Virus record (IMG/VR): IMGVR_UViG_3300033555_000001
Coordinates: 224,001-288,000 of that record
Origin: a virus
Lineage: Duplodnaviria; Caudoviricetes
Length of the DNA stretch: 64,000 nt
Reading direction: 5' to 3' (one strand)
Part shown: positions 1 to 64,000 of the stretch, one piece after another
Position numbering within the stretch: the stretch's first letter is position 1
Layout: every line of letters starts with the position of its first letter
Notes under the pieces: generated by a model
What the model was told of the DNA's origin: nothing
Database searches by the model: none
Seen by the model: only the letters and a program-made list of their open reading frames with translations
Program-made: the position numbers and the translations under genes

Positions 1-86
1 CAAAATAACCCTAGTGAGTCAGGATCACATCTAACTTAGAATGTGATAGACGCTACATCTTATTTCTCCTACACCGCAGGTTGCTG

Positions 87-92
87 TAAATA
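87..92 (+). promoter_or_regulatory. putative late promoter (TAAATA, T4 TATAAATA-like)
   Basis: TAAATA about 15-30 nt upstream of the ORF at 107/119; the same hexamer recurs upstream of many genes. Confidence 0.5.
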
Positions 93-106
93 AGAGCAAC
101 TATATT

Positions 107-712
107 GTGGAGACAATAATGAAAATCAGCGAATTGCTGGAACAGCAAATTATCCTAGAATCTGAGCATCTAAAAATTTACACAGCACTGCTGCCTCTTT
201 ACATGCTTGAAGATGACGGTGGTGGGGATGGTGGCGATTTTGGCGGTTCAGGAGAAACTTACGGCGGAGATAGCGGCTATAGCGTGCAGAACCCTGGTAA
301 TAACACACCACCAGATCCATCACCGGTAGCGCCCTCGCCTGTTCCGACTTCAAATGACGCGCCTGTTACTCAGCCTGTTTACTACACGCCGTACGGGCCA
401 ATTATTGGAACCCGGTGGTTTAGCCAATTAGTCAATACCTTTCGAGTTGCTGCGGTGGCTAAGAACGTTGAAAAGCGGATGAAGGAACTCGGCCTCAAGG
501 GTGAGGGCGTCAAACGCGTCAAAGCTGCCGCTGCCCAGGCTTCAAAGAATCTAGACTATGTTATTAAAAATCCAGCCTCACTCTCATACAGAATTCCGGT
601 GTGGACCACGGGCGGCACCCCTAAAAAAGTAAAAATCAAAAAGTTTAATGAGGCCTTTGCCGAAGAATTTAAACGTGAGCTGTCTAAAATCGCCGGCTCT
701 GATTTGATCTAA
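107..712 (+). CDS. hypothetical protein, Gly/Pro-rich, with MKISELLE leader (alternative start 119)
   Basis: 201-aa ORF with low-complexity G/D and P/S segments and a basic C-terminal half. Confidence 0.7.
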   Translation: METIMKISELLEQQIILESEHLKIYTALLPLYMLEDDGGGDGGDFGGSGETYGGDSGYSVQNPGNNTPPDPSPVAPSPVPTSNDAPVTQPVYYTPYGPIIGTRWFSQLVNTFRVAAVAKNVEKRMKELGLKGEGVKRVKAAAAQASKNLDYVIKNPASLSYRIPVWTTGGTPKKVKIKKFNEAFAEEFKRELSKIAGSDLI

Positions 713-728
713 TACTTAATTGCACTCT

Positions 729-763
729 GCCATCGCCCCGAACCTTATATTCGGGGCGATGGC
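729..763 (+). terminator. 14-bp perfect hairpin, terminator or stabiliser
   Basis: GCCATCGCCCCGAA / TTCGGGGCGATGGC, 7-nt loop, intergenic; U-tract is weak. Confidence 0.55.
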
Positions 764-811
764 GCATTTATTCAACTTATAATCTCTTCAAGCGCTGCAG
801 TTGTAATGCGC

Positions 812-817
812 TAAATA
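812..817 (+). promoter_or_regulatory. putative late promoter (CTAAATA)
   Basis: GCGCTAAATAG upstream of the SSB gene. Confidence 0.45.
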
Positions 818-871
818 GAGAGCCCAACATTCAGTTGGCACCTCTTTTATTTTAACTTTGGAGATTTAAAA

Positions 872-1801
872 ATGACAGCACCAAAACGTTCCCTGGCCGA
901 TCTGGCCGCCGCATTTACATCAAAAGCTTCTGAAGGTGGTGGTGGTAACGCCGTCTGGAAATTATTTTTCCCCTTTTGGAAAGCAGAAGTAGACACCGTT
1001 TCCACGGTACGTTTTCTCCCCGACGCAGACGAACAAAACCCACTTGGATTCCTGGTTGAAAACCACACCCACGAGTTGGAAATTAATGGCAAGCGCGAAA
1101 AAGTTGCGTGCCTGAAAATGTTCAACGAAGCCTGCCCAATCTGCGAGCTGTCGTCAAAATACTACGACAAAAACAGCGCAGAGCACAGCGAAGAAATGGG
1201 TAAAAAGTTCTATCGCAAAAAATCGTACGTTGGTCAAGTGCTTGTTCTTGAAACTCCAATTGACCATGACGCAAATCAAATGGTTAAGTTGATTGAGTTT
1301 GGACCACAGGTATTCAAGCAAATCCAGGCTGCTTTTCAGAGTGGTGATTTGGAAGCCGCACCATACGAGCTAAAGGGTGGTTACAATTTCCGCTTCCGCA
1401 AATCAAAGACCGGATCTGGCCAGAACTCTTACACAACGTCTAACTTTGCGCCAAAGCAAACTGATGTTGCCGACAACGTGCTTGAAGAAATCACGCTGTA
1501 TGACTTGAATGACTACCGTACTGCCAGAACAGAGCGCCCTGCTCTTGAGGCAATGTTGGCAGCTGCTCAAACCGGTGCTAACTACAGTACTCCTCAAGAT
1601 GCTGCTCCAGCACCTGCGCAAAAAGCAGCACCTGCTGCTCCAGCACCCGTGGCAACTGCTACACCAGCCGCATCGGCACCAGCAACGGCAGCTGAAGCAC
1701 CCGCAGCAGACGCTCCAGCAGATGGTGCAAAGCTCAGTGTGGTTGAGCAATTACGCCAACGCGCAGCCGCAGCAAAAGCCGCAGCCGCCGCCCAAGCTTA
1801 A
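872..1801 (+). CDS. ssb: single-stranded DNA-binding protein, T4 gp32-like
   Basis: VRFLP, H...C...CPIC zinc site, KKSYVGQVLV and GYNF motifs of the gp32 family; adjacent to uvsX. Confidence 0.85.
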   Translation: MTAPKRSLADLAAAFTSKASEGGGGNAVWKLFFPFWKAEVDTVSTVRFLPDADEQNPLGFLVENHTHELEINGKREKVACLKMFNEACPICELSSKYYDKNSAEHSEEMGKKFYRKKSYVGQVLVLETPIDHDANQMVKLIEFGPQVFKQIQAAFQSGDLEAAPYELKGGYNFRFRKSKTGSGQNSYTTSNFAPKQTDVADNVLEEITLYDLNDYRTARTERPALEAMLAAAQTGANYSTPQDAAPAPAQKAAPAAPAPVATATPAASAPATAAEAPAADAPADGAKLSVVEQLRQRAAAAKAAAAAQA

Positions 1802-1813
1802 CGATACCAACGG

Positions 1814-1839
1814 GCCGCACCAATTAAACCTGGTGCGGC
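1814..1839 (+). terminator. 9-bp perfect hairpin between ssb and uvsX
   Basis: GCCGCACCA / TGGTGCGGC; no U-tract. Confidence 0.4.
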
Positions 1840-1875
1840 GTCTGGCTGAGTAACGTTTAAACTTTAGGAGTAACA

Positions 1876-2949
1876 ATGGCACTATCTTTTTTAAAAGACT
1901 TTAAAAAGTCAATGGACAAGCTGGAAACAGTAAGCGTTGGCCTCAAATCTTCGCAAGAATGGCTGTCAACCGGTAACTTTGCTCTTAATCGAGCGCTCAG
2001 TGGTGACTGGGAAAAGGGTATTCCGCTTGGTAGAATTTCACTCTGGGCCGGACCATCAGGCTCTGGTAAAAGCTTTATTTCGTCAAACATCATGGTGCAC
2101 GCACAGGCCGCAGGTTATCACTTGCTAGTGCTTGACAGTGAGAACGCGCTGGACGTAGACTACTTGCGCAAGATTGGTGTTGATACATCAGAGGAAAAAT
2201 TAACGTACATGCAGGTCACAACCATTGAGGACGTGAACAAAGTATGCGCAGAATTTTTCTCAGGATATATCAAAGCGTACGGCAAAGATAATCCAGACGC
2301 CCAGCGCACGCTGATTGTGCTGGACTCGCTGGCAATGCTCTCATCCTCTACCGAGATGGAGAACTACGGCAAAGACGGCACAATTAAAGCTGATCAGGGT
2401 ATTCTTGCAAAGCGCCGCAAGAGTATGTTGCGCATGATTACTGGTCATATTGCTAGACTGCCAATTGCGTTTGTAATGACCGATCACGTTTATCCGGCTG
2501 ACATTATGCTTGGAGACGGCGCGTGGGCAATTACTAACAGCACAAAATTCTCCTCGTCTATTATTGGAATCGTTACTAAGCTTAAGTTAAAAGACGAGGG
2601 TGAGGTGATTGGTGTGCGTATGCGGTTTGAAACGTACAAGAGTCGATTTGCAAAGCTTGGTACTAAAATTGAGCTTGAAGTACCCTACAACAAGGGAATG
2701 AGCCCGCTGTCAGGACTTGTCGAAATGTTAGAGGACCTGAAAGTAATCGCCAAGGGCACGCAGCCTGGAGAAAAGACCGCGTACATAAGTGAAGTAAACG
2801 GTGAGCGAATTGTTTTCAAAGAGAAGGATTTCACTTCTGAAATTGCTCTTAAGTTGTTTAAGCACCCAAACGCGGTCAGCACGGTATTAGACGAGAAGCC
2901 TCTTGCAGACATCTTGGATAATCAAATGCTCGATCAAGACGAAGATTAA
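1876..2949 (+). CDS. uvsX: RecA-like recombinase UvsX
   Basis: Walker A GPSGSGKS, VLDSE, IVLDSLAML Walker B, RecA-like length. Confidence 0.92.
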   Translation: MALSFLKDFKKSMDKLETVSVGLKSSQEWLSTGNFALNRALSGDWEKGIPLGRISLWAGPSGSGKSFISSNIMVHAQAAGYHLLVLDSENALDVDYLRKIGVDTSEEKLTYMQVTTIEDVNKVCAEFFSGYIKAYGKDNPDAQRTLIVLDSLAMLSSSTEMENYGKDGTIKADQGILAKRRKSMLRMITGHIARLPIAFVMTDHVYPADIMLGDGAWAITNSTKFSSSIIGIVTKLKLKDEGEVIGVRMRFETYKSRFAKLGTKIELEVPYNKGMSPLSGLVEMLEDLKVIAKGTQPGEKTAYISEVNGERIVFKEKDFTSEIALKLFKHPNAVSTVLDEKPLADILDNQMLDQDED

Positions 2950-2963
2950 TTAAAGGAAATATT

Positions 2964-3158
2964 ATGGAACAGCAAGTTCAAATTACAATTACGCCAGTAG
3001 TAGGTGGTTTTATCGTGACATACCCAGTGCGAGCCGGTGGTGTTACTACGCATGTGCAAGAAATTTCAACATCAGTTGGAAAAGCAATGCGAATTGCTCG
3101 GGCTGCAGTTGAAGCTTTTTCAAAAGTGAAAACTGCTGATAAAGAAGAAACGGTTTGA
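2964..3158 (+). CDS. hypothetical protein
   Basis: ORF with AAGGA RBS, tightly packed after uvsX. Confidence 0.7.
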   Translation: MEQQVQITITPVVGGFIVTYPVRAGGVTTHVQEISTSVGKAMRIARAAVEAFSKVKTADKEETV

Positions 3159-3230
3159 TTCTAAGTTAGACTGCTTATTTAAAACCTGCAACGCAAGAAT
3201 TTATTTGTGGTGCCGGTTTTAAATTCAACC

Positions 3231-3614
3231 ATGAAAGGAATAATTTTGAACACCGAATACTTCTTCTCTCTGCGCGGCGATTTTTCAGAAACAGAGGAAT
3301 TTGTTAATTGCGCCATTAAAATATCAAAAACAAAAGTTGCAGGAATTAGCGAATATCAAGTTTGGGATGGATCAGTAACTTCAATTGGAGATATGTTAGA
3401 TATTCACGCAACTGCACGTGATTTGCCGCTCATACCTGATTCTAAATTTTTCTCGACTGAAAAACAACCAGTCAAAGTTTTTAAAATCTGTGGAATTTTA
3501 CCTGCTACTGCTCTAGATGCTCAAGAAATTGTAGGGCCCTTTAGATTTCAGGTGTTTATGGCCAATGACCAAAAACAGAATATTGATATTTGGCTTACTC
3601 CAGTCTTTGTATAA
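3231..3614 (+). CDS. hypothetical protein
   Basis: ORF (track start 3207; ATG at 3231 preferred). Confidence 0.6.
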   Translation: MKGIILNTEYFFSLRGDFSETEEFVNCAIKISKTKVAGISEYQVWDGSVTSIGDMLDIHATARDLPLIPDSKFFSTEKQPVKVFKICGILPATALDAQEIVGPFRFQVFMANDQKQNIDIWLTPVFV

Positions 3615-3680
3615 TTAAATCTTTTGATTTAAAGAGCTAGTTCAAAAATGCTCATCCCAGTACAGCCCGTGTAATTCAGG

Positions 3681-3724
3681 AGCCGTTGTTACAATAGATC
3701 TTTATTTGTACCAACGGCTTTTTT
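3681..3724 (+). terminator. intrinsic terminator
   Basis: AGCCGTTG/CAACGGCT plus TACAA/TTGTA stem followed by TTTTTT. Confidence 0.65.
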
Positions 3725-3751
3725 GCCTGTAAATTAAAAATTCATACTACA

Positions 3752-4222
3752 ATGAAACTAAATCTATTTCTTCTTGGCCAAAAAAACGACGAACTCATGA
3801 CAGAGCTGCCAACGTTCTTTGAGAAGTGGCAGAGAGAAATAGACTCAGCCGAGCCTATCTTTAAAATTGAAGGCGAGCGGCTAGAAAAGCTAGCCAGAGA
3901 TATACCACACAATCAAGTGCACTACGCTAAGCTGGCTCAAGAGGCTCGAGCACTGGTTAAGTGGCTTGAAATTCAGCGCGCGCAAAAAGAATCAAAGTAC
4001 CTTAAAAACTACAATAATTCTCCACGCGCTCTTGGAGTTAAAGAGCAAGCCGTGTACATGGGCGGTGAAAAAGAGATTGTTGAAATTAATCAGCTCATCG
4101 TTGAAACGGCACTAAAGCAACAGCAGCTTGACGAAATCGTTGACGCCATAAAACAAATGGCTTGGCAGGTCGGCAATATTACTAAACTCCGCGTTGCGGA
4201 ATTACAGGATACCGTACTATGA
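3752..4222 (+). CDS. uvsY: recombination mediator UvsY-like
   Basis: Helical about 150 aa, YLKNY...RAL...YM.GE and W-x-V-x-N-I-x-K-L C-terminal pattern; lies between uvsX and uvsW. Confidence 0.75.
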   Translation: MKLNLFLLGQKNDELMTELPTFFEKWQREIDSAEPIFKIEGERLEKLARDIPHNQVHYAKLAQEARALVKWLEIQRAQKESKYLKNYNNSPRALGVKEQAVYMGGEKEIVEINQLIVETALKQQQLDEIVDAIKQMAWQVGNITKLRVAELQDTVL

Positions 4223-4629
4223 TGAACTTTAAATCTGAACCTTTAGCAGACGCGCTGGTTAATGCAGCAGTGCAATTAACTGCGCTCAGCGTGACACAGC
4301 CGCAGGGTAACTACCAGGCAAATCCGTACGGCACATACACAATTCCAACCATGAACGCGCTGAGTATTACTGCACCATCAGCACCCCGATCAATTGGCCA
4401 AATGGGATTTGACGCGGACGGCGATATTGCGCTGGAGTTTTATTCCGTTGAAAACGGAAACAATTTAACTTTGAAGTTCTGTCCGGAATACAACATGACA
4501 ATGCGAGAGCAGACGCAGATCATGATGCTGACCGTAATGGCCGCAGCCCACGCGTACACCAACCCAGAGCGCGCCATACTCTTTATCAGGTTGCACAACT
4601 TAGAGCGGCACTTTATAATTACAGCATGA
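4219..4629 (+). CDS. hypothetical protein
   Basis: ORF overlapping both neighbours by ATGA. Confidence 0.7.
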   Translation: MMNFKSEPLADALVNAAVQLTALSVTQPQGNYQANPYGTYTIPTMNALSITAPSAPRSIGQMGFDADGDIALEFYSVENGNNLTLKFCPEYNMTMREQTQIMMLTVMAAAHAYTNPERAILFIRLHNLERHFIITA

Positions 4630-6038
4630 GTAAAACTGCGCATATTTGGGTAAGAGACGAAGTCTGGATGACTGTGGCCGGCCTTGAGGTATCGGATCAC
4701 ACCTTTCTCTGGAACAAGTTTGGAATTGAAGTTGAGGGTTCATTTTTCATGCCGGCCCGAAAGCTTGGTCGATGGGACGGCAAGCTCAGATTCTTTGACA
4801 AAACCGGCAAAGTATATCTGCGCTTTTTAAACGACATAGTTCCCTTCCTTGAAAAATGGAACTACGAGATTGAGCTGCATGATGAGCGGCGCCCTCTAAA
4901 TCTGGTAACAGGTAGGCTTACACCAACGTGGTTTAATGATCACGGCAGAGCCCAGATACCTGTTACGTTGCGCCCCTACCAAGTAGACGCCGTGAACGCT
5001 TGTTTGCACGAGGGATCTGGCATGGTTATTGCGGCTACTGGCAGCGGTAAAACATGGATGTGCGCCGGTCTTGTTGATGTGGTAGGATCAGAAGGACTGC
5101 GATCAATTACCATTGTTCCCTCCTCTGATCTTGTTGGGCAAACCTCAAGCACCTTTAAACTAGCCGGAATCGAACATGGTCTCTATTCTGGTTCTGAAAA
5201 GAATCTCTATCAGCCACATGTAATTGCTACCTGGCAGGCGCTGCAAAATAATCCAACCGTCATGGCGGACTTTCAGACCGTGATTGTTGACGAGGCGCAC
5301 GGCGCCAAGGCCAGCACAATTGGTGAACTGATTACTGAGCACGGGAAAAATATCGGTTATCGCTTTGGATTTACTGGTACACTGCCCAAGCCACTTACCG
5401 ACCAGTACACGCTGCGTGGATCTATTGGCGAAGTTCTGTATTCAATTACTGCAGCTGATTTAATTCAAATGGGGTTCTTGGCAAGACTTGAAATTGAGCC
5501 TGTTGAGATTACTGAAAATGTCGGAGAAGAATTTCCTGATTACTCCTCGGAAAAAGCCTTTACTAGCCGATCACCCGAGCGCCTGGATTTTATGGCTGAT
5601 TTAATTATTAGCCGTGCTGCTGAGCATGGAAATACTCTGGTGTTGGTAAACACAATTAAGCAAGGACAGCAACTACATAAGCTTATTAAAGACAGCGTGT
5701 TCTTGTGCGGTGCCAGCGAAAATGACATTCGCGCTGAGTGGTACGGGACCTTTGCGCATCGTGACGACTTGATTGTAATTGCAACTGCTGGAATTGCCTC
5801 AACCGGAATTAGTATAGATAGGGTTTTTAATTTAATGCTAATTGACGCGGGTAAGTCGTTTATTCGCGCCATTCAATCAATTGGCCGTGGGTTGCGCAAG
5901 AGCGCCGACAAAGATTTTGTGCATGTGTGCGACGTTTATAGTGGTTTAAAGTGGGGTAAAAAGCATTTTAAAGAACGTGCTCGCTATTATAAAGATGCCG
6001 AATACCCAGTCCTTAAACCAACTAAGGTAAAGCTATGA
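4626..6038 (+). CDS. uvsW: SF2 DNA helicase UvsW
   Basis: ATGSGKT, IVDEAH, GFTGT and QSIGRGLR helicase motifs. Confidence 0.92.
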   Translation: MSKTAHIWVRDEVWMTVAGLEVSDHTFLWNKFGIEVEGSFFMPARKLGRWDGKLRFFDKTGKVYLRFLNDIVPFLEKWNYEIELHDERRPLNLVTGRLTPTWFNDHGRAQIPVTLRPYQVDAVNACLHEGSGMVIAATGSGKTWMCAGLVDVVGSEGLRSITIVPSSDLVGQTSSTFKLAGIEHGLYSGSEKNLYQPHVIATWQALQNNPTVMADFQTVIVDEAHGAKASTIGELITEHGKNIGYRFGFTGTLPKPLTDQYTLRGSIGEVLYSITAADLIQMGFLARLEIEPVEITENVGEEFPDYSSEKAFTSRSPERLDFMADLIISRAAEHGNTLVLVNTIKQGQQLHKLIKDSVFLCGASENDIRAEWYGTFAHRDDLIVIATAGIASTGISIDRVFNLMLIDAGKSFIRAIQSIGRGLRKSADKDFVHVCDVYSGLKWGKKHFKERARYYKDAEYPVLKPTKVKL

Positions 6039-6283
6039 AAATTCATATTCAACTAGATCAAGGCTGGCAATTTGCTATTCAATCACTAGACTGTGATCCG
6101 GACCGTTCTTCTGAAGATAAGCACATGTTAGAAGTAGATCAGGCTTTTATTGAAGAGTACTGTGAAGCTTGTGACAGATATGACAAATTAAAAGATCAAG
6201 TCGAGCAGCTCTATCGTGTACAACAAGGTTTAAAACCTTGGGCAACGCCTGCCGTGCCACCCCATGAAATAATCGAAGAGTAA
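6035..6283 (+). CDS. hypothetical protein
   Basis: ORF coupled to the uvsW stop. Confidence 0.7.
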   Translation: MKIHIQLDQGWQFAIQSLDCDPDRSSEDKHMLEVDQAFIEEYCEACDRYDKLKDQVEQLYRVQQGLKPWATPAVPPHEIIEE

Positions 6284-6310
6284 TTAAATCATTGACCCCC
6301 GGAGATTAAA

Positions 6311-6820
6311 ATGAATATCATCAACGAATTAAATAAGCCCTACATTATAGACTCGCTAACAGCGCCACTTCCGCTGCGGTATCACTGGACGTTTAGTGGC
6401 CAGCAACTGGATTTTATGATGACTGAAATTACTTATCTTGAGGAAACAGTAGGCCCAACAGTTACTCTAGTAATTGACGACAGCGAAGTAAAGGTACCGG
6501 GCGCCTGGAGTATTTTGATTGTTGATCGTGAAACGTATACTATTGACGCAGTGCCAGTAACGGCCTGTGCAGCATTTGCGCACGACGCCTTTGTGTTTTC
6601 GCCAAGCGACAGCAAATTAATTACTGCGCAAGTTCGAGTTGTTGCGTCTGAGCAAAAGGGAACGTGCATTTACCCTGCCGTTGACAAGGGAAATGCACTT
6701 GTTCACGCCATTACGCCTGGCATCTCGCACGGTAAAAGCATTGCCAGAGGAGTCATTGTTGGCCCACATGACCTGTGGCGTTGGATCTCAGGCCGCACAG
6801 TCGGAGACGTTCTCGGCTAA
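6311..6820 (+). CDS. hypothetical protein
   Basis: 169-aa ORF with GGAG RBS. Confidence 0.75.
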   Translation: MNIINELNKPYIIDSLTAPLPLRYHWTFSGQQLDFMMTEITYLEETVGPTVTLVIDDSEVKVPGAWSILIVDRETYTIDAVPVTACAAFAHDAFVFSPSDSKLITAQVRVVASEQKGTCIYPAVDKGNALVHAITPGISHGKSIARGVIVGPHDLWRWISGRTVGDVLG

Positions 6821-7167
6821 AACCTTAATCAAGATAAAAGGAATTATATGATAGACAAACAGATTGTGGCAATTAGAAAATTTACTTTTGGAATGCTTGG
6901 GGGCGGCATTAGCCAAATTAAACTCTCAGATGGCAGTATTATGGATATTAACCAGGCCGTATATAACATTGAATATTCGCAACACCAGTATTTCACTATG
7001 GATGCGTTCGGTCGCCGCACCTCAGTTAGAGTGCAACGCGGCTGGTGCACGGGGCCATATCTAATTGCTGAGTCCGACAATAGCACAAGCAATAATTTAC
7101 TATCATTGCCGAAGTTCTAAGCTAAATTTTCCTCGGTGGCCGCACAGTCGGAGACGTTCTCGGCTAA
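6791..7167 (+). repeat. 30-bp perfect direct repeat (6791-6820 and 7138-7167)
   Basis: GGCCGCACAGTCGGAGACGTTCTCGGCTAA present twice, flanking ORF 6848-7120. Confidence 0.95.
6848..7120 (+). CDS. hypothetical protein within the direct-repeat cassette
   Basis: 90-aa ORF with AAGGA RBS. Confidence 0.65.
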   Translation: MIDKQIVAIRKFTFGMLGGGISQIKLSDGSIMDINQAVYNIEYSQHQYFTMDAFGRRTSVRVQRGWCTGPYLIAESDNSTSNNLLSLPKF

Positions 7168-7207
7168 CCGCAACCGCTAAATAGACTTCTCAACACGAGG
7201 AGTCTAT

Positions 7208-7789
7208 ATGCATTTTACCCCAGCATTCGAGCGCGCAGTCGCTCATGCCATGATTTATGAAGTTGGAGCGCACTTTAACCCGGCTGACAAAGACACTATT
7301 GCCGGGTTAATTGATACCCGCGAGCGCCGCAAAAAAAGCGGCTATGTGAACGATCCAGTTGACGCCGGCGGCGAAACAAAATACGGCGTGGCAAAGAGTG
7401 GTAATCCCAAGACGGATATTACTAACTTAACCTGGGCCGAAGCCAAACAAATTTACTTTGACAAGTACTGGATTGCTGGTGGTTGCCATTTACTGGAACC
7501 GCGTACTGCAATTTTGCACTTTGACGGCTGTGTTAACCACGGTGTAGGGCGCGCCAGTAAATTTCTGCAAGAAGTAATTGGTGCTGGACAGGACGGTCAA
7601 GTAGGACCGAATACTGCTAAGCTTGCCAACGCAATGAACGAACGTGATGTTTGCCGGCTGCTTGCCAATCGGCGCGAAAAATTCTACCGTGATATCGTTG
7701 CAGCTCGTCCGTCTCAGGCCAGATTTATTAATGGCTGGATGCGTCGAATTAACGAGATGCGCGATTTCGTACAAGGCCCCCTAGCTTAA
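7208..7789 (+). CDS. glycoside hydrolase family 108 lysozyme (endolysin)
   Basis: YVNDPVDAGGETKYGV catalytic motif, FDGCVNHG, DGQVGPNT and RFINGWMRR peptidoglycan-binding end; CTAAATA at 7177-7183. Confidence 0.88.
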   Translation: MHFTPAFERAVAHAMIYEVGAHFNPADKDTIAGLIDTRERRKKSGYVNDPVDAGGETKYGVAKSGNPKTDITNLTWAEAKQIYFDKYWIAGGCHLLEPRTAILHFDGCVNHGVGRASKFLQEVIGAGQDGQVGPNTAKLANAMNERDVCRLLANRREKFYRDIVAARPSQARFINGWMRRINEMRDFVQGPLA

Positions 7790-7843
7790 TCCTGAGCCCG
7801 CTTCGCCAGTGCGTGGTGGCCTCAAAAAATGTTACAATAACTC

Positions 7844-8128
7844 ATGACTGATTTTAGCGCTCCTCAATTAGACGATACCGCACCACCCCCGCTATTCCGC
7901 AAAATTACCTCTGGCGTGGTGCAGTACAACATGGATTTTGTTGGGTACTTGATTACCCAAGAAGTCAATCGTCGAAGAGAGCAGCGCACAGCCCCTCTGT
8001 CAGAGTTTGAAGCACAAGAATTTAAACGAGAACTTATTTCTAAACTTATTATTCAGGGAAATGCAGACGCGGCTATTGCGCTTCGTCCTCGCCCTGAAAA
8101 CTCACAGAGACAGCAGCTAAACGGATGA
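7844..8128 (+). CDS. hypothetical protein
   Basis: ORF overlapping the nrdA start. Confidence 0.65.
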   Translation: MTDFSAPQLDDTAPPPLFRKITSGVVQYNMDFVGYLITQEVNRRREQRTAPLSEFEAQEFKRELISKLIIQGNADAAIALRPRPENSQRQQLNG

Positions 8129-10524
8129 ATACAATAATGCACGTAATAAAGCGTGATGGAACAAAAGAAGTTTTTGATTTGGCTAAATGGCAGAACCAAA
8201 TTGCAAAAGTTTGTGAAGGTGTGGCGGATGTCAGCCCATCAATGATTGAGATTGCCGCAAATCCGCATTTCAAAGATGGCATGACGACCAGCCAACTTGA
8301 TTCAATTGCACTCCGCGCAATGATTGACTTGATTGATGAGGAAGAAAATCCGGACATTGGCAATGTTAATTATCAGTACGTTGCCGGCAAACAGCGCATC
8401 AGTATGCTTCGCAAGGACGTGTACGGGCAGTACGAAGTCCCACGCTTATTTGGTATTGTTCAGAAAAACGTTAAGCTTGGTTTCTATACCAAAGATTTGC
8501 TGACGTGGTATACCGAAGCCGAGTGGGACGCCATGGAGCGCTTTGTTGATCACGACAAAGATGAACTATTCCCGTACGCTGCGGTAGACCAGCTGATTGA
8601 AAAATACTTAGTGCAGAATAGAGTCGCAGGCGGTGCAGTTCTTGAAACGCCGCAAGTACGGTACATTGTTGCTGCCGCTACAGCTTTTCACGCTGAGAAA
8701 AAAGATCGACTGCGCTGGGTTAAGGATTTCTATCAGTGCGCCAGCGAGGGCATGTTCACCATGGCAACGCCAGTCTTGGCCGGTCTTGGTACCCCAACAA
8801 AGCAATTCAGTTCTTGCGTGCTGATCAAATCTGATGACACGCTAAAATCTATTTTTGCCAGCGGTCAAATCATGGCGGACTACGCGTCTAAGCGCGCTGG
8901 CATTGGCCTAGATCCCGGCAAGATGCGCGCCATTGGAGCTCCAATTCGTGGGGGCGAAATCAAGCATACGGGCTGGGTTCCATTCCTGAAAAAGTGGTTT
9001 GCTGATTTGCGATCATGCTCGCAAGGCGGCATCAGAAATGCGTCCGCAACTATTACCTTTCCCTTCTGGCATCTGCAAGTTGAAGACTTGATTGTACTGA
9101 AGAATAATCAAGGCACTGAAGAAACACGAGTACGTCATCTAGACTATTGTGTTTCAGTAAGCGCATTCATGTGGAAGCGATTCCGCGAGCAGGGAACACT
9201 AACGTTCTTTGACCCTAGTGAAGTCCCGGAAATGTACGAGGCTTTTCACAGTGATCCAGTTGAATTTGAACGCTTGTACTTACAGAATGAGAAGCGCACC
9301 GACATTCGAACCAAGACACTAAGCGCTGAGTCTTTTGTAAAAGACATGTTGAATAAAGAGCGCTCCGATACTGGTCGTTACTACATTTTGAATGTTGATA
9401 ACGTTGCGCGACAAGGTCCATTCGACCCGGCAATTCACCCAGTATATCAAACAAATTTGTGCACGGAAATTATGCAGCACACCCGGCCATTTCAAACTGT
9501 TGACGATACATCTGGCCGTATTGCGCTGTGCACACTTGGGTCCATTAACATTGGTGCCGTTCGAAACCCAGAAGAGATGCGCAAACCTGCACGCGTACTC
9601 CACCGTTGCCTGCACAACTTGCTGCAGTATCAAGATTTTCTCTCTGTTCAATCTGATCTTCATAATAAAGAATTTGAACCGCTTGGTATTGGCATTACTA
9701 ATCTGGCGTACTGGCTTGCAAAGCGCAAGCTGAAATACGGTGAGCCTGAAGCACTTGCAGAAATTAAAAAATGGGTAGAGCACCTGTCATTTTATCTGAC
9801 TGATGCGTCAGTTGATCTGGCCAGAGAAAAAGGCCCATGTGAAATGTCCGCCAAGACACGCTATGGGCAGGGAATTTTTCCATGGGAAAATCGTGCAAAA
9901 GGCGTAAATGATTTAACAGACTTTACGCCTTCAGAAGATTTAGATTGGGAAGGACTCAGATCTAGATTGTTACTGTACGGTATCCGGAACGCCACGCTGA
10001 TGGCTATTGCGCCCGTTGAAAGTTCTAGCGTGGTCTTAAATTCCACTAATGGCATAAACATGGTGAAGCAATTGATCATCATCAAGGGATCTAAAGCCGG
10101 CGAATTTGCGCAAGTTGTTCCAGAGTACCGCAAGCTTAAAAAATATTATCAACTGTTGTGGGACCAAAAGGACTGCGTTGAGTACCTTAAAACTGTTGCA
10201 GTACTCCAAGTATACGTTGATCAGGGTATTTCAAGCGATACTTTTTATTCTCCAAAGCATTTCCCAGAGGGTAAAATTCCAGTAACACTAGTGCTCAAGA
10301 ATCTAATGCTAGCACATCATTGGGGTTTTAAGAGCCACTATTATTCGTTGATTGATAAGCAAGGCGCTGCTGAATTGTTGAAGGCGCAGGCAGCAGCATC
10401 AAATGCGGAAAATTCTATTAAACTTGTGGATACTTCAGGCTGGGATCTGATACCTGAAATGTATTCGTTTGATCCCACATCTGCAATTGGTGATGATGAG
10501 CACTGTGAAAGTTGCGTTTTATAA
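8125..10524 (+). CDS. nrdA: ribonucleotide reductase class Ia alpha subunit
   Basis: ATP-cone VIKRDG, FSSCVL, TNLCTEI active site, C-terminal CESC. Confidence 0.97.
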   Translation: MNTIMHVIKRDGTKEVFDLAKWQNQIAKVCEGVADVSPSMIEIAANPHFKDGMTTSQLDSIALRAMIDLIDEEENPDIGNVNYQYVAGKQRISMLRKDVYGQYEVPRLFGIVQKNVKLGFYTKDLLTWYTEAEWDAMERFVDHDKDELFPYAAVDQLIEKYLVQNRVAGGAVLETPQVRYIVAAATAFHAEKKDRLRWVKDFYQCASEGMFTMATPVLAGLGTPTKQFSSCVLIKSDDTLKSIFASGQIMADYASKRAGIGLDPGKMRAIGAPIRGGEIKHTGWVPFLKKWFADLRSCSQGGIRNASATITFPFWHLQVEDLIVLKNNQGTEETRVRHLDYCVSVSAFMWKRFREQGTLTFFDPSEVPEMYEAFHSDPVEFERLYLQNEKRTDIRTKTLSAESFVKDMLNKERSDTGRYYILNVDNVARQGPFDPAIHPVYQTNLCTEIMQHTRPFQTVDDTSGRIALCTLGSINIGAVRNPEEMRKPARVLHRCLHNLLQYQDFLSVQSDLHNKEFEPLGIGITNLAYWLAKRKLKYGEPEALAEIKKWVEHLSFYLTDASVDLAREKGPCEMSAKTRYGQGIFPWENRAKGVNDLTDFTPSEDLDWEGLRSRLLLYGIRNATLMAIAPVESSSVVLNSTNGINMVKQLIIIKGSKAGEFAQVVPEYRKLKKYYQLLWDQKDCVEYLKTVAVLQVYVDQGISSDTFYSPKHFPEGKIPVTLVLKNLMLAHHWGFKSHYYSLIDKQGAAELLKAQAAASNAENSIKLVDTSGWDLIPEMYSFDPTSAIGDDEHCESCVL

Positions 10525-10553
10525 AAGTTTGTAAAAGAATATAAAAGGTTAAA

Positions 10554-11642
10554 ATGACAAAGCACTATGATTTTTCAAGCTTGCCCGAGTACGGCAAACG
10601 CCAAATGTTTCTGGACGGGCGTGTAACTATTCAGCGTTATGACGACTATGCCTATCCAGTAATTGCAAAATACGAGGATACGCAACAGGGTTCTTTTTGG
10701 AGACCCACAGAAGTAAGTCTCACAAAAGACTCCATGGATTTTAAAGAAGCCAGTAAAGCGGTGCGCCATATTTTTACGGCGAACTTGCTGCGTCAAACCG
10801 CGCTTGATTCAATTCAGGGCCGAGCACCAGTTCAAATTTTTACTCCAGTTTGCGCCGTGCCTGAACTAGAGGCACTTGTCAACGCGTGGTCGTTTTTTGA
10901 GATTATCCACAGCCGGTCGTATTCGCATATTATTCGCAACATCTATAACGTGCCAAAAGATGAGTTCAATAAAATTCATGATACAAAACCAATCATTGAA
11001 ATGACTGCAACAATTGGCAAGTACTATGATGACCTGCACGCGCTGAACTGCAAGGTAGAACTTGGCCAGCCGGTAACCGAGTACGAGCACGTCAAGGCAA
11101 TTTACCTGGCACTTATCGCAAGCTACGGGCTAGAAGCAATCCGATTTATGGTAAGCTTTGCCACATCCCTGGGCATGGTAGAGAATAAGATTTTTATCGG
11201 CAATGGAAATATTATTGCTCTTATTCTACAGGATGAGATGCTGCATGCGGACTGGACTGCGTGGATCATTAACCGCGTGGTCAAAGACGATCCGCGTTTT
11301 GCTCAAGTTGCTCAGGACTGCAAACAAGAGGCCTATGACATGTTAATGGCCGTGATTGCTGAAGAAAAGGCATGGGCAAATCATATTTTTATTGAAGGCA
11401 CTGTGATTGGTATGAACGAAAAGATTATGTGCAATCACGTAGACTGGACAGCTCAAGATCGGTTAAAACAAATTGGCATGAAGTACGATGCTGGCATTAA
11501 GTCCGCGCCACTGCCGTGGTTCAGCAAGCACATGAATACGAACAAAAAGCAAACCGCACTGCAGGAAAATGAGAGTGTAGCGTATGTGATTGGTTCAATG
11601 ACTAATTCAGTAAATTACGACGACTTGCCGGTGCTGTCGTGA
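10554..11642 (+). CDS. nrdB: ribonucleotide reductase class Ia beta subunit
   Basis: Di-iron ligands LDSIQ, EIIHSRSY, LEAIRF, DEMLH; C-terminal QENESVAY. Confidence 0.97.
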   Translation: MTKHYDFSSLPEYGKRQMFLDGRVTIQRYDDYAYPVIAKYEDTQQGSFWRPTEVSLTKDSMDFKEASKAVRHIFTANLLRQTALDSIQGRAPVQIFTPVCAVPELEALVNAWSFFEIIHSRSYSHIIRNIYNVPKDEFNKIHDTKPIIEMTATIGKYYDDLHALNCKVELGQPVTEYEHVKAIYLALIASYGLEAIRFMVSFATSLGMVENKIFIGNGNIIALILQDEMLHADWTAWIINRVVKDDPRFAQVAQDCKQEAYDMLMAVIAEEKAWANHIFIEGTVIGMNEKIMCNHVDWTAQDRLKQIGMKYDAGIKSAPLPWFSKHMNTNKKQTALQENESVAYVIGSMTNSVNYDDLPVLS

Positions 11643-12160
11643 CCGCAAATTCAGTAAATGCAAAATCCCGCAGCCAGTTTAAAGTGCGGTTTACTGCTGT
11701 TGTTAATCGCTCTGGTGCCGAGTTAAAGCACGCACATGAGGTGTTAGGCGCCCTTGGCAATCATGTGCTGCAGTGCCACTTACCCTCAGAAGTTCTTGGG
11801 CACCCAACTCCGCCTAATACACCGATGGATGGTTTTAGACATCTTGTTACTCGCGATCCGGTGAAATTTGTCTTTCAAGATGACTTGGCAAACCTGGTGC
11901 AAGAGGCGCTGGCACTCTTGTGTGATAATTCTACAGACGCTATTTCGGCATTGGTTTACATACAAGGTCCATTTAACGCCGTGGTCGAGGCGTATTTCTT
12001 TGGTAGAATGAAGTTAGTACTACTTGAACACTCTGGCCTCTGCGTAAGTTCGCTGGCGCCAGTAACAAAAACGCTTATTGCCCAGCCATCGTACGTGCAG
12101 CACTGCGTATTCCCGGCTAACGATCAACCAACGGTTGATCAATTGTTATCTAACATTTAG
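11639..12160 (+). CDS. hypothetical protein, possible diverged tail-tube (gp19-like) paralog
   Basis: Pattern FKVRF...P...F.FQDD..N.V....VVEAY...L...PVT..L resembles myovirus tube proteins. Confidence 0.4.
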   Translation: MTANSVNAKSRSQFKVRFTAVVNRSGAELKHAHEVLGALGNHVLQCHLPSEVLGHPTPPNTPMDGFRHLVTRDPVKFVFQDDLANLVQEALALLCDNSTDAISALVYIQGPFNAVVEAYFFGRMKLVLLEHSGLCVSSLAPVTKTLIAQPSYVQHCVFPANDQPTVDQLLSNI

Positions 12161-12168
12161 GAGATTGG

Positions 12169-12432
12169 ATGTTTACTGTGTATTCAAAACCGGGCTGCCC
12201 AGCCTGTGAGCACACCAAAAGCTTGCTCGAAGAAAATGAAGCAGATTTTAATGTTATTCACCTTGACGTAGGACAGGGTCGAGTAAAATACCACACTTAT
12301 ATTTCCCGTGACGAATTGCTGGCGCAATTTCCTGGTACGCGCACACTTCCAGTGGTGGTACTTGGGAATACAAAAATTGGCGGCTACCCAGAACTAAAGG
12401 CTCACCTCAGAGAGAACAATGAAATTGTATGA
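12169..12432 (+). CDS. grx: glutaredoxin
   Basis: VYSKPGCPAC, TLPVV, IGGY. Confidence 0.92.
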   Translation: MFTVYSKPGCPACEHTKSLLEENEADFNVIHLDVGQGRVKYHTYISRDELLAQFPGTRTLPVVVLGNTKIGGYPELKAHLRENNEIV

Positions 12433-12859
12433 ATTGAAAGAAATTAGAGGCACTTACGTTGCCCTGCGACCAACCCCGGCCACTCTTGCGCTGGTGCTGG
12501 CGTGGGCACGTGAGAATAACGTTTCACTTGTCAGCGACCCGCACGTCACAGTGCTCTACTCAAGAGCGCCGTTACAGGTGTCGGCTAATCCAGCAGAGCA
12601 CTTAACAACCACCCTGCGGTTTGAAGCGTTTAACCCAAGCGCAGGCAATCAAGAAACCGCCATTGTGGTAGAACTTGTGGCACCTACTATTTCTGCTCGC
12701 CACGATGCGCTAATTAGAGCAGGTGGCACTCATGATTTTCCAGAGTACCGTCCGCACATGACACTGTTCTATGGAGATGCACCTGACTTGAGCCAGTTAT
12801 CGCCGATGAATTTTGGATTAACATTTGCGTTTGAATATTCTGAAGCATTAAGCGAGTAG
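12419..12859 (+). CDS. acb1: anti-CBASS 2H phosphodiesterase Acb1 (T4 57B-like)
   Basis: Two HxT motifs (PHVTVLYSR, THDFPEYRPHMTLFY), GTYVA start and EYSEAL end parallel T4 57B. Confidence 0.85.
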   Translation: MKLYELKEIRGTYVALRPTPATLALVLAWARENNVSLVSDPHVTVLYSRAPLQVSANPAEHLTTTLRFEAFNPSAGNQETAIVVELVAPTISARHDALIRAGGTHDFPEYRPHMTLFYGDAPDLSQLSPMNFGLTFAFEYSEALSE

Positions 12860-12966
12860 TATAGAGGCATTAGGTGACAAATAGCGGCGGGCTCTTAGAG
12901 CCCGTTTTGGTAACTGGGAACTATCACATAAATAGATATCCGAACATCTTTATATGTGAGCATAAA

Positions 12967-13470
12967 ATGGCAGTTGAACAAGCAGTTGAACCAGCAGCGT
13001 TAATAATAAACGCATTTGGATATAGTATAAATTTGGCAACTGTATTAGTTGCACTGTTAATCATTGGCGTTGTGTACGGTATCTACAAAGTGCAAAGTTC
13101 AACACGCCTTGATTTTGCTGATATGGTAACTCGAGACGGCAGCAAAGTATCGCTGTCAAAATTTTTACAACTGATTGGCGGGCTTGCTTGTACCTGGTTT
13201 ATTTTAAAGACCGGTCTTAACGGCACCTTGAGCGAGGGAATTTTTGGTATCTATCTTACCTTTATTGCTTCCATTGAAGGATTCAGTAAGTTTATGACTG
13301 CTAAGTACAACTACAGCGAAACATCAGTTCGTGATGCAAAGTCCCACGACGGCGATGATGAATCAGTGCAGGAATCTTTAAAAGAGGCCGCGACTTCTGC
13401 AGGTGAAGCAGCGCTGAACGCAAGAGAAGCTCAAACCACGGTTAAAAATATCGCCAGTGATTTGAAGTAA
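12967..13470 (+). CDS. membrane protein (holin candidate)
   Basis: ATG 12967 after TAAATA 12929-12934; three hydrophobic segments and a charged C-tail. Confidence 0.55.
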   Translation: MAVEQAVEPAALIINAFGYSINLATVLVALLIIGVVYGIYKVQSSTRLDFADMVTRDGSKVSLSKFLQLIGGLACTWFILKTGLNGTLSEGIFGIYLTFIASIEGFSKFMTAKYNYSETSVRDAKSHDGDDESVQESLKEAATSAGEAALNAREAQTTVKNIASDLK

Positions 13471-13477
13471 TTGTAAC

Positions 13478-13516
13478 CCGTGTGTATACTGTTACAACTT
13501 AGCAGTATACACGCGG
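13478..13516 (+). terminator. 17-bp hairpin with GU pairs
   Basis: CCGTGTGTATACTGTTA / TAGCAGTATACACGCGG. Confidence 0.5.
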
Positions 13517-13567
13517 TGGGATCAAGATATAATAAACATGTATTCTTTACTGATTAAGGGAGACACT

Positions 13568-13684
13568 ATGTTTCGCCATTTTTTCTGCAAGCTGCTTCGC
13601 AAAAATGAATCTGTTACTGTTGAACGGTTAACGCAATATGGGTTTCCTTATATTGCTCAAGTGTGTAAGTGCTGCGGAAAGTAA
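13568..13684 (+). CDS. small Cys-containing protein (38 aa, DUF1660-like pattern)
   Basis: Not in the ORF track; AAGGGAG RBS; MFRHFFCKLLRKN...CKCCGK. Confidence 0.55.
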   Translation: MFRHFFCKLLRKNESVTVERLTQYGFPYIAQVCKCCGK

Positions 13685-13702
13685 TATTGCTCACGTCTGG
13701 AG

Positions 13703-13909
13703 ATGACAATGAAGGGTTGGGGCGCTCAAGACGATTTTCAAGAACAAATCGAAGCAACGGTTAGTGACCGCTTATGGGCAGCCCGCGCAAATTTATCAAG
13801 ACCTGGTTCATTAGACTGTATTGACTGCGGTTATTCAATACCACGTGCTCGCAGACTTGCACTGCCCTCTGCACGGCGCTGCGTTCAATGTCAGTCTGAT
13901 TATGAATAA
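13703..13909 (+). CDS. DksA/TraR C4 zinc-finger protein
   Basis: CIDCG..IPRARR.ALP....CVQCQ. Confidence 0.88.
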   Translation: MTMKGWGAQDDFQEQIEATVSDRLWAARANLSRPGSLDCIDCGYSIPRARRLALPSARRCVQCQSDYE

Positions 13910-13910
13910 T

Positions 13911-13943
13911 TAGGTTGTAGTGCTCACTGTGTCAACCTATTTT
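13911..13943 (+). terminator. intrinsic terminator
   Basis: TAGGTTG/CAACCTA stem then TTTT. Confidence 0.55.
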
Positions 13944-14008
13944 CAAGCTTTATCTAATCTGTTATAAGATATAATCTAGCAATTAGCGTAGAGAATAAGC
14001 ACCACATA

Positions 14009-14443
14009 ATGAGACCTAAAAATAAACAACACAAGTTAGATATTCTGTTCATGGATCTTGCCGATCGAATTGGCCTGATGTCCTATGCAACACGGGCCAA
14101 GGTTGGCGCCATTGTGGTAAAAGATGATAACATTATTTCTATGGGGTGGAATGGTACCCCGTCTGGCATGGACAACTGTTGCGAAGTACTAGACGAAAAT
14201 GGAGTGCTGACAACAAAGCCAGAAGTACTTCATGCAGAGAGCAATGCGCTCATGAAGCTCTCCGCTGGCAGCTCCGTAGGAGCAAGTGGCGCCACCATGT
14301 ACTGTACTTATTCCCCATGTCCTGAGTGCGCAAAACTAATCAAGCAAGCAAAAATCCTGAGAGTTGTCTATCGTAACGTATACCGGCTGACCGATGGCAT
14401 TGACATGCTTAAAAACTTAAATGTGCAAGTTGATAAAATATAG
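14009..14443 (+). CDS. dCMP deaminase
   Basis: KVGAIVVKD, GWNGTP, HAESNAL, SPCPECAKLI. Confidence 0.93.
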   Translation: MRPKNKQHKLDILFMDLADRIGLMSYATRAKVGAIVVKDDNIISMGWNGTPSGMDNCCEVLDENGVLTTKPEVLHAESNALMKLSAGSSVGASGATMYCTYSPCPECAKLIKQAKILRVVYRNVYRLTDGIDMLKNLNVQVDKI

Positions 14444-14524
14444 TGTACAACCTGAAAAAGTTGTAGTACAATGGTTTTGTTGGTTAAATTTGATTGTCCT
14501 CTTTATAAAACTTTGGAGTTATCT

Positions 14525-14869
14525 ATGTCAAACGTTCTTCGCCGCCAGAATACAAATCGTGTTGACTTTGACCCACAAAACACTGAGCATGTGAAATCGC
14601 TGGAAAAGTTTCTTGTTACCGGTAATTGGGGTTCAGTTCAGTTCTTTCATGAAGAGCCCTACAATAACGTGCCAATGACTGTGCTGGTTAAATTTGCCCT
14701 TGCTGCCCTTGGTAACAAAAAAGCCGAAACCCCAGCAGAGCGCAGTACGCGTATACGCACGCAGTCGGCGGCCAATAAAACTGCACGTGCTGATAACGCT
14801 TCTGGCATAGGAGATTTTGGCGGACGCCGTGAAAACCGCACGACCGCCTCCCCCTTATTTCGAGCATAA
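14525..14869 (+). CDS. hypothetical protein
   Basis: ATG 14525 with GGAG RBS (track start 14471). Confidence 0.7.
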   Translation: MSNVLRRQNTNRVDFDPQNTEHVKSLEKFLVTGNWGSVQFFHEEPYNNVPMTVLVKFALAALGNKKAETPAERSTRIRTQSAANKTARADNASGIGDFGGRRENRTTASPLFRA

Positions 14870-15423
14870 TGAAAGAGCTTTTTACTGAACTTGCCGGTCG
14901 AACCTTGCGGTTTGACGGCGTCTCAATCCTCCACCCTTCACAAGTGGAGGATTTTTTGTTACGCGGTCTTGACGTTACACAAATCCGCGTATCCGAAATT
15001 TCTCCCGAAATAGAACAGTTTAATCAATGTGTTACCGAGGCCGAGCAGCTCTGCCTCTCGGCAAAAGAGCCGGTATCTTTTGATTTGTCATGGATTTTGC
15101 CGCCGGAGTTTTTAGCTCTTAATGTACAAGAACATGTGCTTAAAGTTTTTGAGGACAGAATACCAGGATTAAAATATTCAGACGAGGAGCTTGACCAAGC
15201 TGTTGAGAGAGTTGCTCTTGAATTAGAAGAGTATCAGGTCCGTGGGTTATACGATTTGCTGCGTGTCATCATTTATATACTGCACGTGTTTAAAGCTAAC
15301 AATCAAATCTATGGCGTAGGCCGAGGATCTTCCTGCGCCAGCTTTATTTTATTTTTGCTGGGGCTGCATGTCGTGGATTCAATTAAATTTGAAGTTCCAC
15401 TGGAAGAGTTCTTTCACGACTGA
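14869..15423 (+). CDS. DNA polymerase III alpha (DnaE)-like fragment 1
   Basis: YGVGRGSSCASFILFLLGLHVVD..K....EEF matches the DnaE GRGS region. Confidence 0.8.
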   Translation: MKELFTELAGRTLRFDGVSILHPSQVEDFLLRGLDVTQIRVSEISPEIEQFNQCVTEAEQLCLSAKEPVSFDLSWILPPEFLALNVQEHVLKVFEDRIPGLKYSDEELDQAVERVALELEEYQVRGLYDLLRVIIYILHVFKANNQIYGVGRGSSCASFILFLLGLHVVDSIKFEVPLEEFFHD

Positions 15424-16199
15424 TTGCCAATGCTCTTCCGCGCTTTTTGATCAAGTGACGGCCGATGAGCTGCTTTACCAATATCAAGAGAGGCTTTATA
15501 TCTAAAAATCTTGTCATTTAAATCAATATCCAAAGTGTTAGCAATTGGATCTAGAATTACAAGTTGATCTCCCCTCAACATTATATTACCTGAGTGAAGA
15601 TCCATAAAGTCAGTTTCACCGTCTATTAATTCAGAAATGTCAATATACGTTTTTACTAGATTAACAATATCTTTTGAAATGTCAGACGGGCCATGCGTGC
15701 GTCGAATGTTTGGGTATTTCTCTGGATCTAAACTGATAGCGTAACTGTATATTCTAGCCATGTAAACCTTTTCGTCAACGTTATCAGCTAGAATTTCTTG
15801 CAAATCGTTAAAATTTATTGTTATTTCCAAATCTGCAAAAATCCTAAATTTAACGTCGTGCGGGTTTTCTACTGGCGCCAACATTTCCAGCTTAATGTAC
15901 TGCACATAGTCTGGTGCATTTCTATCTCTTAGAAAAAATGCCGGCAACTTTTTAATTTTAGACTTAACGCGAGGCATTAACGGATTTGATTGATTAGCAA
16001 TCGCGTACCGTATAAACTTTTCATAAGCGCTGTCAAAATACCAAAATTTATACACGTCTGTTCCGTCAGTAAGAGCAACGGCATTGGCGCCCTTTTCTAA
16101 ATTTCTCAGAAATTTACCGGTCTGATCCATGTACCTTATTACGTCATTTGCGGTTTTGTCTGCAAACTTTTTAACGCCCAGCAATTCTTGTATTTTCAT
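15414..16199 (-). CDS. Ser/Thr protein kinase, T7 gp0.7-like
   Basis: KGANAVA glycine loop, VYKF lysine, DLHSGNIM catalytic loop, ILDPI; MKIQELL leader. Confidence 0.7.
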   Translation of the reverse strand: MKIQELLGVKKFADKTANDVIRYMDQTGKFLRNLEKGANAVALTDGTDVYKFWYFDSAYEKFIRYAIANQSNPLMPRVKSKIKKLPAFFLRDRNAPDYVQYIKLEMLAPVENPHDVKFRIFADLEITINFNDLQEILADNVDEKVYMARIYSYAISLDPEKYPNIRRTHGPSDISKDIVNLVKTYIDISELIDGETDFMDLHSGNIMLRGDQLVILDPIANTLDIDLNDKIFRYKASLDIGKAAHRPSLDQKARKSIGNQS

Positions 16200-16223
16200 A
16201 ATAGACCAATATTGTTAGTCCAA

Positions 16224-16275
16224 TATTTAGCGCTTAAAATCATCCCGGTGAACTGCCGGCCGGAAAAGATAAATA
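16224..16275. promoter_or_regulatory. divergent pair of putative late promoters
   Basis: TAAATA on minus (16224-16229) and on plus (16270-16275). Confidence 0.45.
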
Positions 16276-16316
16276 CACTACATGTCCATACCGGGCAATT
16301 CCAGGAGAATTTCTCA

Positions 16317-16550
16317 ATGCCAATCGCATCCCGTTCTGCGCGTGGTGACTTTGTAGACTTTGAACTACTTGCAATCAAAGCACAACTCGCATCAGTACCA
16401 GTTCCAAAACCAGTTGACGCCCGGCGCGTTGCCATTGAAGAGCGTGAAGGCTTAAAGCCTGCAGCAGCTCCGGCAATTGATGAGCTGCTTGCACTTGCAG
16501 CAGAATCGGCCAGTCAGTCAGCAAAAGCGGCCTCACCAAAGCGCAAGTAA
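16317..16550 (+). CDS. hypothetical protein
   Basis: ATG 16317 with AGGAG RBS (track start 16188). Confidence 0.7.
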   Translation: MPIASRSARGDFVDFELLAIKAQLASVPVPKPVDARRVAIEEREGLKPAAAPAIDELLALAAESASQSAKAASPKRK

Positions 16551-16643
16551 TACTGTCAACACGATTGTTTGTTATTTGACGCACGGTAGCAGACTATAAT
16601 CTACTGTACTCTGGCACACCACTACGGACCATACCCAAATTAT

Positions 16644-16964
16644 ATGCAAGCACTTACACCTATTGGTAACAACGTTTTATTTCAATTTCTTGACGAAACA
16701 CTTGGTGCTCAAGGCGCCTTTTCAGAGCGCACTAGATCGGGGCTTATTGTCCCAACGCTCATGAAGACGCAAAAGTGCGAGCGCTGGGGTCGTGTTACTG
16801 CCACAGGCGCAGACGTTACTGGCATTGCAGTCGGTGACCTTATTATGATTGAGCCACTCATGTGGACAAAGCACGTTGAATTCCAGGGTGAAAAAGTCTG
16901 GAAAACAAATACTGATAAGATCATGATGGTAAGCAATGATCTTGCAATGACGGTTCAATTCTAA
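16644..16964 (+). CDS. groES: GroES-like co-chaperonin 1
   Basis: LTPIGNNVL, SGLIVP, GRVTATG, VGDLIM GroES fold motifs. Confidence 0.8.
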   Translation: MQALTPIGNNVLFQFLDETLGAQGAFSERTRSGLIVPTLMKTQKCERWGRVTATGADVTGIAVGDLIMIEPLMWTKHVEFQGEKVWKTNTDKIMMVSNDLAMTVQF

Positions 16965-16972
16965 GGATAATC

Positions 16973-17257
16973 ATGGACATTCGCGCAACTCAAGACCGGG
17001 TACTTGTTGAACCACGCTTTGCTGAACAAACATCACTAGCCGGAATTTATCTGGGCGAGGGTGAAATGCTGAACGAGGGAACTGTACTCGCAGTCGGCCC
17101 AGGGCTGATGAACAAAGCAAAAACTGCTCACATTCCTGTTGGTGTTAACGTTGGCGATACTGTCGTCTTTGTAATTGGTGCGGGTGCCCAAACCACCGTT
17201 GGCCGTAACCGCGTGCTTGTATTGCGGGAGTCCGACGTTCTTGCCGTTCAAGAATGA
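16973..17257 (+). CDS. groES: GroES co-chaperonin 2
   Basis: DRVLVE, AGIYL, GTVLAVGPG, VGDTV, LRESDVLA. Confidence 0.9.
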   Translation: MDIRATQDRVLVEPRFAEQTSLAGIYLGEGEMLNEGTVLAVGPGLMNKAKTAHIPVGVNVGDTVVFVIGAGAQTTVGRNRVLVLRESDVLAVQE

Positions 17258-18582
17258 TTTTAATTGTCTTCACGTTCCTAGCCGCCTTTTTAATTGAGGC
17301 GCTGGGTACCGCAACAAGCGTAATCGGATTAAGCGCAATGTTTGGCTCTAATCCTATTATCATTTCGCTTGCCATGGCGCTTGACCTGGGAAAAATCGTA
17401 ACTGTCACGCTGCTATACACATACTGGAGCTCGCTGGGCCGGTTGATGAAGACTTACGCTCTTATTGCTGCCGCTATCACAATGATAATTACCAGTGCTG
17501 GAGCAGCTGCGTATCTGAGCGCTGAGTTCCAGGCCGCCATTCAGGGAACACAAGAGATCTCACTAAAAGTTGACGTTCTGAAAAAGCAACAGCAGAAATA
17601 TGAAGAGCGCAAAAAGCAAATTGACGATCAAATTATAAAGCTTCCAGAAAAAACAACCGTTAATCAGCGCATTAGACTGATCAACGCTTTTAAAGCTGAG
17701 CAAAAAGAGCTGCAAGAGAAAATTAACGAGATCGACAAAACACTGCCAACCATGCAGATCACTCAGATTGGCGCTGAAACAAAAGCCGGTCCTATTGTGT
17801 ACATTGCCAAGGCGTTCAACACTTCTGTTGAGGCCACCGTTAAGTACGTGATCCTCTTGATCATCATTGTATTTGACCCACTGGCTGTGTTCTTGATAGT
17901 TGCTGGTAATTCAATGTTGAGTATCCGCCGAGCAGCAAAAGCGGCGGCTGCGTTAGCCGAGCAGCTCCCTACACCGCAAGAGAGTTTACCCCCTGCACCA
18001 TCGCCCGTTGAGCCGCCGCCCGCAGTACCTGCACCGCAAAATACAGAGCCCGTTGTGCAGGATAAGATTAGTTATGAGACGCTTGATGGTGTTAACGAAG
18101 AATTACGACTGGCCAAGGAAATTAGGAATATTGACTTTGTAGCGCCTGTTGAGACGCCTGTTGAGACGCCTGTTGAGACGCCTGTTGAGACGCCTGTTGA
18201 GACGCCTGTTGAGACGCCTGTTGAGACGCCTGTTGTAAACACTGTGAAGTATCTAAAGGCTTCACGCCCACCTTTAAAAAACACTCTACATAAAATTGTT
18301 TCTAACTATTTGGCAAAGCACCCTAAAGTTAAAAAAGTTTTGCCCATTAAACTAGAAGTAGAGCCTGAAGTAGAGCTGCCAGAGCAATTGTCGCTCATTG
18401 CTGCTCCAGCAACAACAGCGCCAGAATCTGATCGCGAAGAAATCACACTTGATCAGCTTAGGCCAGCTCCTGTAGCGCAGTCATCCTTGACTGACGTGGG
18501 TCCTAATTTAAATGATCCCGTGATCTTTATTACTGACCCGCGCACCGCAGTTTCCTCTAATTACTACAGGAACCTTACTTAA
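17254..18582 (+). CDS. membrane protein with coiled coil and Pro-rich tail
   Basis: Three or four TM segments, coiled coil, IVFDPLAV, low-complexity tail. Confidence 0.75.
   Translation: MILIVFTFLAAFLIEALGTATSVIGLSAMFGSNPIIISLAMALDLGKIVTVTLLYTYWSSLGRLMKTYALIAAAITMIITSAGAAAYLSAEFQAAIQGTQEISLKVDVLKKQQQKYEERKKQIDDQIIKLPEKTTVNQRIRLINAFKAEQKELQEKINEIDKTLPTMQITQIGAETKAGPIVYIAKAFNTSVEATVKYVILLIIIVFDPLAVFLIVAGNSMLSIRRAAKAAAALAEQLPTPQESLPPAPSPVEPPPAVPAPQNTEPVVQDKISYETLDGVNEELRLAKEIRNIDFVAPVETPVETPVETPVETPVETPVETPVETPVVNTVKYLKASRPPLKNTLHKIVSNYLAKHPKVKKVLPIKLEVEPEVELPEQLSLIAAPATTAPESDREEITLDQLRPAPVAQSSLTDVGPNLNDPVIFITDPRTAVSSNYYRNLT
18145..18234 (+). repeat. 12-bp tandem repeat x7.5 encoding PVET
   Basis: CCTGTTGAGACG, seven perfect copies plus a partial. 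Confidence 0.95.
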
Positions 18583-18657
18583 ATTAACCTGACATGCTGC
18601 CGGTAGAATACAATATCTTTTATTTGTATTCTAACGGTAACTCTTGGGAGTTTAAGC

Positions 18658-19572
18658 ATGGCACTTAACAAGCTGTGGTGTGAATCATATCGCCCACGCA
18701 ATTTGGCACAGGTAATTTTTGCCAATGACCGCGAACGTTCTACTTTCCAGGCCATGGTTGATCAGGGCTCAATGCCTAACTTGTTGATTGTTGGCCATCC
18801 TGGCACAGGCAAAACTTCTATTTCCGGTGCGCTCCTCTCTGAATTTAATGTGCTGCGTGAAGACACGCTCAGAATTAACTGCTCAGACGAAAAGATTGAC
18901 GCACTGCGAGACAAAGTTAAAACATTTGCGTACACCATGCCAGCGGGTGCCTTTAAGGTTGTACAGCTTGAGGAAATGGATTACTTATCTCTTGATGCGC
19001 AAGCCTTGCTGCGTGGCCTAATCGAAGAGGTAAGCTTTAGTTGCCGCTTTATTGCCACCGCTAACTACTCCAACAAAATCTTGCCGCCAATCCGGTCGCG
19101 GTTCCAAGAATTTACTTTTAGCTCGCCTAACAGAGATGAAATTCTGATACGCATGGCTGAAATTCTGGAGCAAGAACAAATTACGTTTGAGCTTGACGAC
19201 CTAGAGAAGGTGATCAGCGCCTCCTATCCGGACGTTCGTAAGACTCTACAGCTTTTAGAGCAGGGATCAAAGAGCGGCACGCTGGTGATCACTGGTGGTG
19301 AATCAGCTGCTGATTGGAAGCTTGAACTTTTACCACTGCTTGAAAGCAGCGACTTAAAGGCTGCGCGAACTCTTGTGTGCACTAGCGCCTCAAAAGAAGA
19401 ACTGCAGGACATCTACAGATTTCTGTACGAGAACATTCATCGCGTTCCTAAACTCGCGGACAAACAAGATAGCGCAGTAATCTTAATTGCTCAGTACCAG
19501 TACCAGCACATGTTTGTGGCTGACGTTGAAATTCAAATTGCTGCCTTGTTTATCGAACTCTCGGCACTATAA
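18658..19572 (+). CDS. clamp loader AAA+ subunit (gp44/RFC-like)
   Basis: YRP, GHPGTGKT, LEEMD, FIATANY, IRSRF. Confidence 0.92.
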   Translation: MALNKLWCESYRPRNLAQVIFANDRERSTFQAMVDQGSMPNLLIVGHPGTGKTSISGALLSEFNVLREDTLRINCSDEKIDALRDKVKTFAYTMPAGAFKVVQLEEMDYLSLDAQALLRGLIEEVSFSCRFIATANYSNKILPPIRSRFQEFTFSSPNRDEILIRMAEILEQEQITFELDDLEKVISASYPDVRKTLQLLEQGSKSGTLVITGGESAADWKLELLPLLESSDLKAARTLVCTSASKEELQDIYRFLYENIHRVPKLADKQDSAVILIAQYQYQHMFVADVEIQIAALFIELSAL

Positions 19573-19814
19573 TGGATATTAAAAAAGGTACACAGTTTAG
19601 AATCCTACAACAGACTGATGGCGATCACTCGCGGTTCTTTGTACAGCAGCGGGTGGCTGGCGCATGGGTTACCGCAACAACAGTCAACGAAGAAAACAGC
19701 GTAGTAATTATGTGGTTCCGCGGAATTGACAATGCCAGAAACTACATCGACACTTTTGAAAGCGACCACAACCGCAACAAAAACTTTGTTGTTGAACAGC
19801 GAGTGGTGTTCTAA
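19572..19814 (+). CDS. hypothetical protein
   Basis: ORF coupled on both sides. Confidence 0.7.
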   Translation: MDIKKGTQFRILQQTDGDHSRFFVQQRVAGAWVTATTVNEENSVVIMWFRGIDNARNYIDTFESDHNRNKNFVVEQRVVF

Positions 19815-20332
19815 TGGCCTTTGATAAGAGCACTTTTGATTTGTTTGCGTTTCTTGGGCAGCTTAATAAGCGCAGTTCTACGGCGTACACTGAGCTCAGT
19901 GAAGAGGGCAAAAAAGCAGCCCATCCTCTGGTAGTGATGCGCTGGCTCAGCGGTACCAGCGATGCCGGACAAATTGTACGATTAAACACATTTGCTAACA
20001 GATATGTTTTTAGTCTTGGCAGTCATAAAGAACTCTTGTTTAAACTGCTGGCAGCCTCTTGCACCGGGCGTGGCAGCCGTGCGCAGTGGATTAAAGGCCC
20101 CAGCGGTACCTCAACGCGGCTGGCACTGGACGCCATTACTCAGAAATATGAGTGCTCTAACCGTGAGGCTCAGGACTATCTTGAGCTCTTGGAACCGGCC
20201 GATGTTATAGGATATGCAGAAGAGCTTGGTTGGGAAAAAGAGCAGTGCAAGAAACTATTATTAGAATTGGGCAAGGACGATGACACTCGACCGCGAAGCA
20301 CTAAGAAGGGCAGCAGCAAGCCGAAGAAGTGA
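19814..20332 (+). CDS. clamp loader A subunit (gp62-like)
   Basis: P.VVMRWLS...LN...N..VF.L..H..L pattern; next to the gp44-like gene. Confidence 0.55.
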   Translation: MAFDKSTFDLFAFLGQLNKRSSTAYTELSEEGKKAAHPLVVMRWLSGTSDAGQIVRLNTFANRYVFSLGSHKELLFKLLAASCTGRGSRAQWIKGPSGTSTRLALDAITQKYECSNREAQDYLELLEPADVIGYAEELGWEKEQCKKLLLELGKDDDTRPRSTKKGSSKPKK

Positions 20333-21026
20333 TGGGTCCGCGCCCGCGCCACAGAGCGCGGACTGGCGCTGCGAATATTGTGCGCGCTCGTTTATGACCG
20401 AGAACGGATTTATGGGACACCACTGCCCAGACCAGGAGAGACAGGAAGAAATAAAGTCTCCGCGCGGCCAAGCGGCGTATTCGTACTATGCAGAGTGGAT
20501 GCGTCTTAAGAAACGCTCTGTTCCGGCTCTTGACAGATTTGCCGCCTCAAAGCAGTACACTCCATTTATTAAATTCACGGACTGGGTAGAGCGCACCGCA
20601 ATTCCAAATCCCTTGCAGTTTATTAAAGTCATGGTGGACACTGAGGTGCAACCAGTACTGTGGTGCAGAGACAATACTTTTGCCATGTACCTGCAGTGGT
20701 ACGATACAATGTACCCGCCCACCGAGCAATTTTTAGAAACCTTTGACACGCTTACTGTGTTGGCACTGGATCATGGTGTAGCGCTTGATAAGATATATGA
20801 AACCCTGGGAGCCAAAGAAATTGCGCGTCTGGTAAAGCGCCGGAAATTATCACCGTGGTTGTTAGGTCTGTCGCGCAAATTCTTGACGTGGTTAAGCGCA
20901 CAACCATCAGCCGAAAAAACTATGGTTGGCGATGCAATTAATCTTGGCGCCTATGCTGCAAAGTTCCAGGCCCAAAGCGTGCTGTCTAATGAACTCAGTG
21001 AAGCCTGCAAGGCAATGAATGTTTAA
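20280..21026 (+). CDS. hypothetical protein with C2H2-like zinc finger
   Basis: WRCEYCARSF......HHC. Confidence 0.7.
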   Translation: MTLDREALRRAAASRRSDGSAPAPQSADWRCEYCARSFMTENGFMGHHCPDQERQEEIKSPRGQAAYSYYAEWMRLKKRSVPALDRFAASKQYTPFIKFTDWVERTAIPNPLQFIKVMVDTEVQPVLWCRDNTFAMYLQWYDTMYPPTEQFLETFDTLTVLALDHGVALDKIYETLGAKEIARLVKRRKLSPWLLGLSRKFLTWLSAQPSAEKTMVGDAINLGAYAAKFQAQSVLSNELSEACKAMNV

Positions 21027-21240
21027 TGAACCAATCTTTGCTGGATACCCAGTAAGCACCAAGGTCTTCTATCGTCGGTTGTTTTATATGCTGGCGCTTA
21101 ACATAGTTGCCGTTGAACTAAAAGTGTATGACGTGGTGTTGTGTGACACGGTTGATCCGTTAGAGTTTGACCGGTTTAGAGTTGCAATGCCAGAAATTCA
21201 AGCCAAGGTACAAATCATTAAAAGTAATCGGAGAAATTAA
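21019..21240 (+). CDS. hypothetical protein
   Basis: ORF coupled to neighbours. Confidence 0.65.
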   Translation: MFNEPIFAGYPVSTKVFYRRLFYMLALNIVAVELKVYDVVLCDTVDPLEFDRFRVAMPEIQAKVQIIKSNRRN

Positions 21241-21806
21241 TGGACGTCGATATTGATATTGCGCCCAACTTTAATCGAGCACTGTTTCCATGGGTACGAG
21301 CCAGCGTAGTACGAGATGATATGCTAACACCTCACCCGTGCGGCATGTACCCCCAACGCATACCTCAAGATCCTGTAACTCGGCTGGCTGCTGTGCCGTA
21401 TGATGCGGCCGAGGATCTTGGTTATCTTAAAATTGATTTCTTGCACTTAAATGTTTACTCGCACTTTCAAACCCGAGCGGAAATAGACGAGCTCTTGGCG
21501 CTTGAGCCAGACTGGTCACTGCTCCAGCTGCCGTCTAATCACGAAAAACTATTTCAGCTCTCTAACCACGGTGAACTGCTGCAAAAACTAAAGCCAACCT
21601 CCTTACTTGATCTTGCAGACGTGCTTGCGCTAATCAGACCAGGAAAGAAACAGCTTGTAGCACTGTACCTCAAGGATAAATCAATGGCTCGCACACTGCT
21701 GTGGGCCAGAGACGACAGTGGGTACTCGTTTAAAAAATCGCACGCCCTGGGTTACGCGTATGTTATTTTGTTGCAGTTACACTTAATCGAGCAAAACAGG
21801 TTATAA
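21240..21806 (+). CDS. DNA polymerase III alpha (DnaE)-like fragment 2
   Basis: MDVDID, HPCGMY, GYLKIDFL, ALIRPG, YSFKKSHA..Y. Confidence 0.85.
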   Translation: MDVDIDIAPNFNRALFPWVRASVVRDDMLTPHPCGMYPQRIPQDPVTRLAAVPYDAAEDLGYLKIDFLHLNVYSHFQTRAEIDELLALEPDWSLLQLPSNHEKLFQLSNHGELLQKLKPTSLLDLADVLALIRPGKKQLVALYLKDKSMARTLLWARDDSGYSFKKSHALGYAYVILLQLHLIEQNRL

Positions 21807-21833
21807 TAACTCTTCAAACCTGTAGGAGCTGAT

Positions 21834-22925
21834 ATGTTTTATTCTCACAATCATACTGATGTGCTGCTGTCGATTGTTTATGGCAGCCGGCTGTACGGTA
21901 CTTCTACACCCGTCAGTGACGTTGATTTTAAGTCTATCACGCTGCCAGATTACGAAACACTCATTCTTGGTCAGCCCTTAAAAACTGAGCGCTATCGCTT
22001 TGATTCAGAAGGCCATCAAGTAAGTACAAATATCACGTCTCCTGAGGGTGGCTATGAGAGTGAGCACACTCCAGTGCATAAATTTGTGCAAGACTATTTG
22101 GGTGGCCAGGCGTACGCGGTTGAGTTTGTGCACGCTGTCTTGGGCGGCGCGCATGAACACAATATGGGTGCAGCTGGTACCGAAAGTTATCGACGTAGCC
22201 ATAGGTTCCTAGAATTTTGCCGCACTCTTGCATGTAAATTCCCGCACAAAAATCTGGCTGGCATGACTGGGTTTGCAATGAAGCAAACATTCGATTACGT
22301 GCATCGTGGTCGGAGATTGATCGCAGCAAGAGCAATTCGCACGGCGGTCCAGGATATTCTAAATGCTGTTGGCGCGGTGGTTGCACCAGTCTATTCAAGT
22401 CAACCACAACCAGTTATGCGCCTGAACAGCATGTTTGGTGCAGAGCAAATCATTGATGTGTTAGCAGCCAAAGTTAATCTTGAAATAGGCAGCACTGAAA
22501 CTAATAACACGGTGCTGCGCACACTGAAATTAAATGGTCGGCAATATACCGAAACAACTACAATCAGGGATTTTCTAAATGCGGTTGAAAAATTAATTGA
22601 TCAGTACGGAGAGCGGTCTACTGCCGCAGCTGAAGTTGATGTGGACTGGAAATCCTTGAGTCATGCAGTGCGTGTATATGAGCAGGTAATTGAGCTTGCA
22701 GAGACAGGGTTCATTACATTTCCGCGGCCAAATGCTGATTATTTGCTCAGCATAAAAGAGGGTGCGATTCCGGTAGAGCAAGTAAAAGATCTTTTAATCT
22801 ACCTGGAAGAAGCGTCTACAGCAGCGCTTGAAGCTTCTTCCCTGCCGGAAGTAACCCCAGCGCTGAGAAAAGAAGCCAGCTTAGTCTTGTTCGACTTTCT
22901 TGAACGCGAGTACCACGGCCGCTGA
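21834..22925 (+). CDS. pol-beta-family nucleotidyltransferase (RlaP-like)
   Basis: YGSRLYGTSTPVSDVDFK; WKSLSHAVR...FPRPNADYLL.IK.G helical C-domain. Confidence 0.8.
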   Translation: MFYSHNHTDVLLSIVYGSRLYGTSTPVSDVDFKSITLPDYETLILGQPLKTERYRFDSEGHQVSTNITSPEGGYESEHTPVHKFVQDYLGGQAYAVEFVHAVLGGAHEHNMGAAGTESYRRSHRFLEFCRTLACKFPHKNLAGMTGFAMKQTFDYVHRGRRLIAARAIRTAVQDILNAVGAVVAPVYSSQPQPVMRLNSMFGAEQIIDVLAAKVNLEIGSTETNNTVLRTLKLNGRQYTETTTIRDFLNAVEKLIDQYGERSTAAAEVDVDWKSLSHAVRVYEQVIELAETGFITFPRPNADYLLSIKEGAIPVEQVKDLLIYLEEASTAALEASSLPEVTPALRKEASLVLFDFLEREYHGR

Positions 22926-23348
22926 GCTCTTGGGTTTTACTTCAACACCTGCTGGAACACGTGAAGCCCGCCGTCTGCGCACACGGATTGGGGTGGTAAG
23001 GTCGTATTCAAACGATCGCCCAACCAACCGTGTCACGTACGCTAGGTCAAAAGTCTTATAAATTTTACGGACAGTATCTGTGAGACCCAGTCTTGAGAGT
23101 TCAAACGAGAGTGGGTACTCGTTATTTGATGTTTCCAGCCATTTCTCTGCGACTAAAATAAACGCGCTTAGATCAACACCCTCTTGCTGCGCATAATCCA
23201 GCACATAAGCCGTTATTGAATCCGCGCTGATGTTATCAACAATAACAAGATACTTATCCCGTCTGTGTTCTAGCATGCTGAGCAAATGCAAGTTCCCACG
23301 ATCCGACACGTGTTCGATAATCAGTGAGGGTATTTTTTTCTTACTCAT
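22881..23348 (-). CDS. hypothetical protein
   Basis: 155-aa ORF with AAGGA RBS; TAAATA at 23381-23386 (minus). Confidence 0.75.
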   Translation of the reverse strand: MSKKKIPSLIIEHVSDRGNLHLLSMLEHRRDKYLVIVDNISADSITAYVLDYAQQEGVDLSAFILVAEKWLETSNNEYPLSFELSRLGLTDTVRKIYKTFDLAYVTRLVGRSFEYDLTTPIRVRRRRASRVPAGVEVKPKSSAAVVLAFKKVEQD

Positions 23349-23400
23349 TCTATTCCTTGCAGCTTAGACGCTAGAATTGATATTTACTCGACCCGGCTGG

Positions 23401-23475
23401 CGTTACAAATTCAAAAACACCGTTACAATTTAACTTGTACACTTTCTCAGGATGAGTATATAATTCATCTATCAG
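23401..23475 (+). promoter_or_regulatory. early-type sigma70-like promoter
   Basis: GTTACA x2 upstream, TTGTAC 23435-40, TCAGG in spacer, TATAAT 23459-64. Confidence 0.75.
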
Positions 23476-23489
23476 CTTAAGGAACTAAC

Positions 23490-23747
23490 ATGAACTTTGA
23501 AGACTACAAAAATAATCTGCCATATCCATCTGACAGCACACCTGAATCGTTCATGCATCGCGTGGCATATGATGCTGAGGATTCTAGAATCGTGGCCAAA
23601 TTTAAAGAAGATTTCTTTAACGAGCTTGACATTCAAAACAACCCTAAAAAAGAGCTCTTGTTTTTAACGTGCAATGACCGCGGGCACAGTGGCGGGTACC
23701 GCGGGATCATGAATTGCGGTTATGACTTTGTTGAGCTCATTAAGTAA
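23490..23747 (+). CDS. hypothetical protein
   Basis: AAGGA RBS after the promoter. Confidence 0.75.
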   Translation: MNFEDYKNNLPYPSDSTPESFMHRVAYDAEDSRIVAKFKEDFFNELDIQNNPKKELLFLTCNDRGHSGGYRGIMNCGYDFVELIK

Positions 23748-23768
23748 TTTTACAAGATTGGAGATAAC

Positions 23769-24056
23769 GTGGATAATATCAAACGTGCACGCGTTGAGAA
23801 TGAAAACCAAATACCACACGCTCAACTAAACATTCCGAAGTTGAAACGTGTACTTGCTGACTGGATCAACGTAAATTCAGATACGATTGAAGTTGAAAAC
23901 AAAGGTGACGACGTATATGTTTTTGGCTCTGAACTTGCTACTCTTAGACTGCTTAAGGGTTTCCGGTCAGACCTTCGATGTGGGCAGGGGTTTGGCATGG
24001 CACGCGGTAAATTCTACTTTAAACTTGAGATAGAATTGGCATTAGAACTTTGCTGA
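23769..24056 (+). CDS. hypothetical protein
   Basis: GTG start with GGAG RBS. Confidence 0.7.
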   Translation: MDNIKRARVENENQIPHAQLNIPKLKRVLADWINVNSDTIEVENKGDDVYVFGSELATLRLLKGFRSDLRCGQGFGMARGKFYFKLEIELALELC

Positions 24057-24069
24057 TTTTGAGGATACT

Positions 24070-24261
24070 ATGAACATTTTTAACTTTGGGCATCCCGCAC
24101 AACACCTGGCTTTTTGGAATACCGAACAGTCAAAGATCGACGAGATGGCAGCCAAGTACGACGCCTTGGTTGGCGCAGATCCTGTCAAAAAGCGGCTATT
24201 AGATGACTTGCTTTTCTGGGCTCGTGCTGAAGCAATTAACGATGAACTGTATTCTGATTAA
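24070..24261 (+). CDS. hypothetical protein
   Basis: GAGGA RBS. Confidence 0.7.
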   Translation: MNIFNFGHPAQHLAFWNTEQSKIDEMAAKYDALVGADPVKKRLLDDLLFWARAEAINDELYSD

Positions 24262-24267
24262 GCAGCC

Positions 24268-24334
24268 GTTACACTCTGTTACAATTTAAAATGTACATTT
24301 TCTCAGGTTCAGCATATAATTACTCATCGACTAC
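24268..24334 (+). promoter_or_regulatory. early-type sigma70-like promoter
   Basis: GTTACA x2 (10-bp period), TGTACA 24292-97, 17-bp spacer with TCAGG, TATAAT 24315-20, CATCGACT. Confidence 0.8.
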
Positions 24335-24351
24335 AGAATTGGAGAAATAAA

Positions 24352-24729
24352 ATGCTGACTAAATCAACAGTTCAAGAAATTCAAGCAGATCTTTCCGCAG
24401 CCCTGAAAGCAGTCGCAGAGAAACATAACTTGTCGATGAGCGGTACAAAAATTTCTTACACCAGCACGGACTTTAAGTTAACATGCAGCTTTGGCGACAA
24501 GACCGCCACGGGCGGAGTTGAGGTTGATCCGGTTTTATTTCGTAATTTGCAGCGCAACGGTTTTATGCACGGCCTTGATACTACCATGATTAACCGCGAA
24601 ATCAGTACTCCACAGGGTGTTGGCACAATGCAAGGCTTGCGCGGCGCAAAAGCAGTAATTAAGATCAAGAGCACCGGCAAGTCTTATTTGTTCCCAGCTG
24701 CTTGGGTAGCACGTGAGATGAACAAGTAA
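24352..24729 (+). CDS. hypothetical protein
   Basis: GGAG RBS. Confidence 0.8.
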   Translation: MLTKSTVQEIQADLSAALKAVAEKHNLSMSGTKISYTSTDFKLTCSFGDKTATGGVEVDPVLFRNLQRNGFMHGLDTTMINREISTPQGVGTMQGLRGAKAVIKIKSTGKSYLFPAAWVAREMNK

Positions 24730-24774
24730 ATTTATATCTTATAATCTGCACAACATTTTAATAAGGATTTTAAA

Positions 24775-25365
24775 ATGACTGACGCGACCGTGAAGCTGTT
24801 AACTCCAGCTCTTATTAAAAAAGTAGAGGCCAAGGTAGAGAGTGTGCTTGAGCTGGCTCGCAAAGAATATCCAACGCACACGTTTGAAATGCCGGAAATC
24901 AGGTACGACGTGAAGAACACAGATGGTGGTCTGGCTTATGGCAAGAAGTGGCTAATCAGGCTTAATCTGATCCTGTGTTATGAGAATGAGGAGCACTTCA
25001 TTAACAGCACTGTGCCACACGAGGTCGCGCACCTGGTGGCACGCCGTGTGCACGGCTTCTTCCGTAAGAATCCAGACGGCACAGATCTTACTTGCCAAAA
25101 AACAGGTAAGCTTAAAAAAGTTCGATCACATGGCCCTGAATGGGCAGAGGTTATGAAGCTGTTTAGCTTAGAGCCAGCCCGCTGCCACAGCTATGATGTC
25201 TCATCAATTCAGAAACCGGCTAGAAGCAAGCGCGGTGCCGTTGTTCAGGCAAATGATTTAGGGTTGATGCTGCGCAGATTGCAGAACGGTATCAAGCGCT
25301 TACCAGAAGTCGCCAAAGAAGATTTCCAAGGCTGGCTTGCAGAACATATTGCAACCAATCAGTAA
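24775..25365 (+). CDS. SprT-like zinc metalloprotease
   Basis: GGLAY, IRLN, TVPHEVAHL, HGPEW..VM, CHSY. Confidence 0.88.
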   Translation: MTDATVKLLTPALIKKVEAKVESVLELARKEYPTHTFEMPEIRYDVKNTDGGLAYGKKWLIRLNLILCYENEEHFINSTVPHEVAHLVARRVHGFFRKNPDGTDLTCQKTGKLKKVRSHGPEWAEVMKLFSLEPARCHSYDVSSIQKPARSKRGAVVQANDLGLMLRRLQNGIKRLPEVAKEDFQGWLAEHIATNQ

Positions 25366-25382
25366 CTAAAACAGGAGAACAT

Positions 25383-25571
25383 GTGATGGGTGGAATTGGA
25401 GCAGTAGTTTGGATACTAGTTGGAGCTGTACAAATTGCACCATCGTCGGGATCTGTTGCACCAAGCGCACTGACATTTCTATCGCGCTCGGACTGTGAGG
25501 TGGTGCTGCGAGCAACAGTTGATGTAGCACAATATTCTAAATTAAAGTGCGTTGAGACACGCACACGATAG
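25383..25571 (+). CDS. hypothetical protein
   Basis: AGGAG RBS; hydrophobic N-terminus, F...SDC....C pattern. Confidence 0.6.
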   Translation: MMGGIGAVVWILVGAVQIAPSSGSVAPSALTFLSRSDCEVVLRATVDVAQYSKLKCVETRTR

Positions 25572-25599
25572 CAGCATAGTATATAACCTGGAGATTGTA

Positions 25600-26034
25600 A
25601 TGATTAAGACAGTTATTGCTCTACTGATTTTGTCTGGCTCGGTGCTTGGCAACATCTCTCACGCGGCTCCTGCCACCCCTGTTGCGCCAACTGTAGAGTT
25701 ACTTGGTAGTGAAAAGGTAAATGCTAATCTACAAAATCAAACGCTTAAGTGCACCAGCGTGATTGTGCAAAAGCTGATCACGGTTACCAAACAACCCGTG
25801 CTAAACATTGAAGTAACTATTACTGGATTCTCTGACGTGCGAGAGTTTACAATCAGCGAAACAAAATTCACGCTTGACGGCTATCCTTCTTCAAGCGTCT
25901 GTGCCGCAACAGTTGAAGGTCCACAGCAGGCGCTCATTCAGCTGCAAGATGGTGCACACACGTGGACTGAAAAAGGTGGTTGGGTTTTCAAGCGTCAGGC
26001 ACTACAGCGCCAGCGATCTAAACTTCAGATGTAA
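25600..26034 (+). CDS. putative secreted protein
   Basis: ATG 25600, signal peptide MIKTVIALLILSGSVLGNISHA. Confidence 0.65.
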   Translation: MIKTVIALLILSGSVLGNISHAAPATPVAPTVELLGSEKVNANLQNQTLKCTSVIVQKLITVTKQPVLNIEVTITGFSDVREFTISETKFTLDGYPSSSVCAATVEGPQQALIQLQDGAHTWTEKGGWVFKRQALQRQRSKLQM

Positions 26035-26091
26035 CCGTTACGCTTTAACTTGTACACTTTTCAGGATGAGTATATAATTCATCTATCGACT
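26031..26091 (+). promoter_or_regulatory. early-type sigma70-like promoter
   Basis: GTAACCGTTAC, TTGTAC 26050-55, TCAGG, TATAAT 26073-78, ATCGACT; near copy of the 23435 promoter. Confidence 0.8.
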
Positions 26092-26104
26092 CTAGGAGAA
26101 TAAC

Positions 26105-26380
26105 ATGACTTCAAAGCAAATCAAATTGCAGCTCGAGGCACTCGAGAACAATCATGCTATTATGCAAGATTTACTAGAGCAAATAGAAGCATTAAAGAGT
26201 CGTGTCCCAACCGCGGCACAACAGCTTAAAAATGCTGAAGATGCCAGAGACGCAAAACGCTATCGGATGATCAGAACTGACCGCCCGCAACACTACGCAG
26301 CCGTGCTAACAGATCGAGGCTACAAACAAATGAGCGGAAAGGCGCTAGACGAGGAAGTTGATAAAATGGTAATTTATTAA
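26105..26380 (+). CDS. hypothetical protein
   Basis: AGGAG RBS. Confidence 0.75.
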   Translation: MTSKQIKLQLEALENNHAIMQDLLEQIEALKSRVPTAAQQLKNAEDARDAKRYRMIRTDRPQHYAAVLTDRGYKQMSGKALDEEVDKMVIY

Positions 26381-26430
26381 CCGTTACACTCTTTTCTGCA
26401 CTTTTTCAGGATTACAGGATATAATTATCT
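26381..26430 (+). promoter_or_regulatory. early-type promoter
   Basis: GTTACA, TCAGG, TATAAT 26420-25. Confidence 0.6.
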
Positions 26431-26462
26431 TGTTGATCCTGACACCGCTAAGAAAGGTTAAA

Positions 26463-26663
26463 ATGAACAAGCCCATAGTTTCTTATACTGGAAGTCTAGG
26501 AAGTTACGCACGAGTGCGGCAGCTTGCCTCGGCACCAATTCCATTGTGGGCACAGGATATTCGCCGCGAAGATCCAACGCTAGAAGAAATGCAGCTTGTT
26601 AAAAACCAAGAAGCCGCGGACCTGGCGCTCCGCTCGTCATTTGATTTGAGTGCTTACGTTTAA
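26463..26663 (+). CDS. hypothetical protein
   Basis: ATG 26463 with AAGG RBS (track start 26430). Confidence 0.65.
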   Translation: MNKPIVSYTGSLGSYARVRQLASAPIPLWAQDIRREDPTLEEMQLVKNQEAADLALRSSFDLSAYV

Positions 26664-26670
26664 GGCTAAT

Positions 26671-26919
26671 ATGAAATTCCATAACATTATGTGGATGGGT
26701 TGCCTCTACGCTGGTTATAAAATGTTCGCCGAGGGCTCGGATGGAGAGTGGCTCTTGTGCATGGGATTATTTTTCCTGTTTATGGTTATTGGCATGTTTG
26801 CTAACATGTCGTACGATGACAAAATGAATAAAGACAATCCTGACTGGATTACTTGGCCTCGTGCGCTTGGGATTTACTTTTTATTCAGAATTGTTCTCTG
26901 GCCCTTTACTCGCAAGTAA
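26671..26919 (+). CDS. membrane protein
   Basis: ATG 26671; hydrophobic segments. Confidence 0.65.
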   Translation: MKFHNIMWMGCLYAGYKMFAEGSDGEWLLCMGLFFLFMVIGMFANMSYDDKMNKDNPDWITWPRALGIYFLFRIVLWPFTRK

Positions 26920-26937
26920 CCGTTAAGAGAAAATAAA

Positions 26938-27282
26938 ATGATGAACCCAAAAATTAAAGCTCTGTGGGTAGCCGCACTCAGGAGCGGTGATTACAAGCAG
27001 GCTACTCAAGAACTTCGCCGTGGAAATGCGTTCTGTTGTCTAGGAGTGCTGTGTAATTTGCACGCCATTGCTCATCCGAAAATCGCTATATTAGAAACAA
27101 GCCGGGCACAATATCTCGGTAATAACAGTATATTACACGACTCAGTTATGGCCTGGGCTGGCTTGACCTGGGATATAGGTGATGAGGTAATCATTGATGG
27201 TTCATCTAGAGCATTAGCTGGACATAATGATATTGGTAAAACCTTCAAGCAAATTGCAGCCGCAATTGAGGAACAACTATGA
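26938..27282 (+). CDS. conserved phage protein, tandem paralog 1 of 3
   Basis: MNPxIKAxWVAALRS.DYKQ...FCCLGVLCNLH...HND...IEEQL. Confidence 0.8.
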   Translation: MMNPKIKALWVAALRSGDYKQATQELRRGNAFCCLGVLCNLHAIAHPKIAILETSRAQYLGNNSILHDSVMAWAGLTWDIGDEVIIDGSSRALAGHNDIGKTFKQIAAAIEEQL

Positions 27283-27620
27283 ACCCAGAAATTAAAGCTC
27301 AGTGGGTTGCCGCTCTTCGCAGTAAAGACTATAAGCAGACTACTCAGCAACTGCGCCGTGGAAATAAATTCTGCTGTTTAGGCGTGCTGTGTAACTTGCA
27401 CGCTATCGCTCATCCAGAAATTGCGGCAAAAGAAACTGACCCAAGATCGTACTTTCACAGTGATGACGTACTGCCAAAACAAGTTATGAAGTGGGCCGGT
27501 TTAAAGTTTGCATATGGCGGCGCAGTAACGATCAACGGTGAAGTTGACACACTTGACTCTCACAACGACAATGGTGTGTCCTTTAACGTGATAGCAACAG
27601 CAATTGAGGAACAGCTGTGA
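27279..27620 (+). CDS. conserved phage protein, tandem paralog 2 of 3
   Basis: Same motif set. Confidence 0.8.
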   Translation: MNPEIKAQWVAALRSKDYKQTTQQLRRGNKFCCLGVLCNLHAIAHPEIAAKETDPRSYFHSDDVLPKQVMKWAGLKFAYGGAVTINGEVDTLDSHNDNGVSFNVIATAIEEQL

Positions 27621-27958
27621 ATCCAGAAATTAAAGCGAAGTGGGTTGCTGCCCTTAGAAGCGGTGATTACAAGCAAGGTCATTTTCAGCTGCGAAAGAAC
27701 AATGAGTTTTGTTGCCTAGGAGTGCTGTGTAACTTGCACGCCATTGCTCATCCAGAAATTGCGGCAAAAGAAACTGACCCAAGGAGTTATATGGGGTGTG
27801 ATGGCTTTTTGCCAGCAGCGGTAACAAAGTGGGCAGGACGTGACACAGGCAGCGAAAAAATCACCATTGACGGCCACGAGGCACAGCTGGTAACTCACAA
27901 CGATACCTTTAAACACACGTTTGATCAAATTGCTGATGCAATTGAGGAACAGCTTTAA
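27617..27958 (+). CDS. conserved phage protein, tandem paralog 3 of 3
   Basis: Same motif set, GTG start. Confidence 0.8.
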   Translation: MNPEIKAKWVAALRSGDYKQGHFQLRKNNEFCCLGVLCNLHAIAHPEIAAKETDPRSYMGCDGFLPAAVTKWAGRDTGSEKITIDGHEAQLVTHNDTFKHTFDQIADAIEEQL

Positions 27959-28108
27959 TGGGCATACCTCTTGTAAAGTTTGCTCTTGAAGCTGAGCAAA
28001 TCAGCGTACTTAAGGCATAACTTTAGTCCGCCGTTAAATTGTAACGGTGGTGTACATTCCCGGCAGGGGTGTGATAAAATGTCTCTATTGAATTAACGAA
28101 AGAGAAAC

Positions 28109-29473
28109 ATGACCGCAGCCTTTGTTCGAGTTCTAAAAGAATGTGAATCTGCGGGAGGGGCCGGCTCCAAGGATGTTATTAAGCAATCTTTGATAACACT
28201 TGATGAAGATGGTCGTAAACTCTTTGAATATGCGATGGATCCTTTCCTGGTATTTGGTGTCAAGAAATTTGACGAGCCCCAGCACTTTGCGGACACAGAC
28301 GCCTGCACAGACCGGTTCTTAGAATTACTAGACTTGCTTGCGGCTCGCAAAATTACCGGCAACGCGGCCAGAGAGTGGGTAACCAACATTCTTTCGCAGT
28401 ACACAGAAGACACAGCAAAATATCTCTCTAGAGTTATTGACAAAGACCTGCAAGCTGGATTCTCGCTGGAAACTTTTAATAAAATTGCCGCAAAAGAAGG
28501 TTGGTCGCTTATTCGCGATTTTACCGTGCAACTCGCGGACAAGTGCGCCGATGCTGATGAGTTCGAGCGCTACATTACTTTTCCATGTCAAGCAGATGTA
28601 AAATATGATGGTGAGAGAAATATTGCCTTTCAGCTCCTGGAAGAATCTAACTTTGCACCGGCTGGTTCCTCATATCGTTCACGCTCTGGTAAAATTGCCG
28701 CGCACATGAATGGTTTGTTTGATGAAGAGCTTGCACGAATCAGGGAATACCTGGGCTATGATTTTGTCCTTGATGGTGAGCGTATGGCAAAGGACTATAT
28801 TGAAACCATTAACGCTAAAAAGTCCGGTGCTGAAGGAGAAGCTGGAAAAGCCAACATGCGATTCCGTGCATTCTTCCTAATGCCACTTGCCGATTGGATT
28901 GCGCAGAAAACTGAAATCACAACCCGCCAAAATCGAGAAGCACTGCAAGAAATTCTGGCCGCGTGTAAATGCGAAAAGATTATTTTATCAGAGGGCCGGG
29001 AAGTTACAGACTATGCTGATATGATTGCGCACTGCGATGAAGTCACGGCGCCTGGATTTGATAATCAACCTAAAGGACACGAGGGTTTGATCTTGAAAGA
29101 CTGGAATAGCACGTACGAGTGGGATCGCTCGCATGCCTGGACAAAAGTTAAAAAGTTTTACGACGCAGACGCTCGCATCTTAAGCTGGGAGCTTGGTAAA
29201 AAGCGTAACGCTGCACGCATGGGCCGGGTAAACGTGGGTGGCTGGCTGGAAGATGGCACGTATTTTGAGTGCGGCGTTGGCAGTGGTTGGGGTGATAAAG
29301 ATCGTGATGATTGCGCCGCTAACTTTGACGAGAAGTGGTTAGGCAAGACGGTTGTTGTAAAGTATCAAGAGGTTTCTAAGGGCAAAAATAAAGATCATGC
29401 CTCGCTGCGCTTTCCAACTGTTGATCAGGCTAAGTTGTTCCGTGACGACAAAATTGTTCCACTGAAAGATTAA
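28109..29473 (+). CDS. lig: ATP-dependent DNA ligase
   Basis: VKYDGER adenylation motif, VLDGE, EGLILK, WTKVK, SLRFP; promoter TGTACA/TAAAAT 28051-28080. Confidence 0.92.
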   Translation: MTAAFVRVLKECESAGGAGSKDVIKQSLITLDEDGRKLFEYAMDPFLVFGVKKFDEPQHFADTDACTDRFLELLDLLAARKITGNAAREWVTNILSQYTEDTAKYLSRVIDKDLQAGFSLETFNKIAAKEGWSLIRDFTVQLADKCADADEFERYITFPCQADVKYDGERNIAFQLLEESNFAPAGSSYRSRSGKIAAHMNGLFDEELARIREYLGYDFVLDGERMAKDYIETINAKKSGAEGEAGKANMRFRAFFLMPLADWIAQKTEITTRQNREALQEILAACKCEKIILSEGREVTDYADMIAHCDEVTAPGFDNQPKGHEGLILKDWNSTYEWDRSHAWTKVKKFYDADARILSWELGKKRNAARMGRVNVGGWLEDGTYFECGVGSGWGDKDRDDCAANFDEKWLGKTVVVKYQEVSKGKNKDHASLRFPTVDQAKLFRDDKIVPLKD

Positions 29474-29475
29474 CC

Positions 29476-29976
29476 GTGAATCTGTTCAAGCTCTATGCTA
29501 ATCCTGAAGAGCTTGACAGTTATGAAGAGGCGCATGAGCTTGTCCCACTTTTAATGTGGGAAAAATACTGGCACAATCCAGCCGAACTAAAAAAGAGAGA
29601 ACACGTAATCACAAAAGATGCAAATGTGTCTTATATGTACGCGCGGTTCATTATAGGCGAAAGATTTGAAGCTGCTGAAGCCATGATTGCAACGTGCGCG
29701 GCCTCGGCTTATGAATATGCTTTCTTTGTTTTAGAGTCAAGATTTGAAGCAGGTGAAGCTGCAATTGCTACCTCAACTAGCTATGCTTATGGATATGCAA
29801 AATACGTTTTAAAAGCAAGATTTGAAGCCGGTGAAGCCGCAATTGCAAAGCATTGCCCAACCTCTTATTGTTATGCAACTAAGATTATTAAAACTCGTTT
29901 CCCCGCTGGTGAAGTCGTAATCGCTAAAGATCAGCGGTTGTCGCAAAAGTATAATGATTTTATTGCACAGTTATAA
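29476..29976 (+). CDS. 26-aa repeat protein, diverged plus-strand copy of the 31.7-34.7 kb family
   Basis: MNLFKLY.NPEELD...LKKRE, four RF(E/P)AGEA.IA repeats. Confidence 0.8.
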   Translation: MNLFKLYANPEELDSYEEAHELVPLLMWEKYWHNPAELKKREHVITKDANVSYMYARFIIGERFEAAEAMIATCAASAYEYAFFVLESRFEAGEAAIATSTSYAYGYAKYVLKARFEAGEAAIAKHCPTSYCYATKIIKTRFPAGEVVIAKDQRLSQKYNDFIAQL

Positions 29977-29977
29977 T

Positions 29978-30466
29978 ATGAAAGATAGACAAATGAAAAA
30001 CAAATCGCCGTGGATCTCTACGGCAGACAGGCTGCCCGAAATTAATACACCCGTGCTCTTTGTGCACTCTGGCACAATATACGATGGTGTAGTCTGGTGG
30101 TATAAAGATAAGAATATAGTGAGTTATGTTTTTGCTGTGGGCACAGCTCAAGGTGGTGACCAACTCTTTCAAGCAGCAGAGGTCCAGCACTGGATGCCAC
30201 GCCCAGTAATTCCAGTTCAAACTGAACGCTTGCTGCACAGCGAAATGATTGTCAGTACACCTCATTTATCAAAAATACTCAAGCTGTTTAAGAAAAAGAA
30301 TCATCAGTCTGCAGGGTACTCTTTTGAGTTCGAAGACTGTGGCACAATTAAAGAGGCCTGCAAAGCAAGGCCGGACTTAGTGCCTGATGGATATGAAGAT
30401 CAGCATGAACTAAACGTTAGCGGTGGTGTGCTCCAGGTGTACCGTGACTGTCTGATTAAACCCTAA
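29978..30466 (+). CDS. DUF551-like protein
   Basis: WISTADRLPE...V.HWMP. Confidence 0.7.
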   Translation: MKDRQMKNKSPWISTADRLPEINTPVLFVHSGTIYDGVVWWYKDKNIVSYVFAVGTAQGGDQLFQAAEVQHWMPRPVIPVQTERLLHSEMIVSTPHLSKILKLFKKKNHQSAGYSFEFEDCGTIKEACKARPDLVPDGYEDQHELNVSGGVLQVYRDCLIKP

Positions 30467-30618
30467 TAGCGCCCATTAATCAAGCCTAATAAATTTAACC
30501 GGGCCACCCGAGCCCTCCCGCATCTATATAACCCGCTGGTCCCAAGAACAAAACGATTTAGAACTAAAGAATCAATCCCGGCTATTTGTAAATAAGAGGT
30601 GAACAAAAAGAGCCAATC

Positions 30619-30792
30619 ATGAAGCTGTACGATTTTTCAGTCCATGCAAAAAGACGAGACGCTAACCAGTCTGCGGAGCGTGTCTGCGCACTGCGCACTA
30701 AGTTAAACGAACCTGGAGCGGTAATTGAACTTAAAGCACGTGTGCAGTGCTGGCTTGTGCTGCACGAAGAAATACTTAAGATGGCCTCTTAA
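30619..30792 (+). CDS. small hypothetical protein (57 aa, MKLYDF leader)
   Basis: Not in the track; TAAATA at 30589-94 upstream. Confidence 0.5.
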   Translation: MKLYDFSVHAKRRDANQSAERVCALRTKLNEPGAVIELKARVQCWLVLHEEILKMAS

Positions 30793-30860
30793 CCCGAAGA
30801 ACTGCTCTGCACTATCATAAAAAGATTTAAAATATAGTAACTCTTCTTGAAAGACTTACT

Positions 30861-31676
30861 ATGCTGATGCGCATTGCCTCTGACCTGCACCTCGAACAAT
30901 GGGCCGACATGGATGTTGCCGCCCTTGAGATTAATCACCTTCCAAAAGACGACAGGGATCTGGGCTCAGTTCTTGTGCTAGCAGGCGATATCTCTTCTTC
31001 TCCTACACAGCTCGTTGCTTTCATTAAACAAGTTGAACAGCGGTTCAAGCACGTAATCTATCTCGCCGGGAATCATGAGTGGTACCGCCATGAGGTAACC
31101 GCCGTAGTTCCTTATACTGAAAGCCTGTTTAAAGAATATACGGTTAACACCTCACGGGAATTGGGCGGTGTTGGTGTCAAGATTATTGAAGGCACCAAAT
31201 TTATCTTTGGCACGCTGTGGGCCGATGGTGGCAGTACTGCTTTTGACCGCATGGCCGTTGAGCGCGGGCTGTGGGACTTTAATATCATCCGAGTAAATGG
31301 CTTGCGCTTTACTGTGGCGCGCATGCAGGCAATTCACAAGGCTCAAAAAGCACAAATTATTGCTGCTCTTAAAGAACCGTTTGACGGTGTTACTGTTGTT
31401 GCAACTCACCACATGCCATCTTATCGGTTGTGCCATCCTCGCTTTGGCACTGACATTAACGGCGGGTTTGCATCGAACTGTGAGGATATTCTGGCATATG
31501 ATATGGCACCGGACTTCTGGGTTTTTGGCCATACGCACGATGTGATTGATACTAAGATCTTTAACACACGGTGTATTTCTAACCCGTCTGGTTATCGCAA
31601 TGAAAAAGATACGTGTTACAACGATTACTGTATGGGTCCAAAGTTTTTTGAGCTAGAAACTACTTCAGTGACTTAA
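30861..31676 (+). CDS. calcineurin-like metallophosphoesterase
   Basis: SDLH, AGD, GNHE, THH, GHTH. Confidence 0.92.
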   Translation: MLMRIASDLHLEQWADMDVAALEINHLPKDDRDLGSVLVLAGDISSSPTQLVAFIKQVEQRFKHVIYLAGNHEWYRHEVTAVVPYTESLFKEYTVNTSRELGGVGVKIIEGTKFIFGTLWADGGSTAFDRMAVERGLWDFNIIRVNGLRFTVARMQAIHKAQKAQIIAALKEPFDGVTVVATHHMPSYRLCHPRFGTDINGGFASNCEDILAYDMAPDFWVFGHTHDVIDTKIFNTRCISNPSGYRNEKDTCYNDYCMGPKFFELETTSVT

Positions 31677-32241
31677 TAAAATTATTGTATTCCTCGGCAT
31701 ACTCTTGTGACTTAGCAATTGCCGCTTCACCTGCAGGAAACCTTCCCTTGAGCACGTACATTGCGTAAGATAAGGAAGAGTCCGCGTCAGCAGCTATTGC
31801 CGCCTCGCCTGCAGGAAACCTGCCTTCAATCGCGTACTCCGCGTAATTTAAGGATTCGTTCGGGTCAGCAGCTATTGCCGCTTCACCCGCTGGAAACCTG
31901 CCATCAAGTACACTCACCGCATAAAAACCGGCCCATTCTGCACTCTTAGCTATTGCTGCCTCACCAGCTGGAAATCTGCCTTTGAGCACGTTACCTGCAT
32001 AATTACATGACCGTCCTGCACTCTTAGCTATTGCCGCTTCACCAGCAGGAAACCTGCCTTCAAGCACGCGGCTTGCATAATAGTAAGCTGTATTAGCATC
32101 TTTAGCAAACAGTGCTTCTCTCTTTTTTAATTCCTCTTTATCGTCTTCATATTTCTTCCAAACAATAGAAGGAACATGATCCTGTGCATGGTCATAGTGA
32201 TCAAGAGATGTTGGCTTTGAATGTAGGTTGTACAGGTTCAT
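31660..32241 (-). CDS. 26-aa repeat protein, array member 6 (5 repeats, 193 aa)
   Basis: MNLYNLH...LKKREA + GRFPAGEAAIA x5. Confidence 0.88.
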   Translation of the reverse strand: MNLYNLHSKPTSLDHYDHAQDHVPSIVWKKYEDDKEELKKREALFAKDANTAYYYASRVLEGRFPAGEAAIAKSAGRSCNYAGNVLKGRFPAGEAAIAKSAEWAGFYAVSVLDGRFPAGEAAIAADPNESLNYAEYAIEGRFPAGEAAIAADADSSLSYAMYVLKGRFPAGEAAIAKSQEYAEEYNNFIKSLK

Positions 32242-32819
32242 TTTAGTTTCTTAACGAAATCATTGTATTTCTCGGCATACTCTTGTGACTTAGCTATTGT
32301 CTTCTCACCCGCTGGAAACCTGCCTTTCAGCACGTACATTGCGTAAGTTAAGGAAGCTTCTGCACTAGTAGCAATTGCCGCTTCGCCTGCAGGAAACCTG
32401 CCCTCAAGTATATGCGCCGCATATTGATACGACCTGTTTGCACTAGTAGCAATTGCTGCTTCACCTGCCGGAAACCTGCCTTCAAGCACGTGACTTGCAT
32501 ATTGATACGACCATTCTACATTAGTAGCAATTGCCGCTTCTCCAGCTGGGAACCTGCCTTGTGTAACATACTGTGCGTACATAAATGCGTATTCAGGGTC
32601 TTTAGCAATTGCAGCTTCGCCCGCAGGAAATCTACCTTCAAGCGCGTCGTATGCGTAATAGTAAGCAGTTTTAGCATCTTTAGCAAGAATAGCTTCTCTC
32701 TTTTTTAATTCAGCTGGCTTATTTTTATATTTCTTCCATACCAAATACGGAACATGATCAGCTGCCACATCATGGTGATCAAGGGATTCAGGTTTTGCGT
32801 GAAGTTTATAGAGGTTCAT
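32238..32819 (-). CDS. 26-aa repeat protein, array member 5 (5 repeats, 193 aa)
   Basis: GRFPAGEAAIA repeats. Confidence 0.88.
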   Translation of the reverse strand: MNLYKLHAKPESLDHHDVAADHVPYLVWKKYKNKPAELKKREAILAKDAKTAYYYAYDALEGRFPAGEAAIAKDPEYAFMYAQYVTQGRFPAGEAAIATNVEWSYQYASHVLEGRFPAGEAAIATSANRSYQYAAHILEGRFPAGEAAIATSAEASLTYAMYVLKGRFPAGEKTIAKSQEYAEKYNDFVKKLK

Positions 32820-33319
32820 TTTAACGTCGACAAAAATTTATTGTATTCACTTGAATACTCTTGCGATTTTGCAATTGTAGCTTCACCAGCGGGGAACCTG
32901 CCCTTAAGTACGTACACTGCGTAATTTAAGGATTCGTACGCATCAGTAGCAATAGCTGCCTCTCCAGCAAGAAATCTATCTTTGAGCACGTACAGTGCGT
33001 AAGTTAAGGAATCGCGCGCACTAGTAGCAATTGCCGCTTCACCTGCTGGAAATCTTCCTTTATGTACGTACCGTGCGTAATTAACTGACCAGTTTGCACT
33101 AGTAGCAATTGCTGCTTCACCAGCAGGAAACCTGCCTTTTAACACGTACCGTGCGTACTCATAGGCAAATGGCGCATCTTTCGCAAGAACAGCTTCTCTT
33201 TTCTTTAACTCAGCTGGATTATTTTTGTATTTCGCAAAAACAAGAGATGGTACAGTATCGTGTGCAAGATCATAATGGTCGAGAGACTCGGGTTTAGTGT
33301 GTAAGTTATATAGGTTCAT
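32816..33319 (-). CDS. 26-aa repeat protein, array member 4 (4 repeats, 167 aa)
   Basis: GRFPAGEAAIA repeats. Confidence 0.88.
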   Translation of the reverse strand: MNLYNLHTKPESLDHYDLAHDTVPSLVFAKYKNNPAELKKREAVLAKDAPFAYEYARYVLKGRFPAGEAAIATSANWSVNYARYVHKGRFPAGEAAIATSARDSLTYALYVLKDRFLAGEAAIATDAYESLNYAVYVLKGRFPAGEATIAKSQEYSSEYNKFLSTLK

Positions 33320-33897
33320 TTTAATTTGCTAATAAAAGTGTTGTACTCTTTTGCGTATTCAGGGTCTTTAGCAATTGCCGCCTCTCCAGCAGGAAACCTG
33401 TCTTTTAACACCCACTCCGCATAAGTTAAGGATTCGCTCGAGTCAGTAGCTATTGCCGCCTCTCCAGCTGGGAACCTGTCTTTTAACACGTGCAACGCAT
33501 AATTACACGACTGGTATGCATCAGTAGCAATTGCTGCTTCACCAGCCGGAAATCTGCCCCTTAACACGTACAACGCATATTGACACGACTTGTATGCATC
33601 AGCAGCAATTGCTGCTTCACCTGCCGGAAACCTGCTCTGTATAACATACTGCGCGTACATAAATGCATGCTCAGGGTCTTTAGCAATTGCCGCTTCGCCC
33701 ACCGGGAACCTGCCCTTTAACGCGTACCGCGCATATTGATACGCGTACTTAGCATCTTTCGCAAACAGCGCTTCCCTCTTTTTTAACTCAGCCGGGTCGT
33801 CTCTATATTTCTCCCAAACAATAGATGGAACACTATCTTGTGCGTGATCATGGTGGTCGAGAGACTCAGGCTTTGAATGGAGGTTGTACAGGTTCAT
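33316..33897 (-). CDS. 26-aa repeat protein, array member 3 (5 repeats, 193 aa)
   Basis: GRFPAGEAAIA repeats. Confidence 0.88.
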   Translation of the reverse strand: MNLYNLHSKPESLDHHDHAQDSVPSIVWEKYRDDPAELKKREALFAKDAKYAYQYARYALKGRFPVGEAAIAKDPEHAFMYAQYVIQSRFPAGEAAIAADAYKSCQYALYVLRGRFPAGEAAIATDAYQSCNYALHVLKDRFPAGEAAIATDSSESLTYAEWVLKDRFPAGEAAIAKDPEYAKEYNTFISKLK

Positions 33898-34397
33898 TTT
33901 AACATTTTCAGCAATTTATCGTAGTCAGCAGAATACTCATCGTCAGCTCTTATTGCTGCTTCGCCCGCAGGAAATCTGCCCTCAATAATATCCCTTGCGT
34001 ACAGATATGCATATTTTGCGTCCTTAGCAATTGCTGCTTCACCAGTGGGAAATCTGCCCTTTAAAATAAAGCGAGCGTACTCGTATGAGTGCTCTAAAAT
34101 TTTAGCAATTGCTGCTTCGCCGGCAGGAAACCTGCCCCTTAACACGTACGTCGCGTACATAAATGCGTTTTGAGGGCTCTTAGCAATAGCCGCTTCACCA
34201 GCCGGAAATTTTCCTTGAAGAATATCATAGGCGTATTCATACGCGTACTTTTGATCTTTCGCAAACAGCGCTTCTCTCTTTGTTAATTCCTTTGTATTGC
34301 CTTCATATTTGTCCCATGCAACTGATGGTACAGTATCATGCGCCACATCATGGTGATCAAGAGACTCGGGCTTTGAATGTAGGTTGTATAGGTTCAT
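33894..34397 (-). CDS. 26-aa repeat protein, array member 2 (4 repeats, 167 aa)
   Basis: G(K/R)FPAGEAAIA repeats. Confidence 0.88.
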   Translation of the reverse strand: MNLYNLHSKPESLDHHDVAHDTVPSVAWDKYEGNTKELTKREALFAKDQKYAYEYAYDILQGKFPAGEAAIAKSPQNAFMYATYVLRGRFPAGEAAIAKILEHSYEYARFILKGRFPTGEAAIAKDAKYAYLYARDIIEGRFPAGEAAIRADDEYSADYDKLLKMLK

Positions 34398-34741
34398 TTT
34401 AGCGCGCCAATAAAATTGTTGTATTTTTTTGCTACTTCTGGATTTCTCGCAATAGCCGCTTCACCTGCCGGAAACCTGTCTTTTAAGACGTAAAAGGCAT
34501 ATTGATACGACCAGTACTCATCTGTAGCAATCACCGCTTCTCCAGCCGGAAATTTTCCTTGAAGAATGTTCCGTGCGTACCTGTAAGCAATTTCTGAATC
34601 TTTAGCAAGAGCAGCTTCTCTTTTCTTTAACTCAGCAGCGTCGTCTCTATATTTCTCCCAAACAATAGATGGAACACTATCTTGTGCCGCGGCGTGATGG
34701 TCGAGAGACTCTGGTTTAGCGTGCAGGTTATACAGGTTCAT
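34394..34741 (-). CDS. 26-aa repeat protein, array member 1 (2 repeats, 115 aa)
   Basis: Two RFPAGEA units. Confidence 0.85.
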   Translation of the reverse strand: MNLYNLHAKPESLDHHAAAQDSVPSIVWEKYRDDAAELKKREAALAKDSEIAYRYARNILQGKFPAGEAVIATDEYWSYQYAFYVLKDRFPAGEAAIARNPEVAKKYNNFIGALK

Positions 34742-35502
34742 TATTTTGGCAAATGTTCTTTGTAGTGTTTAGCAATTAATTTGTTGATAAACGCTGTATA
34801 GGCCGGAAGTTCGCTAAGAGCCTTGATCTCTGTAGCTTTAACCTCCACATCTCGCTCGTCCATGAATGATTCAGACTCATAGTGAAATTGGAATTTTCTG
34901 TCCTTGCCGCCAAGCTTGCTCATGATGATCATGAGATCGCCATCTTTACTGTAATTGTCAAACTGGTTGTTGTCTTTTGCTGCAGTGCACCATTTTGTTC
35001 CGGAGCCGTACAAGCACGCTGCCTCTTCAGTACGCGGAATAATTACTTTAAAGCCAGGAGCCTCAAAGAATACTTCGGCATCTTTTTTGATGGCTGCAGC
35101 TTTAGCGTTGTTTGAAACTGGAATATCAGATTCATCAAACTGCTCCAGGGCGTCGTACAACTGCTCCAGCGATTTGTACTGGTTTAAATCTTTTACTTCA
35201 AGCTTTGATTTAAACTTATCAAACTTTTCAAGTTCGCCGCGAATACGACCGGCATCTTCAACTTTATAATGCCCAAGGATGTACTGTTTGGTAAGCCACA
35301 CCGTGTTTACCTTTTTACCAATATCCGCGTTAGCACTTATAAAATTAACAAGCTCTAACTCATCCTTGATTTTCTTGGCGCTGCCGTCTTTTTCCATGGC
35401 AGCAAGAATTTTGTCCTTGAACTGGGCAGCGGTGAATTCGATGCGGCCTTCAACCAACATGTTTAAATAGAGTACTGGAGCGTGCAGTTCAACTAATTTC
35501 AT
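34741..35502 (-). CDS. GTKWCT-motif protein (tentatively PcfJ-like), first gene of the repeat operon
   Basis: EEAACLYGSGTKWCTAA...F..Y...G...KFQFH...FMDERD; MKLVEL leader. Confidence 0.5.
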   Translation of the reverse strand: MKLVELHAPVLYLNMLVEGRIEFTAAQFKDKILAAMEKDGSAKKIKDELELVNFISANADIGKKVNTVWLTKQYILGHYKVEDAGRIRGELEKFDKFKSKLEVKDLNQYKSLEQLYDALEQFDESDIPVSNNAKAAAIKKDAEVFFEAPGFKVIIPRTEEAACLYGSGTKWCTAAKDNNQFDNYSKDGDLMIIMSKLGGKDRKFQFHYESESFMDERDVEVKATEIKALSELPAYTAFINKLIAKHYKEHLPK

Positions 35503-35529
35503 TTTTAATCCTAGTAAGAAAAGTCTCAG

Positions 35530-35536
35530 TATTTAG
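35530..35536 (-). promoter_or_regulatory. putative late promoter of the repeat operon
   Basis: CTAAATA on minus, 28 nt upstream of ATG 35502. Confidence 0.55.
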
Positions 35537-35642
35537 CACGGCCAGAATCGATTACCACAGGTTTAACTTGAGCGCTGTGAGTGCTTTTTAATGTTATAGT
35601 ACATGCAGAAATAAAATAACTTACACTGGACACGGCACTACA

Positions 35643-36074
35643 ATGGCTGAGATCATAGACTTTATCGCGCGACGAAATGAAAAGCTACGGGGAGCCCCAG
35701 CGGTAACAATCAGCGAGCTCTCTGCGCAGGCGACTCAATTTTTGCTGGGTGACTGGGAAAAGATGGCGCGGGCGAACCGGCTTAACGATTACTTTAGGCA
35801 ATCTATGCCCTCGTCAGTTGATCAGTTTTCAAAGATTAACTACATGAATGACTTGAACGAGATTGCTAAGCTTGAACTTAATCTTGACTTGCGCCCCATG
35901 ATTTTCTTTCCTGGCACAACTCACCGCACCCAAATTGGCTGGGTCGTGCAGTTCAAACTCGCCAATACCACCGTGCTTACCCCAGAGCTGGCCAGTGAAG
36001 CCTACGCCAGATGCTTTTCTATTCTGTTATTTTTAAGAGTAAAACGTGCAGCACTTGATGCAAGGTTAATATGA
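35643..36074 (+). CDS. hypothetical protein
   Basis: 143-aa ORF. Confidence 0.75.
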   Translation: MAEIIDFIARRNEKLRGAPAVTISELSAQATQFLLGDWEKMARANRLNDYFRQSMPSSVDQFSKINYMNDLNEIAKLELNLDLRPMIFFPGTTHRTQIGWVVQFKLANTTVLTPELASEAYARCFSILLFLRVKRAALDARLI

Positions 36075-36190
36075 ACAAGAAACTTAAAGAAAATATTGTC
36101 GCGGTAATTGGCTGGACGCTGGTCGGTTATGGTATTATTTGGGGCGGTCAAGTACTTATTTTGGTGCTCTGGGCCGCCGATATCTTGTAA
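36071..36190 (+). CDS. small membrane protein (39 aa)
   Basis: Not in the track; AAGG RBS, ATGA overlap, hydrophobic. Confidence 0.55.
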   Translation: MNKKLKENIVAVIGWTLVGYGIIWGGQVLILVLWAADIL

Positions 36191-36646
36191 CACCAGTTAC
36201 AAATTAATTATTTTCCCTCTTCATCCTGTGTTATTATGTCTCATACACCAGCGTGAGACATAATAACTCCAAAGGAAAACATGCAAACGACTATTACTGA
36301 ATACAAAAATAGAACGTGTAGCCGTTGCGCCGGAAAAGGCGTCCTGCCCTCATACCAGCACAACAAAGGCGGCGAATGCTTTCGCTGCGGCGCCACAGGC
36401 GTTGACCCAACAATGCAAGAAACCTCTCGCGAAATGACCGGCGCAGAAATCATTGCGGCTCTCGCAACCGCCGGGTTCCCTGTAATTCGTACCGCAGCGG
36501 AGCCGACCGGAGAGACGTGGCTTGATGCACTTTTCCCTTTTAAAGAATTCACGGCAGACGAAATTGCGGTCGCACGCCAGTTGCTGACGGCAATTTAATT
36601 ATTCTGACGCTCTGGGCCGGCATATCTTGTAACACTCGTTACAAAT
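36166..36646 (+). repeat. about 39-bp imperfect direct repeat (36166-36204, 36609-36646), each with TTGTAAC-N4-GTTACAA
   Basis: GCTCTGGGCCG..ATATCTTGTAACAC..GTTACAAAT twice. Confidence 0.9.
36281..36598 (+). CDS. protein with DnaJ-type zinc-finger motifs
   Basis: CSRCAGKG...CFRCGATG. Confidence 0.75.
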   Translation: MQTTITEYKNRTCSRCAGKGVLPSYQHNKGGECFRCGATGVDPTMQETSREMTGAEIIAALATAGFPVIRTAAEPTGETWLDALFPFKEFTADEIAVARQLLTAI

Positions 36647-36702
36647 ATTTTTTCTAATCCCGCAGTACTGTGTTACTATATCATTTCTAGCAATACGCAG
36701 AG

Positions 36703-36954
36703 ATGATCATGGAAGCATATACATTCAAAAAAGCAGTTGAGCAGCGTCTTCAGAAGTACAGAGACGAAGCAGAAGCCGCCGCCAAATCAGAGTTAAAAGC
36801 TACTGTTCCCGCTGACCTGCACCCGGACATTGGGGTGATTCACCGCGCAGACGGCACCTTTGGATACTATATTCATCTCAACAACCGCATGATACCGGGC
36901 GACGTCAAACATCTTACTGCTCTTTTAAAACTTGCCGGGAAAAATAATGGGTAG
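36703..36954 (+). CDS. hypothetical protein
   Basis: 83-aa ORF. Confidence 0.65.
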   Translation: MIMEAYTFKKAVEQRLQKYRDEAEAAAKSELKATVPADLHPDIGVIHRADGTFGYYIHLNNRMIPGDVKHLTALLKLAGKNNG

Positions 36955-37111
36955 AAAGACCAGATTTTTCGGTGCACTTGTTTTGCTGTTTGCGCTTGAC
37001 ATTATATTGAGACTACTACATTCAACTATAACTGTTGTTGGCACAGGCGGAGAATTCTTATTTTTGGCGTGGCTCATGACGTGGCTTACTGACCGGGACG
37101 GAAAACAATGA
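36947..37111 (+). CDS. small membrane protein (54 aa)
   Basis: Not in the track; two hydrophobic stretches. Confidence 0.5.
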   Translation: MGRKTRFFGALVLLFALDIILRLLHSTITVVGTGGEFLFLAWLMTWLTDRDGKQ

Positions 37112-37170
37112 AATTCTCGCTGACCCCTGACGCACCACCCGCGGAATACTAAACACTACTAACTCAGCCT

Positions 37171-37689
37171 ATGCTAATTTTCTACCGACAAGTTTCGCTG
37201 ATTGAAGGATTTGTGCTCTCTGATCTAGACAAAAACTCTCGAGTCGTTGGTGGCCGAGAAGTTTCACTTGCAGGTGGCATAGCTCTCTTTAACACACTGC
37301 GTAACAGGCCTATCAGCTGTTGGAAGTGCGGGTGTCAGGCGGACCGCTGGGTTGCAACACGATCACCTAAAGATCCATCACGTCCAGTTTTAAATTTATT
37401 TGCGACCAGACGTGGACGGCTAGTAATGATGACCAGAGACCACATCATTCCAAAGAGTTTAGGTGGTATTGACTCAGTACAGAATTTACGGCCGGGCTGT
37501 GAAGTGTGTAATGGCGGACGCGGCTCTAAGATGAACAAGGCTGATAAGAAATTTATGACTGATCACCCAGAGCTAATTAGCGCCGCGAGAGTAGCCAAGG
37601 GATTAGAGAACAAGGCGCGTGCCGAGGCAGCTCTTGCCGAGCAGCAACTTAAAAATTTAAAAAAGAAATTACTCGGAGAAACAAAATGA
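37171..37689 (+). CDS. HNH endonuclease
   Basis: CWKCG, MTRDHIIPKSLGG....NL...CEVCN. Confidence 0.85.
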   Translation: MLIFYRQVSLIEGFVLSDLDKNSRVVGGREVSLAGGIALFNTLRNRPISCWKCGCQADRWVATRSPKDPSRPVLNLFATRRGRLVMMTRDHIIPKSLGGIDSVQNLRPGCEVCNGGRGSKMNKADKKFMTDHPELISAARVAKGLENKARAEAALAEQQLKNLKKKLLGETK

Positions 37690-38981
37690 CTGACGCTGTT
37701 GAAGACCCCTCAAATCTGCGCAAGCTAGTAACGTTCCGAAAAATCTCGGCGCTGCTGCCTATTGACGGGGCTGATGCTATTGAGCTTGCTCAGGTAGATG
37801 GCTGGCAAGTTGTGGTAAAGCGCGGTGAATTTAAACCTGGCGACGCCTGTATCTATTTTGAAATTGATTCATTCCTTCCTGATGGAAATCCAGCCTGGCA
37901 ATTCTTGGTAGATAAACAGCCGCGCATGTTCAATGGCGTCAAGGGCCACAAGCTGCGCACGATCAAGCTGCGCGGAGCGCTGTCCCAAGGATTCCTGCTG
38001 AAGCCAGAAATGCTGCCTGAAATCACGCAACTTGTCGCAGATTCAGAAGCGCTTGGGCTTAACACGCGTGAGTGTGATTTAAGCGCTTTTGTTGGCGTAG
38101 TAAAATTCGAGGCTCCACTGCCAGCATGTCTGCAGGGCACGGCAAAGGGACTGTTCCCATCTTTCCTGCGCAAGACTGATCAGGAGCGGTGCCAGAATCT
38201 TGTAGCTAAAATCTTTGGGTATGAGTCTGTAAAATACAGCCCATGTGATTGGATCAGTGTTGAAACTGCGCTGCCCGCAATTGGACAAGTCATTTCCCTC
38301 AAGGGGCCAGTTGATTTACCTGATTTCTATTCAACTTATACTGGCGATGAGCAGCTGATGACACACTGGAAGCCAGTTGAAATCAGACCGCCGTTCTCAA
38401 GCCCAACTGATGTTTACGAGCGCTCGCTAAAACTAGACGGTTCGAGCATGACCGCCTACGTCAGAGAGGTGGACGGTGTAGTTGAAACTGGCGTGTGCTC
38501 CAGAAATCTGGAACTGAAAATTAGTGAAGAGAATAAAGACAATTCATTCATTCGTGCGTTCTTTGATCTTGGTATTCAAGCCGCGCTCTTGGAGTGCATG
38601 CGCCGCACTGGCTATGCGATTGCACTGCAGGGTGAACTAATGGGTCCTGGAATTCAGGGTAATCGTGAGGGTTTTAGCACGCACCAATTCTTTTTGTTTG
38701 ACATTTATTTGATCAATGATGGGCGGTACATGACCCCGGTGGAGCGCACCACGGTGCTTGCAGCACTACAGGAAGTATCACCGCTGATTCTGCATACTCC
38801 AATCTTGGGGGTTGGCACACTAGCCGAGATGAACATTGCAAGTGTCAGAGATTTACTGGCCGCAGCAAAGGGGAGTTCAATCGCGCATAAAATTCGCGAG
38901 GGCGATGTGTACAAACGGATGGATGGCCAGTTCTCGTTTAAGGCGATTAATAACGACTTTTTGGCAAAAGAGGCAGACTAA
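37686..38981 (+). CDS. RNA ligase (Rnl2/DRB0094-like)
   Basis: PIDGADAIE N-domain, KTDQERCQNL, KLDGSS, LQGELMGPGIQGN, REG.VYK, FKAINNDFL. Confidence 0.9.
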   Translation: MTDAVEDPSNLRKLVTFRKISALLPIDGADAIELAQVDGWQVVVKRGEFKPGDACIYFEIDSFLPDGNPAWQFLVDKQPRMFNGVKGHKLRTIKLRGALSQGFLLKPEMLPEITQLVADSEALGLNTRECDLSAFVGVVKFEAPLPACLQGTAKGLFPSFLRKTDQERCQNLVAKIFGYESVKYSPCDWISVETALPAIGQVISLKGPVDLPDFYSTYTGDEQLMTHWKPVEIRPPFSSPTDVYERSLKLDGSSMTAYVREVDGVVETGVCSRNLELKISEENKDNSFIRAFFDLGIQAALLECMRRTGYAIALQGELMGPGIQGNREGFSTHQFFLFDIYLINDGRYMTPVERTTVLAALQEVSPLILHTPILGVGTLAEMNIASVRDLLAAAKGSSIAHKIREGDVYKRMDGQFSFKAINNDFLAKEAD

Positions 38982-39220
38982 TGTACACATATACAAAATT
39001 CAATGCGCCGCCCGTCCCACCAGACACTTTCTTCACAGCTGAAGATCAACTAGCAGGTTTGGCATCACTTCCAGGATTTATATTTGGTTGTGTGGAAGAA
39101 GACAGGTGTATAGTGTTTAATAAATTTTTAAGTACTGATGTAGATCCTGATAACCTTCCACCAGGTATGAGTATCGTGAATTCAATTTTTACGCGAAATT
39201 CAGCGCGGCGTCAGTACTAG
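38981..39220 (+). CDS. hypothetical protein, paralog of 39295-39525
   Basis: AEDQLAGL..LPGFI.G.VE..RC. Confidence 0.7.
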   Translation: MYTYTKFNAPPVPPDTFFTAEDQLAGLASLPGFIFGCVEEDRCIVFNKFLSTDVDPDNLPPGMSIVNSIFTRNSARRQY

Positions 39221-39294
39221 ATACTGTTTTGATTGATACAGATCCGAACAATTTCCATCGATAAGCGTATCAGAATTATTTTAGAGGCAGACTA

Positions 39295-39525
39295 ATGATT
39301 ACCGTTAAATTTGTCAGTGCGCCATTTGAAGATCAAGGCTTTTTTGAAGATCCAAACTTTATGGCAGAGGATCAACTTGCTGGACTGGAGTGCATGCCCG
39401 GTTTTATCATGGGCTATGTTGAAGGCAACCGCTGTGTTTCTTACTTTGAACTGGAGTTCACGCAAGATACACCGCTGCCTGTTGGGATCACTCATGTAAA
39501 CTTAGTTTTTGGAGGGCGACAATGA
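39295..39525 (+). CDS. hypothetical protein, paralog of 38981-39220
   Basis: AEDQLAGL..MPGFI.G.VE..RC. Confidence 0.7.
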   Translation: MITVKFVSAPFEDQGFFEDPNFMAEDQLAGLECMPGFIMGYVEGNRCVSYFELEFTQDTPLPVGITHVNLVFGGRQ

Positions 39526-39860
39526 TTACCGCACAAGAAGCAAAAAGTATTGTTACTACTTCAAGGGGCCGCGTAGATATGTACATGGCCGAAATTGAAT
39601 ATCAAATTAGAAACGCTGCAGAGGCCGGGCAATCTTCAGTGGCGTTTCATCCAAAGATTGCAAATGAAGAGCTGTCTAAGGCCAGGGATCATGCACCAAA
39701 ACAATCAGCACTACAGAACTTACTGATAGAGAAATTAGTAGGCTGCGGATTTAACGCTAAAGTCCAAGCTAATGGTGACGAGTACGTTCCGCGGAGTCTA
39801 GCGGATGAGGATGGCAATGGTCCCCGCTATAGAAATTACAGTATCGTTATTCGTTGGTAA
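39522..39860 (+). CDS. hypothetical protein
   Basis: GGAGG RBS; MITAQEAK start. Confidence 0.75.
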   Translation: MITAQEAKSIVTTSRGRVDMYMAEIEYQIRNAAEAGQSSVAFHPKIANEELSKARDHAPKQSALQNLLIEKLVGCGFNAKVQANGDEYVPRSLADEDGNGPRYRNYSIVIRW

Positions 39861-39861
39861 C

Positions 39862-39932
39862 TGTAACGAGAAACCGTTACACTCTTTTTGAACTTGATCC
39901 CGAAGAAGGGTGTATAATCATCTCATCGACTA
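39862..39932 (+). promoter_or_regulatory. early-type promoter
   Basis: TGTAAC...GTTACA, TATAAT 39913-18, CATCGACT. Confidence 0.65.
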
Positions 39933-39950
39933 CACTTACGGGATTTAATC

Positions 39951-40232
39951 ATGCTGCATACTGCTCAACCAGGCGTCAAATTTAACTTTAGCGCCAGCGA
40001 TTGGGGTATTGATAAAGTCATTCAGCACCCCACAGCTAACTGTAAGTACCAGGAACTAGAGGCAGTACAAATAGCGCGAGCGCTTAACACAGCACTGGCC
40101 GCTGAAATTAATCTTGGCGTTAGATCGCCGGCGGCTGTTGAAGAAGTAATGACGGTTGTGTTAAAATCATTCTTTGTACACAGACCACCCGTGCTGCAGT
40201 TCCTGAAAAAAGTGTTAAGCGCCTCTTATTAA
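39951..40232 (+). CDS. hypothetical protein
   Basis: ORF after the promoter. Confidence 0.65.
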   Translation: MLHTAQPGVKFNFSASDWGIDKVIQHPTANCKYQELEAVQIARALNTALAAEINLGVRSPAAVEEVMTVVLKSFFVHRPPVLQFLKKVLSASY

Positions 40233-40247
40233 TTTACTGGTGAAACC

Positions 40248-40508
40248 ATGTCAATAGTTAAGAAAACTCCGAGCAAAATTGTTATTGATCTTGATGGGCC
40301 AATTGGTAATGCTTATGCACTGCTTGGAAATGCGGCCGAGTTTGCAAGGCAGTCAGGGTACAGCAAAGAAAAAATAGATAAGATGATTGTTGATATGCAA
40401 TCCGCGGACTACGAACATTTAGTTCAGGTTTTTGACAAGCACTTTGGTCATGTTGTTACACTGCTGTATTCTGGCAATCTAGGAGGAACAAATGATTTGG
40501 ATGCCTAA
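40248..40508 (+). CDS. hypothetical protein
   Basis: IDLDGPIGNAYALLG phage-type motif. Confidence 0.7.
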   Translation: MSIVKKTPSKIVIDLDGPIGNAYALLGNAAEFARQSGYSKEKIDKMIVDMQSADYEHLVQVFDKHFGHVVTLLYSGNLGGTNDLDA

Positions 40509-40704
40509 CAAGCCCGCAGTTGACGAGGCAAAACGCGAGAAGTTACTGACAGAGCGTGCAGCCCTTGAGGAAGACATTTTAGATCTGCGTGACCAACCAA
40601 TTGGCCGCTCTAACGCCGCAGTTGTTGGCCGCCAGGAAGATCTGATTGCACTTGCGAAAAAGATTAAAATCATTGATCGCAAACTTGGTAGGAGTACAGA
40701 GTGA
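40492..40704 (+). CDS. hypothetical protein
   Basis: GGAGG RBS, coiled-coil-like. Confidence 0.65.
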   Translation: MIWMPNKPAVDEAKREKLLTERAALEEDILDLRDQPIGRSNAAVVGRQEDLIALAKKIKIIDRKLGRSTE

Positions 40705-41081
40705 AATTATCATCACGCGGCGAAGCCACAATTTTTGAACTGTTTCCAGCGCCAGATGATATGCTGTCAGTTCATGATCGCGCAGTTGTTGAGGCCGAGG
40801 CTGCAGCACTGGCTGAAGAACTAAAGCGGTATATGTCAGCAGCAGAACTTTCGGCAATCAAAGCAAGTACTGGTAATTTTGCACCTGAACTCCGGCACTT
40901 GGCTCGTGATATTCGAACTGAGTTTGAGCTTTGGGATCCTGATCACCACGTGACTGCAATTTGGAGACGCTCGCCCGCCACGTTTTTCCTGGGTTTAATA
41001 GAAGCCGAGTGTGATAACCACCCGTGCCATCCAGATAACTTCAGCGCGTACGTGATCACAAAACTACAGGGCATGTTGTAA
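40701..41081 (+). CDS. hypothetical protein
   Basis: GTG start, AGGAG RBS. Confidence 0.7.
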   Translation: MKLSSRGEATIFELFPAPDDMLSVHDRAVVEAEAAALAEELKRYMSAAELSAIKASTGNFAPELRHLARDIRTEFELWDPDHHVTAIWRRSPATFFLGLIEAECDNHPCHPDNFSAYVITKLQGML

Positions 41082-41155
41082 CACGTGTGATCCTGTTTAT
41101 TCTACCGGCGCGCTGCAGGAGGCGTTACAATAGAAGTTATTAACGGGAGAACACA

Positions 41156-41482
41156 ATGCAAAAACAGCGTGGAATGATTCTAATTGTAGTCTGCACAGCC
41201 GCGCTGTTGGTAACACTGGTATTTGGTATTTCAATTGTCTCGTACCTGAGCGCTGCGAACTATGGTGATCGCACGGAGCAGGCAATTAAAGCCGCGGAGT
41301 TTAACAGCAATCAACCGCAATTGCTAGACCAGCAGCAGGCCTATCAGACTGCACTCAACAGTGTATGGCAAGGTTTCTGGCTCAGACTTGCTGGCTATCC
41401 TAAGATTAACACTGCAAGCACAGACACAACTATTGACACGTTTAAGGCCAAGCGTGATACTGGTATTCAACCGGCGAACTAG
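41156..41482 (+). CDS. membrane-anchored LemA-like protein, apparently internally shortened
   Basis: N-terminal TM, SAANYG.RTEQ, FWLRLAGYP. Confidence 0.45.
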   Translation: MQKQRGMILIVVCTAALLVTLVFGISIVSYLSAANYGDRTEQAIKAAEFNSNQPQLLDQQQAYQTALNSVWQGFWLRLAGYPKINTASTDTTIDTFKAKRDTGIQPAN

Positions 41483-41490
41483 GAGCTAAT

Positions 41491-41733
41491 ATGATACGCG
41501 TTAAAATTATTACCGCTGAGGAAAAATTCCACCGCACGGTGCTGGAGTTACCTCAAGTTCCTCATCGTGGGGACTATATCTCCTTGCGAACTGCAAACAC
41601 AGTAGACGAAGAAGGCAGAGACATAGAGGAGCTAACAATGTTTACCGTTGACAGCGTTACTTATAACTACTCAGGTCACTCCGGCACACGTCAGTTTTTC
41701 AGCGGTGTTGAAATGGTACTCATTAAGGTTTAA
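41491..41733 (+). CDS. hypothetical protein
   Basis: AGGAG RBS. Confidence 0.7.
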   Translation: MIRVKIITAEEKFHRTVLELPQVPHRGDYISLRTANTVDEEGRDIEELTMFTVDSVTYNYSGHSGTRQFFSGVEMVLIKV

Positions 41734-41739
41734 GGTATT

Positions 41740-41871
41740 ATGAAACAGCACCAGTATTTTGGATTACTTAGTTCAATCTATGTAGCTAATATTTTTGGGC
41801 CGACGGTATCCGTGGTGGCTGCCGGAATATTTGCTCTTATTTCCTTTTATTTTATGCACAAAGATCTATGA
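41740..41871 (+). CDS. small membrane protein (43 aa)
   Basis: Not in the track; AAGG RBS, ATGA overlap with the next gene. Confidence 0.5.
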   Translation: MKQHQYFGLLSSIYVANIFGPTVSVVAAGIFALISFYFMHKDL

Positions 41872-42650
41872 ATATTACTCGAGATAGCACCACGTATATT
41901 GACAGAATAACGGCGCACTGGTACCGAACTATTAATACAGCCCGCTGTGGCGGAGCTACTGCAATTCAACTGCAGTGTCTTGAAAGCCTGTCATCAGAGT
42001 TTGGTGCTCACTCGGGCATGATGCTGCGTGACGAATGCTTTTGGACAACAGCGGTAGACAAAGACGGTGATGTGCTGTTAACATTTCCTGAATCCTTTTT
42101 CTTACTAGATGGTTCAGTAACCAGCGGCAGCCCGACCCAGCAAATACAAATCGACTACATGGGGGTTTTAACTTCTTTAGATCTAGTAACAAAGCACATC
42201 ACCGTGTACAACCCTCGTGGCCAAAAAGAAGATGCTGAATTTAAAAACTACGAGCCACTCTGGGTGCTGTACAGCAGTGAGTTTAAACGATTCACGCAGC
42301 CCAGTATGCTCTTTCAATATTCACCAAGAATCGGTGATAAAGGAGGATACAACCTTACACTGCAAAACGGTGGCAACTCCTATGAACCATGCTTAATTGG
42401 GCCCATCACTGCAAAAGCTAAAGACTTTTCGTGTGACTTTGAAGTGCTGTCCGAGACAGTGATCAGGTACGAAGGTGAACTATATTCATATTCATTTGTT
42501 GCACGAGACCCAGTTACCGATGCGGCCGTGTACAGCCTGCAATGGCTGTCGGTGGCAAAAGTTGCTGGGCTGCGTCTTGTAAAGTATTTTACTGGCCGAC
42601 CGCTGCAGGCCAGACCGGGTAAAACACACTTTATCCATGCCGTACTGTAA
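41868..42650 (+). CDS. hypothetical protein
   Basis: 260-aa ORF. Confidence 0.7.
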   Translation: MNITRDSTTYIDRITAHWYRTINTARCGGATAIQLQCLESLSSEFGAHSGMMLRDECFWTTAVDKDGDVLLTFPESFFLLDGSVTSGSPTQQIQIDYMGVLTSLDLVTKHITVYNPRGQKEDAEFKNYEPLWVLYSSEFKRFTQPSMLFQYSPRIGDKGGYNLTLQNGGNSYEPCLIGPITAKAKDFSCDFEVLSETVIRYEGELYSYSFVARDPVTDAAVYSLQWLSVAKVAGLRLVKYFTGRPLQARPGKTHFIHAVL

Positions 42651-42720
42651 CGTTACAATTTGACCGTTACACTTTAATCTACACTTATCTCAGGTTCATG
42701 ATAGAATAACTCATCGACTA
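42646..42720 (+). promoter_or_regulatory. early-type promoter
   Basis: TGTAACGTTACA + GTTACA, TCTCAGG, TAGAAT 42702-07, CATCGACT. Confidence 0.7.
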
Positions 42721-42735
42721 AATGCTGAGGATTAT

Positions 42736-42813
42736 ATGGGATACGTTGTTGGAATGTTGATTATTCTCTTTGTTGGAATTGTTTGGTCAGTCATTTACGA
42801 TTTGAGCGAGTAA
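42736..42813 (+). CDS. small membrane peptide (25 aa)
   Basis: Not in the track; GAGGA RBS; single TM. Confidence 0.5.
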   Translation: MGYVVGMLIILFVGIVWSVIYDLSE

Positions 42814-42815
42814 CC

Positions 42816-42986
42816 ATGAACATTATTGTTAAAATTCTGATGGAGCGAGATGAGTTAACTCTTGCTGAGGCGCAAGAAGAATTTCAAGCCGCGGTAGATC
42901 GTGTCTCTGAAGGCGAAGACCCAGAAGAAGTGCTCCATGATCTGGGTCTAGAGCCAGACTATTTCTTTGACCTTATTCCACTCTAA
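42816..42986 (+). CDS. hypothetical protein
   Basis: ATG 42816; GLEPDY..DL phage motif. Confidence 0.7.
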   Translation: MNIIVKILMERDELTLAEAQEEFQAAVDRVSEGEDPEEVLHDLGLEPDYFFDLIPL

Positions 42987-43143
42987 GAAAATCATGAACA
43001 CTATCAGAACAGTTGGTGATCTAGTAAGAGCACTGTGAGTGCGAAGTAGGAATAGATCGTGAGCGAGCTAGCAACGTGTACCAGAACATTCGCATTGCGA
43101 CACGTGTCGGTTATTAAAGTTCTTCTGAACCTAGAGGCAGAAA

Positions 43144-43359
43144 ATGATTAATGAAAACCTATTAACGTTTAGCGAAATTGAAGAAGCAATTTTGCGAGGC
43201 GAATATTTTGGTCGAGTAATCCCGCTGTTCAGAGACATGAAGGCCGCCGCACACGCGTTTTTTTGTGAACAGCAATTAAGTTCTGAGGAGACAAAACAAG
43301 CAATCACCCAATGCGGTGCATGTGAAGGTTCTCCATTGGAGAAAATAATCCGTGCATAA
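43144..43359 (+). CDS. hypothetical protein
   Basis: GAGG RBS. Confidence 0.55.
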   Translation: MINENLLTFSEIEEAILRGEYFGRVIPLFRDMKAAAHAFFCEQQLSSEETKQAITQCGACEGSPLEKIIRA

Positions 43360-43517
43360 TATGCGGTGGGTTAATGAGCGCAGAAGAATATAGTCTGCAC
43401 CTTAAATCTGGTATGTAATTTCAGGTTGAAAGAACAATATGTGTACCTGATCCCTCTTTCAGGTTATAATGATTTTAGAGCACAAACTTTTTGTTTACAA
43501 ACTTTATTGGAGTATCT

Positions 43518-44141
43518 ATGTCTAAAATTCTTTATGTATCATCTTCAGTTCAAGCAGCGCTCATGACCACGGTTTTTATTCCTGAGCTGATTGATGGATT
43601 CTGGAAGAATCATCGTCCAGCCGGCCACGGTGAAGTATGGCGCGACGTTGAAGTCAAAGTATCTGAAAACGGTTTGCTCGGCCCTGTTGGCTTTGATGCA
43701 CCACGTAATTACAACTTCTTGAATCTTGATTTTGCGCTGCCAAATGAAGCGCGCTTGGTTGCTGCCGCTCAAACAGCAAAACCAAATTCTAACTTTAAGT
43801 CAGTAAAGAAAGAGCTTATTGAGCTTGGTCGAATTGTAGGCGCTCGCCTGGCCAATCGTGACTCGCTGCCAGTAAAGCTCTTTCGCGGTAATCACAAAGA
43901 GGGTACTGTTACAGTATCATCGGCAAAAGCGCGTCAGGCAACTGATGCAATGATCAAAGCCGGTTCCTCAACAGTAATTTTTACAAGCGTTGTTACTCCA
44001 ATTACAAGTGAGCGCAAAACCGCGGTAAAGAAGACGGTAAGTCGCACACCACAGGCGACTGATGTAGTTAAGCCAAAACAAGGTGAAGTCACAGTTACAA
44101 AAACTGCAGCTGGAGCCACTGTTCGGCGGGTAGCTGTATAA
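43518..44141 (+). CDS. hypothetical protein
   Basis: ATG 43518 with GGAG RBS; promoter TCAGG-TATAAT 43458-43470. Confidence 0.75.
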   Translation: MSKILYVSSSVQAALMTTVFIPELIDGFWKNHRPAGHGEVWRDVEVKVSENGLLGPVGFDAPRNYNFLNLDFALPNEARLVAAAQTAKPNSNFKSVKKELIELGRIVGARLANRDSLPVKLFRGNHKEGTVTVSSAKARQATDAMIKAGSSTVIFTSVVTPITSERKTAVKKTVSRTPQATDVVKPKQGEVTVTKTAAGATVRRVAV

Positions 44142-44177
44142 CTCAAAGCAAACCTAACGCGCAATCAAGGGAATATT

Positions 44178-44453
44178 ATGGGCTGCTATATTAATCTAGG
44201 GCTTGCGGCTAAAGAATTATTTCTGGTTGCGCGTGGTCAGCGAGTATCGGCGGATGACGCATTTATAACAACAGATTCTTTGCCCGTGTGTTTGATTAAT
44301 AACGGGCCGTTTACCTCGGCTGCAGTTGCATATAATGACAGTGAGCTGGCTGCGTTTAAGCGCGCCGATGGCCGAGAAAAAACTTGGTTTATGGTAAGCA
44401 AAGATGATTTGTATGATGTCTGTGATTTGGCTGATTACAATTATTACGAATAA
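44178..44453 (+). CDS. hypothetical protein
   Basis: AAGGG RBS. Confidence 0.7.
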   Translation: MGCYINLGLAAKELFLVARGQRVSADDAFITTDSLPVCLINNGPFTSAAVAYNDSELAAFKRADGREKTWFMVSKDDLYDVCDLADYNYYE

Positions 44454-44552
44454 TTAGTTCTGCTGTTCAGCGCCGGAAATGATAAATAATAGATAACAAC
44501 CCGCCAGAGCGATAGACGCTCTGCGCAACACCCGCCCAACGAGGAGCTCGTA

Positions 44553-45719
44553 ATGGCAACAAGTAAAAAAGACGTCACCGTCTATATCGGAAGATTTTCT
44601 CCGTTTCACCGGGGTCATGCTGAAGTTTTAAAGCGTGCGATGCTGACCAGCAAATTAGTAATTGTGCTTGTTGGATCAACAGGTCAAGCGCGGAATCTAA
44701 AAAACCCATTTACGTACGAAGAGCGCGTAAGAGTGATCACGGCCACTGCCTTTGATTTTGTTGTAGCCGGTATTGTAGAGCACGGAAACCCTTCGTCAGT
44801 TCTTGGAGAGCTGGTAATTTTACCGCTGCCGGACCAGCCGTACAATGATGGGTTGTGGATTAGGAGCGTGCAGGAAAAAGTAAAACACGCAATAGATGCC
44901 TTTGCGGTTAAAACAGGACAGCTTCTTACTGACGTATATCTCACCGGAAGCGACCGCGATGAGAGCACGTGGTATCTGAGCGCTTTTCCACAGTACAAGC
45001 AAGATTTGGTAGATGAACACCGGAATACTAACGTGCTCTTAAGCGCCACAAGTGTGCGCGAAGTTCTGTTCAGCGGTGCTGCAAGTGTTACGGACGGTGT
45101 AAAGTTAGGTGTTAAAGTTCCTGACAGCACGCGTAATTTTTTGCTAGAATTTATGAAGACGCCAGAGTGTAAGTTACTGCAACAAGAGCGGGCACACCTG
45201 GATGCCTACAAAAAATCCTGGAGTAGCGCTCCTTATCCCCCAACGTTTGTGACAACTGACGCAATCGTCGTGCAGTCCGGACACGTGCTCGTGGTAGAGC
45301 GTGGTGCATTTCCAGGTAAAGGTCTGTGGGCGCTGCCTGGTGGATTCTTAAATCAAAATGAACGGCTGGCCGATGGCTGCATTCGAGAGCTAATTGAGGA
45401 AACTGGAATCAAAGTTCCTGAAGCGCTGTTAAGAGCAGCAGTTAAAACCGCACCAAAGGAAATTTTTGACAATCCTGGTCGCTCGCTGCGGGGTCGTACA
45501 ATTACTACTGCGTTTTTAATCAGGCTAGACGATACTAAACCGCTGCCAAAAGTAAAAGGGCAGAACGCCCCTCTCAGCGAAACTGGCAATGAAGCGGTAG
45601 TAGAAACCGCAAAGGCATTTTGGCTGCCGCTGAGTACTGCACTTGACAAAACTGACATGTGGTTTGAAGATCATCACGCACTGCTCTCTTGGGCCGTGTC
45701 ACAACTTAACTCAAGGTAA
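44553..45719 (+). CDS. nadM: bifunctional NMN adenylyltransferase / ADP-ribose pyrophosphatase (NadM-Nudix)
   Basis: IGRFSPFHRGH, KNPF, SATSVR, Nudix box GG...E....G..REL.EETG, FEDH. Confidence 0.93.
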   Translation: MATSKKDVTVYIGRFSPFHRGHAEVLKRAMLTSKLVIVLVGSTGQARNLKNPFTYEERVRVITATAFDFVVAGIVEHGNPSSVLGELVILPLPDQPYNDGLWIRSVQEKVKHAIDAFAVKTGQLLTDVYLTGSDRDESTWYLSAFPQYKQDLVDEHRNTNVLLSATSVREVLFSGAASVTDGVKLGVKVPDSTRNFLLEFMKTPECKLLQQERAHLDAYKKSWSSAPYPPTFVTTDAIVVQSGHVLVVERGAFPGKGLWALPGGFLNQNERLADGCIRELIEETGIKVPEALLRAAVKTAPKEIFDNPGRSLRGRTITTAFLIRLDDTKPLPKVKGQNAPLSETGNEAVVETAKAFWLPLSTALDKTDMWFEDHHALLSWAVSQLNSR

Positions 45720-45722
45720 ATC

Positions 45723-45917
45723 ATGACGCATCAAACAGAAACATATCTTTCATTTGCCGAAATAACTTCATTAATTAGGAAGTCGGTAAAAACCCCAGTC
45801 GGAACTGTTGCCACCTATGTAGAGATTCATGTCGGTGATGGTACTTTATTTGGCATCAAAACCGTAACTGGTGCTACTGTTATATTTGAACCACTTGCAA
45901 AAGCCGCTGATGAATAA
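45723..45917 (+). CDS. hypothetical protein
   Basis: AAGG RBS. Confidence 0.6.
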   Translation: MTHQTETYLSFAEITSLIRKSVKTPVGTVATYVEIHVGDGTLFGIKTVTGATVIFEPLAKAADE

Positions 45918-46551
45918 TACAGCTGAATCCAATCCGCACGTTAACTTTATTGCTAAGTCTGAGTACTCAAACAGTCGGGTAAACAGTTCTAGCGATAATT
46001 TATATTTTTGCAAGTACTCAGTCATTAATCCGACTGAGCTCTTTACACCTGGAGAATTTCCAGTTCCTGCGATTTTTGCACACTCACTTGCGCGCATTGG
46101 GACACCGTTTGATATTGGGCTCAGTATCATAGCACCATTATGTGGAGGCCACAAGGTGACATCGGGCTCTGAGGCACGTCACCGAAATAAAACAGCTTTT
46201 GCCCTGACAGTTGCGCAGTGCAAAAAGATGAGTGTTAAAGAATTGGCTCTGGCCCTTAGAAATATCCGATTTAATTATGTGACAACTCGCGCAGTAGAGC
46301 TTGGTTATACAGAAGAACTATACGCTGCGCTATTTCCAGTTGAACAAGAAGAATTTGATTACGGTTTAAGTCTTATCAACAATCTAAACTTTGCTGCGCA
46401 GGCGCAAGCAATTTTTGATACTGTGCGGTCAATTTCTACTGCGCCGGTAATCAGCCCAACAGATTCGGTCGTGATAGAAGTAAACGAAAGTGGGCTGCAG
46501 TCCGCGCAAATCAGCGGTCGCGAGTGGACCTCTATCTATTTGGCCCGTTGA
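45910..46551 (+). CDS. hypothetical protein
   Basis: ATG 45910 preferred over track start 45871. Confidence 0.65.
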   Translation: MNNTAESNPHVNFIAKSEYSNSRVNSSSDNLYFCKYSVINPTELFTPGEFPVPAIFAHSLARIGTPFDIGLSIIAPLCGGHKVTSGSEARHRNKTAFALTVAQCKKMSVKELALALRNIRFNYVTTRAVELGYTEELYAALFPVEQEEFDYGLSLINNLNFAAQAQAIFDTVRSISTAPVISPTDSVVIEVNESGLQSAQISGREWTSIYLAR

Positions 46552-46648
46552 AATGATCAGGTTATAATTAAAATACCAAGTGATCACAAATTACTGTGAC
46601 CCCGGCGAGTGACAGACACAAACCGAAACTAATGATAAGGAGTTTATC

Positions 46649-48178
46649 ATGAATAAAGTTACTGCACCAGTTTTACACGTTCTAGAAAAATCTAAAAAAG
46701 CTCGCGTGTTATATACCGCACGCCAACAGCCCAGATTTAATTTGGTGCTTGCGGTTGACAGCTATAAACTATCTCACGCATTTGCCTATCCTAAAAATAT
46801 AGTTGGCATGGCCTCGTACATTGAAGCACGTACTGGCGGCCGAGATATTATGATTCCCTTTGGTCGCCAAGCAGTGCTGCAGCGGTATCTGTCAGTACCA
46901 ATTACGCAGGGTGATATTAACGATGCTGCTGATTTTGCAAGTACGCACGGTGAACCGTTTGCCCGCCGAGTCTGGGAACATATTTTACGTGAATACAACG
47001 GCTTTATGCCACTCACAATTCGTGGAGTTCCAGAGGGAACTCCCGTCCGCAGTGGTCACGCTATTACCACCATCATGTGCACTGATGCGTATGTTGCCGA
47101 AAATATTTTCTGGCTGTGTTCGTACTTTGAAACGCTGCTGTTACGCGGTGAATGGTACCCAACCACAATTGCCACTGACGACTACAAGATCAAGCGCCTG
47201 ATTAAAAGCTACTATGTAAAAACTGGCGCTGACATGGCCATGCTAAATTTTGCGCTGCACGACTTTGGGGCACGTGGGGTTACTTGCCATGAGCAGGCGC
47301 AGATTGGCGGTGCTGCGCATCTGGTATCGTTTAAGGGCAGTGATACAATAGAGGGTATACAGTACGCCAATTACTGGTACGGCGCAGATATGGCAGCATT
47401 CAGTGTACCTGCAACTGAGCACAGCGTGCAGTGCGCGTTTGGCGCCGGTCAATTTGCAGCCGGCAGTGCTGACGCTGACACAGAGTACATGCGGCACGTG
47501 CTTAAAAACTTGGCTCACAAGGGTGGTATTGTTTCTATGGTGATTGATGGATTTGATGTCTATCGCGCCACGGATATTTTGTGCGGGCGGCTTGTTGCAG
47601 AGATTAAAGCCACTGGAGCAAAAATAGTCTTTCGCCCAGACAGCGGCGATATGTATAAAATCATTCCGTATATTTTAGCAAAGCAAGAGGCTGCGTTTGG
47701 CGTAACAGTAAATGCGCACGGCTTTAAGAAAATTAATACGGTTGGGTTACTGCAAGGTGATGGTATTGACCATGAGGCCGTTGAAAAATTACTTGATCTG
47801 GTGACGGGGCTTGGGTACTCCGCCGATAATATCGTGTTTGGTTCGGGTGGTGCACTGCTGCAAAAACGCAATCGTGATACTTACAAATTCGCGCAAAAAG
47901 CCTCTGCCGTACTTGTTGCAGTACCAGCCTCTCAAACAGAAGTTACTTACGAGTGGGTTGGTATTGCCAAAGATCCAATTACTGATCCAGGCAAGAAATC
48001 AAAAGAGGGGGTATTGACTCTGGCGCGGTCCCTTATTACTGGTGAGCACATGACAGTACGAATAGATACCGGGTCGCTGAGTACTGAATTTGAGGATGTG
48101 ATGGTAGATGTTTATGATCACGGTAAATTTTTTAACCTGACAACACTAGATGAGGTGCGTGCTCGCTGCGCGCAATAA
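46649..48178 (+). CDS. nadV: nicotinamide phosphoribosyltransferase
   Basis: DSYKLSH, LHDFGARG, SVPATEHS, RPDSG, LQGDG, FGSGGALLQK..RDT.KFA.K. Confidence 0.95.
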   Translation: MNKVTAPVLHVLEKSKKARVLYTARQQPRFNLVLAVDSYKLSHAFAYPKNIVGMASYIEARTGGRDIMIPFGRQAVLQRYLSVPITQGDINDAADFASTHGEPFARRVWEHILREYNGFMPLTIRGVPEGTPVRSGHAITTIMCTDAYVAENIFWLCSYFETLLLRGEWYPTTIATDDYKIKRLIKSYYVKTGADMAMLNFALHDFGARGVTCHEQAQIGGAAHLVSFKGSDTIEGIQYANYWYGADMAAFSVPATEHSVQCAFGAGQFAAGSADADTEYMRHVLKNLAHKGGIVSMVIDGFDVYRATDILCGRLVAEIKATGAKIVFRPDSGDMYKIIPYILAKQEAAFGVTVNAHGFKKINTVGLLQGDGIDHEAVEKLLDLVTGLGYSADNIVFGSGGALLQKRNRDTYKFAQKASAVLVAVPASQTEVTYEWVGIAKDPITDPGKKSKEGVLTLARSLITGEHMTVRIDTGSLSTEFEDVMVDVYDHGKFFNLTTLDEVRARCAQ

Positions 48179-48179
48179 T

Positions 48180-48470
48180 ATGAGAACTTCAGTGGTTACA
48201 GTTAAGCGCAGCACTGACTGCAAAGATTTTGACAACTGGAAGTATTACTTTGACGCTAGTGTAGAGTTTACTCCCGGCAACGAAATTAAAATCAGCACGG
48301 CTGCCGGGCGCTGCACATATGCGGCGCCGGCAATTGAAGGAATTCATGAAGGTGAACTTGTTATACGCGCCATAGAAAAAGGCGCCAGCGGTACCGGCAA
48401 TGGCCTACAACCGGTTTACATTACGATTTCGCCTACACTAGATTTGTATTATCCAGGAGAGAATAAATGA
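48180..48470 (+). CDS. hypothetical protein
   Basis: ATG 48180 directly after the nadV stop. Confidence 0.65.
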   Translation: MRTSVVTVKRSTDCKDFDNWKYYFDASVEFTPGNEIKISTAAGRCTYAAPAIEGIHEGELVIRAIEKGASGTGNGLQPVYITISPTLDLYYPGENK

Positions 48471-48703
48471 GTGAAACACTATACCTGAGCAGAAGAAATT
48501 TGCTCACGCTCTTAAACAAACTTGATCGTGCTAAATTAGGTGAGCCTTCAAACTGCGCAATTGTGAAATACCGGCAGGGCTCGGCTGAACTTCAACAAAC
48601 AATGGACGCAGTAGTTGTTATTGCGGCTGAAAATGAAGATTTTTACGGTGCACAGAAAAGATTGGCTGGTGAAGTACACCCAGCCGATGATCCAGGACTT
48701 TAA
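48467..48703 (+). CDS. hypothetical protein
   Basis: LYLSRRNLLTLL.KLD phage motif, AGGAG RBS. Confidence 0.7.
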   Translation: MSETLYLSRRNLLTLLNKLDRAKLGEPSNCAIVKYRQGSAELQQTMDAVVVIAAENEDFYGAQKRLAGEVHPADDPGL

Positions 48704-49389
48704 TTACTGGGTGGGCGACCAGCCCAGATTTCTGTGTTGAGGTAATCTCTGTTGTAGATGTTGAGCTGAAGTTCAAGTAGTTCACGGCGGATTCGCACAA
48801 CGTCAGGGCTGGTAAGATCATTCATGTCAATATCAGTTACTACTACAATTGCCAGATTAATGTCCTTGTCAAAGGGCGGTAAGCTAGCGCGACAGACACT
48901 TTTTGCAATTGATTTTATTTTTGGTTCCCACTTTGGGATGTTTGTTTGTTCAATTTTGCCGCAAACAACTTGACCGCTTTTGGCTCTGCTTGAATTTCTA
49001 AGTGATTGTGCTGCATCTTTGTCGCGATTAGCTGATGAAAAACCACGCCCACTGGCTTGGATTTCCGCGAAGTTTTCAAGCGCAGTATCAATTATTTTTA
49101 CATTTGCCAGGGACCAAATCACCGGATATTCGCGCTGCGTGTAGTTTAATTTTACCACCCACGCGCCAAGTACGTGATGTGCGTTTTTTAAACGCGCGTT
49201 TAATTCAAACTCTGACATTTTGCTCAGCTGGTTTTTAGGGCCCGGTAACACTTCAAGCGCGTACGAATTACTCTCGCCTTTAAATTTTGTTTTGAGGTAC
49301 TCAGCACCCCATATTGCTGGGAAAATCGCTGCCGCAATAATCACTACCGTTACCAAAATTAGTACCACAGTGCTCTTTTCGATACGCAT
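48700..49389 (-). CDS. membrane-anchored protein with a soluble periplasmic-type domain
   Basis: Single N-terminal TM, two Cys, AGGAGG RBS. Confidence 0.7.
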   Translation of the reverse strand: MRIEKSTVVLILVTVVIIAAAIFPAIWGAEYLKTKFKGESNSYALEVLPGPKNQLSKMSEFELNARLKNAHHVLGAWVVKLNYTQREYPVIWSLANVKIIDTALENFAEIQASGRGFSSANRDKDAAQSLRNSSRAKSGQVVCGKIEQTNIPKWEPKIKSIAKSVCRASLPPFDKDINLAIVVVTDIDMNDLTSPDVVRIRRELLELQLNIYNRDYLNTEIWAGRPPSN

Positions 49390-49477
49390 TATTTTCCTCC
49401 TAGTCAGATCTTATTTACACAAGTACAATTTAACGGTGTATAATAGGCTAAATAATCGAAATTACCGTGGAGCGCAC

Positions 49478-49864
49478 ATGAAACTATTAGACATCAAGGG
49501 ATTTAAACCAGCCACCATCGCCGAGGCCAAAATGGACGTGCGAGAATTCACCGTTGAAAAATGGGATTCCAATGGTCTAAATGATATTTATGTTGGACAA
49601 TTTGACGTGCTTGTGCAGTACGAGTACATTGCAGGCGGCAGCAATAGTCATGATTATGGCGACACTACTGCTGATGAGCCGTATGACGCCAGTGCCGAGG
49701 TTATTAAACTTACGGCGGCTGAAGAAGTGCAAATTGTAGACCTTGAGACTCAGGAAACTGAATACACATACCCAGCAGGAACAGAGCTACATCAGATCTT
49801 TGGTACTAGCCTTGAGATGGACAAGTACTTTAAAGAACTTGCGATTGACGACGCACAGAGCTAA
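49478..49864 (+). CDS. acidic hypothetical protein with MKLLDI...IAEA leader
   Basis: ATG 49478 with GGAG RBS and CTAAATA 49448-54 (track start 49220 is spurious). Confidence 0.7.
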   Translation: MKLLDIKGFKPATIAEAKMDVREFTVEKWDSNGLNDIYVGQFDVLVQYEYIAGGSNSHDYGDTTADEPYDASAEVIKLTAAEEVQIVDLETQETEYTYPAGTELHQIFGTSLEMDKYFKELAIDDAQS

Positions 49865-49874
49865 AATTTAAACC

Positions 49875-49982
49875 GGCTCTTGAGGAAAGAATTCTAGACC
49901 CTGTGGCCACAGGGCGTAACCCAGTGATGGACTCCCTCTTGGGCTTGGACTGAGAGACTCTAGAATTCTTTCCTCAAGAGCC
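49875..49982. repeat. 24-bp perfect inverted repeat enclosing a 16-bp palindrome
   Basis: GGCTCTTGAGGAAAGAATTCTAGA / TCTAGAATTCTTTCCTCAAGAGCC; CCCTGTGGCCACAGGG at 49899-49914. Confidence 0.95.
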
Positions 49983-50001
49983 CTATCTATTGGGTACAGC
50001 A

Positions 50002-50406
50002 ATGTTAAAGCAATGGGCTCGCCACAGTGGTAACGGTTATGAGTGCTCGTCCCATGGCGACCATAGATTTTCAGCTCTTCACGCTAAATTGTCAGATGGG
50101 CGCAGCATTGAAGAAGCATATCAGTTAGACGTCAAGGGCTATCGAGCAGTTTCTGATAGTTGGCGGACTGGAAAAGGCAAGCCTTCGCTCTCATCATTAA
50201 CACGACAAGAACAGTGGATTAGCTATTTGGGCCTATGGGAACAGTGGGTTCAAGAAAATCCTGAGCTGCTAGCTGATTTAATGTTAAAATCAGAAGGTAA
50301 AGTGCTTACTGATAAGTTTGCTACTTCAGATATCAATCAGGCCAAGGCTCTTGCCACTATTATTTCTGAGAGGCTGAGCTTAAAAGCACTGCCATTTACC
50401 TTTTAG
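50002..50406 (+). CDS. conserved phage protein, possibly NADAR-like
   Basis: YECSS.GD.RFSA..A.L.DGRSIEEAYQ..KG; QENPELL.DL...SEGKVLTD. Confidence 0.45.
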   Translation: MLKQWARHSGNGYECSSHGDHRFSALHAKLSDGRSIEEAYQLDVKGYRAVSDSWRTGKGKPSLSSLTRQEQWISYLGLWEQWVQENPELLADLMLKSEGKVLTDKFATSDINQAKALATIISERLSLKALPFTF

Positions 50407-50454
50407 GAAAGAGCATAACCGTACAGGGTAATAACGAGTTTCATCATTGGAATA

Positions 50455-50840
50455 GTAAAACAGCGTAAACTCAGTTTTTGAAAAGTTGAACAGGACGGGA
50501 GAGTCGGAGCTCCCCACCTCCACCAAAAGCGCTCTAGTAAGTCTGCAACGCGATCAGACTTTGAAGGCGGGAAACTTGGACTAAGCGTGACGCCTCTAAC
50601 AATTCTCTTAAGGGATTGATTTTGGGAGAGCCAAGTACTAGAGTGTTTTTGATGGGGGTGAATTGGAATCGACTGGCAAAATAGTAAACTACAGAGCGCT
50701 CGAGAGATGACCGACGTAATCGGCATAAAAACCTTAAATGCAAATGATAGCGCATTTTACGGAGACACACGCCTAGCAGCGTGATGCCCGCGAGGCTAAC
50801 CACCTTGTCACCGAACGGTAGGTAAGAAGTTTTACCGCTT
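50455..50840 (+). ncRNA. ssrA: circularly permuted (two-piece) tmRNA; tag ANDSAFYGDTRLAA
   Basis: Acceptor 3' end GGAC-GGGAG/CTCCC-CACCTCC-ACCA at 50493-50525 precedes the 5' end GGGGGTG-AATTGGAATCGAC at 50654; G3-U70 pair; tag 50740-50784; outer boundaries approximate. Confidence 0.88.
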
Positions 50841-50870
50841 CAAAGGGCCTTAGGGTCCTTTGTTGTTTTC
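50841..50870 (+). terminator. intrinsic terminator after tmRNA
   Basis: CAAAGGGCC/GGTCCTTTG then TTGTTTT. Confidence 0.7.
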
Positions 50871-50937
50871 TGGTCCCAGAAATACAACCCTCCGCGCACC
50901 CGTAAATATCTTACTATAAATTAATACTGGAGAAATC

Positions 50938-51375
50938 ATGATCATAGATAATAGAGTTACCGCAAGCGTGCTGGATGACGCAGCACGGTGCGCGGCTGAT
51001 GGTAAAAAAGTAGTTGTGCTAACGCAGCGCTTTTCGCAGACTTTCTGGATACTCGCCGAACTGCAGAGCAGAATGCATTATTTGGCTAGCACAGACATAA
51101 CAATAATAGGTTTTTACAATATTGCGAAGCGTAGAATTATGGTAAGCACGGGTGGGTCCATTATGGTACGCGCAATGGATCAATCGCCAGATCAGTTACG
51201 TGGGCATACGATCGATAAGCTGTTTATTAATGCTTCATCAGATTTTAAGCTGCCACCAGAAGTACTTGAGCTGCAACACAGAATTATGAGCACGGCCAGT
51301 GTGACCGCGGAAGCTGAAGCGCTGGCCGTATCTGTTGATGCGGTCAAGCCAAGACGCAAATTTTCTTCACGCTGA
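50938..51375 (+). CDS. hypothetical protein, degenerate terminase-ATPase-like fragment
   Basis: GGSI.V......DQLRG..ID.LFIN; no Walker A. Confidence 0.4.
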   Translation: MIIDNRVTASVLDDAARCAADGKKVVVLTQRFSQTFWILAELQSRMHYLASTDITIIGFYNIAKRRIMVSTGGSIMVRAMDQSPDQLRGHTIDKLFINASSDFKLPPEVLELQHRIMSTASVTAEAEALAVSVDAVKPRRKFSSR

Positions 51376-51406
51376 TTAACCTAGTAAATTAGAGAAGGTA
51401 AAACTG

Positions 51407-51889
51407 ATGAAGTCAACGAATCACGGTGTGCAGCAAAGCGATCGAGCCACTTTCATGCAGCTTATAGCTGGCACAGTTATTAATTGTATTGAAAACGGCA
51501 AAGACGCAGTTGTACTCTGTGGTACCGAGATCGGCGCGCCTACTCCACATGAATTGGCTGAAGAGACGTTTAATATGTACACTACCGCCAACGGTTATCA
51601 GCCAGTCAAAGATCTTACGGGTCTAGCGCTGTGGGACATAAGAACGTGTAACATAGGTCAATTTGTTTCAACAGCTGATGTGAACTTTGATCAGTTCAAT
51701 TCTCAAACCAGATTGTTGCACCATAAAGTTCGGCTTGCCATTATTACCACCACGGAAAATGATGATCAGCAAAAAATCTCTGAATTTTTATCAGTTATGG
51801 GAAAGCATTGCGCGAGTATTTCTTATCTCAGCTACAGTCCTGTAATAAAGCAATTTGAGAAAAAGCGCCGAATTTTTTCCTCACGCTAA
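51407..51889 (+). CDS. hypothetical protein
   Basis: AAGG RBS; C-terminus KRRIFSSR resembles the previous gene. Confidence 0.65.
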   Translation: MKSTNHGVQQSDRATFMQLIAGTVINCIENGKDAVVLCGTEIGAPTPHELAEETFNMYTTANGYQPVKDLTGLALWDIRTCNIGQFVSTADVNFDQFNSQTRLLHHKVRLAIITTTENDDQQKISEFLSVMGKHCASISYLSYSPVIKQFEKKRRIFSSR

Positions 51890-52031
51890 TAGCGAATTTA
51901 TAATGAAATATTCATTAAAGACCAGACCGGAATGAGACCGTTAAACACAGCGGGTCTTAAAACCGATGATGAAATAACTGCGGCGTTGTTTGGTACTTCG
52001 CAGGCTTAACCAACTCAAAAGGAAAAGACAA

Positions 52032-52490
52032 ATGGGCGCCGCATCCTATCTTCTAGTTAGCACCCTGCTCACAGCAGGAGTCATTGCAGGTGTTCACGCC
52101 GTGCAGCAAGAACCACCAAAAGAAGAGGCGTGGGTGCTTATTGGCAGTACCCAATTTGTCAGATTTGACGTTCACCGTGCAACCATTGAGACGAATGCAG
52201 AGACGCAGTCCGTGCAATTTGTACTTCGCTCGCAGTTTAAAGTCGCAGAAGACGGCGTAAAGACTGTGCTGGAACCAACTGTAATTTTGTGCAAATCTCG
52301 CACTATGATTACCACTGGGCGCTCGCACTATTCTGAGGCTCACAAAGAACTGCCCGCAAAACAGGGTGCTACCGTGTACGAAGACCCGGGGGTCAAAGGC
52401 CACGTTGTAACAGTGTTGATACAAATGGCGTGCGATCCAACTGATACCGTTACAGAAAAAAGAACTAAAAAATCAAACGTTAGTATATAA
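52032..52490 (+). CDS. secreted protein, surface-adhesin E-like
   Basis: ATG 52032, signal peptide, WVLIGS...D....., ILC..R, terminal C. Confidence 0.5.
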   Translation: MGAASYLLVSTLLTAGVIAGVHAVQQEPPKEEAWVLIGSTQFVRFDVHRATIETNAETQSVQFVLRSQFKVAEDGVKTVLEPTVILCKSRTMITTGRSHYSEAHKELPAKQGATVYEDPGVKGHVVTVLIQMACDPTDTVTEKRTKKSNVSI

Positions 52491-52499
52491 TTACTTATT

Positions 52500-52575
52500 G
52501 CCGATGTAGCTGAGCGGTTACAGCAGAGGATTCTAAATCCTAAGATCCCCGGTTCGAATCCGGGCATCGGCACCA
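52500..52575 (+). tRNA. amber suppressor tRNA (anticodon CUA)
   Basis: GCCGATG/CATCGGC acceptor, GCTG/CAGC D-stem, loop TT-CTA-AA, TTCGAAT, ACCA; 76 nt. Confidence 0.9.
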
Positions 52576-52600
52576 TAGTTTAATTATAGCGAGGTCTATT

Positions 52601-52795
52601 ATGCTTACCACCACAGCAATTGCCTTAGTTTATTTTGTATTCGTCACTGCGGTTTATTTCTGTATTATTGCCGTGATAGTAAAAGATGGTCGAACTAACA
52701 CCACGCCCACAAAACGAAAATATAACTCAATCATCTTTTTCGCTGTTACCGTGTTCTATATTGTGTCAATGATTAGCAGCACGCTAACTTTCTGA
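52601..52795 (+). CDS. small membrane protein
   Basis: GAGG RBS, two TM. Confidence 0.65.
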   Translation: MLTTTAIALVYFVFVTAVYFCIIAVIVKDGRTNTTPTKRKYNSIIFFAVTVFYIVSMISSTLTF

Positions 52796-52839
52796 GCAAT
52801 TTAAACTTTAATTACGTTATAAGATATCTAAGAGACTCC

Positions 52840-53058
52840 ATGTTAGAAGATCCTAAACACGACATACCAGCTGTAAAGACACGGGCAACTTTAGTAACAG
52901 TAAGCAAAATTAAAAGTGCTGCTCTCAGACGCACTGTTATTGTTTTAACCTTTGTGCCAATGCTGACTGCTAATATAGTGTGTGTTGGTATTGCTGCGGT
53001 GAAGGGGCTGTTCAGAAATATAACTGTGGTATTTTCTACTGCGGTAAAACACTGGTAA
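52840..53058 (+). CDS. small membrane protein
   Basis: Hydrophobic central segment. Confidence 0.55.
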   Translation: MLEDPKHDIPAVKTRATLVTVSKIKSAALRRTVIVLTFVPMLTANIVCVGIAAVKGLFRNITVVFSTAVKHW

Positions 53059-53105
53059 TTTTACTACTTTAAAATATAAGACGCTATTTTATACACGGGA
53101 AATCA

Positions 53106-53519
53106 ATGAGCGTTATAGCTAACTTTGTGAATCGTTTATTTCCGTCTTTGGCGCATCATTTTGCTTCATCGTGCACGCTGCAGGTTTCAAAAGCAAATGC
53201 TCAGCAGCTTGAGGCTCTTGATATTGACAAGATACACATTGAATACCGGCCAATCATTGGCGCTCTAGTTCCACGCTTTTATTGGGGTGAAGGTGAAGGT
53301 GATCACTTTCTACCCGACGGTTATTTGCATTTGCCGACGGTTCCAATGATCATAACGCGGAAGGGGCAAAACAGCTATTCAGTCCGCGCTTTTAAAGAAC
53401 ATCAATCGATGAGCGCTGTGGAGTTTAATGGTTTTATCGCTCAGCTGATTATAGATGCAATTACCACGATCAATTATAAAAATTACCTGTTCGACAAACA
53501 CGCGACAAAAACCTGGTAA
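53106..53519 (+). CDS. hypothetical protein
   Basis: GGGA RBS. Confidence 0.65.
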   Translation: MSVIANFVNRLFPSLAHHFASSCTLQVSKANAQQLEALDIDKIHIEYRPIIGALVPRFYWGEGEGDHFLPDGYLHLPTVPMIITRKGQNSYSVRAFKEHQSMSAVEFNGFIAQLIIDAITTINYKNYLFDKHATKTW

Positions 53520-53689
53520 TTTTCCCGGACGGCTCTAAACTTACCGGCGCAACTGAACAAAAAATGGATACGGTGTTTGCGGTTACAAAATAACCAGTAC
53601 CTGTTAGTAACCTGAACTAATTTTATTTGATTCTGAAAACTGTATTAATATACAAGAGTACTAAAGATTAACCAACCACTGGAGTTAAC

Positions 53690-54040
53690 ATGAAGCACTA
53701 GATTGAAAATCAGAAAACATATTTGTACGCAATCTCTCGCCGAGATATTCCTCTCGCGCAACAGGGAATTCAAGCAGCTCATGCTGGAATTGAATTTGCC
53801 TATCAGTACGGTCGCCCTGCCGATCACCATTCCTCGTATATTCATTTAACTGTTCGCAACAAAGAACACCTTGAGCATCTCTGTGCGCAGCTTTTGGCGT
53901 GCGGCCAGCGTACGGCTGAATTCCACGAGCCATATCAAGATTGGGGCTTAACCGCAATTGCAACAATTTTAACAGAAGAAAATCGCCATTTACTTAAAGG
54001 CCTACAACTGTGGCGCCTACCAACTCAGGAGCAATCATGA
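53690..54040 (+). CDS. peptidyl-tRNA hydrolase 2 (Pth2)-like protein with in-frame TAG at codon 4
   Basis: GGAG-N5-ATG AAG CAC TAG ATT GAA... in frame with Y.ISRRDI...Q.IQAAHA...L.V....F.EP...GLTAIA. Confidence 0.75.
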
Positions 54041-54477
54041 ACTATACAATTGTAGCACACAGGGAAACTGATTCAGGTACTGACCGACGCGGTGATTACT
54101 ATCGTAACCCTGGCGATTTTTATTTTAGAGCATTTCAAGAAGATCAAAAAGGCGAGTTCATCAGCAAGTGGGCTGAGTTTAGTCTTGAAAATAATCACGA
54201 TGATTTACACGTTATGATTAACGGGCTGACAGAGGATGAATTCGCCGGCAGCACTGATCCGCTGGATGTTGCCAAATATTCTGAATTTGCAGCCATTACA
54301 GAATTAATGTATCTGAAGCGAGCGGTGCTTCATCATGAGCGTGCAGCAAAAGAAGCCGGTCGGCTGGGCCGTGAGACTGCTCAAAAAGCGGTGAATGAAA
54401 TTAAAAACAAGCTTGTTGCTCGCCAACAGGCTGAAGCTGAAATAATCAGATTACAAAACTCGCTGAGGAACCTATGA
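54037..54477 (+). CDS. hypothetical protein
   Basis: ATG 54037 with AGGAG RBS. Confidence 0.7.
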   Translation: MNYTIVAHRETDSGTDRRGDYYRNPGDFYFRAFQEDQKGEFISKWAEFSLENNHDDLHVMINGLTEDEFAGSTDPLDVAKYSEFAAITELMYLKRAVLHHERAAKEAGRLGRETAQKAVNEIKNKLVARQQAEAEIIRLQNSLRNL

Positions 54478-55025
54478 AAATTACACTGAACCAAAATCCG
54501 CTGCACGCAGTTGTAGAACTAGATGAGCGTGAAATTGCAGCACTTAGACAAAAGCTGATCATTGCTGATCTCGAAGACAGATTGGCTGAAGCCAGCTTTA
54601 GATTAACGGACGGAAAATATTTTAACCTCGAACTAGCTCGCAAATCTACCAAGCTTAGCTTTCTAGATGAAGACGGTGCTACCGGTGAACACGCTCAGGA
54701 GATTGATAGGCGCCTCAAGTACTATGTTGAGGCACTCACTGAGGTGCACGGTGGTGACTGCACGTGTATTCCGGCCTCATGTATGAAGTGCCATGCTGAA
54801 GAGATGCTTGGAATTGACACCGCACCGTACAGCAAGCACACTGGTAATTCTATTCAGTCTGCGTTTAGTAAACCTGGCACTACACTTGATGAAGCAATTG
54901 AGGTACTCCGCACGCCCATTGAGCCACAGAAAGGTTATGAACAGCACTTGGCGCGGTGGAATGTTCAAAGGGCACAGGCACTAATTGCCTTACTTGAACA
55001 CCAGAAAATGCTATCTGTCACCTAA
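54474..55025 (+). CDS. hypothetical protein
   Basis: H.GDCTC.P.SC.KC.AE Cys cluster. Confidence 0.75.
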   Translation: MKITLNQNPLHAVVELDEREIAALRQKLIIADLEDRLAEASFRLTDGKYFNLELARKSTKLSFLDEDGATGEHAQEIDRRLKYYVEALTEVHGGDCTCIPASCMKCHAEEMLGIDTAPYSKHTGNSIQSAFSKPGTTLDEAIEVLRTPIEPQKGYEQHLARWNVQRAQALIALLEHQKMLSVT

Positions 55026-55124
55026 TGCCTCTATAACGCGCTGTTTAGAAAAAGGACTATAATGTTATCTACAACAATATACCACGTATCACACATCACA
55101 AAAAATACCACAGGGAGAAATAGC

Positions 55125-55406
55125 ATGCAATTTACCACAAGAGAAGAATACCTGGCAGCAGTTGCGGCATGGAAACTAGAATACGCCAGTCTCGGCGCTG
55201 AAATACGTGCTCACCGAGAAGAGTTTAAAATGACCCAGCGTATCTTGTCAAGAGATGGAAGTAATTTTGGGCGCAACTTTGTGGCTATGTGGGAAGCCAC
55301 CCTAAAAATGGGCGGGCTGCGGCAAAGAGCGACCGAGCTTCTTGAAGACCGGGCTGCCAGTAAAAAGGCCTCTTATTCAGCGTACCTACAAAGTCTGCTG
55401 CCGTGA
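55125..55406 (+). CDS. hypothetical protein
   Basis: ATG 55125 with GGGAG RBS. Confidence 0.7.
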   Translation: MQFTTREEYLAAVAAWKLEYASLGAEIRAHREEFKMTQRILSRDGSNFGRNFVAMWEATLKMGGLRQRATELLEDRAASKKASYSAYLQSLLP

Positions 55407-55480
55407 TCCCGAAATCTTGACGAGTGCTCCGCGGGATAGGCGTATAATCAATCATGCCTTATTTCTAACGGGCAATAAAA

Positions 55481-55786
55481 ATGAATCAGCAAAACGAACG
55501 AGTTTGGTATACCGCAAAGCTGCTCCCGGCAGCGCAGGCAATTTTTACTGAGGGTTTTTACCCTGAACCCAAGGCTCGTACGGGTAATCAATATGTGTAC
55601 TTTACCCAAATCGATCCCACGCCGCTGAACGCCAAAGTGCTTGTTGCCTCGCGCCTGGCAGAGAATTCATTTCGCATGCTGACTGCTGACTTGGCAAAAT
55701 TTTGTCTTGAGCCCGGCGAAAAAGCAACTCGCGCCGAAATGAAGCAGTTAAACGAACTCAGCGCGCACCTAGAAAGAAATGTCTAA
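55481..55786 (+). CDS. hypothetical protein
   Basis: 101-aa ORF. Confidence 0.65.
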   Translation: MNQQNERVWYTAKLLPAAQAIFTEGFYPEPKARTGNQYVYFTQIDPTPLNAKVLVASRLAENSFRMLTADLAKFCLEPGEKATRAEMKQLNELSAHLERNV

Positions 55787-56297
55787 TACCGGGCGCCATC
55801 TTTTTATAGATTTAGAGGATACCGTCATTGAGCCGGTACTCAACGGCTGGGGGCGCACAGCTCTCTTGAACATCGAAAAAGTAAAGCGCTTTATCAAAGA
55901 ATTTAAACCAAATACCGTTAACATCTTTTCGTTTGCTATTTGGAATACAGCAGAACTTGATAAGTTTAATACACTGTGCCGCCCTGGATTAGAACAGGCA
56001 CTTGGCATTAAATTTAACGCAATTCCTACAGTAGATGACGACATTATTCCGATGTGCTGTAACGTGCTGGGCATTGGCCAGGGCGCTGTTGACTTTGACG
56101 ACTGCAGCACTTTCTGGGGAAAGCACGAGGCGTTCAGATTGAATATGCGTCACCTGGCCAAGGCTTCACAGAGACCACTTGAGGTTGCATTTCTGGATGA
56201 TGCAGTTTTTAACGAGAACTTTGAGTGGCCTGATCTGAAAATTTCCGGTCGTATAATCAATATTGATCTGATGCCTGATTGCGAGAGCGCTGCATGA
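55779..56297 (+). CDS. HAD-superfamily-like protein
   Basis: LFIDLEDTVI motif I, AFLDD motif IV. Confidence 0.55.
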   Translation: MSNTGRHLFIDLEDTVIEPVLNGWGRTALLNIEKVKRFIKEFKPNTVNIFSFAIWNTAELDKFNTLCRPGLEQALGIKFNAIPTVDDDIIPMCCNVLGIGQGAVDFDDCSTFWGKHEAFRLNMRHLAKASQRPLEVAFLDDAVFNENFEWPDLKISGRIINIDLMPDCESAA

Positions 56298-56851
56298 AAA
56301 CCTTTATTTTTGCTGCCTGTGTGCTGGCTGCTCCTGTTGCGCAGGCACAGCTGAGTGCTATCGCCCAGTATGATTTTAACAGGCAAGGTTCGCGGTCATG
56401 GACTGAAACCGCGCTTGGTATTGCGTTTGATACTGAGGTGGGCCGGGTGGACGCATCATTTATTAAAAACAGCGGCTTGCCCAATCAATCAACTGACGCG
56501 CACGGCTTTGAGCTTGGCTACAGCACGCAGCTTGACACAGCACTTGGTGCAGTAACCGGCCGGGTAGGATTTGGCCGCCGAAATTTAATTGACGGTAACC
56601 TTGGCTCTTTTACCGCAGTGCACCGGTATTACACGCTGAGTCTGGAACACAGCGCCGCGTTGTCCTCTAACATTAACACGTTTATTAATTTCAGACATCG
56701 TAATGGGCTTAACTCCGCGCCAGTAGATAACAGGCTCTCTGCAGGCTTTGATTTCTCTGTTGCCAGTATTACTGCCAGATTAGGCTATGGGGTAACCCGA
56801 TCAAGCAGCACCTCGCACGGCATACACACCTCAATCTCTTATAACTTTTAA
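56294..56851 (+). CDS. outer-membrane beta-barrel protein
   Basis: Signal peptide MKTFIFAACVLAAPVAQA, alternating amphipathic strands, terminal ISYNF. Confidence 0.7.
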   Translation: MKTFIFAACVLAAPVAQAQLSAIAQYDFNRQGSRSWTETALGIAFDTEVGRVDASFIKNSGLPNQSTDAHGFELGYSTQLDTALGAVTGRVGFGRRNLIDGNLGSFTAVHRYYTLSLEHSAALSSNINTFINFRHRNGLNSAPVDNRLSAGFDFSVASITARLGYGVTRSSSTSHGIHTSISYNF

Positions 56852-56860
56852 GGACTCAAC

Positions 56861-57169
56861 ATGGACATCAGATCTTTTAAACTTACTACTGGCGAAGAGC
56901 TTGTTGCGCAATTACTTCAAGAAACAAGCCGCGGATTCCTGGTAAAGAGCCCGCTGATTGTGCACATGATGCGCACTCCAGAGGGTCCTACTTTGGCGTT
57001 TGCACAGTGGTCACTGGTTCAAAAGCAGGGTGTAGAAGTCGAGTTACTTACTAGCGCGCTGGTGTCAGCTCCAGTCCAGTTACTGGATGAAGTATCAGAC
57101 AGCTATCTCCAGCAGACTACTGGAATTGCCCTGCCTCCAAAAGGCGGCAGCCAGATTTTGCTGAGCTAA
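56861..57169 (+). CDS. Sm-like fold protein
   Basis: FKLTTGEELVA....L.VK.PL...LAFAQW pattern of phage Sm-like proteins. Confidence 0.55.
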   Translation: MDIRSFKLTTGEELVAQLLQETSRGFLVKSPLIVHMMRTPEGPTLAFAQWSLVQKQGVEVELLTSALVSAPVQLLDEVSDSYLQQTTGIALPPKGGSQILLS

Positions 57170-57170
57170 C

Positions 57171-57509
57171 ATGGCTGATATTAAAATGCTGGTTGCTGAG
57201 ACCATTAAGCACTTGACAATTTTAGACGATGCGCACGGTACTGATGTGACGGATTTTCTGGAGAGTAGTATTAATGAGGCCAAAGACACCGGCCTGATGG
57301 ACGATCCTGTAGAAGCTGCAGAGTTTTTAGGTGAAGCTGTTGAATACACACCTGCGCAGCAGCGACAAAATCTGGCGAATTTTTTTGACGAGCAATTAAT
57401 AACTTTGGAGGCGGAGAGCCTGTGCAGAACTAGTGAACAACTAGAGCTGTGTCAAAAGCTCTTTTCATACCTGGTTGACCTCCTCAGCCCACCGCAGAAA
57501 TCAGGTTAA
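57171..57509 (+). CDS. acidic hypothetical protein
   Basis: 112-aa ORF. Confidence 0.65.
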   Translation: MADIKMLVAETIKHLTILDDAHGTDVTDFLESSINEAKDTGLMDDPVEAAEFLGEAVEYTPAQQRQNLANFFDEQLITLEAESLCRTSEQLELCQKLFSYLVDLLSPPQKSG

Positions 57510-57586
57510 CATTAAAGCAAATAGTATAAATAGAAATATAGTACGCGAGCGGCATCCTGCCACCCGCACATTTAAAAGGGCTTATC

Positions 57587-57766
57587 ATGGTCTCTATTGT
57601 CTTTACTCTTATTGTTATTGGCGTCTTGCTGTACTTGGTTGAGCGGTTTATTCCAATGGACGCTTCCATCAAAAACATCATTCGCATCGTTGTAGTTGTT
57701 GGTGTTGTCATTTGGCTGTTGCAAGTACTTGGTATCATCAGCGGCATGCCGCGCTTTGGCGGGTAA
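57587..57766 (+). CDS. small two-TM membrane protein (Thivi_2564-like, 59 aa)
   Basis: Not in the track; IVIGVLLYLVERFIPMDASIKNIIRIVVVV; TATAAATA at 57525-32. Confidence 0.65.
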   Translation: MVSIVFTLIVIGVLLYLVERFIPMDASIKNIIRIVVVVGVVIWLLQVLGIISGMPRFGG

Positions 57767-57792
57767 CAACCCGAATTAAACTTTGAAAGAAG

Positions 57793-57822
57793 TTTACACG
57801 TTTGCTAAATAAGTGCTATAAT
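57793..57822 (+). promoter_or_regulatory. sigma70-like promoter for the tRNA cluster
   Basis: TTTACA-N18-TATAAT. Confidence 0.55.
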
Positions 57823-58198
57823 GCTCTTGTAGCAGATTAATTGATTTACCCGCGGATCTCCGGTCCGCTCTCTTAACTAGGATTATGAATACACTTAGCA
57901 CATTACTAGCCGCGATATCAGGGACGAGTTTACTCGCCTCAATGTCACCCAGCGCGAGCACATATCCGCGAGTAAGGACTCTCAGCTAAAAATCATAATT
58001 TGATTACAGCCTCGAGGGTCCTGATGAAAGTCACGACCCTCGAGTTGCATCCGAAAGAAATTGCTGGACCTGGCGAAATAAATTGTACATGTAATAGAAG
58101 TAGAGTTATAATGAATCTCTGAACGCTGCGAACAACATCCAGCGAGTAACAAGATCTTTAACAACTTAGAACACTATTTGAGACTTAGAGATAGGTCT

Positions 58199-58327
58199 CA
58201 TTTCAAAGCAGTTTTACACTGTGGTGCGAGTACGGCTGATAGCCAAATGTCTGCACCATGTTGAATCTTCTGCCAAAGATGATCCGCTGCCTGGCAGGGC
58301 TATGGTTAGTTTAACTGCTTTGAAATG
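58199..58327 (+). ncRNA. unassigned structured RNA with pseudoknot
   Basis: 15-bp closing stem, internal stems, CTGCCA/TGGCAG loop pairing. Confidence 0.5.
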
Positions 58328-58334
58328 AAAATAT

Positions 58335-58421
58335 GTTGTATCGTCAGAGTTGGAGAGCTGAAGCGGTCTGTAAAATCGTTCGCGCACGCGTGAGTAGGTT
58401 CGAATCCTACATACAACACCA
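58335..58421 (+). tRNA. tRNA-Tyr(GTA)
   Basis: GTTGTAT/ATACAAC, CT-GTA-AA, long variable arm, ACCA. Confidence 0.88.
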
Positions 58422-58479
58422 GATTATTTGGTAGATGCGAAAATGCAAAAACCGCGGAGTAAAAATTAAAGGAAAATAA

Positions 58480-58713
58480 ATGAATATCTTAAGTCTACAA
58501 GAACAAATCTTAAGTCTACAAGAACACAGAGATGGTTTCTACGTGGTGAGTAACGTGGTGAGTGATGACGTTGGCGACACGATTTGCGTTACTGTTTTCA
58601 GACACAACGGTGAAAAATGGGTACGAAAAATTGGTTACCCAGGTGTTTTACCAACTCTTCCATTTGTTGATATAATGATGAATGAAGATCCACAACTTAA
58701 GACTTACGACTAG
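58480..58713 (+). CDS. hypothetical protein with internal 21-bp duplication (58486-58526)
   Basis: AAGGA RBS; ILSLQEQ ILSLQEH. Confidence 0.55.
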   Translation: MNILSLQEQILSLQEHRDGFYVVSNVVSDDVGDTICVTVFRHNGEKWVRKIGYPGVLPTLPFVDIMMNEDPQLKTYD

Positions 58714-58770
58714 AATTTTGCCAAGCGAGTAGCTCTCACTTGACGAATGTCGGGAGTAATTACCCTGACG

Positions 58771-58866
58771 AACTCTAAAGCTGATGAAATGGTAAACGTG
58801 GCTCCGATCAGGAGCCGAGCACACCGCAAGGTCCTCTTACAGGTTCGAGTCCTGTCCACCAGAGTT
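58771..58866 (+). pseudogene. degenerate Leu/Ser-type tRNA-like element
   Basis: Class-II D-loop and perfect T-arm, but 5-nt anticodon loop and mismatched acceptor. Confidence 0.5.
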
Positions 58867-58880
58867 CAATGAGATTTTAA

Positions 58881-58976
58881 CCGTACTGATGAGCTCTGTA
58901 GAGAGCGAAACGAACAGTGAACAGCCGATCGAGCGCTTGGTGGCAGCTCTCGACGCAGTAGCTGTCTCGTATACGG
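58881..58976 (+). ncRNA. type I hammerhead ribozyme
   Basis: CCGTA-CTGATGA-GCTCT/AGAGC-GAAA-CGA...TCG-TA-TACGG; cleavage predicted after 58971 (GUA). Confidence 0.85.
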
Positions 58977-59046
58977 GCTTGCCTAATGGGTAGGGAAACG
59001 CACTTGCAATGCGATGCTAGGAGATCGTTACTCCTCAGGTCCACCA
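58975..59046 (+). tRNA. tRNA-Ala(TGC), atypical
   Basis: GGGCTTG/CAGGTCC with G3-U70, CT-TGC-AA, ACCA; D region about 3 nt short. Confidence 0.65.
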
Positions 59047-59055
59047 GAATTTATT

Positions 59056-59141
59056 GTTGTTTTAGCTTAAGAAGAGCGTCGGGTCTGCCAATATTATTGG
59101 TGGACCGGGAGGAGTAGGTTCAAGTCCTACAGACAGCACCA
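59056..59141 (+). tRNA. tRNA-Gly(GCC)-like with 12-nt insertion in the anticodon loop
   Basis: GTTGTTT/AGACAGC, T-arm GTAGG/CCTAC, CT-GCC-A then insert. Confidence 0.45.
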
Positions 59142-59154
59142 GTTTTACAATTAA

Positions 59155-59228
59155 CAGAGATTATGATAGTGGTAGTCGTCCTCGTCTGGACCGAGGAAGC
59201 GGAAATTCGATTTTTCCATCTCTGACCA
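59155..59228 (+). tRNA. tRNA-Pro(TGG)
   Basis: CAGAGAT/ATCTCTG (C1-G72, A73), TC-TGG-AC. Confidence 0.78.
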
Positions 59229-59494
59229 ATTTTTACTACAGCACCTATTGTTCTGCACTCGCAAGAGTGGTCAGTAGCATCTGCCGAGGGTAATAATGTC
59301 AGTGAGAGTTGGTACTCTCTAGGGGTGAAAGAAGATGGTGGAACCAACTGCGACATGTGGAATGAGGCATGCGAGCGTTTCAAATCTCCTCAAAGTTAAG
59401 TCACTCACCAAGTGACAAATCTTTCTAGGGTGAAAAATCGCGCGTATCTAACGGATTTAGTAACCTCGGTCTGGTGTAATGCCAGTCAGAATAT

Positions 59495-59567
59495 GCAGGA
59501 TTTCTCCTGAGAGAGAACTCACCCTTCCAAGGTGATGGACCTGGTTTGAATCCAGGATCCTGCTCCA
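59495..59567 (+). tRNA. tRNA-Gly(TCC)
   Basis: GCAGGAT/ATCCTGC, CT-TCC-AA, U73-CCA; D-loop atypical. Confidence 0.78.
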
Positions 59568-59772
59568 CTATTAGAAGGATGGTGAGGTCGCACCTCACAA
59601 AGTCTCGGCTACTATAACTGCGCCGTCGGTTATTTTAAGGCGGCAAATAGAGACACCGGATCAAATCTTCGACCTAGTTGATCTACACAATCACACAAGT
59701 TAGTTCACTCTAAAGAACTGATTTGCTTAGCAGGTTTCGGTTCCCTGAGCTTGATAAAACCGTCAGATCAAC

Positions 59773-59849
59773 AGCGGGTTAGAGAAGAAGTCATCTCGCC
59801 GGCCTCATAAGCCGGAAATCACGTGGAGCATTTCCCGTACCCGCTACCA
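59773..59849 (+). tRNA. tRNA-Met(CAT)
   Basis: AGCGGGT/ACCCGCT, CCGGC-CTCATAA-GCCGG; atypical T-loop. Confidence 0.8.
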
Positions 59850-59936
59850 ATATGTTAACCTGCAATACTAGTAATAGTTTACGCGTTTTATTGTATAATT
59901 ACTCATCTTACTGCAGCGCTAACTAGGAGAAATACC

Positions 59937-60122
59937 ATGGCCGAAGGACAAGCAACAAAGGAAGCAACGCCGCCGCGTCTCAAGCTTCCAAAGAACTACA
60001 AGTGTTCCAAAGAGCTCAAGACTATTTTTGCCCTTTGTAATTTGTCAGGCGGTGAGAAGCGCGCCATGATGGTGGCACACGCTGCTTCGCTGGTCAAGCA
60101 AGTAACACGCGTTAAGTCGTAA
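59937..60122 (+). CDS. small basic protein
   Basis: AGGAG RBS; promoter TATAATTACTCATC at 59894. Confidence 0.7.
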   Translation: MAEGQATKEATPPRLKLPKNYKCSKELKTIFALCNLSGGEKRAMMVAHAASLVKQVTRVKS

Positions 60123-60134
60123 TACGGGGAAATT

Positions 60135-60443
60135 ATGAAGCACTTACTTTTAGCACTGTGTTTACTCCCAGGTATCTCTAGTGCTTCAACCTTTAGTAAT
60201 GAGGCAGTACCAGTACATGTGTCATGTGTTAGCAATTTAAAATCCGCGCATTGCGTGCTTGAGAATAAATTAGCTAAGCAAATTACCTGTGAAATACTTG
60301 TCAGCGCTGTTACCACTCATGTGGTACTCCGTAAAAGGGTATTTCAGAACATTCAACCAGGATACTTTGCTACCGTTCAAGTTCTTGCCACACCTGGCAC
60401 AGCGCTTAAACACTCTACTGGAACTGCACTCTGTATTTTGTAA
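60135..60443 (+). CDS. putative secreted Cys-containing protein
   Basis: Signal peptide MKHLLLALCLLPGISSA. Confidence 0.7.
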   Translation: MKHLLLALCLLPGISSASTFSNEAVPVHVSCVSNLKSAHCVLENKLAKQITCEILVSAVTTHVVLRKRVFQNIQPGYFATVQVLATPGTALKHSTGTALCIL

Positions 60444-60461
60444 AAGTTAAAACCGAATAAA

Positions 60462-60538
60462 GCCGGGCTGGCGCAATTGGCAGACGCGTATGCCTTAGGA
60501 GCATAATGTTCTCGGTTCGAGTCCGAGGTCCGGCACCA
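60462..60538 (+). tRNA. tRNA-Leu(TAG) with short variable loop
   Basis: GCCGGGC/GTCCGGC, CT-TAG-GA, 5-nt variable region. Confidence 0.82.
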
Positions 60539-60542
60539 ATAT

Positions 60543-60681
60543 GGATATCCCGGGATGGGGAATAATTAAGCAAGTAATTTAACCGGCGTTATTTCCGAGA
60601 GAATTACTTGGTGCGCACGTGACGACGTGTTAGCGACAAGTCTTAATTTTTCTAGCGGTTCAAGTCCGCTAATATCCGCCA
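60543..60681 (+). ncRNA. tRNA-like RNA with a branched insert replacing the anticodon loop
   Basis: GGATAT/ATATCC-GCCA acceptor, AGCGG-TTCAAGT-CCGCT T-arm, AATTAAG/CTTAATT stem. Confidence 0.55.
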
Positions 60682-60801
60682 AATTCGCCGAATGTGGTAG
60701 GCGTTTTCAGCGGAGTAACGTTCGAAGCTGATAGCTAAGTCAAAAACAACTCTTCGGGATTATCAGACTAAATCTCAATAAATTCTAGTACCAGAATAAA
60801 T

Positions 60802-60877
60802 GCCGGTTTAGCTCAGTTGTTAGAGCGTCTGATTTGTAATCAGGATGTCGTGGGTTCGAATCCTGCAACCGGCACCA
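60802..60877 (+). tRNA. tRNA-Thr(TGT)
   Basis: Canonical cloverleaf, TT-TGT-AA. Confidence 0.92.
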
Positions 60878-61056
60878 AGTCTTAACTCAAGCAGTTCGAG
60901 CCCGCTAATATTTGCCATTCAATATTAATATAATAACAACATAATAGCGCTAAATAGTAGCGTGCTGGTTCAAGTCCAGCACAAGAACATAGCGCAGCCC
61001 CCGGAACTGCGTCTGTATAAGTTAAATCCGGGCTAATTTAACTTACGAGGTTAAAA

Positions 61057-61983
61057 ATGAAAGTTCTACTCTTGGCGCTCCTGTTCAGTGCTTCGGTGGC
61101 AGCCGCACCAAAAAATACCACCGCAAAAATTCCAGTACAAGACCGACCAGAGTTTCAGGAAACGCTGAACTTGCAAATCCTCCTGGATCGGGCTCATTTT
61201 TCAACGGGTGAAATTGACGGTGTTCCAAGCGTTAAAATTACGCGAGCACTCAAAGCATTTCAGGAACAAAATAATTTAGAAATTACCGGAGTGCCTGACG
61301 CTGGAACTACGCAAGCGCTAAACGCGACGGCCGAGAATATGCTGATCGACTATACGTTAACTGCAGCTGATTTAGATGTCAAGTTAGTAAAGAGTATACC
61401 TCGCACCATGCTGGCAAAGAGTAAACTACAACGCCTGCGCTATACTTCACTCTCTGAAGCACTGAGTGAACGTTTTCAGGTAAGCCCTAATGTTTTTAAA
61501 TTTCTGAATCCAACTGCAACATTCTCTGTTGGCAGCACCGTTAAAATTCCGGCAGTGGGAGGACCTCTCGCGGCTCAAGTAAGCTCAATAGTGGTCAGTA
61601 AAGCAAACAGCTCACTCACTCTGCGAGATGCGCAGAATAAAATTGTCGGGTATTACCCAGTAACACTTGGTGCTCAAGTATCTCCATCGCCGAGTGGAAC
61701 TTTAAAAGTTAAGTCAATCACAAAGAATCCGTATTACAATTACGATCCAGAGCGCTTTGAGAGTAAAGGCACAACAATTAAAGTAACGCTTCCACCAGGT
61801 CCAAACAACCCAGTAGGTTTAGTCTGGATTGCGCTGTCAAAGCGGCACTATGGAATTCATGGAACGCCCGATCCGTCTAAGATTTCAAAGACGAATTCAC
61901 ACGGCTGTATTAGATTAGTAAACTGGGATGCACTTGAAGTTGCAGATGCTGTTGCAGCGGGCGTGCCAGTTTTGATAGAATAA
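61057..61983 (+). CDS. L,D-transpeptidase (YkuD) with peptidoglycan-binding domain
   Basis: Signal peptide, GEIDG...ALKAFQ...TG PG-binding, YGIHGT...SHGCIRL. Confidence 0.9.
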   Translation: MKVLLLALLFSASVAAAPKNTTAKIPVQDRPEFQETLNLQILLDRAHFSTGEIDGVPSVKITRALKAFQEQNNLEITGVPDAGTTQALNATAENMLIDYTLTAADLDVKLVKSIPRTMLAKSKLQRLRYTSLSEALSERFQVSPNVFKFLNPTATFSVGSTVKIPAVGGPLAAQVSSIVVSKANSSLTLRDAQNKIVGYYPVTLGAQVSPSPSGTLKVKSITKNPYYNYDPERFESKGTTIKVTLPPGPNNPVGLVWIALSKRHYGIHGTPDPSKISKTNSHGCIRLVNWDALEVADAVAAGVPVLIE

Positions 61984-61987
61984 AAAC

Positions 61988-62061
61988 GCCCCGTTAGCCG
62001 AGTGATAAGGCCCTTACTTGTAGTAAGGAGATCGTCTGTTTGATTCAGACACGGGGCACCA
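61988..62061 (+). tRNA. tRNA-Thr(TGT), second copy, divergent
   Basis: GCCCCGT/ACGGGGC, CCTTA-CTTGTAG-TAAGG. Confidence 0.82.
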
Positions 62062-62065
62062 AGTT

Positions 62066-62183
62066 CTAGTGTTAGCATAGTGGAAGTGCAACCCTCTAGG
62101 GTAGGATTCCGTTCGATTCGGATGCGAGTATGGTAACCGTAAATCCGCAAGGGGAGGCGTCAGTTCGAATCTGGCACACTGGA
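62066..62183 (+). ncRNA. double-elbow tRNA-like RNA without anticodon
   Basis: CTAGTGT/ACACTGG acceptor enclosing two D-like and two T-loop arms. Confidence 0.45.
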
Positions 62184-62191
62184 AATAATAT

Positions 62192-62286
62192 GGTAAACGG
62201 CGCTGGTGCGCGGCGAATTCTTATAAAATTCGGAGATCGGGCAGATCGCCTGGAACGGCTGGGTTCGAATCCCAGGTTTACTACCA
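62192..62286 (+). tRNA. tRNA(TAT), Ile-like, atypical with large variable region
   Basis: GGTAAAC/GTTTACT, GAATT-CTTATAA-AATTC, CTGGG-TTCGAAT-CCCAG, ACCA. Confidence 0.55.
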
Positions 62287-62294
62287 AAACATAT

Positions 62295-62379
62295 GCGCCG
62301 TTGGTGGAACGGTAGACACACCGGGTTTAAGCCCCGACGAGCATGTCTCATGAGAGTTCGAATCTCTCACGGCGCACCA
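62295..62379 (+). tRNA. tRNA-Leu(TAA)
   Basis: GCGCCGT/ACGGCGC, TT-TAA-GC, long variable arm. Confidence 0.9.
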
Positions 62380-62440
62380 TCTTCAGGATCACTAAAAATT
62401 ACGCAGTGTTATAATGATTTCCTAACCTGGGAGGTTTATC

Positions 62441-63118
62441 ATGGCTGAAACTGTTTTTACTGATATGAGCGCAACGCAAAATCGCGTACTGCGAAATACA
62501 TACTGGTTGTTAGCGCTCTCGTTACTGCCAACAATTGCTGGTGCTTGGGCAGGTGTTGCATTTGGTTTTAGCGCACTGTTAATCGGCAGCCCAATTCTAT
62601 CTTTTGTATTATTTCTGGCGGTCGCGTTTGGATTCATCTTTGCGATTAACGCAACAAAAGATTCGGCGCTTGGAGTACCAATCCTGTTAGCCTTTACATT
62701 CTTCATGGGGCTGATCATGTCACCGCTGATTGGCACTGTGCTAGGCATGAAAAACGGCGTTAGCTTGGTATCGCTTGCCGCTGGCGGAACAGCTCTTATC
62801 TTTGCAGTAATGGCGATTGTGTCTTCAACGCTGAAACGTGATATTTCGGGCTGGGGAAAATATCTAACCATTGGTGTAGTCTGTTTGATTGTAGCAATGT
62901 TAGCAAATATGTGGTTCAAGCTGCCGCTCTTTGCACTGATAATTTCGGTTATTGCGGTGGTAATTTTTTCAGCCTTTTTGCTGTACGATTTGAAGCGAAT
63001 CGTTGATGGAGGCGAAACAAACTACGTCATGGCTACGCTTGCAATTTATCTTGATTTAGTTAATATCTTTCAGAATCTGCTCGCTGTTCTTGGGCTGACC
63101 GCCGGAAACGACGATTAG
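62441..63118 (+). CDS. yccA: Bax inhibitor-1 / YccA family membrane protein
   Basis: NRVLRNTYWLLALS, seven TM, GGETNYVMATL.IYLDLVNIF. Confidence 0.92.
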   Translation: MAETVFTDMSATQNRVLRNTYWLLALSLLPTIAGAWAGVAFGFSALLIGSPILSFVLFLAVAFGFIFAINATKDSALGVPILLAFTFFMGLIMSPLIGTVLGMKNGVSLVSLAAGGTALIFAVMAIVSSTLKRDISGWGKYLTIGVVCLIVAMLANMWFKLPLFALIISVIAVVIFSAFLLYDLKRIVDGGETNYVMATLAIYLDLVNIFQNLLAVLGLTAGNDD

Positions 63119-63124
63119 AAATTT

Positions 63125-63212
63125 GGAGACGTGGTAGAGTGGCCTAATGCACTCGGTTGCTAACCGAGAGGGTGTAACAGCCCCGTGAGTTCGAATCTCA
63201 CCGTCTCCGCCA
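63125..63212 (+). tRNA. tRNA-Ser(GCT)
   Basis: GGAGACG/CGTCTCC, TT-GCT-AA, long arm, G73. Confidence 0.93.
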
Positions 63213-63244
63213 GAATTAAAATTCTATAATATTAGAAAACTAAA

Positions 63245-63592
63245 ATGAAAAATATCTTTTTAGGACTTGGCTTATATCTTTTGTCTATAAGCATAAATGC
63301 ACAAACGCTTTATACTGTAGATAATGCTTACTCTGATCTGCACAGTACCCCCGTTAAATACCAAGGAGCTGTCGGTTATATTATGGGCGTAATACATACT
63401 GAATTTTTATCGGATCCACTGGTGTGTACCCCGCATAAATACACACTTGATGAATATAGAGATGCAAGTTATAAAACTGCATCACTGATGGTTGCGGTTT
63501 TAAAAACGCCAGCACCAATGATTCAGAGAAAAGAACCAGTCATAATTTTTATTTCTAACAACATGCAAAAATTGTTTCCTTGCACAAAATAG
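63245..63592 (+). CDS. secreted Rap1a/Tai-like immunity-family protein
   Basis: Signal peptide, GYIMGV...C.P, terminal LFPC. Confidence 0.55.
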   Translation: MKNIFLGLGLYLLSISINAQTLYTVDNAYSDLHSTPVKYQGAVGYIMGVIHTEFLSDPLVCTPHKYTLDEYRDASYKTASLMVAVLKTPAPMIQRKEPVIIFISNNMQKLFPCTK

Positions 63593-63678
63593 AAAGTTTT
63601 CCCTGATGGTGATGGGGTCCGTTTCGAAAGCGGTTCTATCGGCTAATACCGATAAGGGTTCGATTCCCTAACTTTCTG
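63591..63678 (+). tRNA. tRNA-Ser(CGA), no encoded CCA
   Basis: AGAAAGT/ACTTTCT, TT-CGA-AA, TATCGG/CCGATA long arm, G73. Confidence 0.75.
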
Positions 63679-63739
63679 GGCTGAATTTATAAACCCTGAT
63701 TTAACCAAATTGTTGATACAGAATGGAGTACTATTAAGT

Positions 63740-63814
63740 ATGTTTCTTATCACACTTTTAGTGTTTTATGCAGGTGTAGTTACCGGATTGTTTATCTCCA
63801 GTTGGAGAAAGTAG
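63740..63814 (+). CDS. small membrane peptide (24 aa)
   Basis: GGAG RBS; single TM. Confidence 0.35.
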   Translation: MFLITLLVFYAGVVTGLFISSWRK

Positions 63815-63824
63815 TACAGAATAT

Positions 63825-63916
63825 GGAAACTAAACCTTGATGGTGATAGGTCCCGCTTGGAAAGCGGGTAGAGCGGTTAATAGCCGCTTTCGGTTCGATT
63901 CCGATGGTTTCCGCCA
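63825..63916 (+). tRNA. tRNA-Ser(GGA)
   Basis: GGAAACT/GGTTTCC, TT-GGA-AA, long arm, GCCA. Confidence 0.9.
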
Positions 63917-64000
63917 AGTTGAGTGGTTCTCTGGTTAGCGCCGGAGACGTGGTAGACTGCGCAGTCATGTCTGATCCGTTGCAACGGTGAGGATTTCTAA

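Follow-up and report, generated by a model that had tools for sequence, protein, structure and literature searches.

A candidate amber suppressor tRNA and a Pth2-fold gene gated by an early TAG in a standard-code jumbo phage

The tRNA with a CUA anticodon and its surroundings

The window (the whole stretch of 64,000 nucleotides analysed here) covers positions 224001-288000 of one contig, which has 310,728 bp and 45% GC. The source is an uncultured jumbo phage that uses the standard code. T4-like genes (among them nrdA and a gp18-like sheath) are present on the contig, and ARAGORN called 25 tRNAs, spread over both contig ends, with 11 in the window. One of these tRNAs has the anticodon CUA and is referred to below as tRNA(CUA). 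It is preceded by a permuted tmRNA and followed by an open reading frame (ORF) with a Pth2-like predicted fold, whose coding sequence is interrupted by TAG shortly after the start codon (Table 1).

Table 1. Features at the tRNA(CUA) locus and around it (window positions unless stated otherwise)
Feature	Position	Strand	Basis
Permuted (two-piece) tmRNA	50462-50784	+	Rfam RF04321, 104.9 bits; 1.7 kb upstream of tRNA(CUA)
Promoter-like bipartite element: CCGTTACA box (52447-52454), 31-nt spacer, TATAAT (52486-52491)	52447-52491	+	Motif recurrence
tRNA(CUA), probable amber suppressor	52500-52575	+	ARAGORN, Rfam, fold, covariation
Three small ORFs between tRNA and gated gene (52602-52796, 52841-53059, 53106-53519)	52602-53519	+	ORF reading
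Gate: GGAG (53681-53684), 5-nt spacer, ATG AAG CAC (53690-53698), TAG (53699-53701), then A	53681-53701	+	Sequence; recurs elsewhere
Gated gene body, 112-codon Pth2-fold ORF, TGA at 54038-54040	53702-54040	+	Translation, homologues, AlphaFold2, Foldseek
ORF of 183 aa, no known family	54474-55025	+	Homologue follows gated gene in 22 loci
Two ORFs without a Pfam family	55481-55786, 55779-56297	+	Synteny in 20 related loci
tRNA-Leu, anticodon UAG	60462-60538	+	
L,D-transpeptidase with peptidoglycan-binding domain	61057-61983	+	PF03734, PF01471
Bax1-inhibitor-like membrane protein	62441-63118	+	PF01027, 150 bits
Canonical, ungated PTH2, ~1 kb past the window end (contig G000:288995-289363; locus L072:1471-1872)	64995-65363 on the window scale		PF01981, 109.9 bits

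The earlier note on this DNA had described a canonical 76-nt cloverleaf with a CUA anticodon, A73, an encoded CCA end and a short variable loop, standing apart from the main tRNA cluster. This description was borne out by ARAGORN (76 nt, anticodon cta), Rfam, folding and direct reading, and 5.8 kb separate it from the next tRNA downstream (58335). The sequence scores 70.3 bits with RF00005, for which the gathering score is 29; it thus belongs to the elongator tRNA family and is the top-scoring tRNA of the window. The minimum free energy fold contains the acceptor, D and T arms (z = -3.65) and beats 200 of 200 shuffles. By direct reading, the acceptor stem is a perfect 7-bp helix (G1-C72 to G7-C66) followed by A73 and CCA, the D loop has 8 nt and the variable loop 5 nt, and the conserved tertiary nucleotides U8, A14, G18G19 and G53-T54-T55-C56 are in place (T loop TTCGAAT). 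The anticodon loop reads UU-CUA-AA, with C34-U35-A36 at 52533-52535, so that CUA lies in a loop of the usual 7 nt, preceded by U33 and followed by a purine (position 37), as in an amber suppressor. The sole irregularity, also present in some relatives, is that the anticodon stem begins at its top with a mismatch, G27.A43.

Pyrrolysine tRNAs have a 3-nt variable loop, a short D loop and a long anticodon stem, and are accompanied by pylS/pylBCD genes. ARAGORN labelled the molecule tRNA-Pyl, as it does any tRNA with a CUA anticodon, but we rejected this label on the basis of the canonical 76-nt length, the 8-nt D loop, G18G19 and the 5-nt variable loop. A recent origin by copying of another tRNA of the same genome was also rejected, as the best identity to the 24 other tRNAs of the phage is 67%. 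No close DNA relatives were found in the phage collection, and no exact match of the anticodon arm among viral contigs. A run search listed no RNA sequencing runs carrying DNA of this phage.

That the charged amino acid is not readable from the sequence, as had been stated earlier, still holds. When 38 CUA tRNAs were compared with 135 class-I phage tRNAs, the nearest neighbours scattered over Thr, Met, Arg and Ala, with no consistent isotype, and BLAST of tRNA(CUA) against phage records returned weak matches to tRNA-Lys and tRNA-Met. Under the identity rules of Escherichia coli, A73 together with U35 would suggest Lys, which for this tRNA is a guess; by the same rules, CUA tRNAs of the G73 type might carry Gln.

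The TATAAT hexamer of the promoter-like element ends 8 nt ahead of the first base of tRNA(CUA). The same arrangement, CCGTTACA followed after ~31 nt by TATAAT or TATTAT, occurs at ~18 sites in the genome ahead of genes (for example at G000 247421, 250382 and 263875). A 'tctcagg' element is often found between the box and the -10-like hexamer, and another motif enriched upstream, GCTAAATAG, is similar to the late promoters of T4. The three small ORFs that separate the tRNA from the gated gene are not conserved in related loci. A terminator scan predicted no + strand terminator between 52575 and 53690, and co-transcription of the tRNA and the gated gene is therefore possible. The order tmRNA, tRNA(CUA), Pth2-fold gene was found in 5 of the 7 related loci scanned (L003, L006, L014, L016 and L018; RF04321 scores of 94-129 bits).

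Further downstream, the variable loop of the 77-nt tRNA-Leu with the anticodon UAG is short, whereas a long variable arm is the rule for tRNA-Leu in bacteria. The acceptor stem of the phage tRNA-Leu (GCCGG.../...CCGGC-A-CCA) is similar to those of the suppressor and of tRNA-Thr(UGU). The genes for the Bax1-inhibitor-like protein and the L,D-transpeptidase lie within the tRNA cluster.

Genetic code of the phage and its amber-interrupted gene

The genes of the phage were called by a crude codon-usage method with table 11, which yielded 428 genes at a coding density of about 90%. TAA ends 260 of them, TGA 114 and TAG 54 (12.6%). The genome is fully open in table 11, in agreement with the earlier observation that core genes are uninterrupted in the standard code, and the genes then cited as ending with TAG (12160, 12859, 14443 and 63118) do so in the gene call as well. 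In-frame extensions past the stop codon are of similar length for the three stops, with medians of 8.5 codons for TAG, 10.5 for TAA and 10 for TGA. Long same-frame neighbours follow all three stops at similar rates, each with its own RBS and start codon. Neither an RF-1 domain or release-factor gene nor a bacterial-type Pth was found in the genome. Phages recoded to code 15 are recognized by many in-frame TAG codons and by a gain in coding density when TAG is read as sense; here, we found a density of 90% with the standard code, 54 genes ending with TAG and one interrupted gene. Because density, stop codon usage and extensions are normal under table 11 and no release-factor domain is present, we conclude that the phage is not recoded. 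The earlier view that the tRNA points to suppression and not to recoding thus agrees with the whole genome, and such suppression may be conditional or regulatory.

The earlier note had also proposed a genome-wide scan for RBS-ATG...TAG in-frame fusions. We carried out two such scans for a start codon, at most 8-10 codons, a stop codon and a long coding ORF, and found one convincing amber-interrupted gene in the entire genome, namely the gene at 53690-54040 of the window. TAG candidates at G000:210456, 227752, 288490 and 292499 were rejected as intergenic or promoter-like TAGs. A 525-aa gene that stops with TAG at G000:204527 and has 647 codons in frame behind it was rejected as a readthrough target, as the tail-sheath gene behind the stop (MATLVSPG...) has its own AGGAG-N9-ATG.

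The ATG of the gated gene lies 1,115 nt downstream of tRNA(CUA), and the TAG is codon 4. The gate reads GGAG-TTAAC-ATG AAG CAC TAG ATT GAA AAT CAG AAA ACA TAT TTG TAC. The lone table-11 start codon in the gated body, a TTG at 53723, has no RBS and falls within the first beta strand of the predicted fold. We defined a suppressor-tRNA-gated Pth2-fold module as an RBS-ATG, 0-4 sense codons, a stop codon and a Pth2-fold ORF without an alternative start, with a matching suppressor tRNA in the same genome; the segment 53681-54040 together with the tRNA at 52500 has all of these elements.

The gated protein has 117 homologues, which are 43-75% identical to it. An AlphaFold2 model calculated from an alignment of 25 sequences has a pLDDT of 93, and the best 15 matches of a Foldseek search of this model against the PDB are Pth2 enzymes or Pth2-fold proteins (3erj, 1q7s, 1wn2, 2zv3, 1xty, 1rlk and 2gax), with TM values of 0.5-0.72 and a probability of 1.0 for the top matches. 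The protein is assigned to PHROG 3668, 'hydrolase'. It has no match to the Pfam family profile of PTH2 (PF01981) and no sequence match to solved Pth2 chains. Thus, as judged from the predicted model, it resembles Pth2 at the fold level only, its closest relatives being the archaeal and eukaryotic PTH2 enzymes (PF01981; 3erj, 1q7s, 1wn2, 2zv3 and 1xty), with which it has a common fold (TM 0.6-0.72).

The phage encodes a second, canonical PTH2, which has no gate. The gated protein carries R-[RK]-D and AQAAHA-like motifs, as does this canonical enzyme, whose 'KGK' segment is absent from the gated protein in the local alignment; when the profile of the gated family was compared with the canonical PTH2, the two matched weakly and only locally. 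The phage therefore has two Pth2-fold proteins, with the amber gate on the diverged one only. The presence of the ungated canonical enzyme suggests that the gated protein may be a specialised, diverged extra copy.

The 183-aa protein encoded downstream of the gated gene has homologues in the same place in 22 loci (L004, L008, L012, L007, L057 and others), with 30-44% identity, and in many of them the two genes are directly adjacent. The two genes may be functional partners. A Pfam search with eight neighbouring ORFs gave nothing usable; the sole signal was a sub-threshold match of this 183-aa protein to the NpmA 16S rRNA methyltransferase (E = 0.0046). The homologues of the two ORFs that follow are 44-80% identical and syntenic downstream of the module.

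Conservation of the gate and its linkage to tRNA(CUA)

To survey the gate, 18 viral and 35 metagenomic loci were fetched and duplicates removed. An RBS-ATG-(0-3 sense codons)-TAG arrangement was found in 34 distinct viral or metagenomic sequences, a count that overstates the number of independent events because the loci come from related phages. TAG is the second codon (ATG TAG) in five of them. In none of the 34 does an ATG, GTG or TTG occur after the TAG and before the conserved core Y-L-Y-x-I-S-R-R-D-I-P-L-A-Q-Q. A purine on the 3' side, A above all, reportedly favours amber suppression (Bossi 1983; Miller and Albertini 1983). The nucleotide following TAG is A in 33 of the 34 gates, compared with 17 of the 54 genuine TAG stops of the genome (Fisher p = 3e-10, which is an upper bound on the significance because the gated sequences are related).

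Sense codons at the gate position are absent from all homologues. Glutamine had been a candidate for this position and was rejected, as the Q in the database proteins P0003 and P0009 stems from code-15 gene calls, which translate only with TAG = Q, and not from sense codons. Since a sense codon was found at the gate in no homologue, the N-terminal extension seems to exist just to hold the stop codon. Three lineages (L013-15, L056 and L057) have ungated homologues with a normal start (ATG-AAG/AAA-...-TAC-CTC-TAC), and one locus, L011, has ATG, five codons and TGA at the gate position. Distant relatives retrieved with P0118 (L085-L092) are ungated proteins on smaller contigs without suppressor tRNAs, and no further TGA or TAA gate was found.

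The gate is linked to tRNA(CUA). In 16 of ~20 distinct gated loci for which at least 3 kb of upstream DNA was available, the strand of the gate also carries one or two CUA tRNAs. They lie mostly 85-2750 nt upstream of the gate, and in several relatives the distance from the end of the tRNA to the gate is as short as 60-150 nt. Four gated loci (L004, L017, L051 and L058) have no CUA tRNA in the fetched DNA; for L017 this holds within 10 kb, and a CUA tRNA lies 55 kb away in its 389-kb genome. The TGA-gated L011 has a tRNA(UCA) 3.7 kb away and no CUA tRNA, which is a single case of the stop codon and the anticodon changing together.

An alignment of 21 tRNAs from related loci (20 CUA and one UCA, three of them from cultured phages) showed that 98.2% of stem cells pair, with compensatory changes in 17 of 19 pairs; none of 500 shuffles reached this covariation, and no slid register came close. 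A36-A37-A38 are invariant, and C34-U35 differ solely in the UCA tRNA. The tRNAs of the related loci are thus old and diverged and, as their sequences suggest, have been selected as amber readers. Two types of CUA tRNA, with A73 or G73, often occur side by side; the present phage has the A73 type only.

One may ask whether the gate is passed without the tRNA, either by re-initiation at AUU or AUC after the UAG or by near-cognate readthrough, with the CUA tRNA serving an unrelated purpose, for example that of a decoy when a host defence attacks tRNAs. In 24 of the 34 gates, TAG is followed by ATT or ATC, which could serve as weak starts, and a role against anticodon nucleases has been suggested for phage tRNAs. 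However, the codon is AAC, ACA, ACC or GTT in the other 10, it is the upstream ATG to which the RBS belongs, the gate and the tRNA are tightly linked on the same strand, and the lone TGA gate is paired with a UCA tRNA. We therefore regard passage without the tRNA as very unlikely.

The module is also present in cultured and named phages. A tblastn search with the gated protein matched 21-34 GenBank phage records, with identities of 33-45%, and the DNA of ten phages from these records was read (Table 2). The gated gene is unannotated or appears as a truncated ORF in the records of RsoM2USA, BF, GAP32, ME3, CBB, XbC2 and Arash because of the gate. The gated ORFs of RsoM2USA (L066:3989-4336) and BF (L073:4989-5312) have no annotated gene. 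In Arash (OQ632216.1), just the last 50 codons of the gated gene are called, as 'peptidyl-tRNA hydrolase', and the CUA tRNA (L071:4310-4384) is mislabelled.

Table 2. Gate and tRNA(CUA) in the ten GenBank phage records read
Phage	Gate	tRNA(CUA)
Acinetobacter ME3	M-T-TAG	0.4 kb upstream
Cronobacter GAP32	M-A-Q-TAG	2.8 kb downstream
Salmonella Arash	M-L-TAG	1 kb downstream, GenBank label tRNA-Phe
Serratia BF	M-T-H-TAG	Annotated tRNA-Sup
Pectobacterium CBB	Present	Present
Xanthomonas XbC2	Present	Present
Ralstonia RsoM2USA	M-L-TAG, no gene annotated	One CUA tRNA per PMC8504454
595-kb uncultured phage LR756511	M-T-H-TAG	None within 5 kb
RaK2	No gate	Not seen in stretch read
XacN1	No gate, homologue fused inside ORF364	Two CUA tRNAs

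CUA tRNAs also persist beside ungated homologues: they are still nearby in L013-15 and L056 (the short contig L057 shows none) and are present in XacN1, and the gate is therefore not the sole role of the tRNA in every lineage. This persistence, the two CUA tRNAs (A73 and G73) kept by some phages, and the placement of the tRNA with a tmRNA and hydrolases, all acting at or near termination, would fit a general, untargeted suppressor, which could provide insurance against nonsense mutations, extend host or phage proteins or relieve ribosomes stalled at UAG when RF1 is low, the gated gene being a by-product or a sensor. Nevertheless, the extensions behind TAG in this genome are neither longer nor more coding-like than those behind TAA and TGA, and the authors of the XacN1 study found nothing behind 18 amber stops (PMC5852040). 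A by-product is also hard to reconcile with a very early, context-optimised TAG without an alternative start in more than 40 sequences. We consider a general suppressor unlikely.

Another reading is an early stage of TAG recoding, in which the suppressor comes first and in-frame TAGs are just beginning to build up. This follows the model of Borges et al. (10.1101/2021.08.26.457843), who reported suppressor tRNAs in standard-code relatives of recoded phages. Yet TAG is not depleted here, where it makes up 12.6% of stops, and the same single gate is found at the same position of the gene across phages whose proteins are 33-45% identical. Retention of the gate at this level of divergence indicates a stable end state rather than a transition, and we regard incipient recoding as highly improbable.

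Proposed operation of the gate and its significance

The anatomy of tRNA(CUA) and of the gate, their uniqueness in the genome, their conservation and their linkage lead us to the reading we prefer: tRNA(CUA) is probably a functional amber suppressor, whose job in this phage would be to decode UAG codon 4 of the Pth2-fold gene 53690-54040 and not to recode the genome. We infer that the tRNA is expressed, that a host synthetase charges it, that the UAG is read through and that the gate serves a purpose.

According to the proposed mechanism, tRNA(CUA) would be transcribed, matured and charged by a host synthetase. Ribosomes would initiate at the RBS-served ATG and reach the UAG after three codons (fMet-Lys-His). 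With the gate closed, RF1 would terminate on the tripeptide; with the gate open, the charged tRNA(CUA) would insert its amino acid, and a 116-residue protein would be made. The output of the gated protein would thus be set by how much mature and charged phage tRNA there is in relation to RF1, while the rest of the genome would stay in the standard code. A stop at codons 2-5 would make a closed gate nearly free of cost. As known from work on minigenes, termination on very short peptides is inefficient, and this would be to the advantage of the tRNA. If active, the suppressor would also read the 54 genuine TAG stops of the phage, and its action there must therefore be weak or tolerated.

As to the purpose of the gate, we would rank first an interlock, or a device for dosing, that makes a specialised tRNA hydrolase depend on a functioning pool of phage tRNAs and on termination activity. 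A read-out of RF1 activity would come second, and negative feedback, with the hydrolase acting on the suppressor itself, third. More broadly, it is possible, although we would not count on it, that a natural sensor of the translation state is made up of tRNA(CUA) and the UAG near the start. Competition between the tRNA and RF1 on a ribosome carrying a peptide of 1-4 residues would then gauge the supply of working phage tRNA against the capacity for termination and in this way dose a specialised tRNA hydrolase, and together with the syntenic tmRNA the sensor would be a phage system for ribosomes at stop codons.

Several known systems resemble the module in part. Recoded phages (code 15, TAG = Gln; crAss-like and Lak phages among others; Borges et al., 10.1101/2021.08.26.457843) likewise combine a phage-borne tRNA(CUA) and genes with in-frame TAG in a standard-code host, and a role as post-transcriptional regulator has been proposed for their suppressor. 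In those phages, however, many structural and lysis genes contain internal TAGs and TAG is mostly lost as a stop, whereas here there is one TAG in one small gene and 54 genes end with TAG; unlike in recoded phages, the tRNA comes without a gene for a release factor or a synthetase. Laboratory amber suppressors and synthetic tRNA logic gates (supE/supF; PMC11669171) also make a gene with an early amber codon depend on a suppressor, and A37-A38 and a 3' A favour suppression in them too, but they are mutant or engineered, whereas the phage module is natural, conserved and phage-borne. The orphan suppressor tRNAs of cultured jumbo phages (XacN1, PMC5852040; RsoM2USA, PMC8504454; Atu_ph07, PMC6102473; and the GAP32, BF and CBB records) match in type of gene and type of genome, and several of these phages carry the homologous gated gene.

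Suppressor tRNAs are thus already known from recoded phages, and in standard-code jumbo phages they have been reported as orphans. [quoted passage not shown] For the present tRNA, a probable target can be named. The idea is directly testable, because several of the phages that carry the module are cultured on laboratory hosts.

If the sensor reading is true, the module would be a conserved single-codon switch in standard-code phages of enterobacteria, Acinetobacter, Ralstonia and Xanthomonas. On the preferred reading, the module would represent a natural one-codon translational gate of the type that synthetic biologists build. It would also join suppressor tRNA, tmRNA and Pth-like enzymes in one theme, phage control of translation termination. 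A conserved, phage-encoded target would provide a testable function for at least many of the annotated suppressor tRNAs of standard-code jumbo phages.

Follow-up and report, generated by a model that had tools for sequence, protein, structure and literature searches.

A Pth2-like phage gene with a conserved early in-frame stop codon that covaries with nearby phage suppressor tRNAs

The locus lies in a 64-kb stretch of DNA (hereafter, the window) from a phage genome of 310,728 bp. It combines a tRNA gene of the amber suppressor type with a Pth2-like gene that is interrupted by an amber codon directly behind its start, and it comprises the following features.

50462..50784, + strand: permuted (two-piece) tmRNA (Rfam RF04321, 104.9 bits)
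52500..52575, + strand: tRNA with anticodon CUA (amber suppressor), the presumed key (ARAGORN; Rfam RF00005, 70.3 bits)
53681..53684, + strand: Shine-Dalgarno motif GGAG, 5 nt ahead of the leader ATG (sequence)
53690..53698, + strand: leader ATG AAG CAC, encoding Met-Lys-His (sequence)
53699..53701, + strand: TAG as codon 4, next base A (of ATT), the "lock" (sequence; second assembly; conserved in relatives)
53702..54040, + strand: Pth2-fold body, residues 5-116 of the protein P0001, and TGA stop (AlphaFold, Foldseek, PHROG 3668)
54037..54477, + strand: next gene, 146 aa, function unassigned; start ATG and hydrolase stop overlap as ATGA, preceded at 5 nt by AGGAG

As a first-pass annotation of this DNA had described, the Shine-Dalgarno motif, the ATG, the two codons AAG CAC and the TAG follow one another in frame with a complete ORF. 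Behind the TAG, the same frame continues with ATT GAA AAT CAG AAA ACA TAT TTG and ends with TGA at 54038-54040. The ORF comprises 112 codons with its end at 54040, and reading the TAG as a sense codon results in the 116-residue protein P0001. The TTG at 53723, eight codons past the TAG, is the start codon given in a mechanical ORF list; it is not preceded by a Shine-Dalgarno motif, again in line with the earlier description.

The tRNA-CUA gene is located on the same strand as the Pth2-like gene and 1.1 kb upstream of it, in line with the annotation, and was detected by both ARAGORN and Rfam. It is canonical, with G1-C72 and A73, a CCA that is part of the gene, and UUCUAAA as a normal 7-nt anticodon loop, and represents the sole suppressor among the 25 tRNAs of the genome. 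With such a loop, and with the Pth2-like gene in frame across a stop of three bases, triplet suppression of the ordinary kind would suffice to read the TAG. The permuted tmRNA is encoded 1.7 kb upstream of the tRNA-CUA and 3 kb upstream of the Pth2-like gene. Downstream, the overlapping ATGA and the AGGAG motif point to a possible translational coupling of the 146-aa gene, and read-through of the TAG could also influence two downstream genes, of 146 and 183 aa. Both genes are syntenic in relatives, the 146-aa gene in 11 related loci. The conserved neighbouring genes had no informative function, and their pattern reflects lineage synteny only. A megablast search of the locus against GenBank phages gave zero matches. 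Elsewhere in the window, Rfam reported a tRNA match at 59056-59138 (37.4 bits), just upstream of a tRNA-Pro at 59155-59228, which was not reported by ARAGORN.

We then asked whether the TAG is genuine. A Logan contig from an ice-metagenome run, which may be the source sample of the window, is identical over 53400-54400 at a k-mer depth of 23, the TAG included. This second assembly, together with the conservation of the stop in 74 lineages (see below), rules out a sequencing error or a private mutation, two possibilities that the first-pass annotation had raised itself. A tblastn search against GenBank phages identified 21 jumbo-phage records with 33-41% identity, and eight distinct phages were examined: Yersinia phage fHe-Yen9-04, Serratia phage BF, Acinetobacter phage ME3, Ralstonia phage RsoM2USA, Xanthomonas phage XbC2, Cronobacter phage GAP32, Pectobacterium phage CBB, and Erwinia phage Kaldavass. 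All eight homologs share the arrangement of the window genome, that is, a Shine-Dalgarno motif, an ATG, one or two codons, an in-frame TAG, and then ATT or AAT. The annotation of these eight records either misses the gene or lets it start at an internal codon, so that the conserved N-terminus is lost.

A further 149 loci came from scanning metagenome contigs of IMG/VR and JGI, and deduplication left 110 family genes with a complete domain. In 74 of these 110 non-redundant loci, we found what we term a gate: a start codon, 0-7 further codons, and an in-frame stop located 3-10 codons before strand 1 of the fold. The gate stop is TAG in 69 cases, TGA in three (a count that wrongly includes L169, which is ungated and has an ATG of its own), and TAA in two. 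Leaders of the relatives are 1-8 codons long, with three being the commonest length, and 55 of the 74 gated genes have a strict Shine-Dalgarno motif ahead of their leader. Of the bases 3' of the stop, 57 are A, 16 are G, one is C and none is T, hence a purine in 73 of 74. A 3' purine context reportedly favours amber suppression, as is said to go back to Bossi in 1983 and Pedersen and Curran in 1991. Some database homologs show Gln at the gate position, but here the gene caller had translated TAG as Q. These entries thus add to the gated cases but provide no evidence for glutamine, since this artefact is uninformative on the inserted residue. Judged from the sequences of the relatives, the early in-frame stop is a conserved, functional feature, far beyond chance. 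The two TAA-gated genes, L055 (about 4970-5010) and L149 (about 4960-5000), both read ATG, four codons, TAA, GTA. Neither an ochre suppressor (tRNA-UUA) nor any other suppressor for them was found in the DNA fetched.

The designation of the gene product as Pth2-like was borne out by fold searches, with Pth2, Bit1 and PTRHD1 as top matches, and by profile links to PTH2. An AlphaFold model of P0001, based on 26 homologs, reached a pLDDT of 90.8 and a pTM of 0.84. In this model, strand 1 begins at residue 10 and residues 1-9 are of low confidence. Because the stop falls into this apparently floppy N-terminal tail, any inserted amino acid should be tolerated. Foldseek retrieved 13 PDB matches at E<=0.001, namely, 12 Pth2-family chains (including 1q7s Bit1, 1wn2, 3erj, 2zv3, 1xty, and 1rlk) and one protein without assigned function, Atu0240 (2gax). 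Against the Swiss-Prot models of the AlphaFold database (AFDB), the matches were PTH2 and PTRHD1, with TM scores of 0.62-0.78. At the sequence level, PHROG 3668 'hydrolase' matches the window protein (1.2e-7). The Pfam family PTH2 (PF01981) stayed below its cut-off, with no match to the window protein even at E 0.1, and a narrow family profile (A1) retrieved no PDB relative. For a broad profile (A2), built on 86 representatives from an exhaustive search, 41 of the 86 matched PF01981 at E<=0.01, and the profile matched Pth2 crystal structures with E values of 1.6e-6 to 1e-4. The sequence support for a PTH2 assignment of the window protein is thus transitive only, via profile A2.

The alignments keep the motifs R-x-D-L, Q-x-x-H-A and T-A-I-A, with D19, Q28, H31, and T88 retained. 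The Gly-Lys position of Pth2 is replaced by a gap or by Gln-Gln, and the Asp of the DAG motif aligns with a nearly invariant Glu (E80). We take the Pth2 active site to consist of the Lys of G-K and the Asp of D-A-G, presumably Lys18 and Asp86 in the Pth2 of S. solfataricus. With the former motif replaced and the latter residue changed from Asp to Glu, hydrolase activity is not assured. According to the model and the profile comparisons, the family is a divergent branch of the Pth2 fold that probably has esterase activity.

Next, we compared the gate stops with the suppressor tRNAs in their vicinity. Gated genes with a suppressor in the DNA fetched form 45 TAG/CUA and two TGA/UCA pairs (L042 and L044), with no true mismatch; Fisher's test on the raw stop-anticodon table, which still contained L169, gave p = 0.003. 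In the protein tree, L042, with a TGA gate and two tRNA-UCA genes, is the sister of L046, with a TAG gate and two tRNA-CUA genes (support 98/91). The TGA-gated L044 branches elsewhere within the clade, apart from L042. Therefore, the stop of the gene and the anticodon of the tRNA appear to have changed together, and judging from the tree this joint switch probably occurred twice. All 60 suppressor tRNAs near gated genes lie on the strand of the gene, at a median distance of 1.1 kb, and each of the nine complete genomes with a gate encodes a tRNA-CUA. The anticodon loops of the suppressors are almost uniformly C/U-U-CUA-A-A. The relative L029 shows the same order as the window, with tmRNA, tRNA-CUA and Pth2-like gene. 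Its tRNA-CUA (4753-4824) has a non-canonical T-loop without TTC; ARAGORN failed to detect it, whereas Rfam recognized it at 43.4 bits, so suppressor counts based on ARAGORN alone are lower bounds.

The gated clade encloses an ungated subclade (L148, L056, L059, L066, L068, L069, L153, and L162), whose members have their own ATG just before strand 1. No suppressor tRNA was found in these loci, and three contigs from this subclade, 65-190 kb in length, lack one as well. Covariation of stop and anticodon, the linkage of gene and tRNA, and the joint loss of gate and tRNA together indicate that full-length synthesis very probably depends on the phage suppressor tRNA. This comparative evidence agrees with the first-pass proposal that the hydrolase is made when the suppressor is present. 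Among the points that run counter to such a dependence is that the TTG eight codons past the TAG in the window could give rise to an N-terminally shortened but complete domain.

Two further observations concern the suppressors themselves. In L028, L031, L036, L045, L046, L047, L048, L079, and L085, two tRNA-CUA genes are located side by side, one with A73 and the other with G73. By sequence, such tandem genes with differing discriminator bases suggest two suppressors that would be charged with different amino acids. The nearest neighbours of the window tRNA-CUA are phage tRNA-Arg(UCU) and tRNA-Lys genes, at identities of 0.7-0.8 that are too weak for an amino-acid call.

With midpoint rooting, gated genes fall on either side of the root of the tree, and at least 12 changes are required by its well-supported branches, which means repeated gain or loss of the gate. 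Distant ungated members of the family are located directly upstream of a tRNA-CUA, at distances of 350-1200 nt. Among them are the genes of about 200 cluster C mycobacteriophages, annotated there as 'peptidyl tRNA hydrolase'. In mycobacteriophage Alice, gp150 is followed 250 nt on by a 'tRNA-suppressor (cta)' and 4 kb further by a tmRNA. The Alice locus (L097, about 5980-5990) also contains an in-frame ATG TAG directly before the annotated GTG start of gp150, which may be the vestige of a gate or a chance occurrence; the Shine-Dalgarno spacing favours the GTG. In phage XacN1 (AP018399, 243756-244595), the family member is the C-terminal domain of ORF364. The genome has tRNA-CUA genes, but the domain is ungated and thus provides no target for them. 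ORF364 belongs, with L065 and L147, to a group of ungated fusions in which the Pth2-like domain is preceded by another domain, about 185 residues long. This N-terminal domain contains an H-D-I-G-K-P motif and resembles HD phosphohydrolases.

We also searched for other genes that a suppressor could serve. Scans of the window genome for genes with a leader and a stop gave only weak other candidates, all of which were rejected. One of them, at 210444-210812 of this genome and thus outside the window (MEAR*AETF...), was rejected as a TAG-gated gene because the preceding ORF contains its leader and homologs are absent. Two candidates from other phages were likewise dismissed. The rejected ORF of the window genome and the first of these two are each preceded by a Shine-Dalgarno motif, an ATG, 1-3 codons and a TAG, but are probably ungated. 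The gene starting 'ML*NPSTGPP...' in GAP32 (311451-311864), CBB (308297-308710), and fHe-Yen9-04 (310630-311043) has its own Shine-Dalgarno motif and ATG 26 codons downstream, and a leader-TAG candidate of RsoM2USA was merely the normal stop of a gene in frame with the next gene. As far as these scans can tell, no gene of the window genome other than the Pth2-like one is a convincing client of its tRNA-CUA.

Taken together, the locus can be described as a two-part jumbo-phage cassette that consists of a UAG-reading tRNA and a UAG-locked gene of the Pth2 family, with the enzyme presumably acting as damage control for read-through. We consider this reading probable. Ribosomes would start at the ATG behind the Shine-Dalgarno motif and make Met-Lys-His. 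At the UAG, release by RF1 would leave the cell without enzyme. Alternatively, the phage tRNA-CUA would insert an amino acid in the disordered N-terminal tail, and the hydrolase would be translated. The output of enzyme would in this way follow how active the phage suppressor tRNA is, and up to this point the reading is supported by the comparisons. The enzyme itself is probably an esterase of peptidyl- or aminoacyl-tRNA, and its dose would probably be matched to suppressor activity, clearing by-products of read-through such as dropped-off or stalled peptidyl-tRNAs. In this clearance, the enzyme would act together with the tmRNA of the phage, whose gene lies 3 kb upstream. Several points speak against this reading: TAG ends about a sixth of the long ORFs in the window, so that a strong suppressor would extend the phage's own proteins as well, no ochre suppressor was found for the two TAA-gated relatives in the DNA fetched, and the family member of XacN1 is ungated in a genome with tRNA-CUA genes.

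Three other readings have to be weighed against this one. According to one of them, ATG-AAG-CAC-TAG is a mere upstream ORF, the protein starts or re-initiates at TTG 53723 or at a non-canonical codon, and the suppressor is irrelevant. The position of the in-frame TTG in the window, just before strand 1, would fit such an event. Furthermore, 68 gated relatives were classified strictly, and in about 30 of them the codon behind the stop is ATT, ATC or ATA, which can act as rare start codons. However, the TTG has no Shine-Dalgarno motif. In about 65 of the 74 gated relatives, the stretch from the stop to strand 1 lacks ATG, GTG and TTG altogether, and the codon past the stop is in many cases AAC, AAT, GTT or ACA, which are incapable of initiating. 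With start codons missing from this stretch in most gated relatives, downstream initiation or re-initiation is not the general route. The TTG start, which the first-pass annotation had named as an outcome that would overturn its proposal, thus fails as a general mechanism. In addition, re-initiation predicts neither the pairing of TGA with tRNA-UCA and of TAG with tRNA-CUA nor the loss of the gate where the suppressor is absent. We therefore regard an irrelevant suppressor as improbable. Almost no weight can be given to a recoded genome, in which TAG would be a sense codon throughout (code 15) and the gene one of many with an in-frame TAG. Recoded phages do carry suppressor tRNAs (bioRxiv 10.1101/2021.08.26.457843), a tRNA-CUA is present here, and gene callers had translated several metagenomic relatives with TAG as Q. 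But reading TAG as sense yielded fewer extra long ORFs and less added open-frame length than the same treatment of TGA or TAA. Same-frame ORF pairs split by a single stop numbered zero for TAG in the 310-kb genome, compared with four for TGA and two for TAA, which represent the background. The lack of mid-gene TAG-split pairs indicates that TAG is not generally recoded in this genome, and in the window TAG terminates 20 of 121 long ORFs, about a sixth.

The remaining reading accepts the gate but assigns a different substrate to the enzyme. The hydrolase would act on the suppressor tRNA itself, by deacylation or by hydrolysis of its peptidyl form, so that the tRNA would allow its own antagonist to be made, and the pair would constitute a negative-feedback homeostat that caps read-through. 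The tight linkage of gene and suppressor tRNA, which extends to the distant ungated relatives with their tRNA downstream, is in line with this idea, and so is the repeated gain or loss of the gate across the tree. A suppressor should also be costly where TAG remains a genomic stop. On the other hand, the suppressor-less subclade keeps an intact ungated gene, which is not predicted for a suppressor-specific enzyme, and no specificity determinant was identified. The retention of the gene in this subclade also implies that the job of the enzyme is not strictly tied to the suppressor. For the same reason, we favour feed-forward damage control over negative feedback and judge the homeostat to be unlikely. 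The wider version of this idea appears equally doubtful to us, in which tRNA-CUA and TAG-locked gene would make up an orthogonal, self-contained translational circuit that sets its own level of read-through and has spread among phages of Proteobacteria, Actinobacteria and others.

The cassette shares individual traits with several known systems. With Pth2 (PF01981; 1q7s, 1wn2, 2zv3, 3erj, 1xty) and PTRHD1, the phage family has the alpha/beta fold (TM 0.64-0.78) and the motifs R-x-D-L, Q-x-x-H-A, and T-A-I-A in common. It differs from Pth2 in falling below the Pfam threshold, in lacking Gly-Lys, in the change from Asp to Glu, in its link to suppressors, and in being gated by a stop. Like prfB, which encodes RF2, the phage gene would be a gene for a translation factor whose synthesis depends on the decoding of an early in-frame stop. 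In contrast to prfB, which needs a +1 frameshift and senses its own product RF2, the decoder here would be a separate tRNA gene, and ATG, TAG and ORF share one frame without any frameshift. The bar minigenes of phage lambda (AUG AUA stop) are also ORFs of two to three codons and a stop, driven by a Shine-Dalgarno motif, in the context of peptidyl-tRNA hydrolase, and they are toxic in Pth-deficient E. coli. Unlike these stand-alone minigenes, the phage leader is in frame with the hydrolase gene and conserved as its N-terminus.

The arrangement belongs with stop-codon read-through by phage suppressor tRNAs. In recoded phages (Lak, crAss-like, and others; code 15 or 4), phage suppressor tRNAs likewise make in-frame stops readable, and such recoding has been proposed as a post-transcriptional switch (bioRxiv 10.1101/2021.08.26.457843). 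That survey makes no mention of a hydrolase (bioRxiv 10.1101/2021.08.26.457843). In contrast to those phages, the window genome otherwise follows the standard code; a single gene has a single such stop, right behind its start, and this gene and the tRNA are physically linked. A further parallel is provided by the 'orphan' suppressors of standard-code jumbo phages of more than 300 kb (XacN1, RsoM2USA, and Atu_ph07), which are of the same tRNA-CUA or tRNA-UCA kind. For XacN1, target genes of the suppressor tRNAs could not be identified (PMC5852040). The papers on RsoM2USA (PMC8504454) and Atu_ph07 (PMC6102473) noted the suppressor and inferred potential targets from stop-codon counts, with none named. 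RsoM2USA itself carries an unannotated gated gene, in contrast to XacN1 with its ungated family member. Our full-text literature searches found no account of the gate, as the first-pass annotation had expected. The gate arrangement is thus real, conserved, and apparently unpublished.

A client gene with a covarying stop gives the puzzling suppressor tRNAs of standard-code phages a concrete, testable target. The pair of gate and suppressor recurs in dozens of distant phages, and cultured carriers are available with Serratia phage BF, Cronobacter phage GAP32, Pectobacterium phage CBB, Yersinia phage fHe-Yen9-04, Acinetobacter phage ME3, and Ralstonia phage RsoM2USA. Annotation pipelines systematically miss or truncate the gene, or apply the wrong code. 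Should the homeostat turn out to be true, these phages would possess a natural, tRNA-based control of their own level of stop-codon read-through. If the damage-control reading is true, an enzyme of the Pth2 type would be tied to the consequences of stop-codon read-through, and the cassette would represent a natural case of single-gene control by an orthogonal tRNA, the principle of synthetic genetic-code expansion.

Follow-up and report, generated by a model that had tools for sequence, protein, structure and literature searches.

A conserved type I hammerhead motif with a long stem III, placed against tRNA 5' ends in the tRNA clusters of jumbo phages

Ever since hammerhead ribozymes were discovered in large numbers in bacteria and phages in 2011, their role there has been an open question. 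In that year, many bacterial and phage hammerheads were described, including operons that contain several ribozymes, in a paper where tRNA occurs only in the title of a reference (Perreault et al., 2011; PMC3088659). Another small self-cleaving ribozyme, the HDV-like theta ribozyme, has been reported at the 3' ends of tRNAs in gut phages and proposed to act in the maturation of tRNA ends, in a study that leaves hammerheads unmentioned (Kienbeck et al., 2024; PMC10879173). In the searchable full-text literature, which covers subscription journals so thinly that absence is unproven, we found no natural pairing of a hammerhead with a phage tRNA cluster, and the statement of a preceding sequence-only reading of this DNA, that hammerheads are known in such clusters, found no source there. 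As engineered constructs, fusions of cis-acting hammerheads to tRNAs were reportedly made by Fechter and colleagues in 1998, giving transcripts with any 5' base.

Here, we analyzed a 64,000-nt stretch of viral DNA (hereafter the window), which comprises bases 224001-288000 of a 310,728-bp IMG/VR virus record. The sequencing runs listed for the locus are all DNA and none RNA; a single one, from an ice metagenome, contains the full stretch, and the best of these runs is probably the source sample. The major capsid gene of the phage is of the T4 type (Gp23 family, 303 bits). The 3' quarter of the window is taken up by a plus-strand tRNA cluster. Within this cluster, a complete type I hammerhead motif at 58881-58976 overlaps an atypical tRNA-Ala-like gene at 58975-59046 (positions are those of the window, and features are on the plus strand, unless stated otherwise). 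We identified nine further distinct homologues in T4-like jumbo phages and metagenome contigs, so that the subfamily has ten members in all.

The subfamily agrees with the previously described type I hammerheads in its CUGANGA/GAA core, the G10.1-C11.1 and A15.1-U16.1 pairs, the N-U-H cleavage site, the three-way junction in which stem I is open and the location between phage genes. It differs from them in a stem III of 55-75 nt with a loop-E-like internal loop in place of a short hairpin, in a stem I of 5-7 bp that ends at or inside a tRNA gene, and in being undetected by Rfam. With theta ribozymes it has in common that a small ribozyme, predicted here to cleave itself, abuts a phage tRNA and can be proposed to serve the maturation of a tRNA end. 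However, theta ribozymes belong to another class (the HDV nested double pseudoknot), lie in the 3' trailer and are associated with suppressor tRNAs and recoding, whereas the window element lies 5' of its tRNA and has a hammerhead core. The engineered fusions resemble it in the upstream hammerhead, in a stem I that uses the 5' nucleotides of the tRNA and in the 5'-OH end; they are cut exactly at +1, whereas the cut predicted here is at -3 (-6 to -19 in relatives), and a leader remains.

The hammerhead motif and the tRNA-Ala-like gene

As read from the sequence, stem I is formed by CCGUA (58881-58885) and UACGG (58972-58976), and the latter strand consists of three leader nucleotides (58972-58974) and of nucleotides 1 and 2 of the tRNA (58975-58976). 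The 5' strand is preceded by UUAA (58877-58880), whose last A, directly before stem I, is a usual feature of the wider hammerhead group described below, and is followed by core nucleotides C3-A9 (CUGAUGA, 58886-58892), by stem-loop II (58893-58906; GCUCU at 58893-58897, loop GUAG, AGAGC at 58902-58906) and by G12, A13 and A14 (58907-58909). A 61-nt stem III (58910-58970) comes next. According to the hammerhead consensus, it begins with the A15.1-U16.1 pair (58910 with 58970), and the scissile bond is predicted 3' of H17, between A58971 and U58972. All core positions thus agree with the hammerhead (C3, U4, G5, A6, N7, G8, A9, G12, A13 and A14, the pair G10.1-C11.1 at 58893/58906, the pair A15.1-U16.1 and an H17 that is not G), and the topology is that of type I, with stem I open and loops closing stems II and III. 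The sequence-only reading had proposed a full catalytic core, a cut after GUA at 58971, a 3-nt leader UAC before the tRNA and a stem I that shares tRNA nucleotides G1 and G2. It was right in placing every one of these elements, and the same register of stem I is found in G001 (tRNA-Ala) and in L108 and L112 (tRNA-Ser). Going by established hammerhead chemistry, cleavage would leave a 2',3'-cyclic phosphate on A58971 and a 5'-OH on U58972.

A descriptor scan found this single site in the window, compared with chance expectations in shuffled 64-kb windows of 0.04 matches under loose settings and about 0.003 under strict ones, and it was also the one type I match in the whole 310-kb genome. A loose type II match outside the window (G000:C1:48424-48605, minus strand), with stems of 5, 4 and 3 bp over 182 nt, is probably due to chance. 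A perfect 10-bp hairpin (CCUCGAGGGU / ACCCUCGAGG) was also noticed at 58010-58043 in an ORF-poor stretch; its loop starts with C CUGAUGA, and it is incomplete as a hammerhead under the descriptor scan.

The MFE fold of 58870-58985 (RNAfold) is exactly the hammerhead three-way junction. Its energy is not lower than expected from shuffled sequence (z = 0.04), so the fold energy itself is not evidence. For the whole 210-nt precursor the MFE fold is a different structure that is not the hammerhead, and for the tRNA-Ala-like gene it is the cloverleaf; energies and z-scores were uninformative for hammerhead, precursor and tRNA alike.

At gathering thresholds, Rfam, in which we considered the hammerhead models RF00163, RF00008 and RF02275-7 (clan CL00010), reported no ribozyme in the window. 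With permissive filters over 1 kb, one hammerhead match was obtained, a local HH9 match over the core and stem II with 12.8 bits against 52 (E = 9.3), and the best model for relatives in the subfamily was Hammerhead_3 with 23-28 bits against a gathering threshold of 48.5. A comparison with Rfam, which had been suggested as a check together with the sequence-only reading, therefore gave no hammerhead model at threshold, and the window ribozyme is filed under none of them. This is because of the long stem III and the short open stem I. No HDV-like Rfam match was present in the window either.

The tRNA-Ala(UGC)-like gene at 58975-59046, in which G58975 and G58976 also complete stem I, has an encoded CCA, G3:U70, the anticodon loop CUUGCAA, the T-loop AUCGUUA and a short D region with a 5-nt D-loop and no U8/N9 linker. 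Its score of 27.0 bits with Rfam RF00005 is below the cut-off of 29, and it is missed by default ARAGORN and found at -ps80. The earlier description of this gene as tRNA-Ala thus holds as far as G3:U70, the UGC anticodon and the cloverleaf are concerned, although the gene is atypical and escapes both detectors at their usual settings. Among the four tRNA-Ala homologues, 7 of 17 predicted pairs are compensated, the CUUGCAA loop and the ACCA end are invariant, and the tRNA-Ala identity elements (G3:U70 and anticodon UGC) are present in every one. The linked tRNA-Ala genes represent a conserved atypical paralogue, for which ARAGORN places the anticodon at position 30-32 and Rfam gives a score below threshold or none; canonical tRNA-Ala genes occur elsewhere in the same clusters. 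Linked tRNAs of the subfamily are mostly atypical in general, with low or absent Rfam tRNA scores in six of eight lineages. The genome G003 (97% complete) contains a homologous atypical tRNA-Ala that has no ribozyme upstream, which implies that the ribozyme is accessory and not obligatory.

Homologues in other phages and selection on the fold

The capsid protein was used as a query and recovered 60 related viral loci. When the core pattern was searched over 17 capsid-related records, the same element was detected in four genomes, two of which (G004 and G008) have identical copies, and the copies of related phages sit inside tRNA clusters. A family-specific pattern added four metagenome lineages, and a broader pattern added one viral lineage (L131, identical to L191). 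A covariance model (R1) built from eight sequences matched one copy each in G000, G001, G004, G005 and G008, that is, in 5 of 18 records. With this model, no ribozyme was found in the other 13 related records, including G002 and G003 (97% complete), and no subfamily member in the cultured relatives RsoM2USA, XacN1, Xoo-sp13 and RAS14. A weak R1 match in G007 (17.6 bits) had no tRNA context and was dropped.

The subfamily pattern was absent from 185,579 prokaryote genomes, and an exact search of IMG/VR for the core plus stem II gave no match. Comparison of the locus and the ribozyme with GenBank phages by blastn returned no more than tRNA-Tyr matches, chance 19-mers and cores of other hammerheads. 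Two neighboring proteins (an L,D-transpeptidase and Bax1-I) recovered no related viral loci as queries, and the ribonucleotide reductase gene was useless as a lineage marker. RAS14 (Stenotrophomonas phage, OP752703.1), a cultured jumbo phage, has a different hammerhead-like motif that scores weakly (18 bits) and contains an extra U after A9 (L214:1501-1585, minus strand); it lies about 375 nt downstream of an ochre-suppressor tRNA.

In all ten distinct members, the core is invariant (at C3-A9 except N7, and at G12, A13 and A14) and the GUA site is kept. In the MAFFT alignment, 96.6% of cells are paired, compared with 31-48% in slid controls, and eight pairs have changed on both sides; none of 500 shuffles reached the observed percentage paired, the number of double-change cells or the covariation score. 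A model-fitted alignment, which leans towards structure, gave 97.2% paired cells (slid controls 33-47%) and compensation in 16 of 26 pairs. Compensatory changes affect four of the five stem I pairs in the wider alignment (A5), or three of five within the subfamily alone, and the variants of this stem include CCGUA/UACGG, CCGUG/CACGG, ACGCA/UGCGU, UCGCA/UGCGA and longer forms. Stem II of the relatives is GCUGG/CCAGC, from which the window differs at two pairs, both of them compensated. On comparative grounds, the existence of homologues with such compensatory changes settles that the motif is more than a chance match, is real and is under selection as a hammerhead. To judge from the alignments, purifying selection is strong in divergent hosts and acts on the core, on the helices and on the loop of stem III.

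Loop II is the point at which the window copy is an outlier among its relatives. It is GUAG, or UGUAGA on a 4-bp stem, instead of the 7-8 nt (UGARANY) found in relatives, with which the window shares the A-rich 5' flank. With the short loop, a tertiary contact between loop II and the stem I side, which hammerheads need for activity at low, physiological Mg, may be weakened; visual inspection of the flanks revealed no consistent complement to loop II that could form a pseudoknot. One could suppose that the site is a chance match or an inactive relic, considering this unusual loop, the lack of an Rfam match and the unexceptional fold energy. We consider this highly improbable, given the expectation of only 0.003-0.04 matches per window and ten distinct members with an invariant core and 16 compensated pairs, including the two pairs at which stem II of the window differs.

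The stem II of the relatives also led to a much larger set of hammerheads. In 85 IMG/VR contigs, the hammerhead core occurs together with GCUGG/CCAGC, and these contigs contain 53 distinct complete type I ribozymes, such as that of Pseudomonas phage phita81A (PQ738200.1). The consensus of their loop II is YGARAYY and their median stem III is 14 nt long; an A at -1 to stem I is present in 46 of the 53 and AA in 29. No Rfam hammerhead match was obtained in the five loci of this group that were tested. The likeness of the subfamily to this group consists of stem II and loop II (in the relatives), the A-rich 5' flank and the type I topology. On the other hand, most ribozymes of the group combine a stem III of about 14 nt with a GUC cleavage site in place of GUA and have no tRNA within 400 nt, and only members with a long stem III lie in tRNA clusters; in the window copy, stem-loop II has been remodeled as well. 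The window ribozyme thus belongs to a tRNA-cluster offshoot of this common phage group, set apart by the long stem III. That the subfamily derives from a widespread phage hammerhead group undetected by Rfam is rather likely in our view and forms part of our best explanation. Four contigs (L162, L168, L173 and L196 of IMG/VR) carry tandem, near-identical short type I hammerheads 411 nt apart.

The stem III module

Comparative alignment resolves stem III of the window into several parts, and the helices covary. A basal helix with a one-base bulge (58910-58917 with 58962-58970) leads to an internal loop, in which UGAACA (58918-58923) faces GCAGUAG (58955-58961). Beyond it are the 5-bp helix IIIb (58924-58928 with 58950-58954), a 2-nt bulge (58929-58930), helix IIIc of at least 3 bp in the family (58931-58934 with 58946-58949 in the window) and a variable tip, which is the apical loop at 58935-58945. 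Throughout the family, the internal loop has GAA, any nucleotide and A in its 5' strand and AGUA facing them in its 3' strand, without exception, while the helices on either side covary. The sequence-only reading had described a structured insert in stem III built on TCGAG and CTCGA. Both segments are indeed present within the long stem III (58929-58933 and 58949-58953), and RNAfold pairs them with each other. This pairing is distinct from the comparative register and, although both are possible in the sequence of the window, the comparative data favor the latter for the distal part because only that register fits all members.

AGUA opposite GAA in the right strand orientation is the signature of the bulged-G motif known as loop E or sarcin-ricin, a common site of protein binding and tertiary contacts. 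By this sequence signature, we take the stem III internal loop of the window to resemble the loop E / sarcin-ricin motif. The likeness consists of the invariant AGUA/GAA in correct orientation, flanked by non-Watson-Crick positions, and it is a likeness of signature. To our knowledge, a loop E motif has not been described as part of a hammerhead stem III. The distal part of stem III is dispensable for hammerhead catalysis, as minimal hammerheads demonstrate. Its conservation in spite of this implies an added function, and a likely role for the loop-E-like module is to serve or control the cleavage step by binding a protein or through a tertiary contact. The earlier suggestion that the insert is a ligand- or protein-binding module fits the invariant GAA/AGUA loop and the covarying flanking helices in general terms, which falls short of proof.

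The same conservation might be read differently. The product could be the ribozyme body itself, a stable small RNA of about 90 nt whose stem III module binds a protein, with the hammerhead making an exonuclease-resistant cyclic-phosphate 3' end and the nearby tRNA merely giving a processing site or a transcription unit. An internal loop that is invariant and distal helices that covary, though dispensable for catalysis, would be expected for such an RNA, and it is only members with a long stem III that lie in tRNA clusters. However, this explanation does not account for the position of stem I, whose 3' end lies directly against or overlaps the first nucleotide of tRNAs of four identities. The supposed RNA would also lack a defined 5' end, and conservation of the upstream spacers does not extend to the whole family. 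We therefore regard a ribozyme-body product as unlikely, though worth keeping in mind.

Position against tRNA starts and the proposed processing

In 8 of the 10 members, the 3' end of the ribozyme is no more than 14 nt from the 5' end of a tRNA, and four tRNA identities (Ala, Ser, Leu and Thr) are involved. The ribozyme overlaps the tRNA by 2 nt in G000 and G001 (tRNA-Ala) and in L108 and L112 (tRNA-Ser(UGA)). The gap is 0 in L109 (tRNA-Leu(UAG)) and in L131 (a low-scoring class II tRNA), 6 nt in L115 (tRNA-Ala), 14 nt in G005 (tRNA-Thr) and 115 nt in G004/G008 (tRNA-Ala). The distance to the preceding tRNA is variable and ranges from 17 to 250 nt. Under random placement of the ribozyme within its spacer, we roughly estimate the odds of a gap of 0 or less at about 1 in 70 to 1 in 200 for each of three or four independent junction types; the members, however, are few and some have common ancestry, which makes the placement statistics non-independent. 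The 115-nt insert of G004/G008 (L099:3451-3565), between the ribozyme and the atypical tRNA-Ala, starts with GG in the tRNA register and ends with ACCA, and may be a decayed tRNA-like RNA.

The positions also bear on the idea that the element is a selfish or neutral mobile hammerhead cassette that lands in the spacers of tRNA clusters with no benefit to the phage. The distribution is certainly patchy (5 of 18 records, with absence from G002 and G003), the downstream tRNAs differ, and many unrelated phages carry ribozymes of the wider group, some of them in tandem pairs. Against this, placement is precise with respect to tRNA +1, purifying selection on core, helices and stem III loop is strong, and an unsystematic look revealed no mobility gene or terminal repeats. 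A cassette of this kind appears quite improbable to us.

Only when the ARAGORN threshold was relaxed did a degenerate tRNA-Leu(GAG)-like gene appear upstream of the ribozyme (58781-58863); its T-arm is intact, and it ends with CCACCA. A normal tRNA-Leu(GAG) gene, syntenic with it, lies upstream of the ribozyme in G001, G004/G008, L115 and L131. Further upstream is a sigma-70-like promoter match (TTTACC, 18 nt, TATAAT, with TG) at 58647-58676, identified by consensus match, and no terminator-like site occurs between it and about 59400. Promoter-like sites upstream and the lack of a terminator before that point are consistent with one transcript. In three lineages (L097, L099 and L109, corresponding to G001, G008 and L109), a structured spacer element (ACACGAGGC ... 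GUGAGCGUGG hairpin ... CAGGG) lies about 70-95 nt upstream of the ribozyme; it was rejected as a core of the family owing to its occurrence in these three lineages only, and upstream spacers are not conserved family-wide. An unrelated AT-rich 90-kb phage contig carries another type I hammerhead with a long stem III in a cluster of 17 tRNAs (L089:7518-7618, minus strand), located 66 nt after a tRNA-Ser and about 280 nt before a tRNA-Leu.

Our best explanation, which we consider reasonably probable on the comparative data, is that the element is a genuine type I hammerhead of a tRNA-cluster subfamily and severs a polycistronic tRNA transcript just 5' of a tRNA. Self-processing of such a transcript had already been proposed by the sequence-only reading and remains the best reading of the locus; we infer cleavage here from motif, conservation and position. 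The tRNA cluster would be transcribed as one long RNA, with the tRNA-Leu-like sequence followed by the ribozyme, the tRNA-Ala and then the tRNAs at 59056-59138 and 59155-59228. Stems II and III would fold first, during transcription, and stem I would close next, with the three leader nucleotides and tRNA nucleotides 1 and 2 as its 3' strand, whereupon the RNA would cut itself between A58971 and U58972. The upstream piece would then consist of the tRNA-Leu-like RNA and the ribozyme body and end in a 2',3'-cyclic phosphate, and the downstream piece would start with 5'-OH-UAC and carry the atypical tRNA-Ala together with the tRNAs behind it. Stem I (5 bp) would come apart, and the acceptor stem would be completed. 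Since the predicted cut leaves a 3-nt leader, RNase P would still be needed, and the host enzyme presumably trims the UAC. Points that speak against this reading are the doubtful gain from a cut that leaves work for RNase P, the failure of Rfam hammerhead models, the short loop II, the unexceptional fold energy and the different MFE fold of the precursor, the lack of the ribozyme in G002 and G003 and the 115-nt gap in G004/G008.

It has been suggested from the sequence that folding of the ribozyme and of the acceptor stem are mutually exclusive. This is not supported, as only 2 of 7 acceptor pairs are involved, and such an overlap allows at most mild competition and not a switch. The point matters for another explanation, in which processing is conditional and either a factor bound to the stem III module or competition of the acceptor stem with stem I sets the extent of cleavage and thereby the yield of mature atypical tRNA-Ala. 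The two nucleotides shared by both stems, the conserved module that has no catalytic role and the mostly atypical nature of the linked tRNAs (6 of 8 lineages) would suit such control. Nevertheless, it is doubtful: besides the limited competition, stem I has no overlap with the tRNA in several members, ligand-type and riboswitch families of Rfam gave no match at the locus, and G003 has the same tRNA without a ribozyme.

Processing just 5' of a tRNA, as preferred above, could also be part of a more specific role. Hammerheads with a long stem III might be a dedicated device on the 5' side of tRNAs, the counterpart of theta ribozymes on the 3' side, that frees mostly atypical tRNAs without host endonucleases and whose module recruits a protein or docks on the precursor, so that cleavage is coupled to maturation. 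We put this forward tentatively, as a possibility with less than even chances. If true, it would provide a concrete cellular job for bacterial and phage hammerheads and, together with theta ribozymes at 3' ends, would point to the use of small ribozymes at both ends of phage tRNAs. The fixed register against the 5' ends of tRNAs of four identities in several phage lineages turns the question of function into a simple experiment on tRNA maturation. The conserved loop-E-like module on stem III could offer a hold for a protein partner. In addition, the locus brings to light a sizeable group of phage hammerheads that escapes the Rfam models.

Several further observations concern the genome and the cluster. 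A T4 Rnl1-type RNA ligase gene is present outside the window (G000:C1:85561-86169, plus strand; PF09511, 74.5 bits), and no RtcB gene was found in the phage genome; the phage plausibly has enzymes for 5'-OH and cyclic-phosphate ends, from which we draw nothing here. Several tRNAs of the window cluster are non-canonical. The tRNA at 59056-59138 (Rfam 37.4 bits) has about 22 nt, including a small hairpin, instead of an anticodon loop, and ARAGORN calls a 12-nt intron in it when introns are allowed. Two tRNA-like genes at 59495-59567 and 59773-59849 are missed by default ARAGORN. The window also contains an amber-suppressor tRNA with the anticodon CUA (52500-52575; 70 bits with the tRNA model) and a permuted, two-piece tmRNA gene (50462-50784; Rfam RF04321, 104.9 bits).
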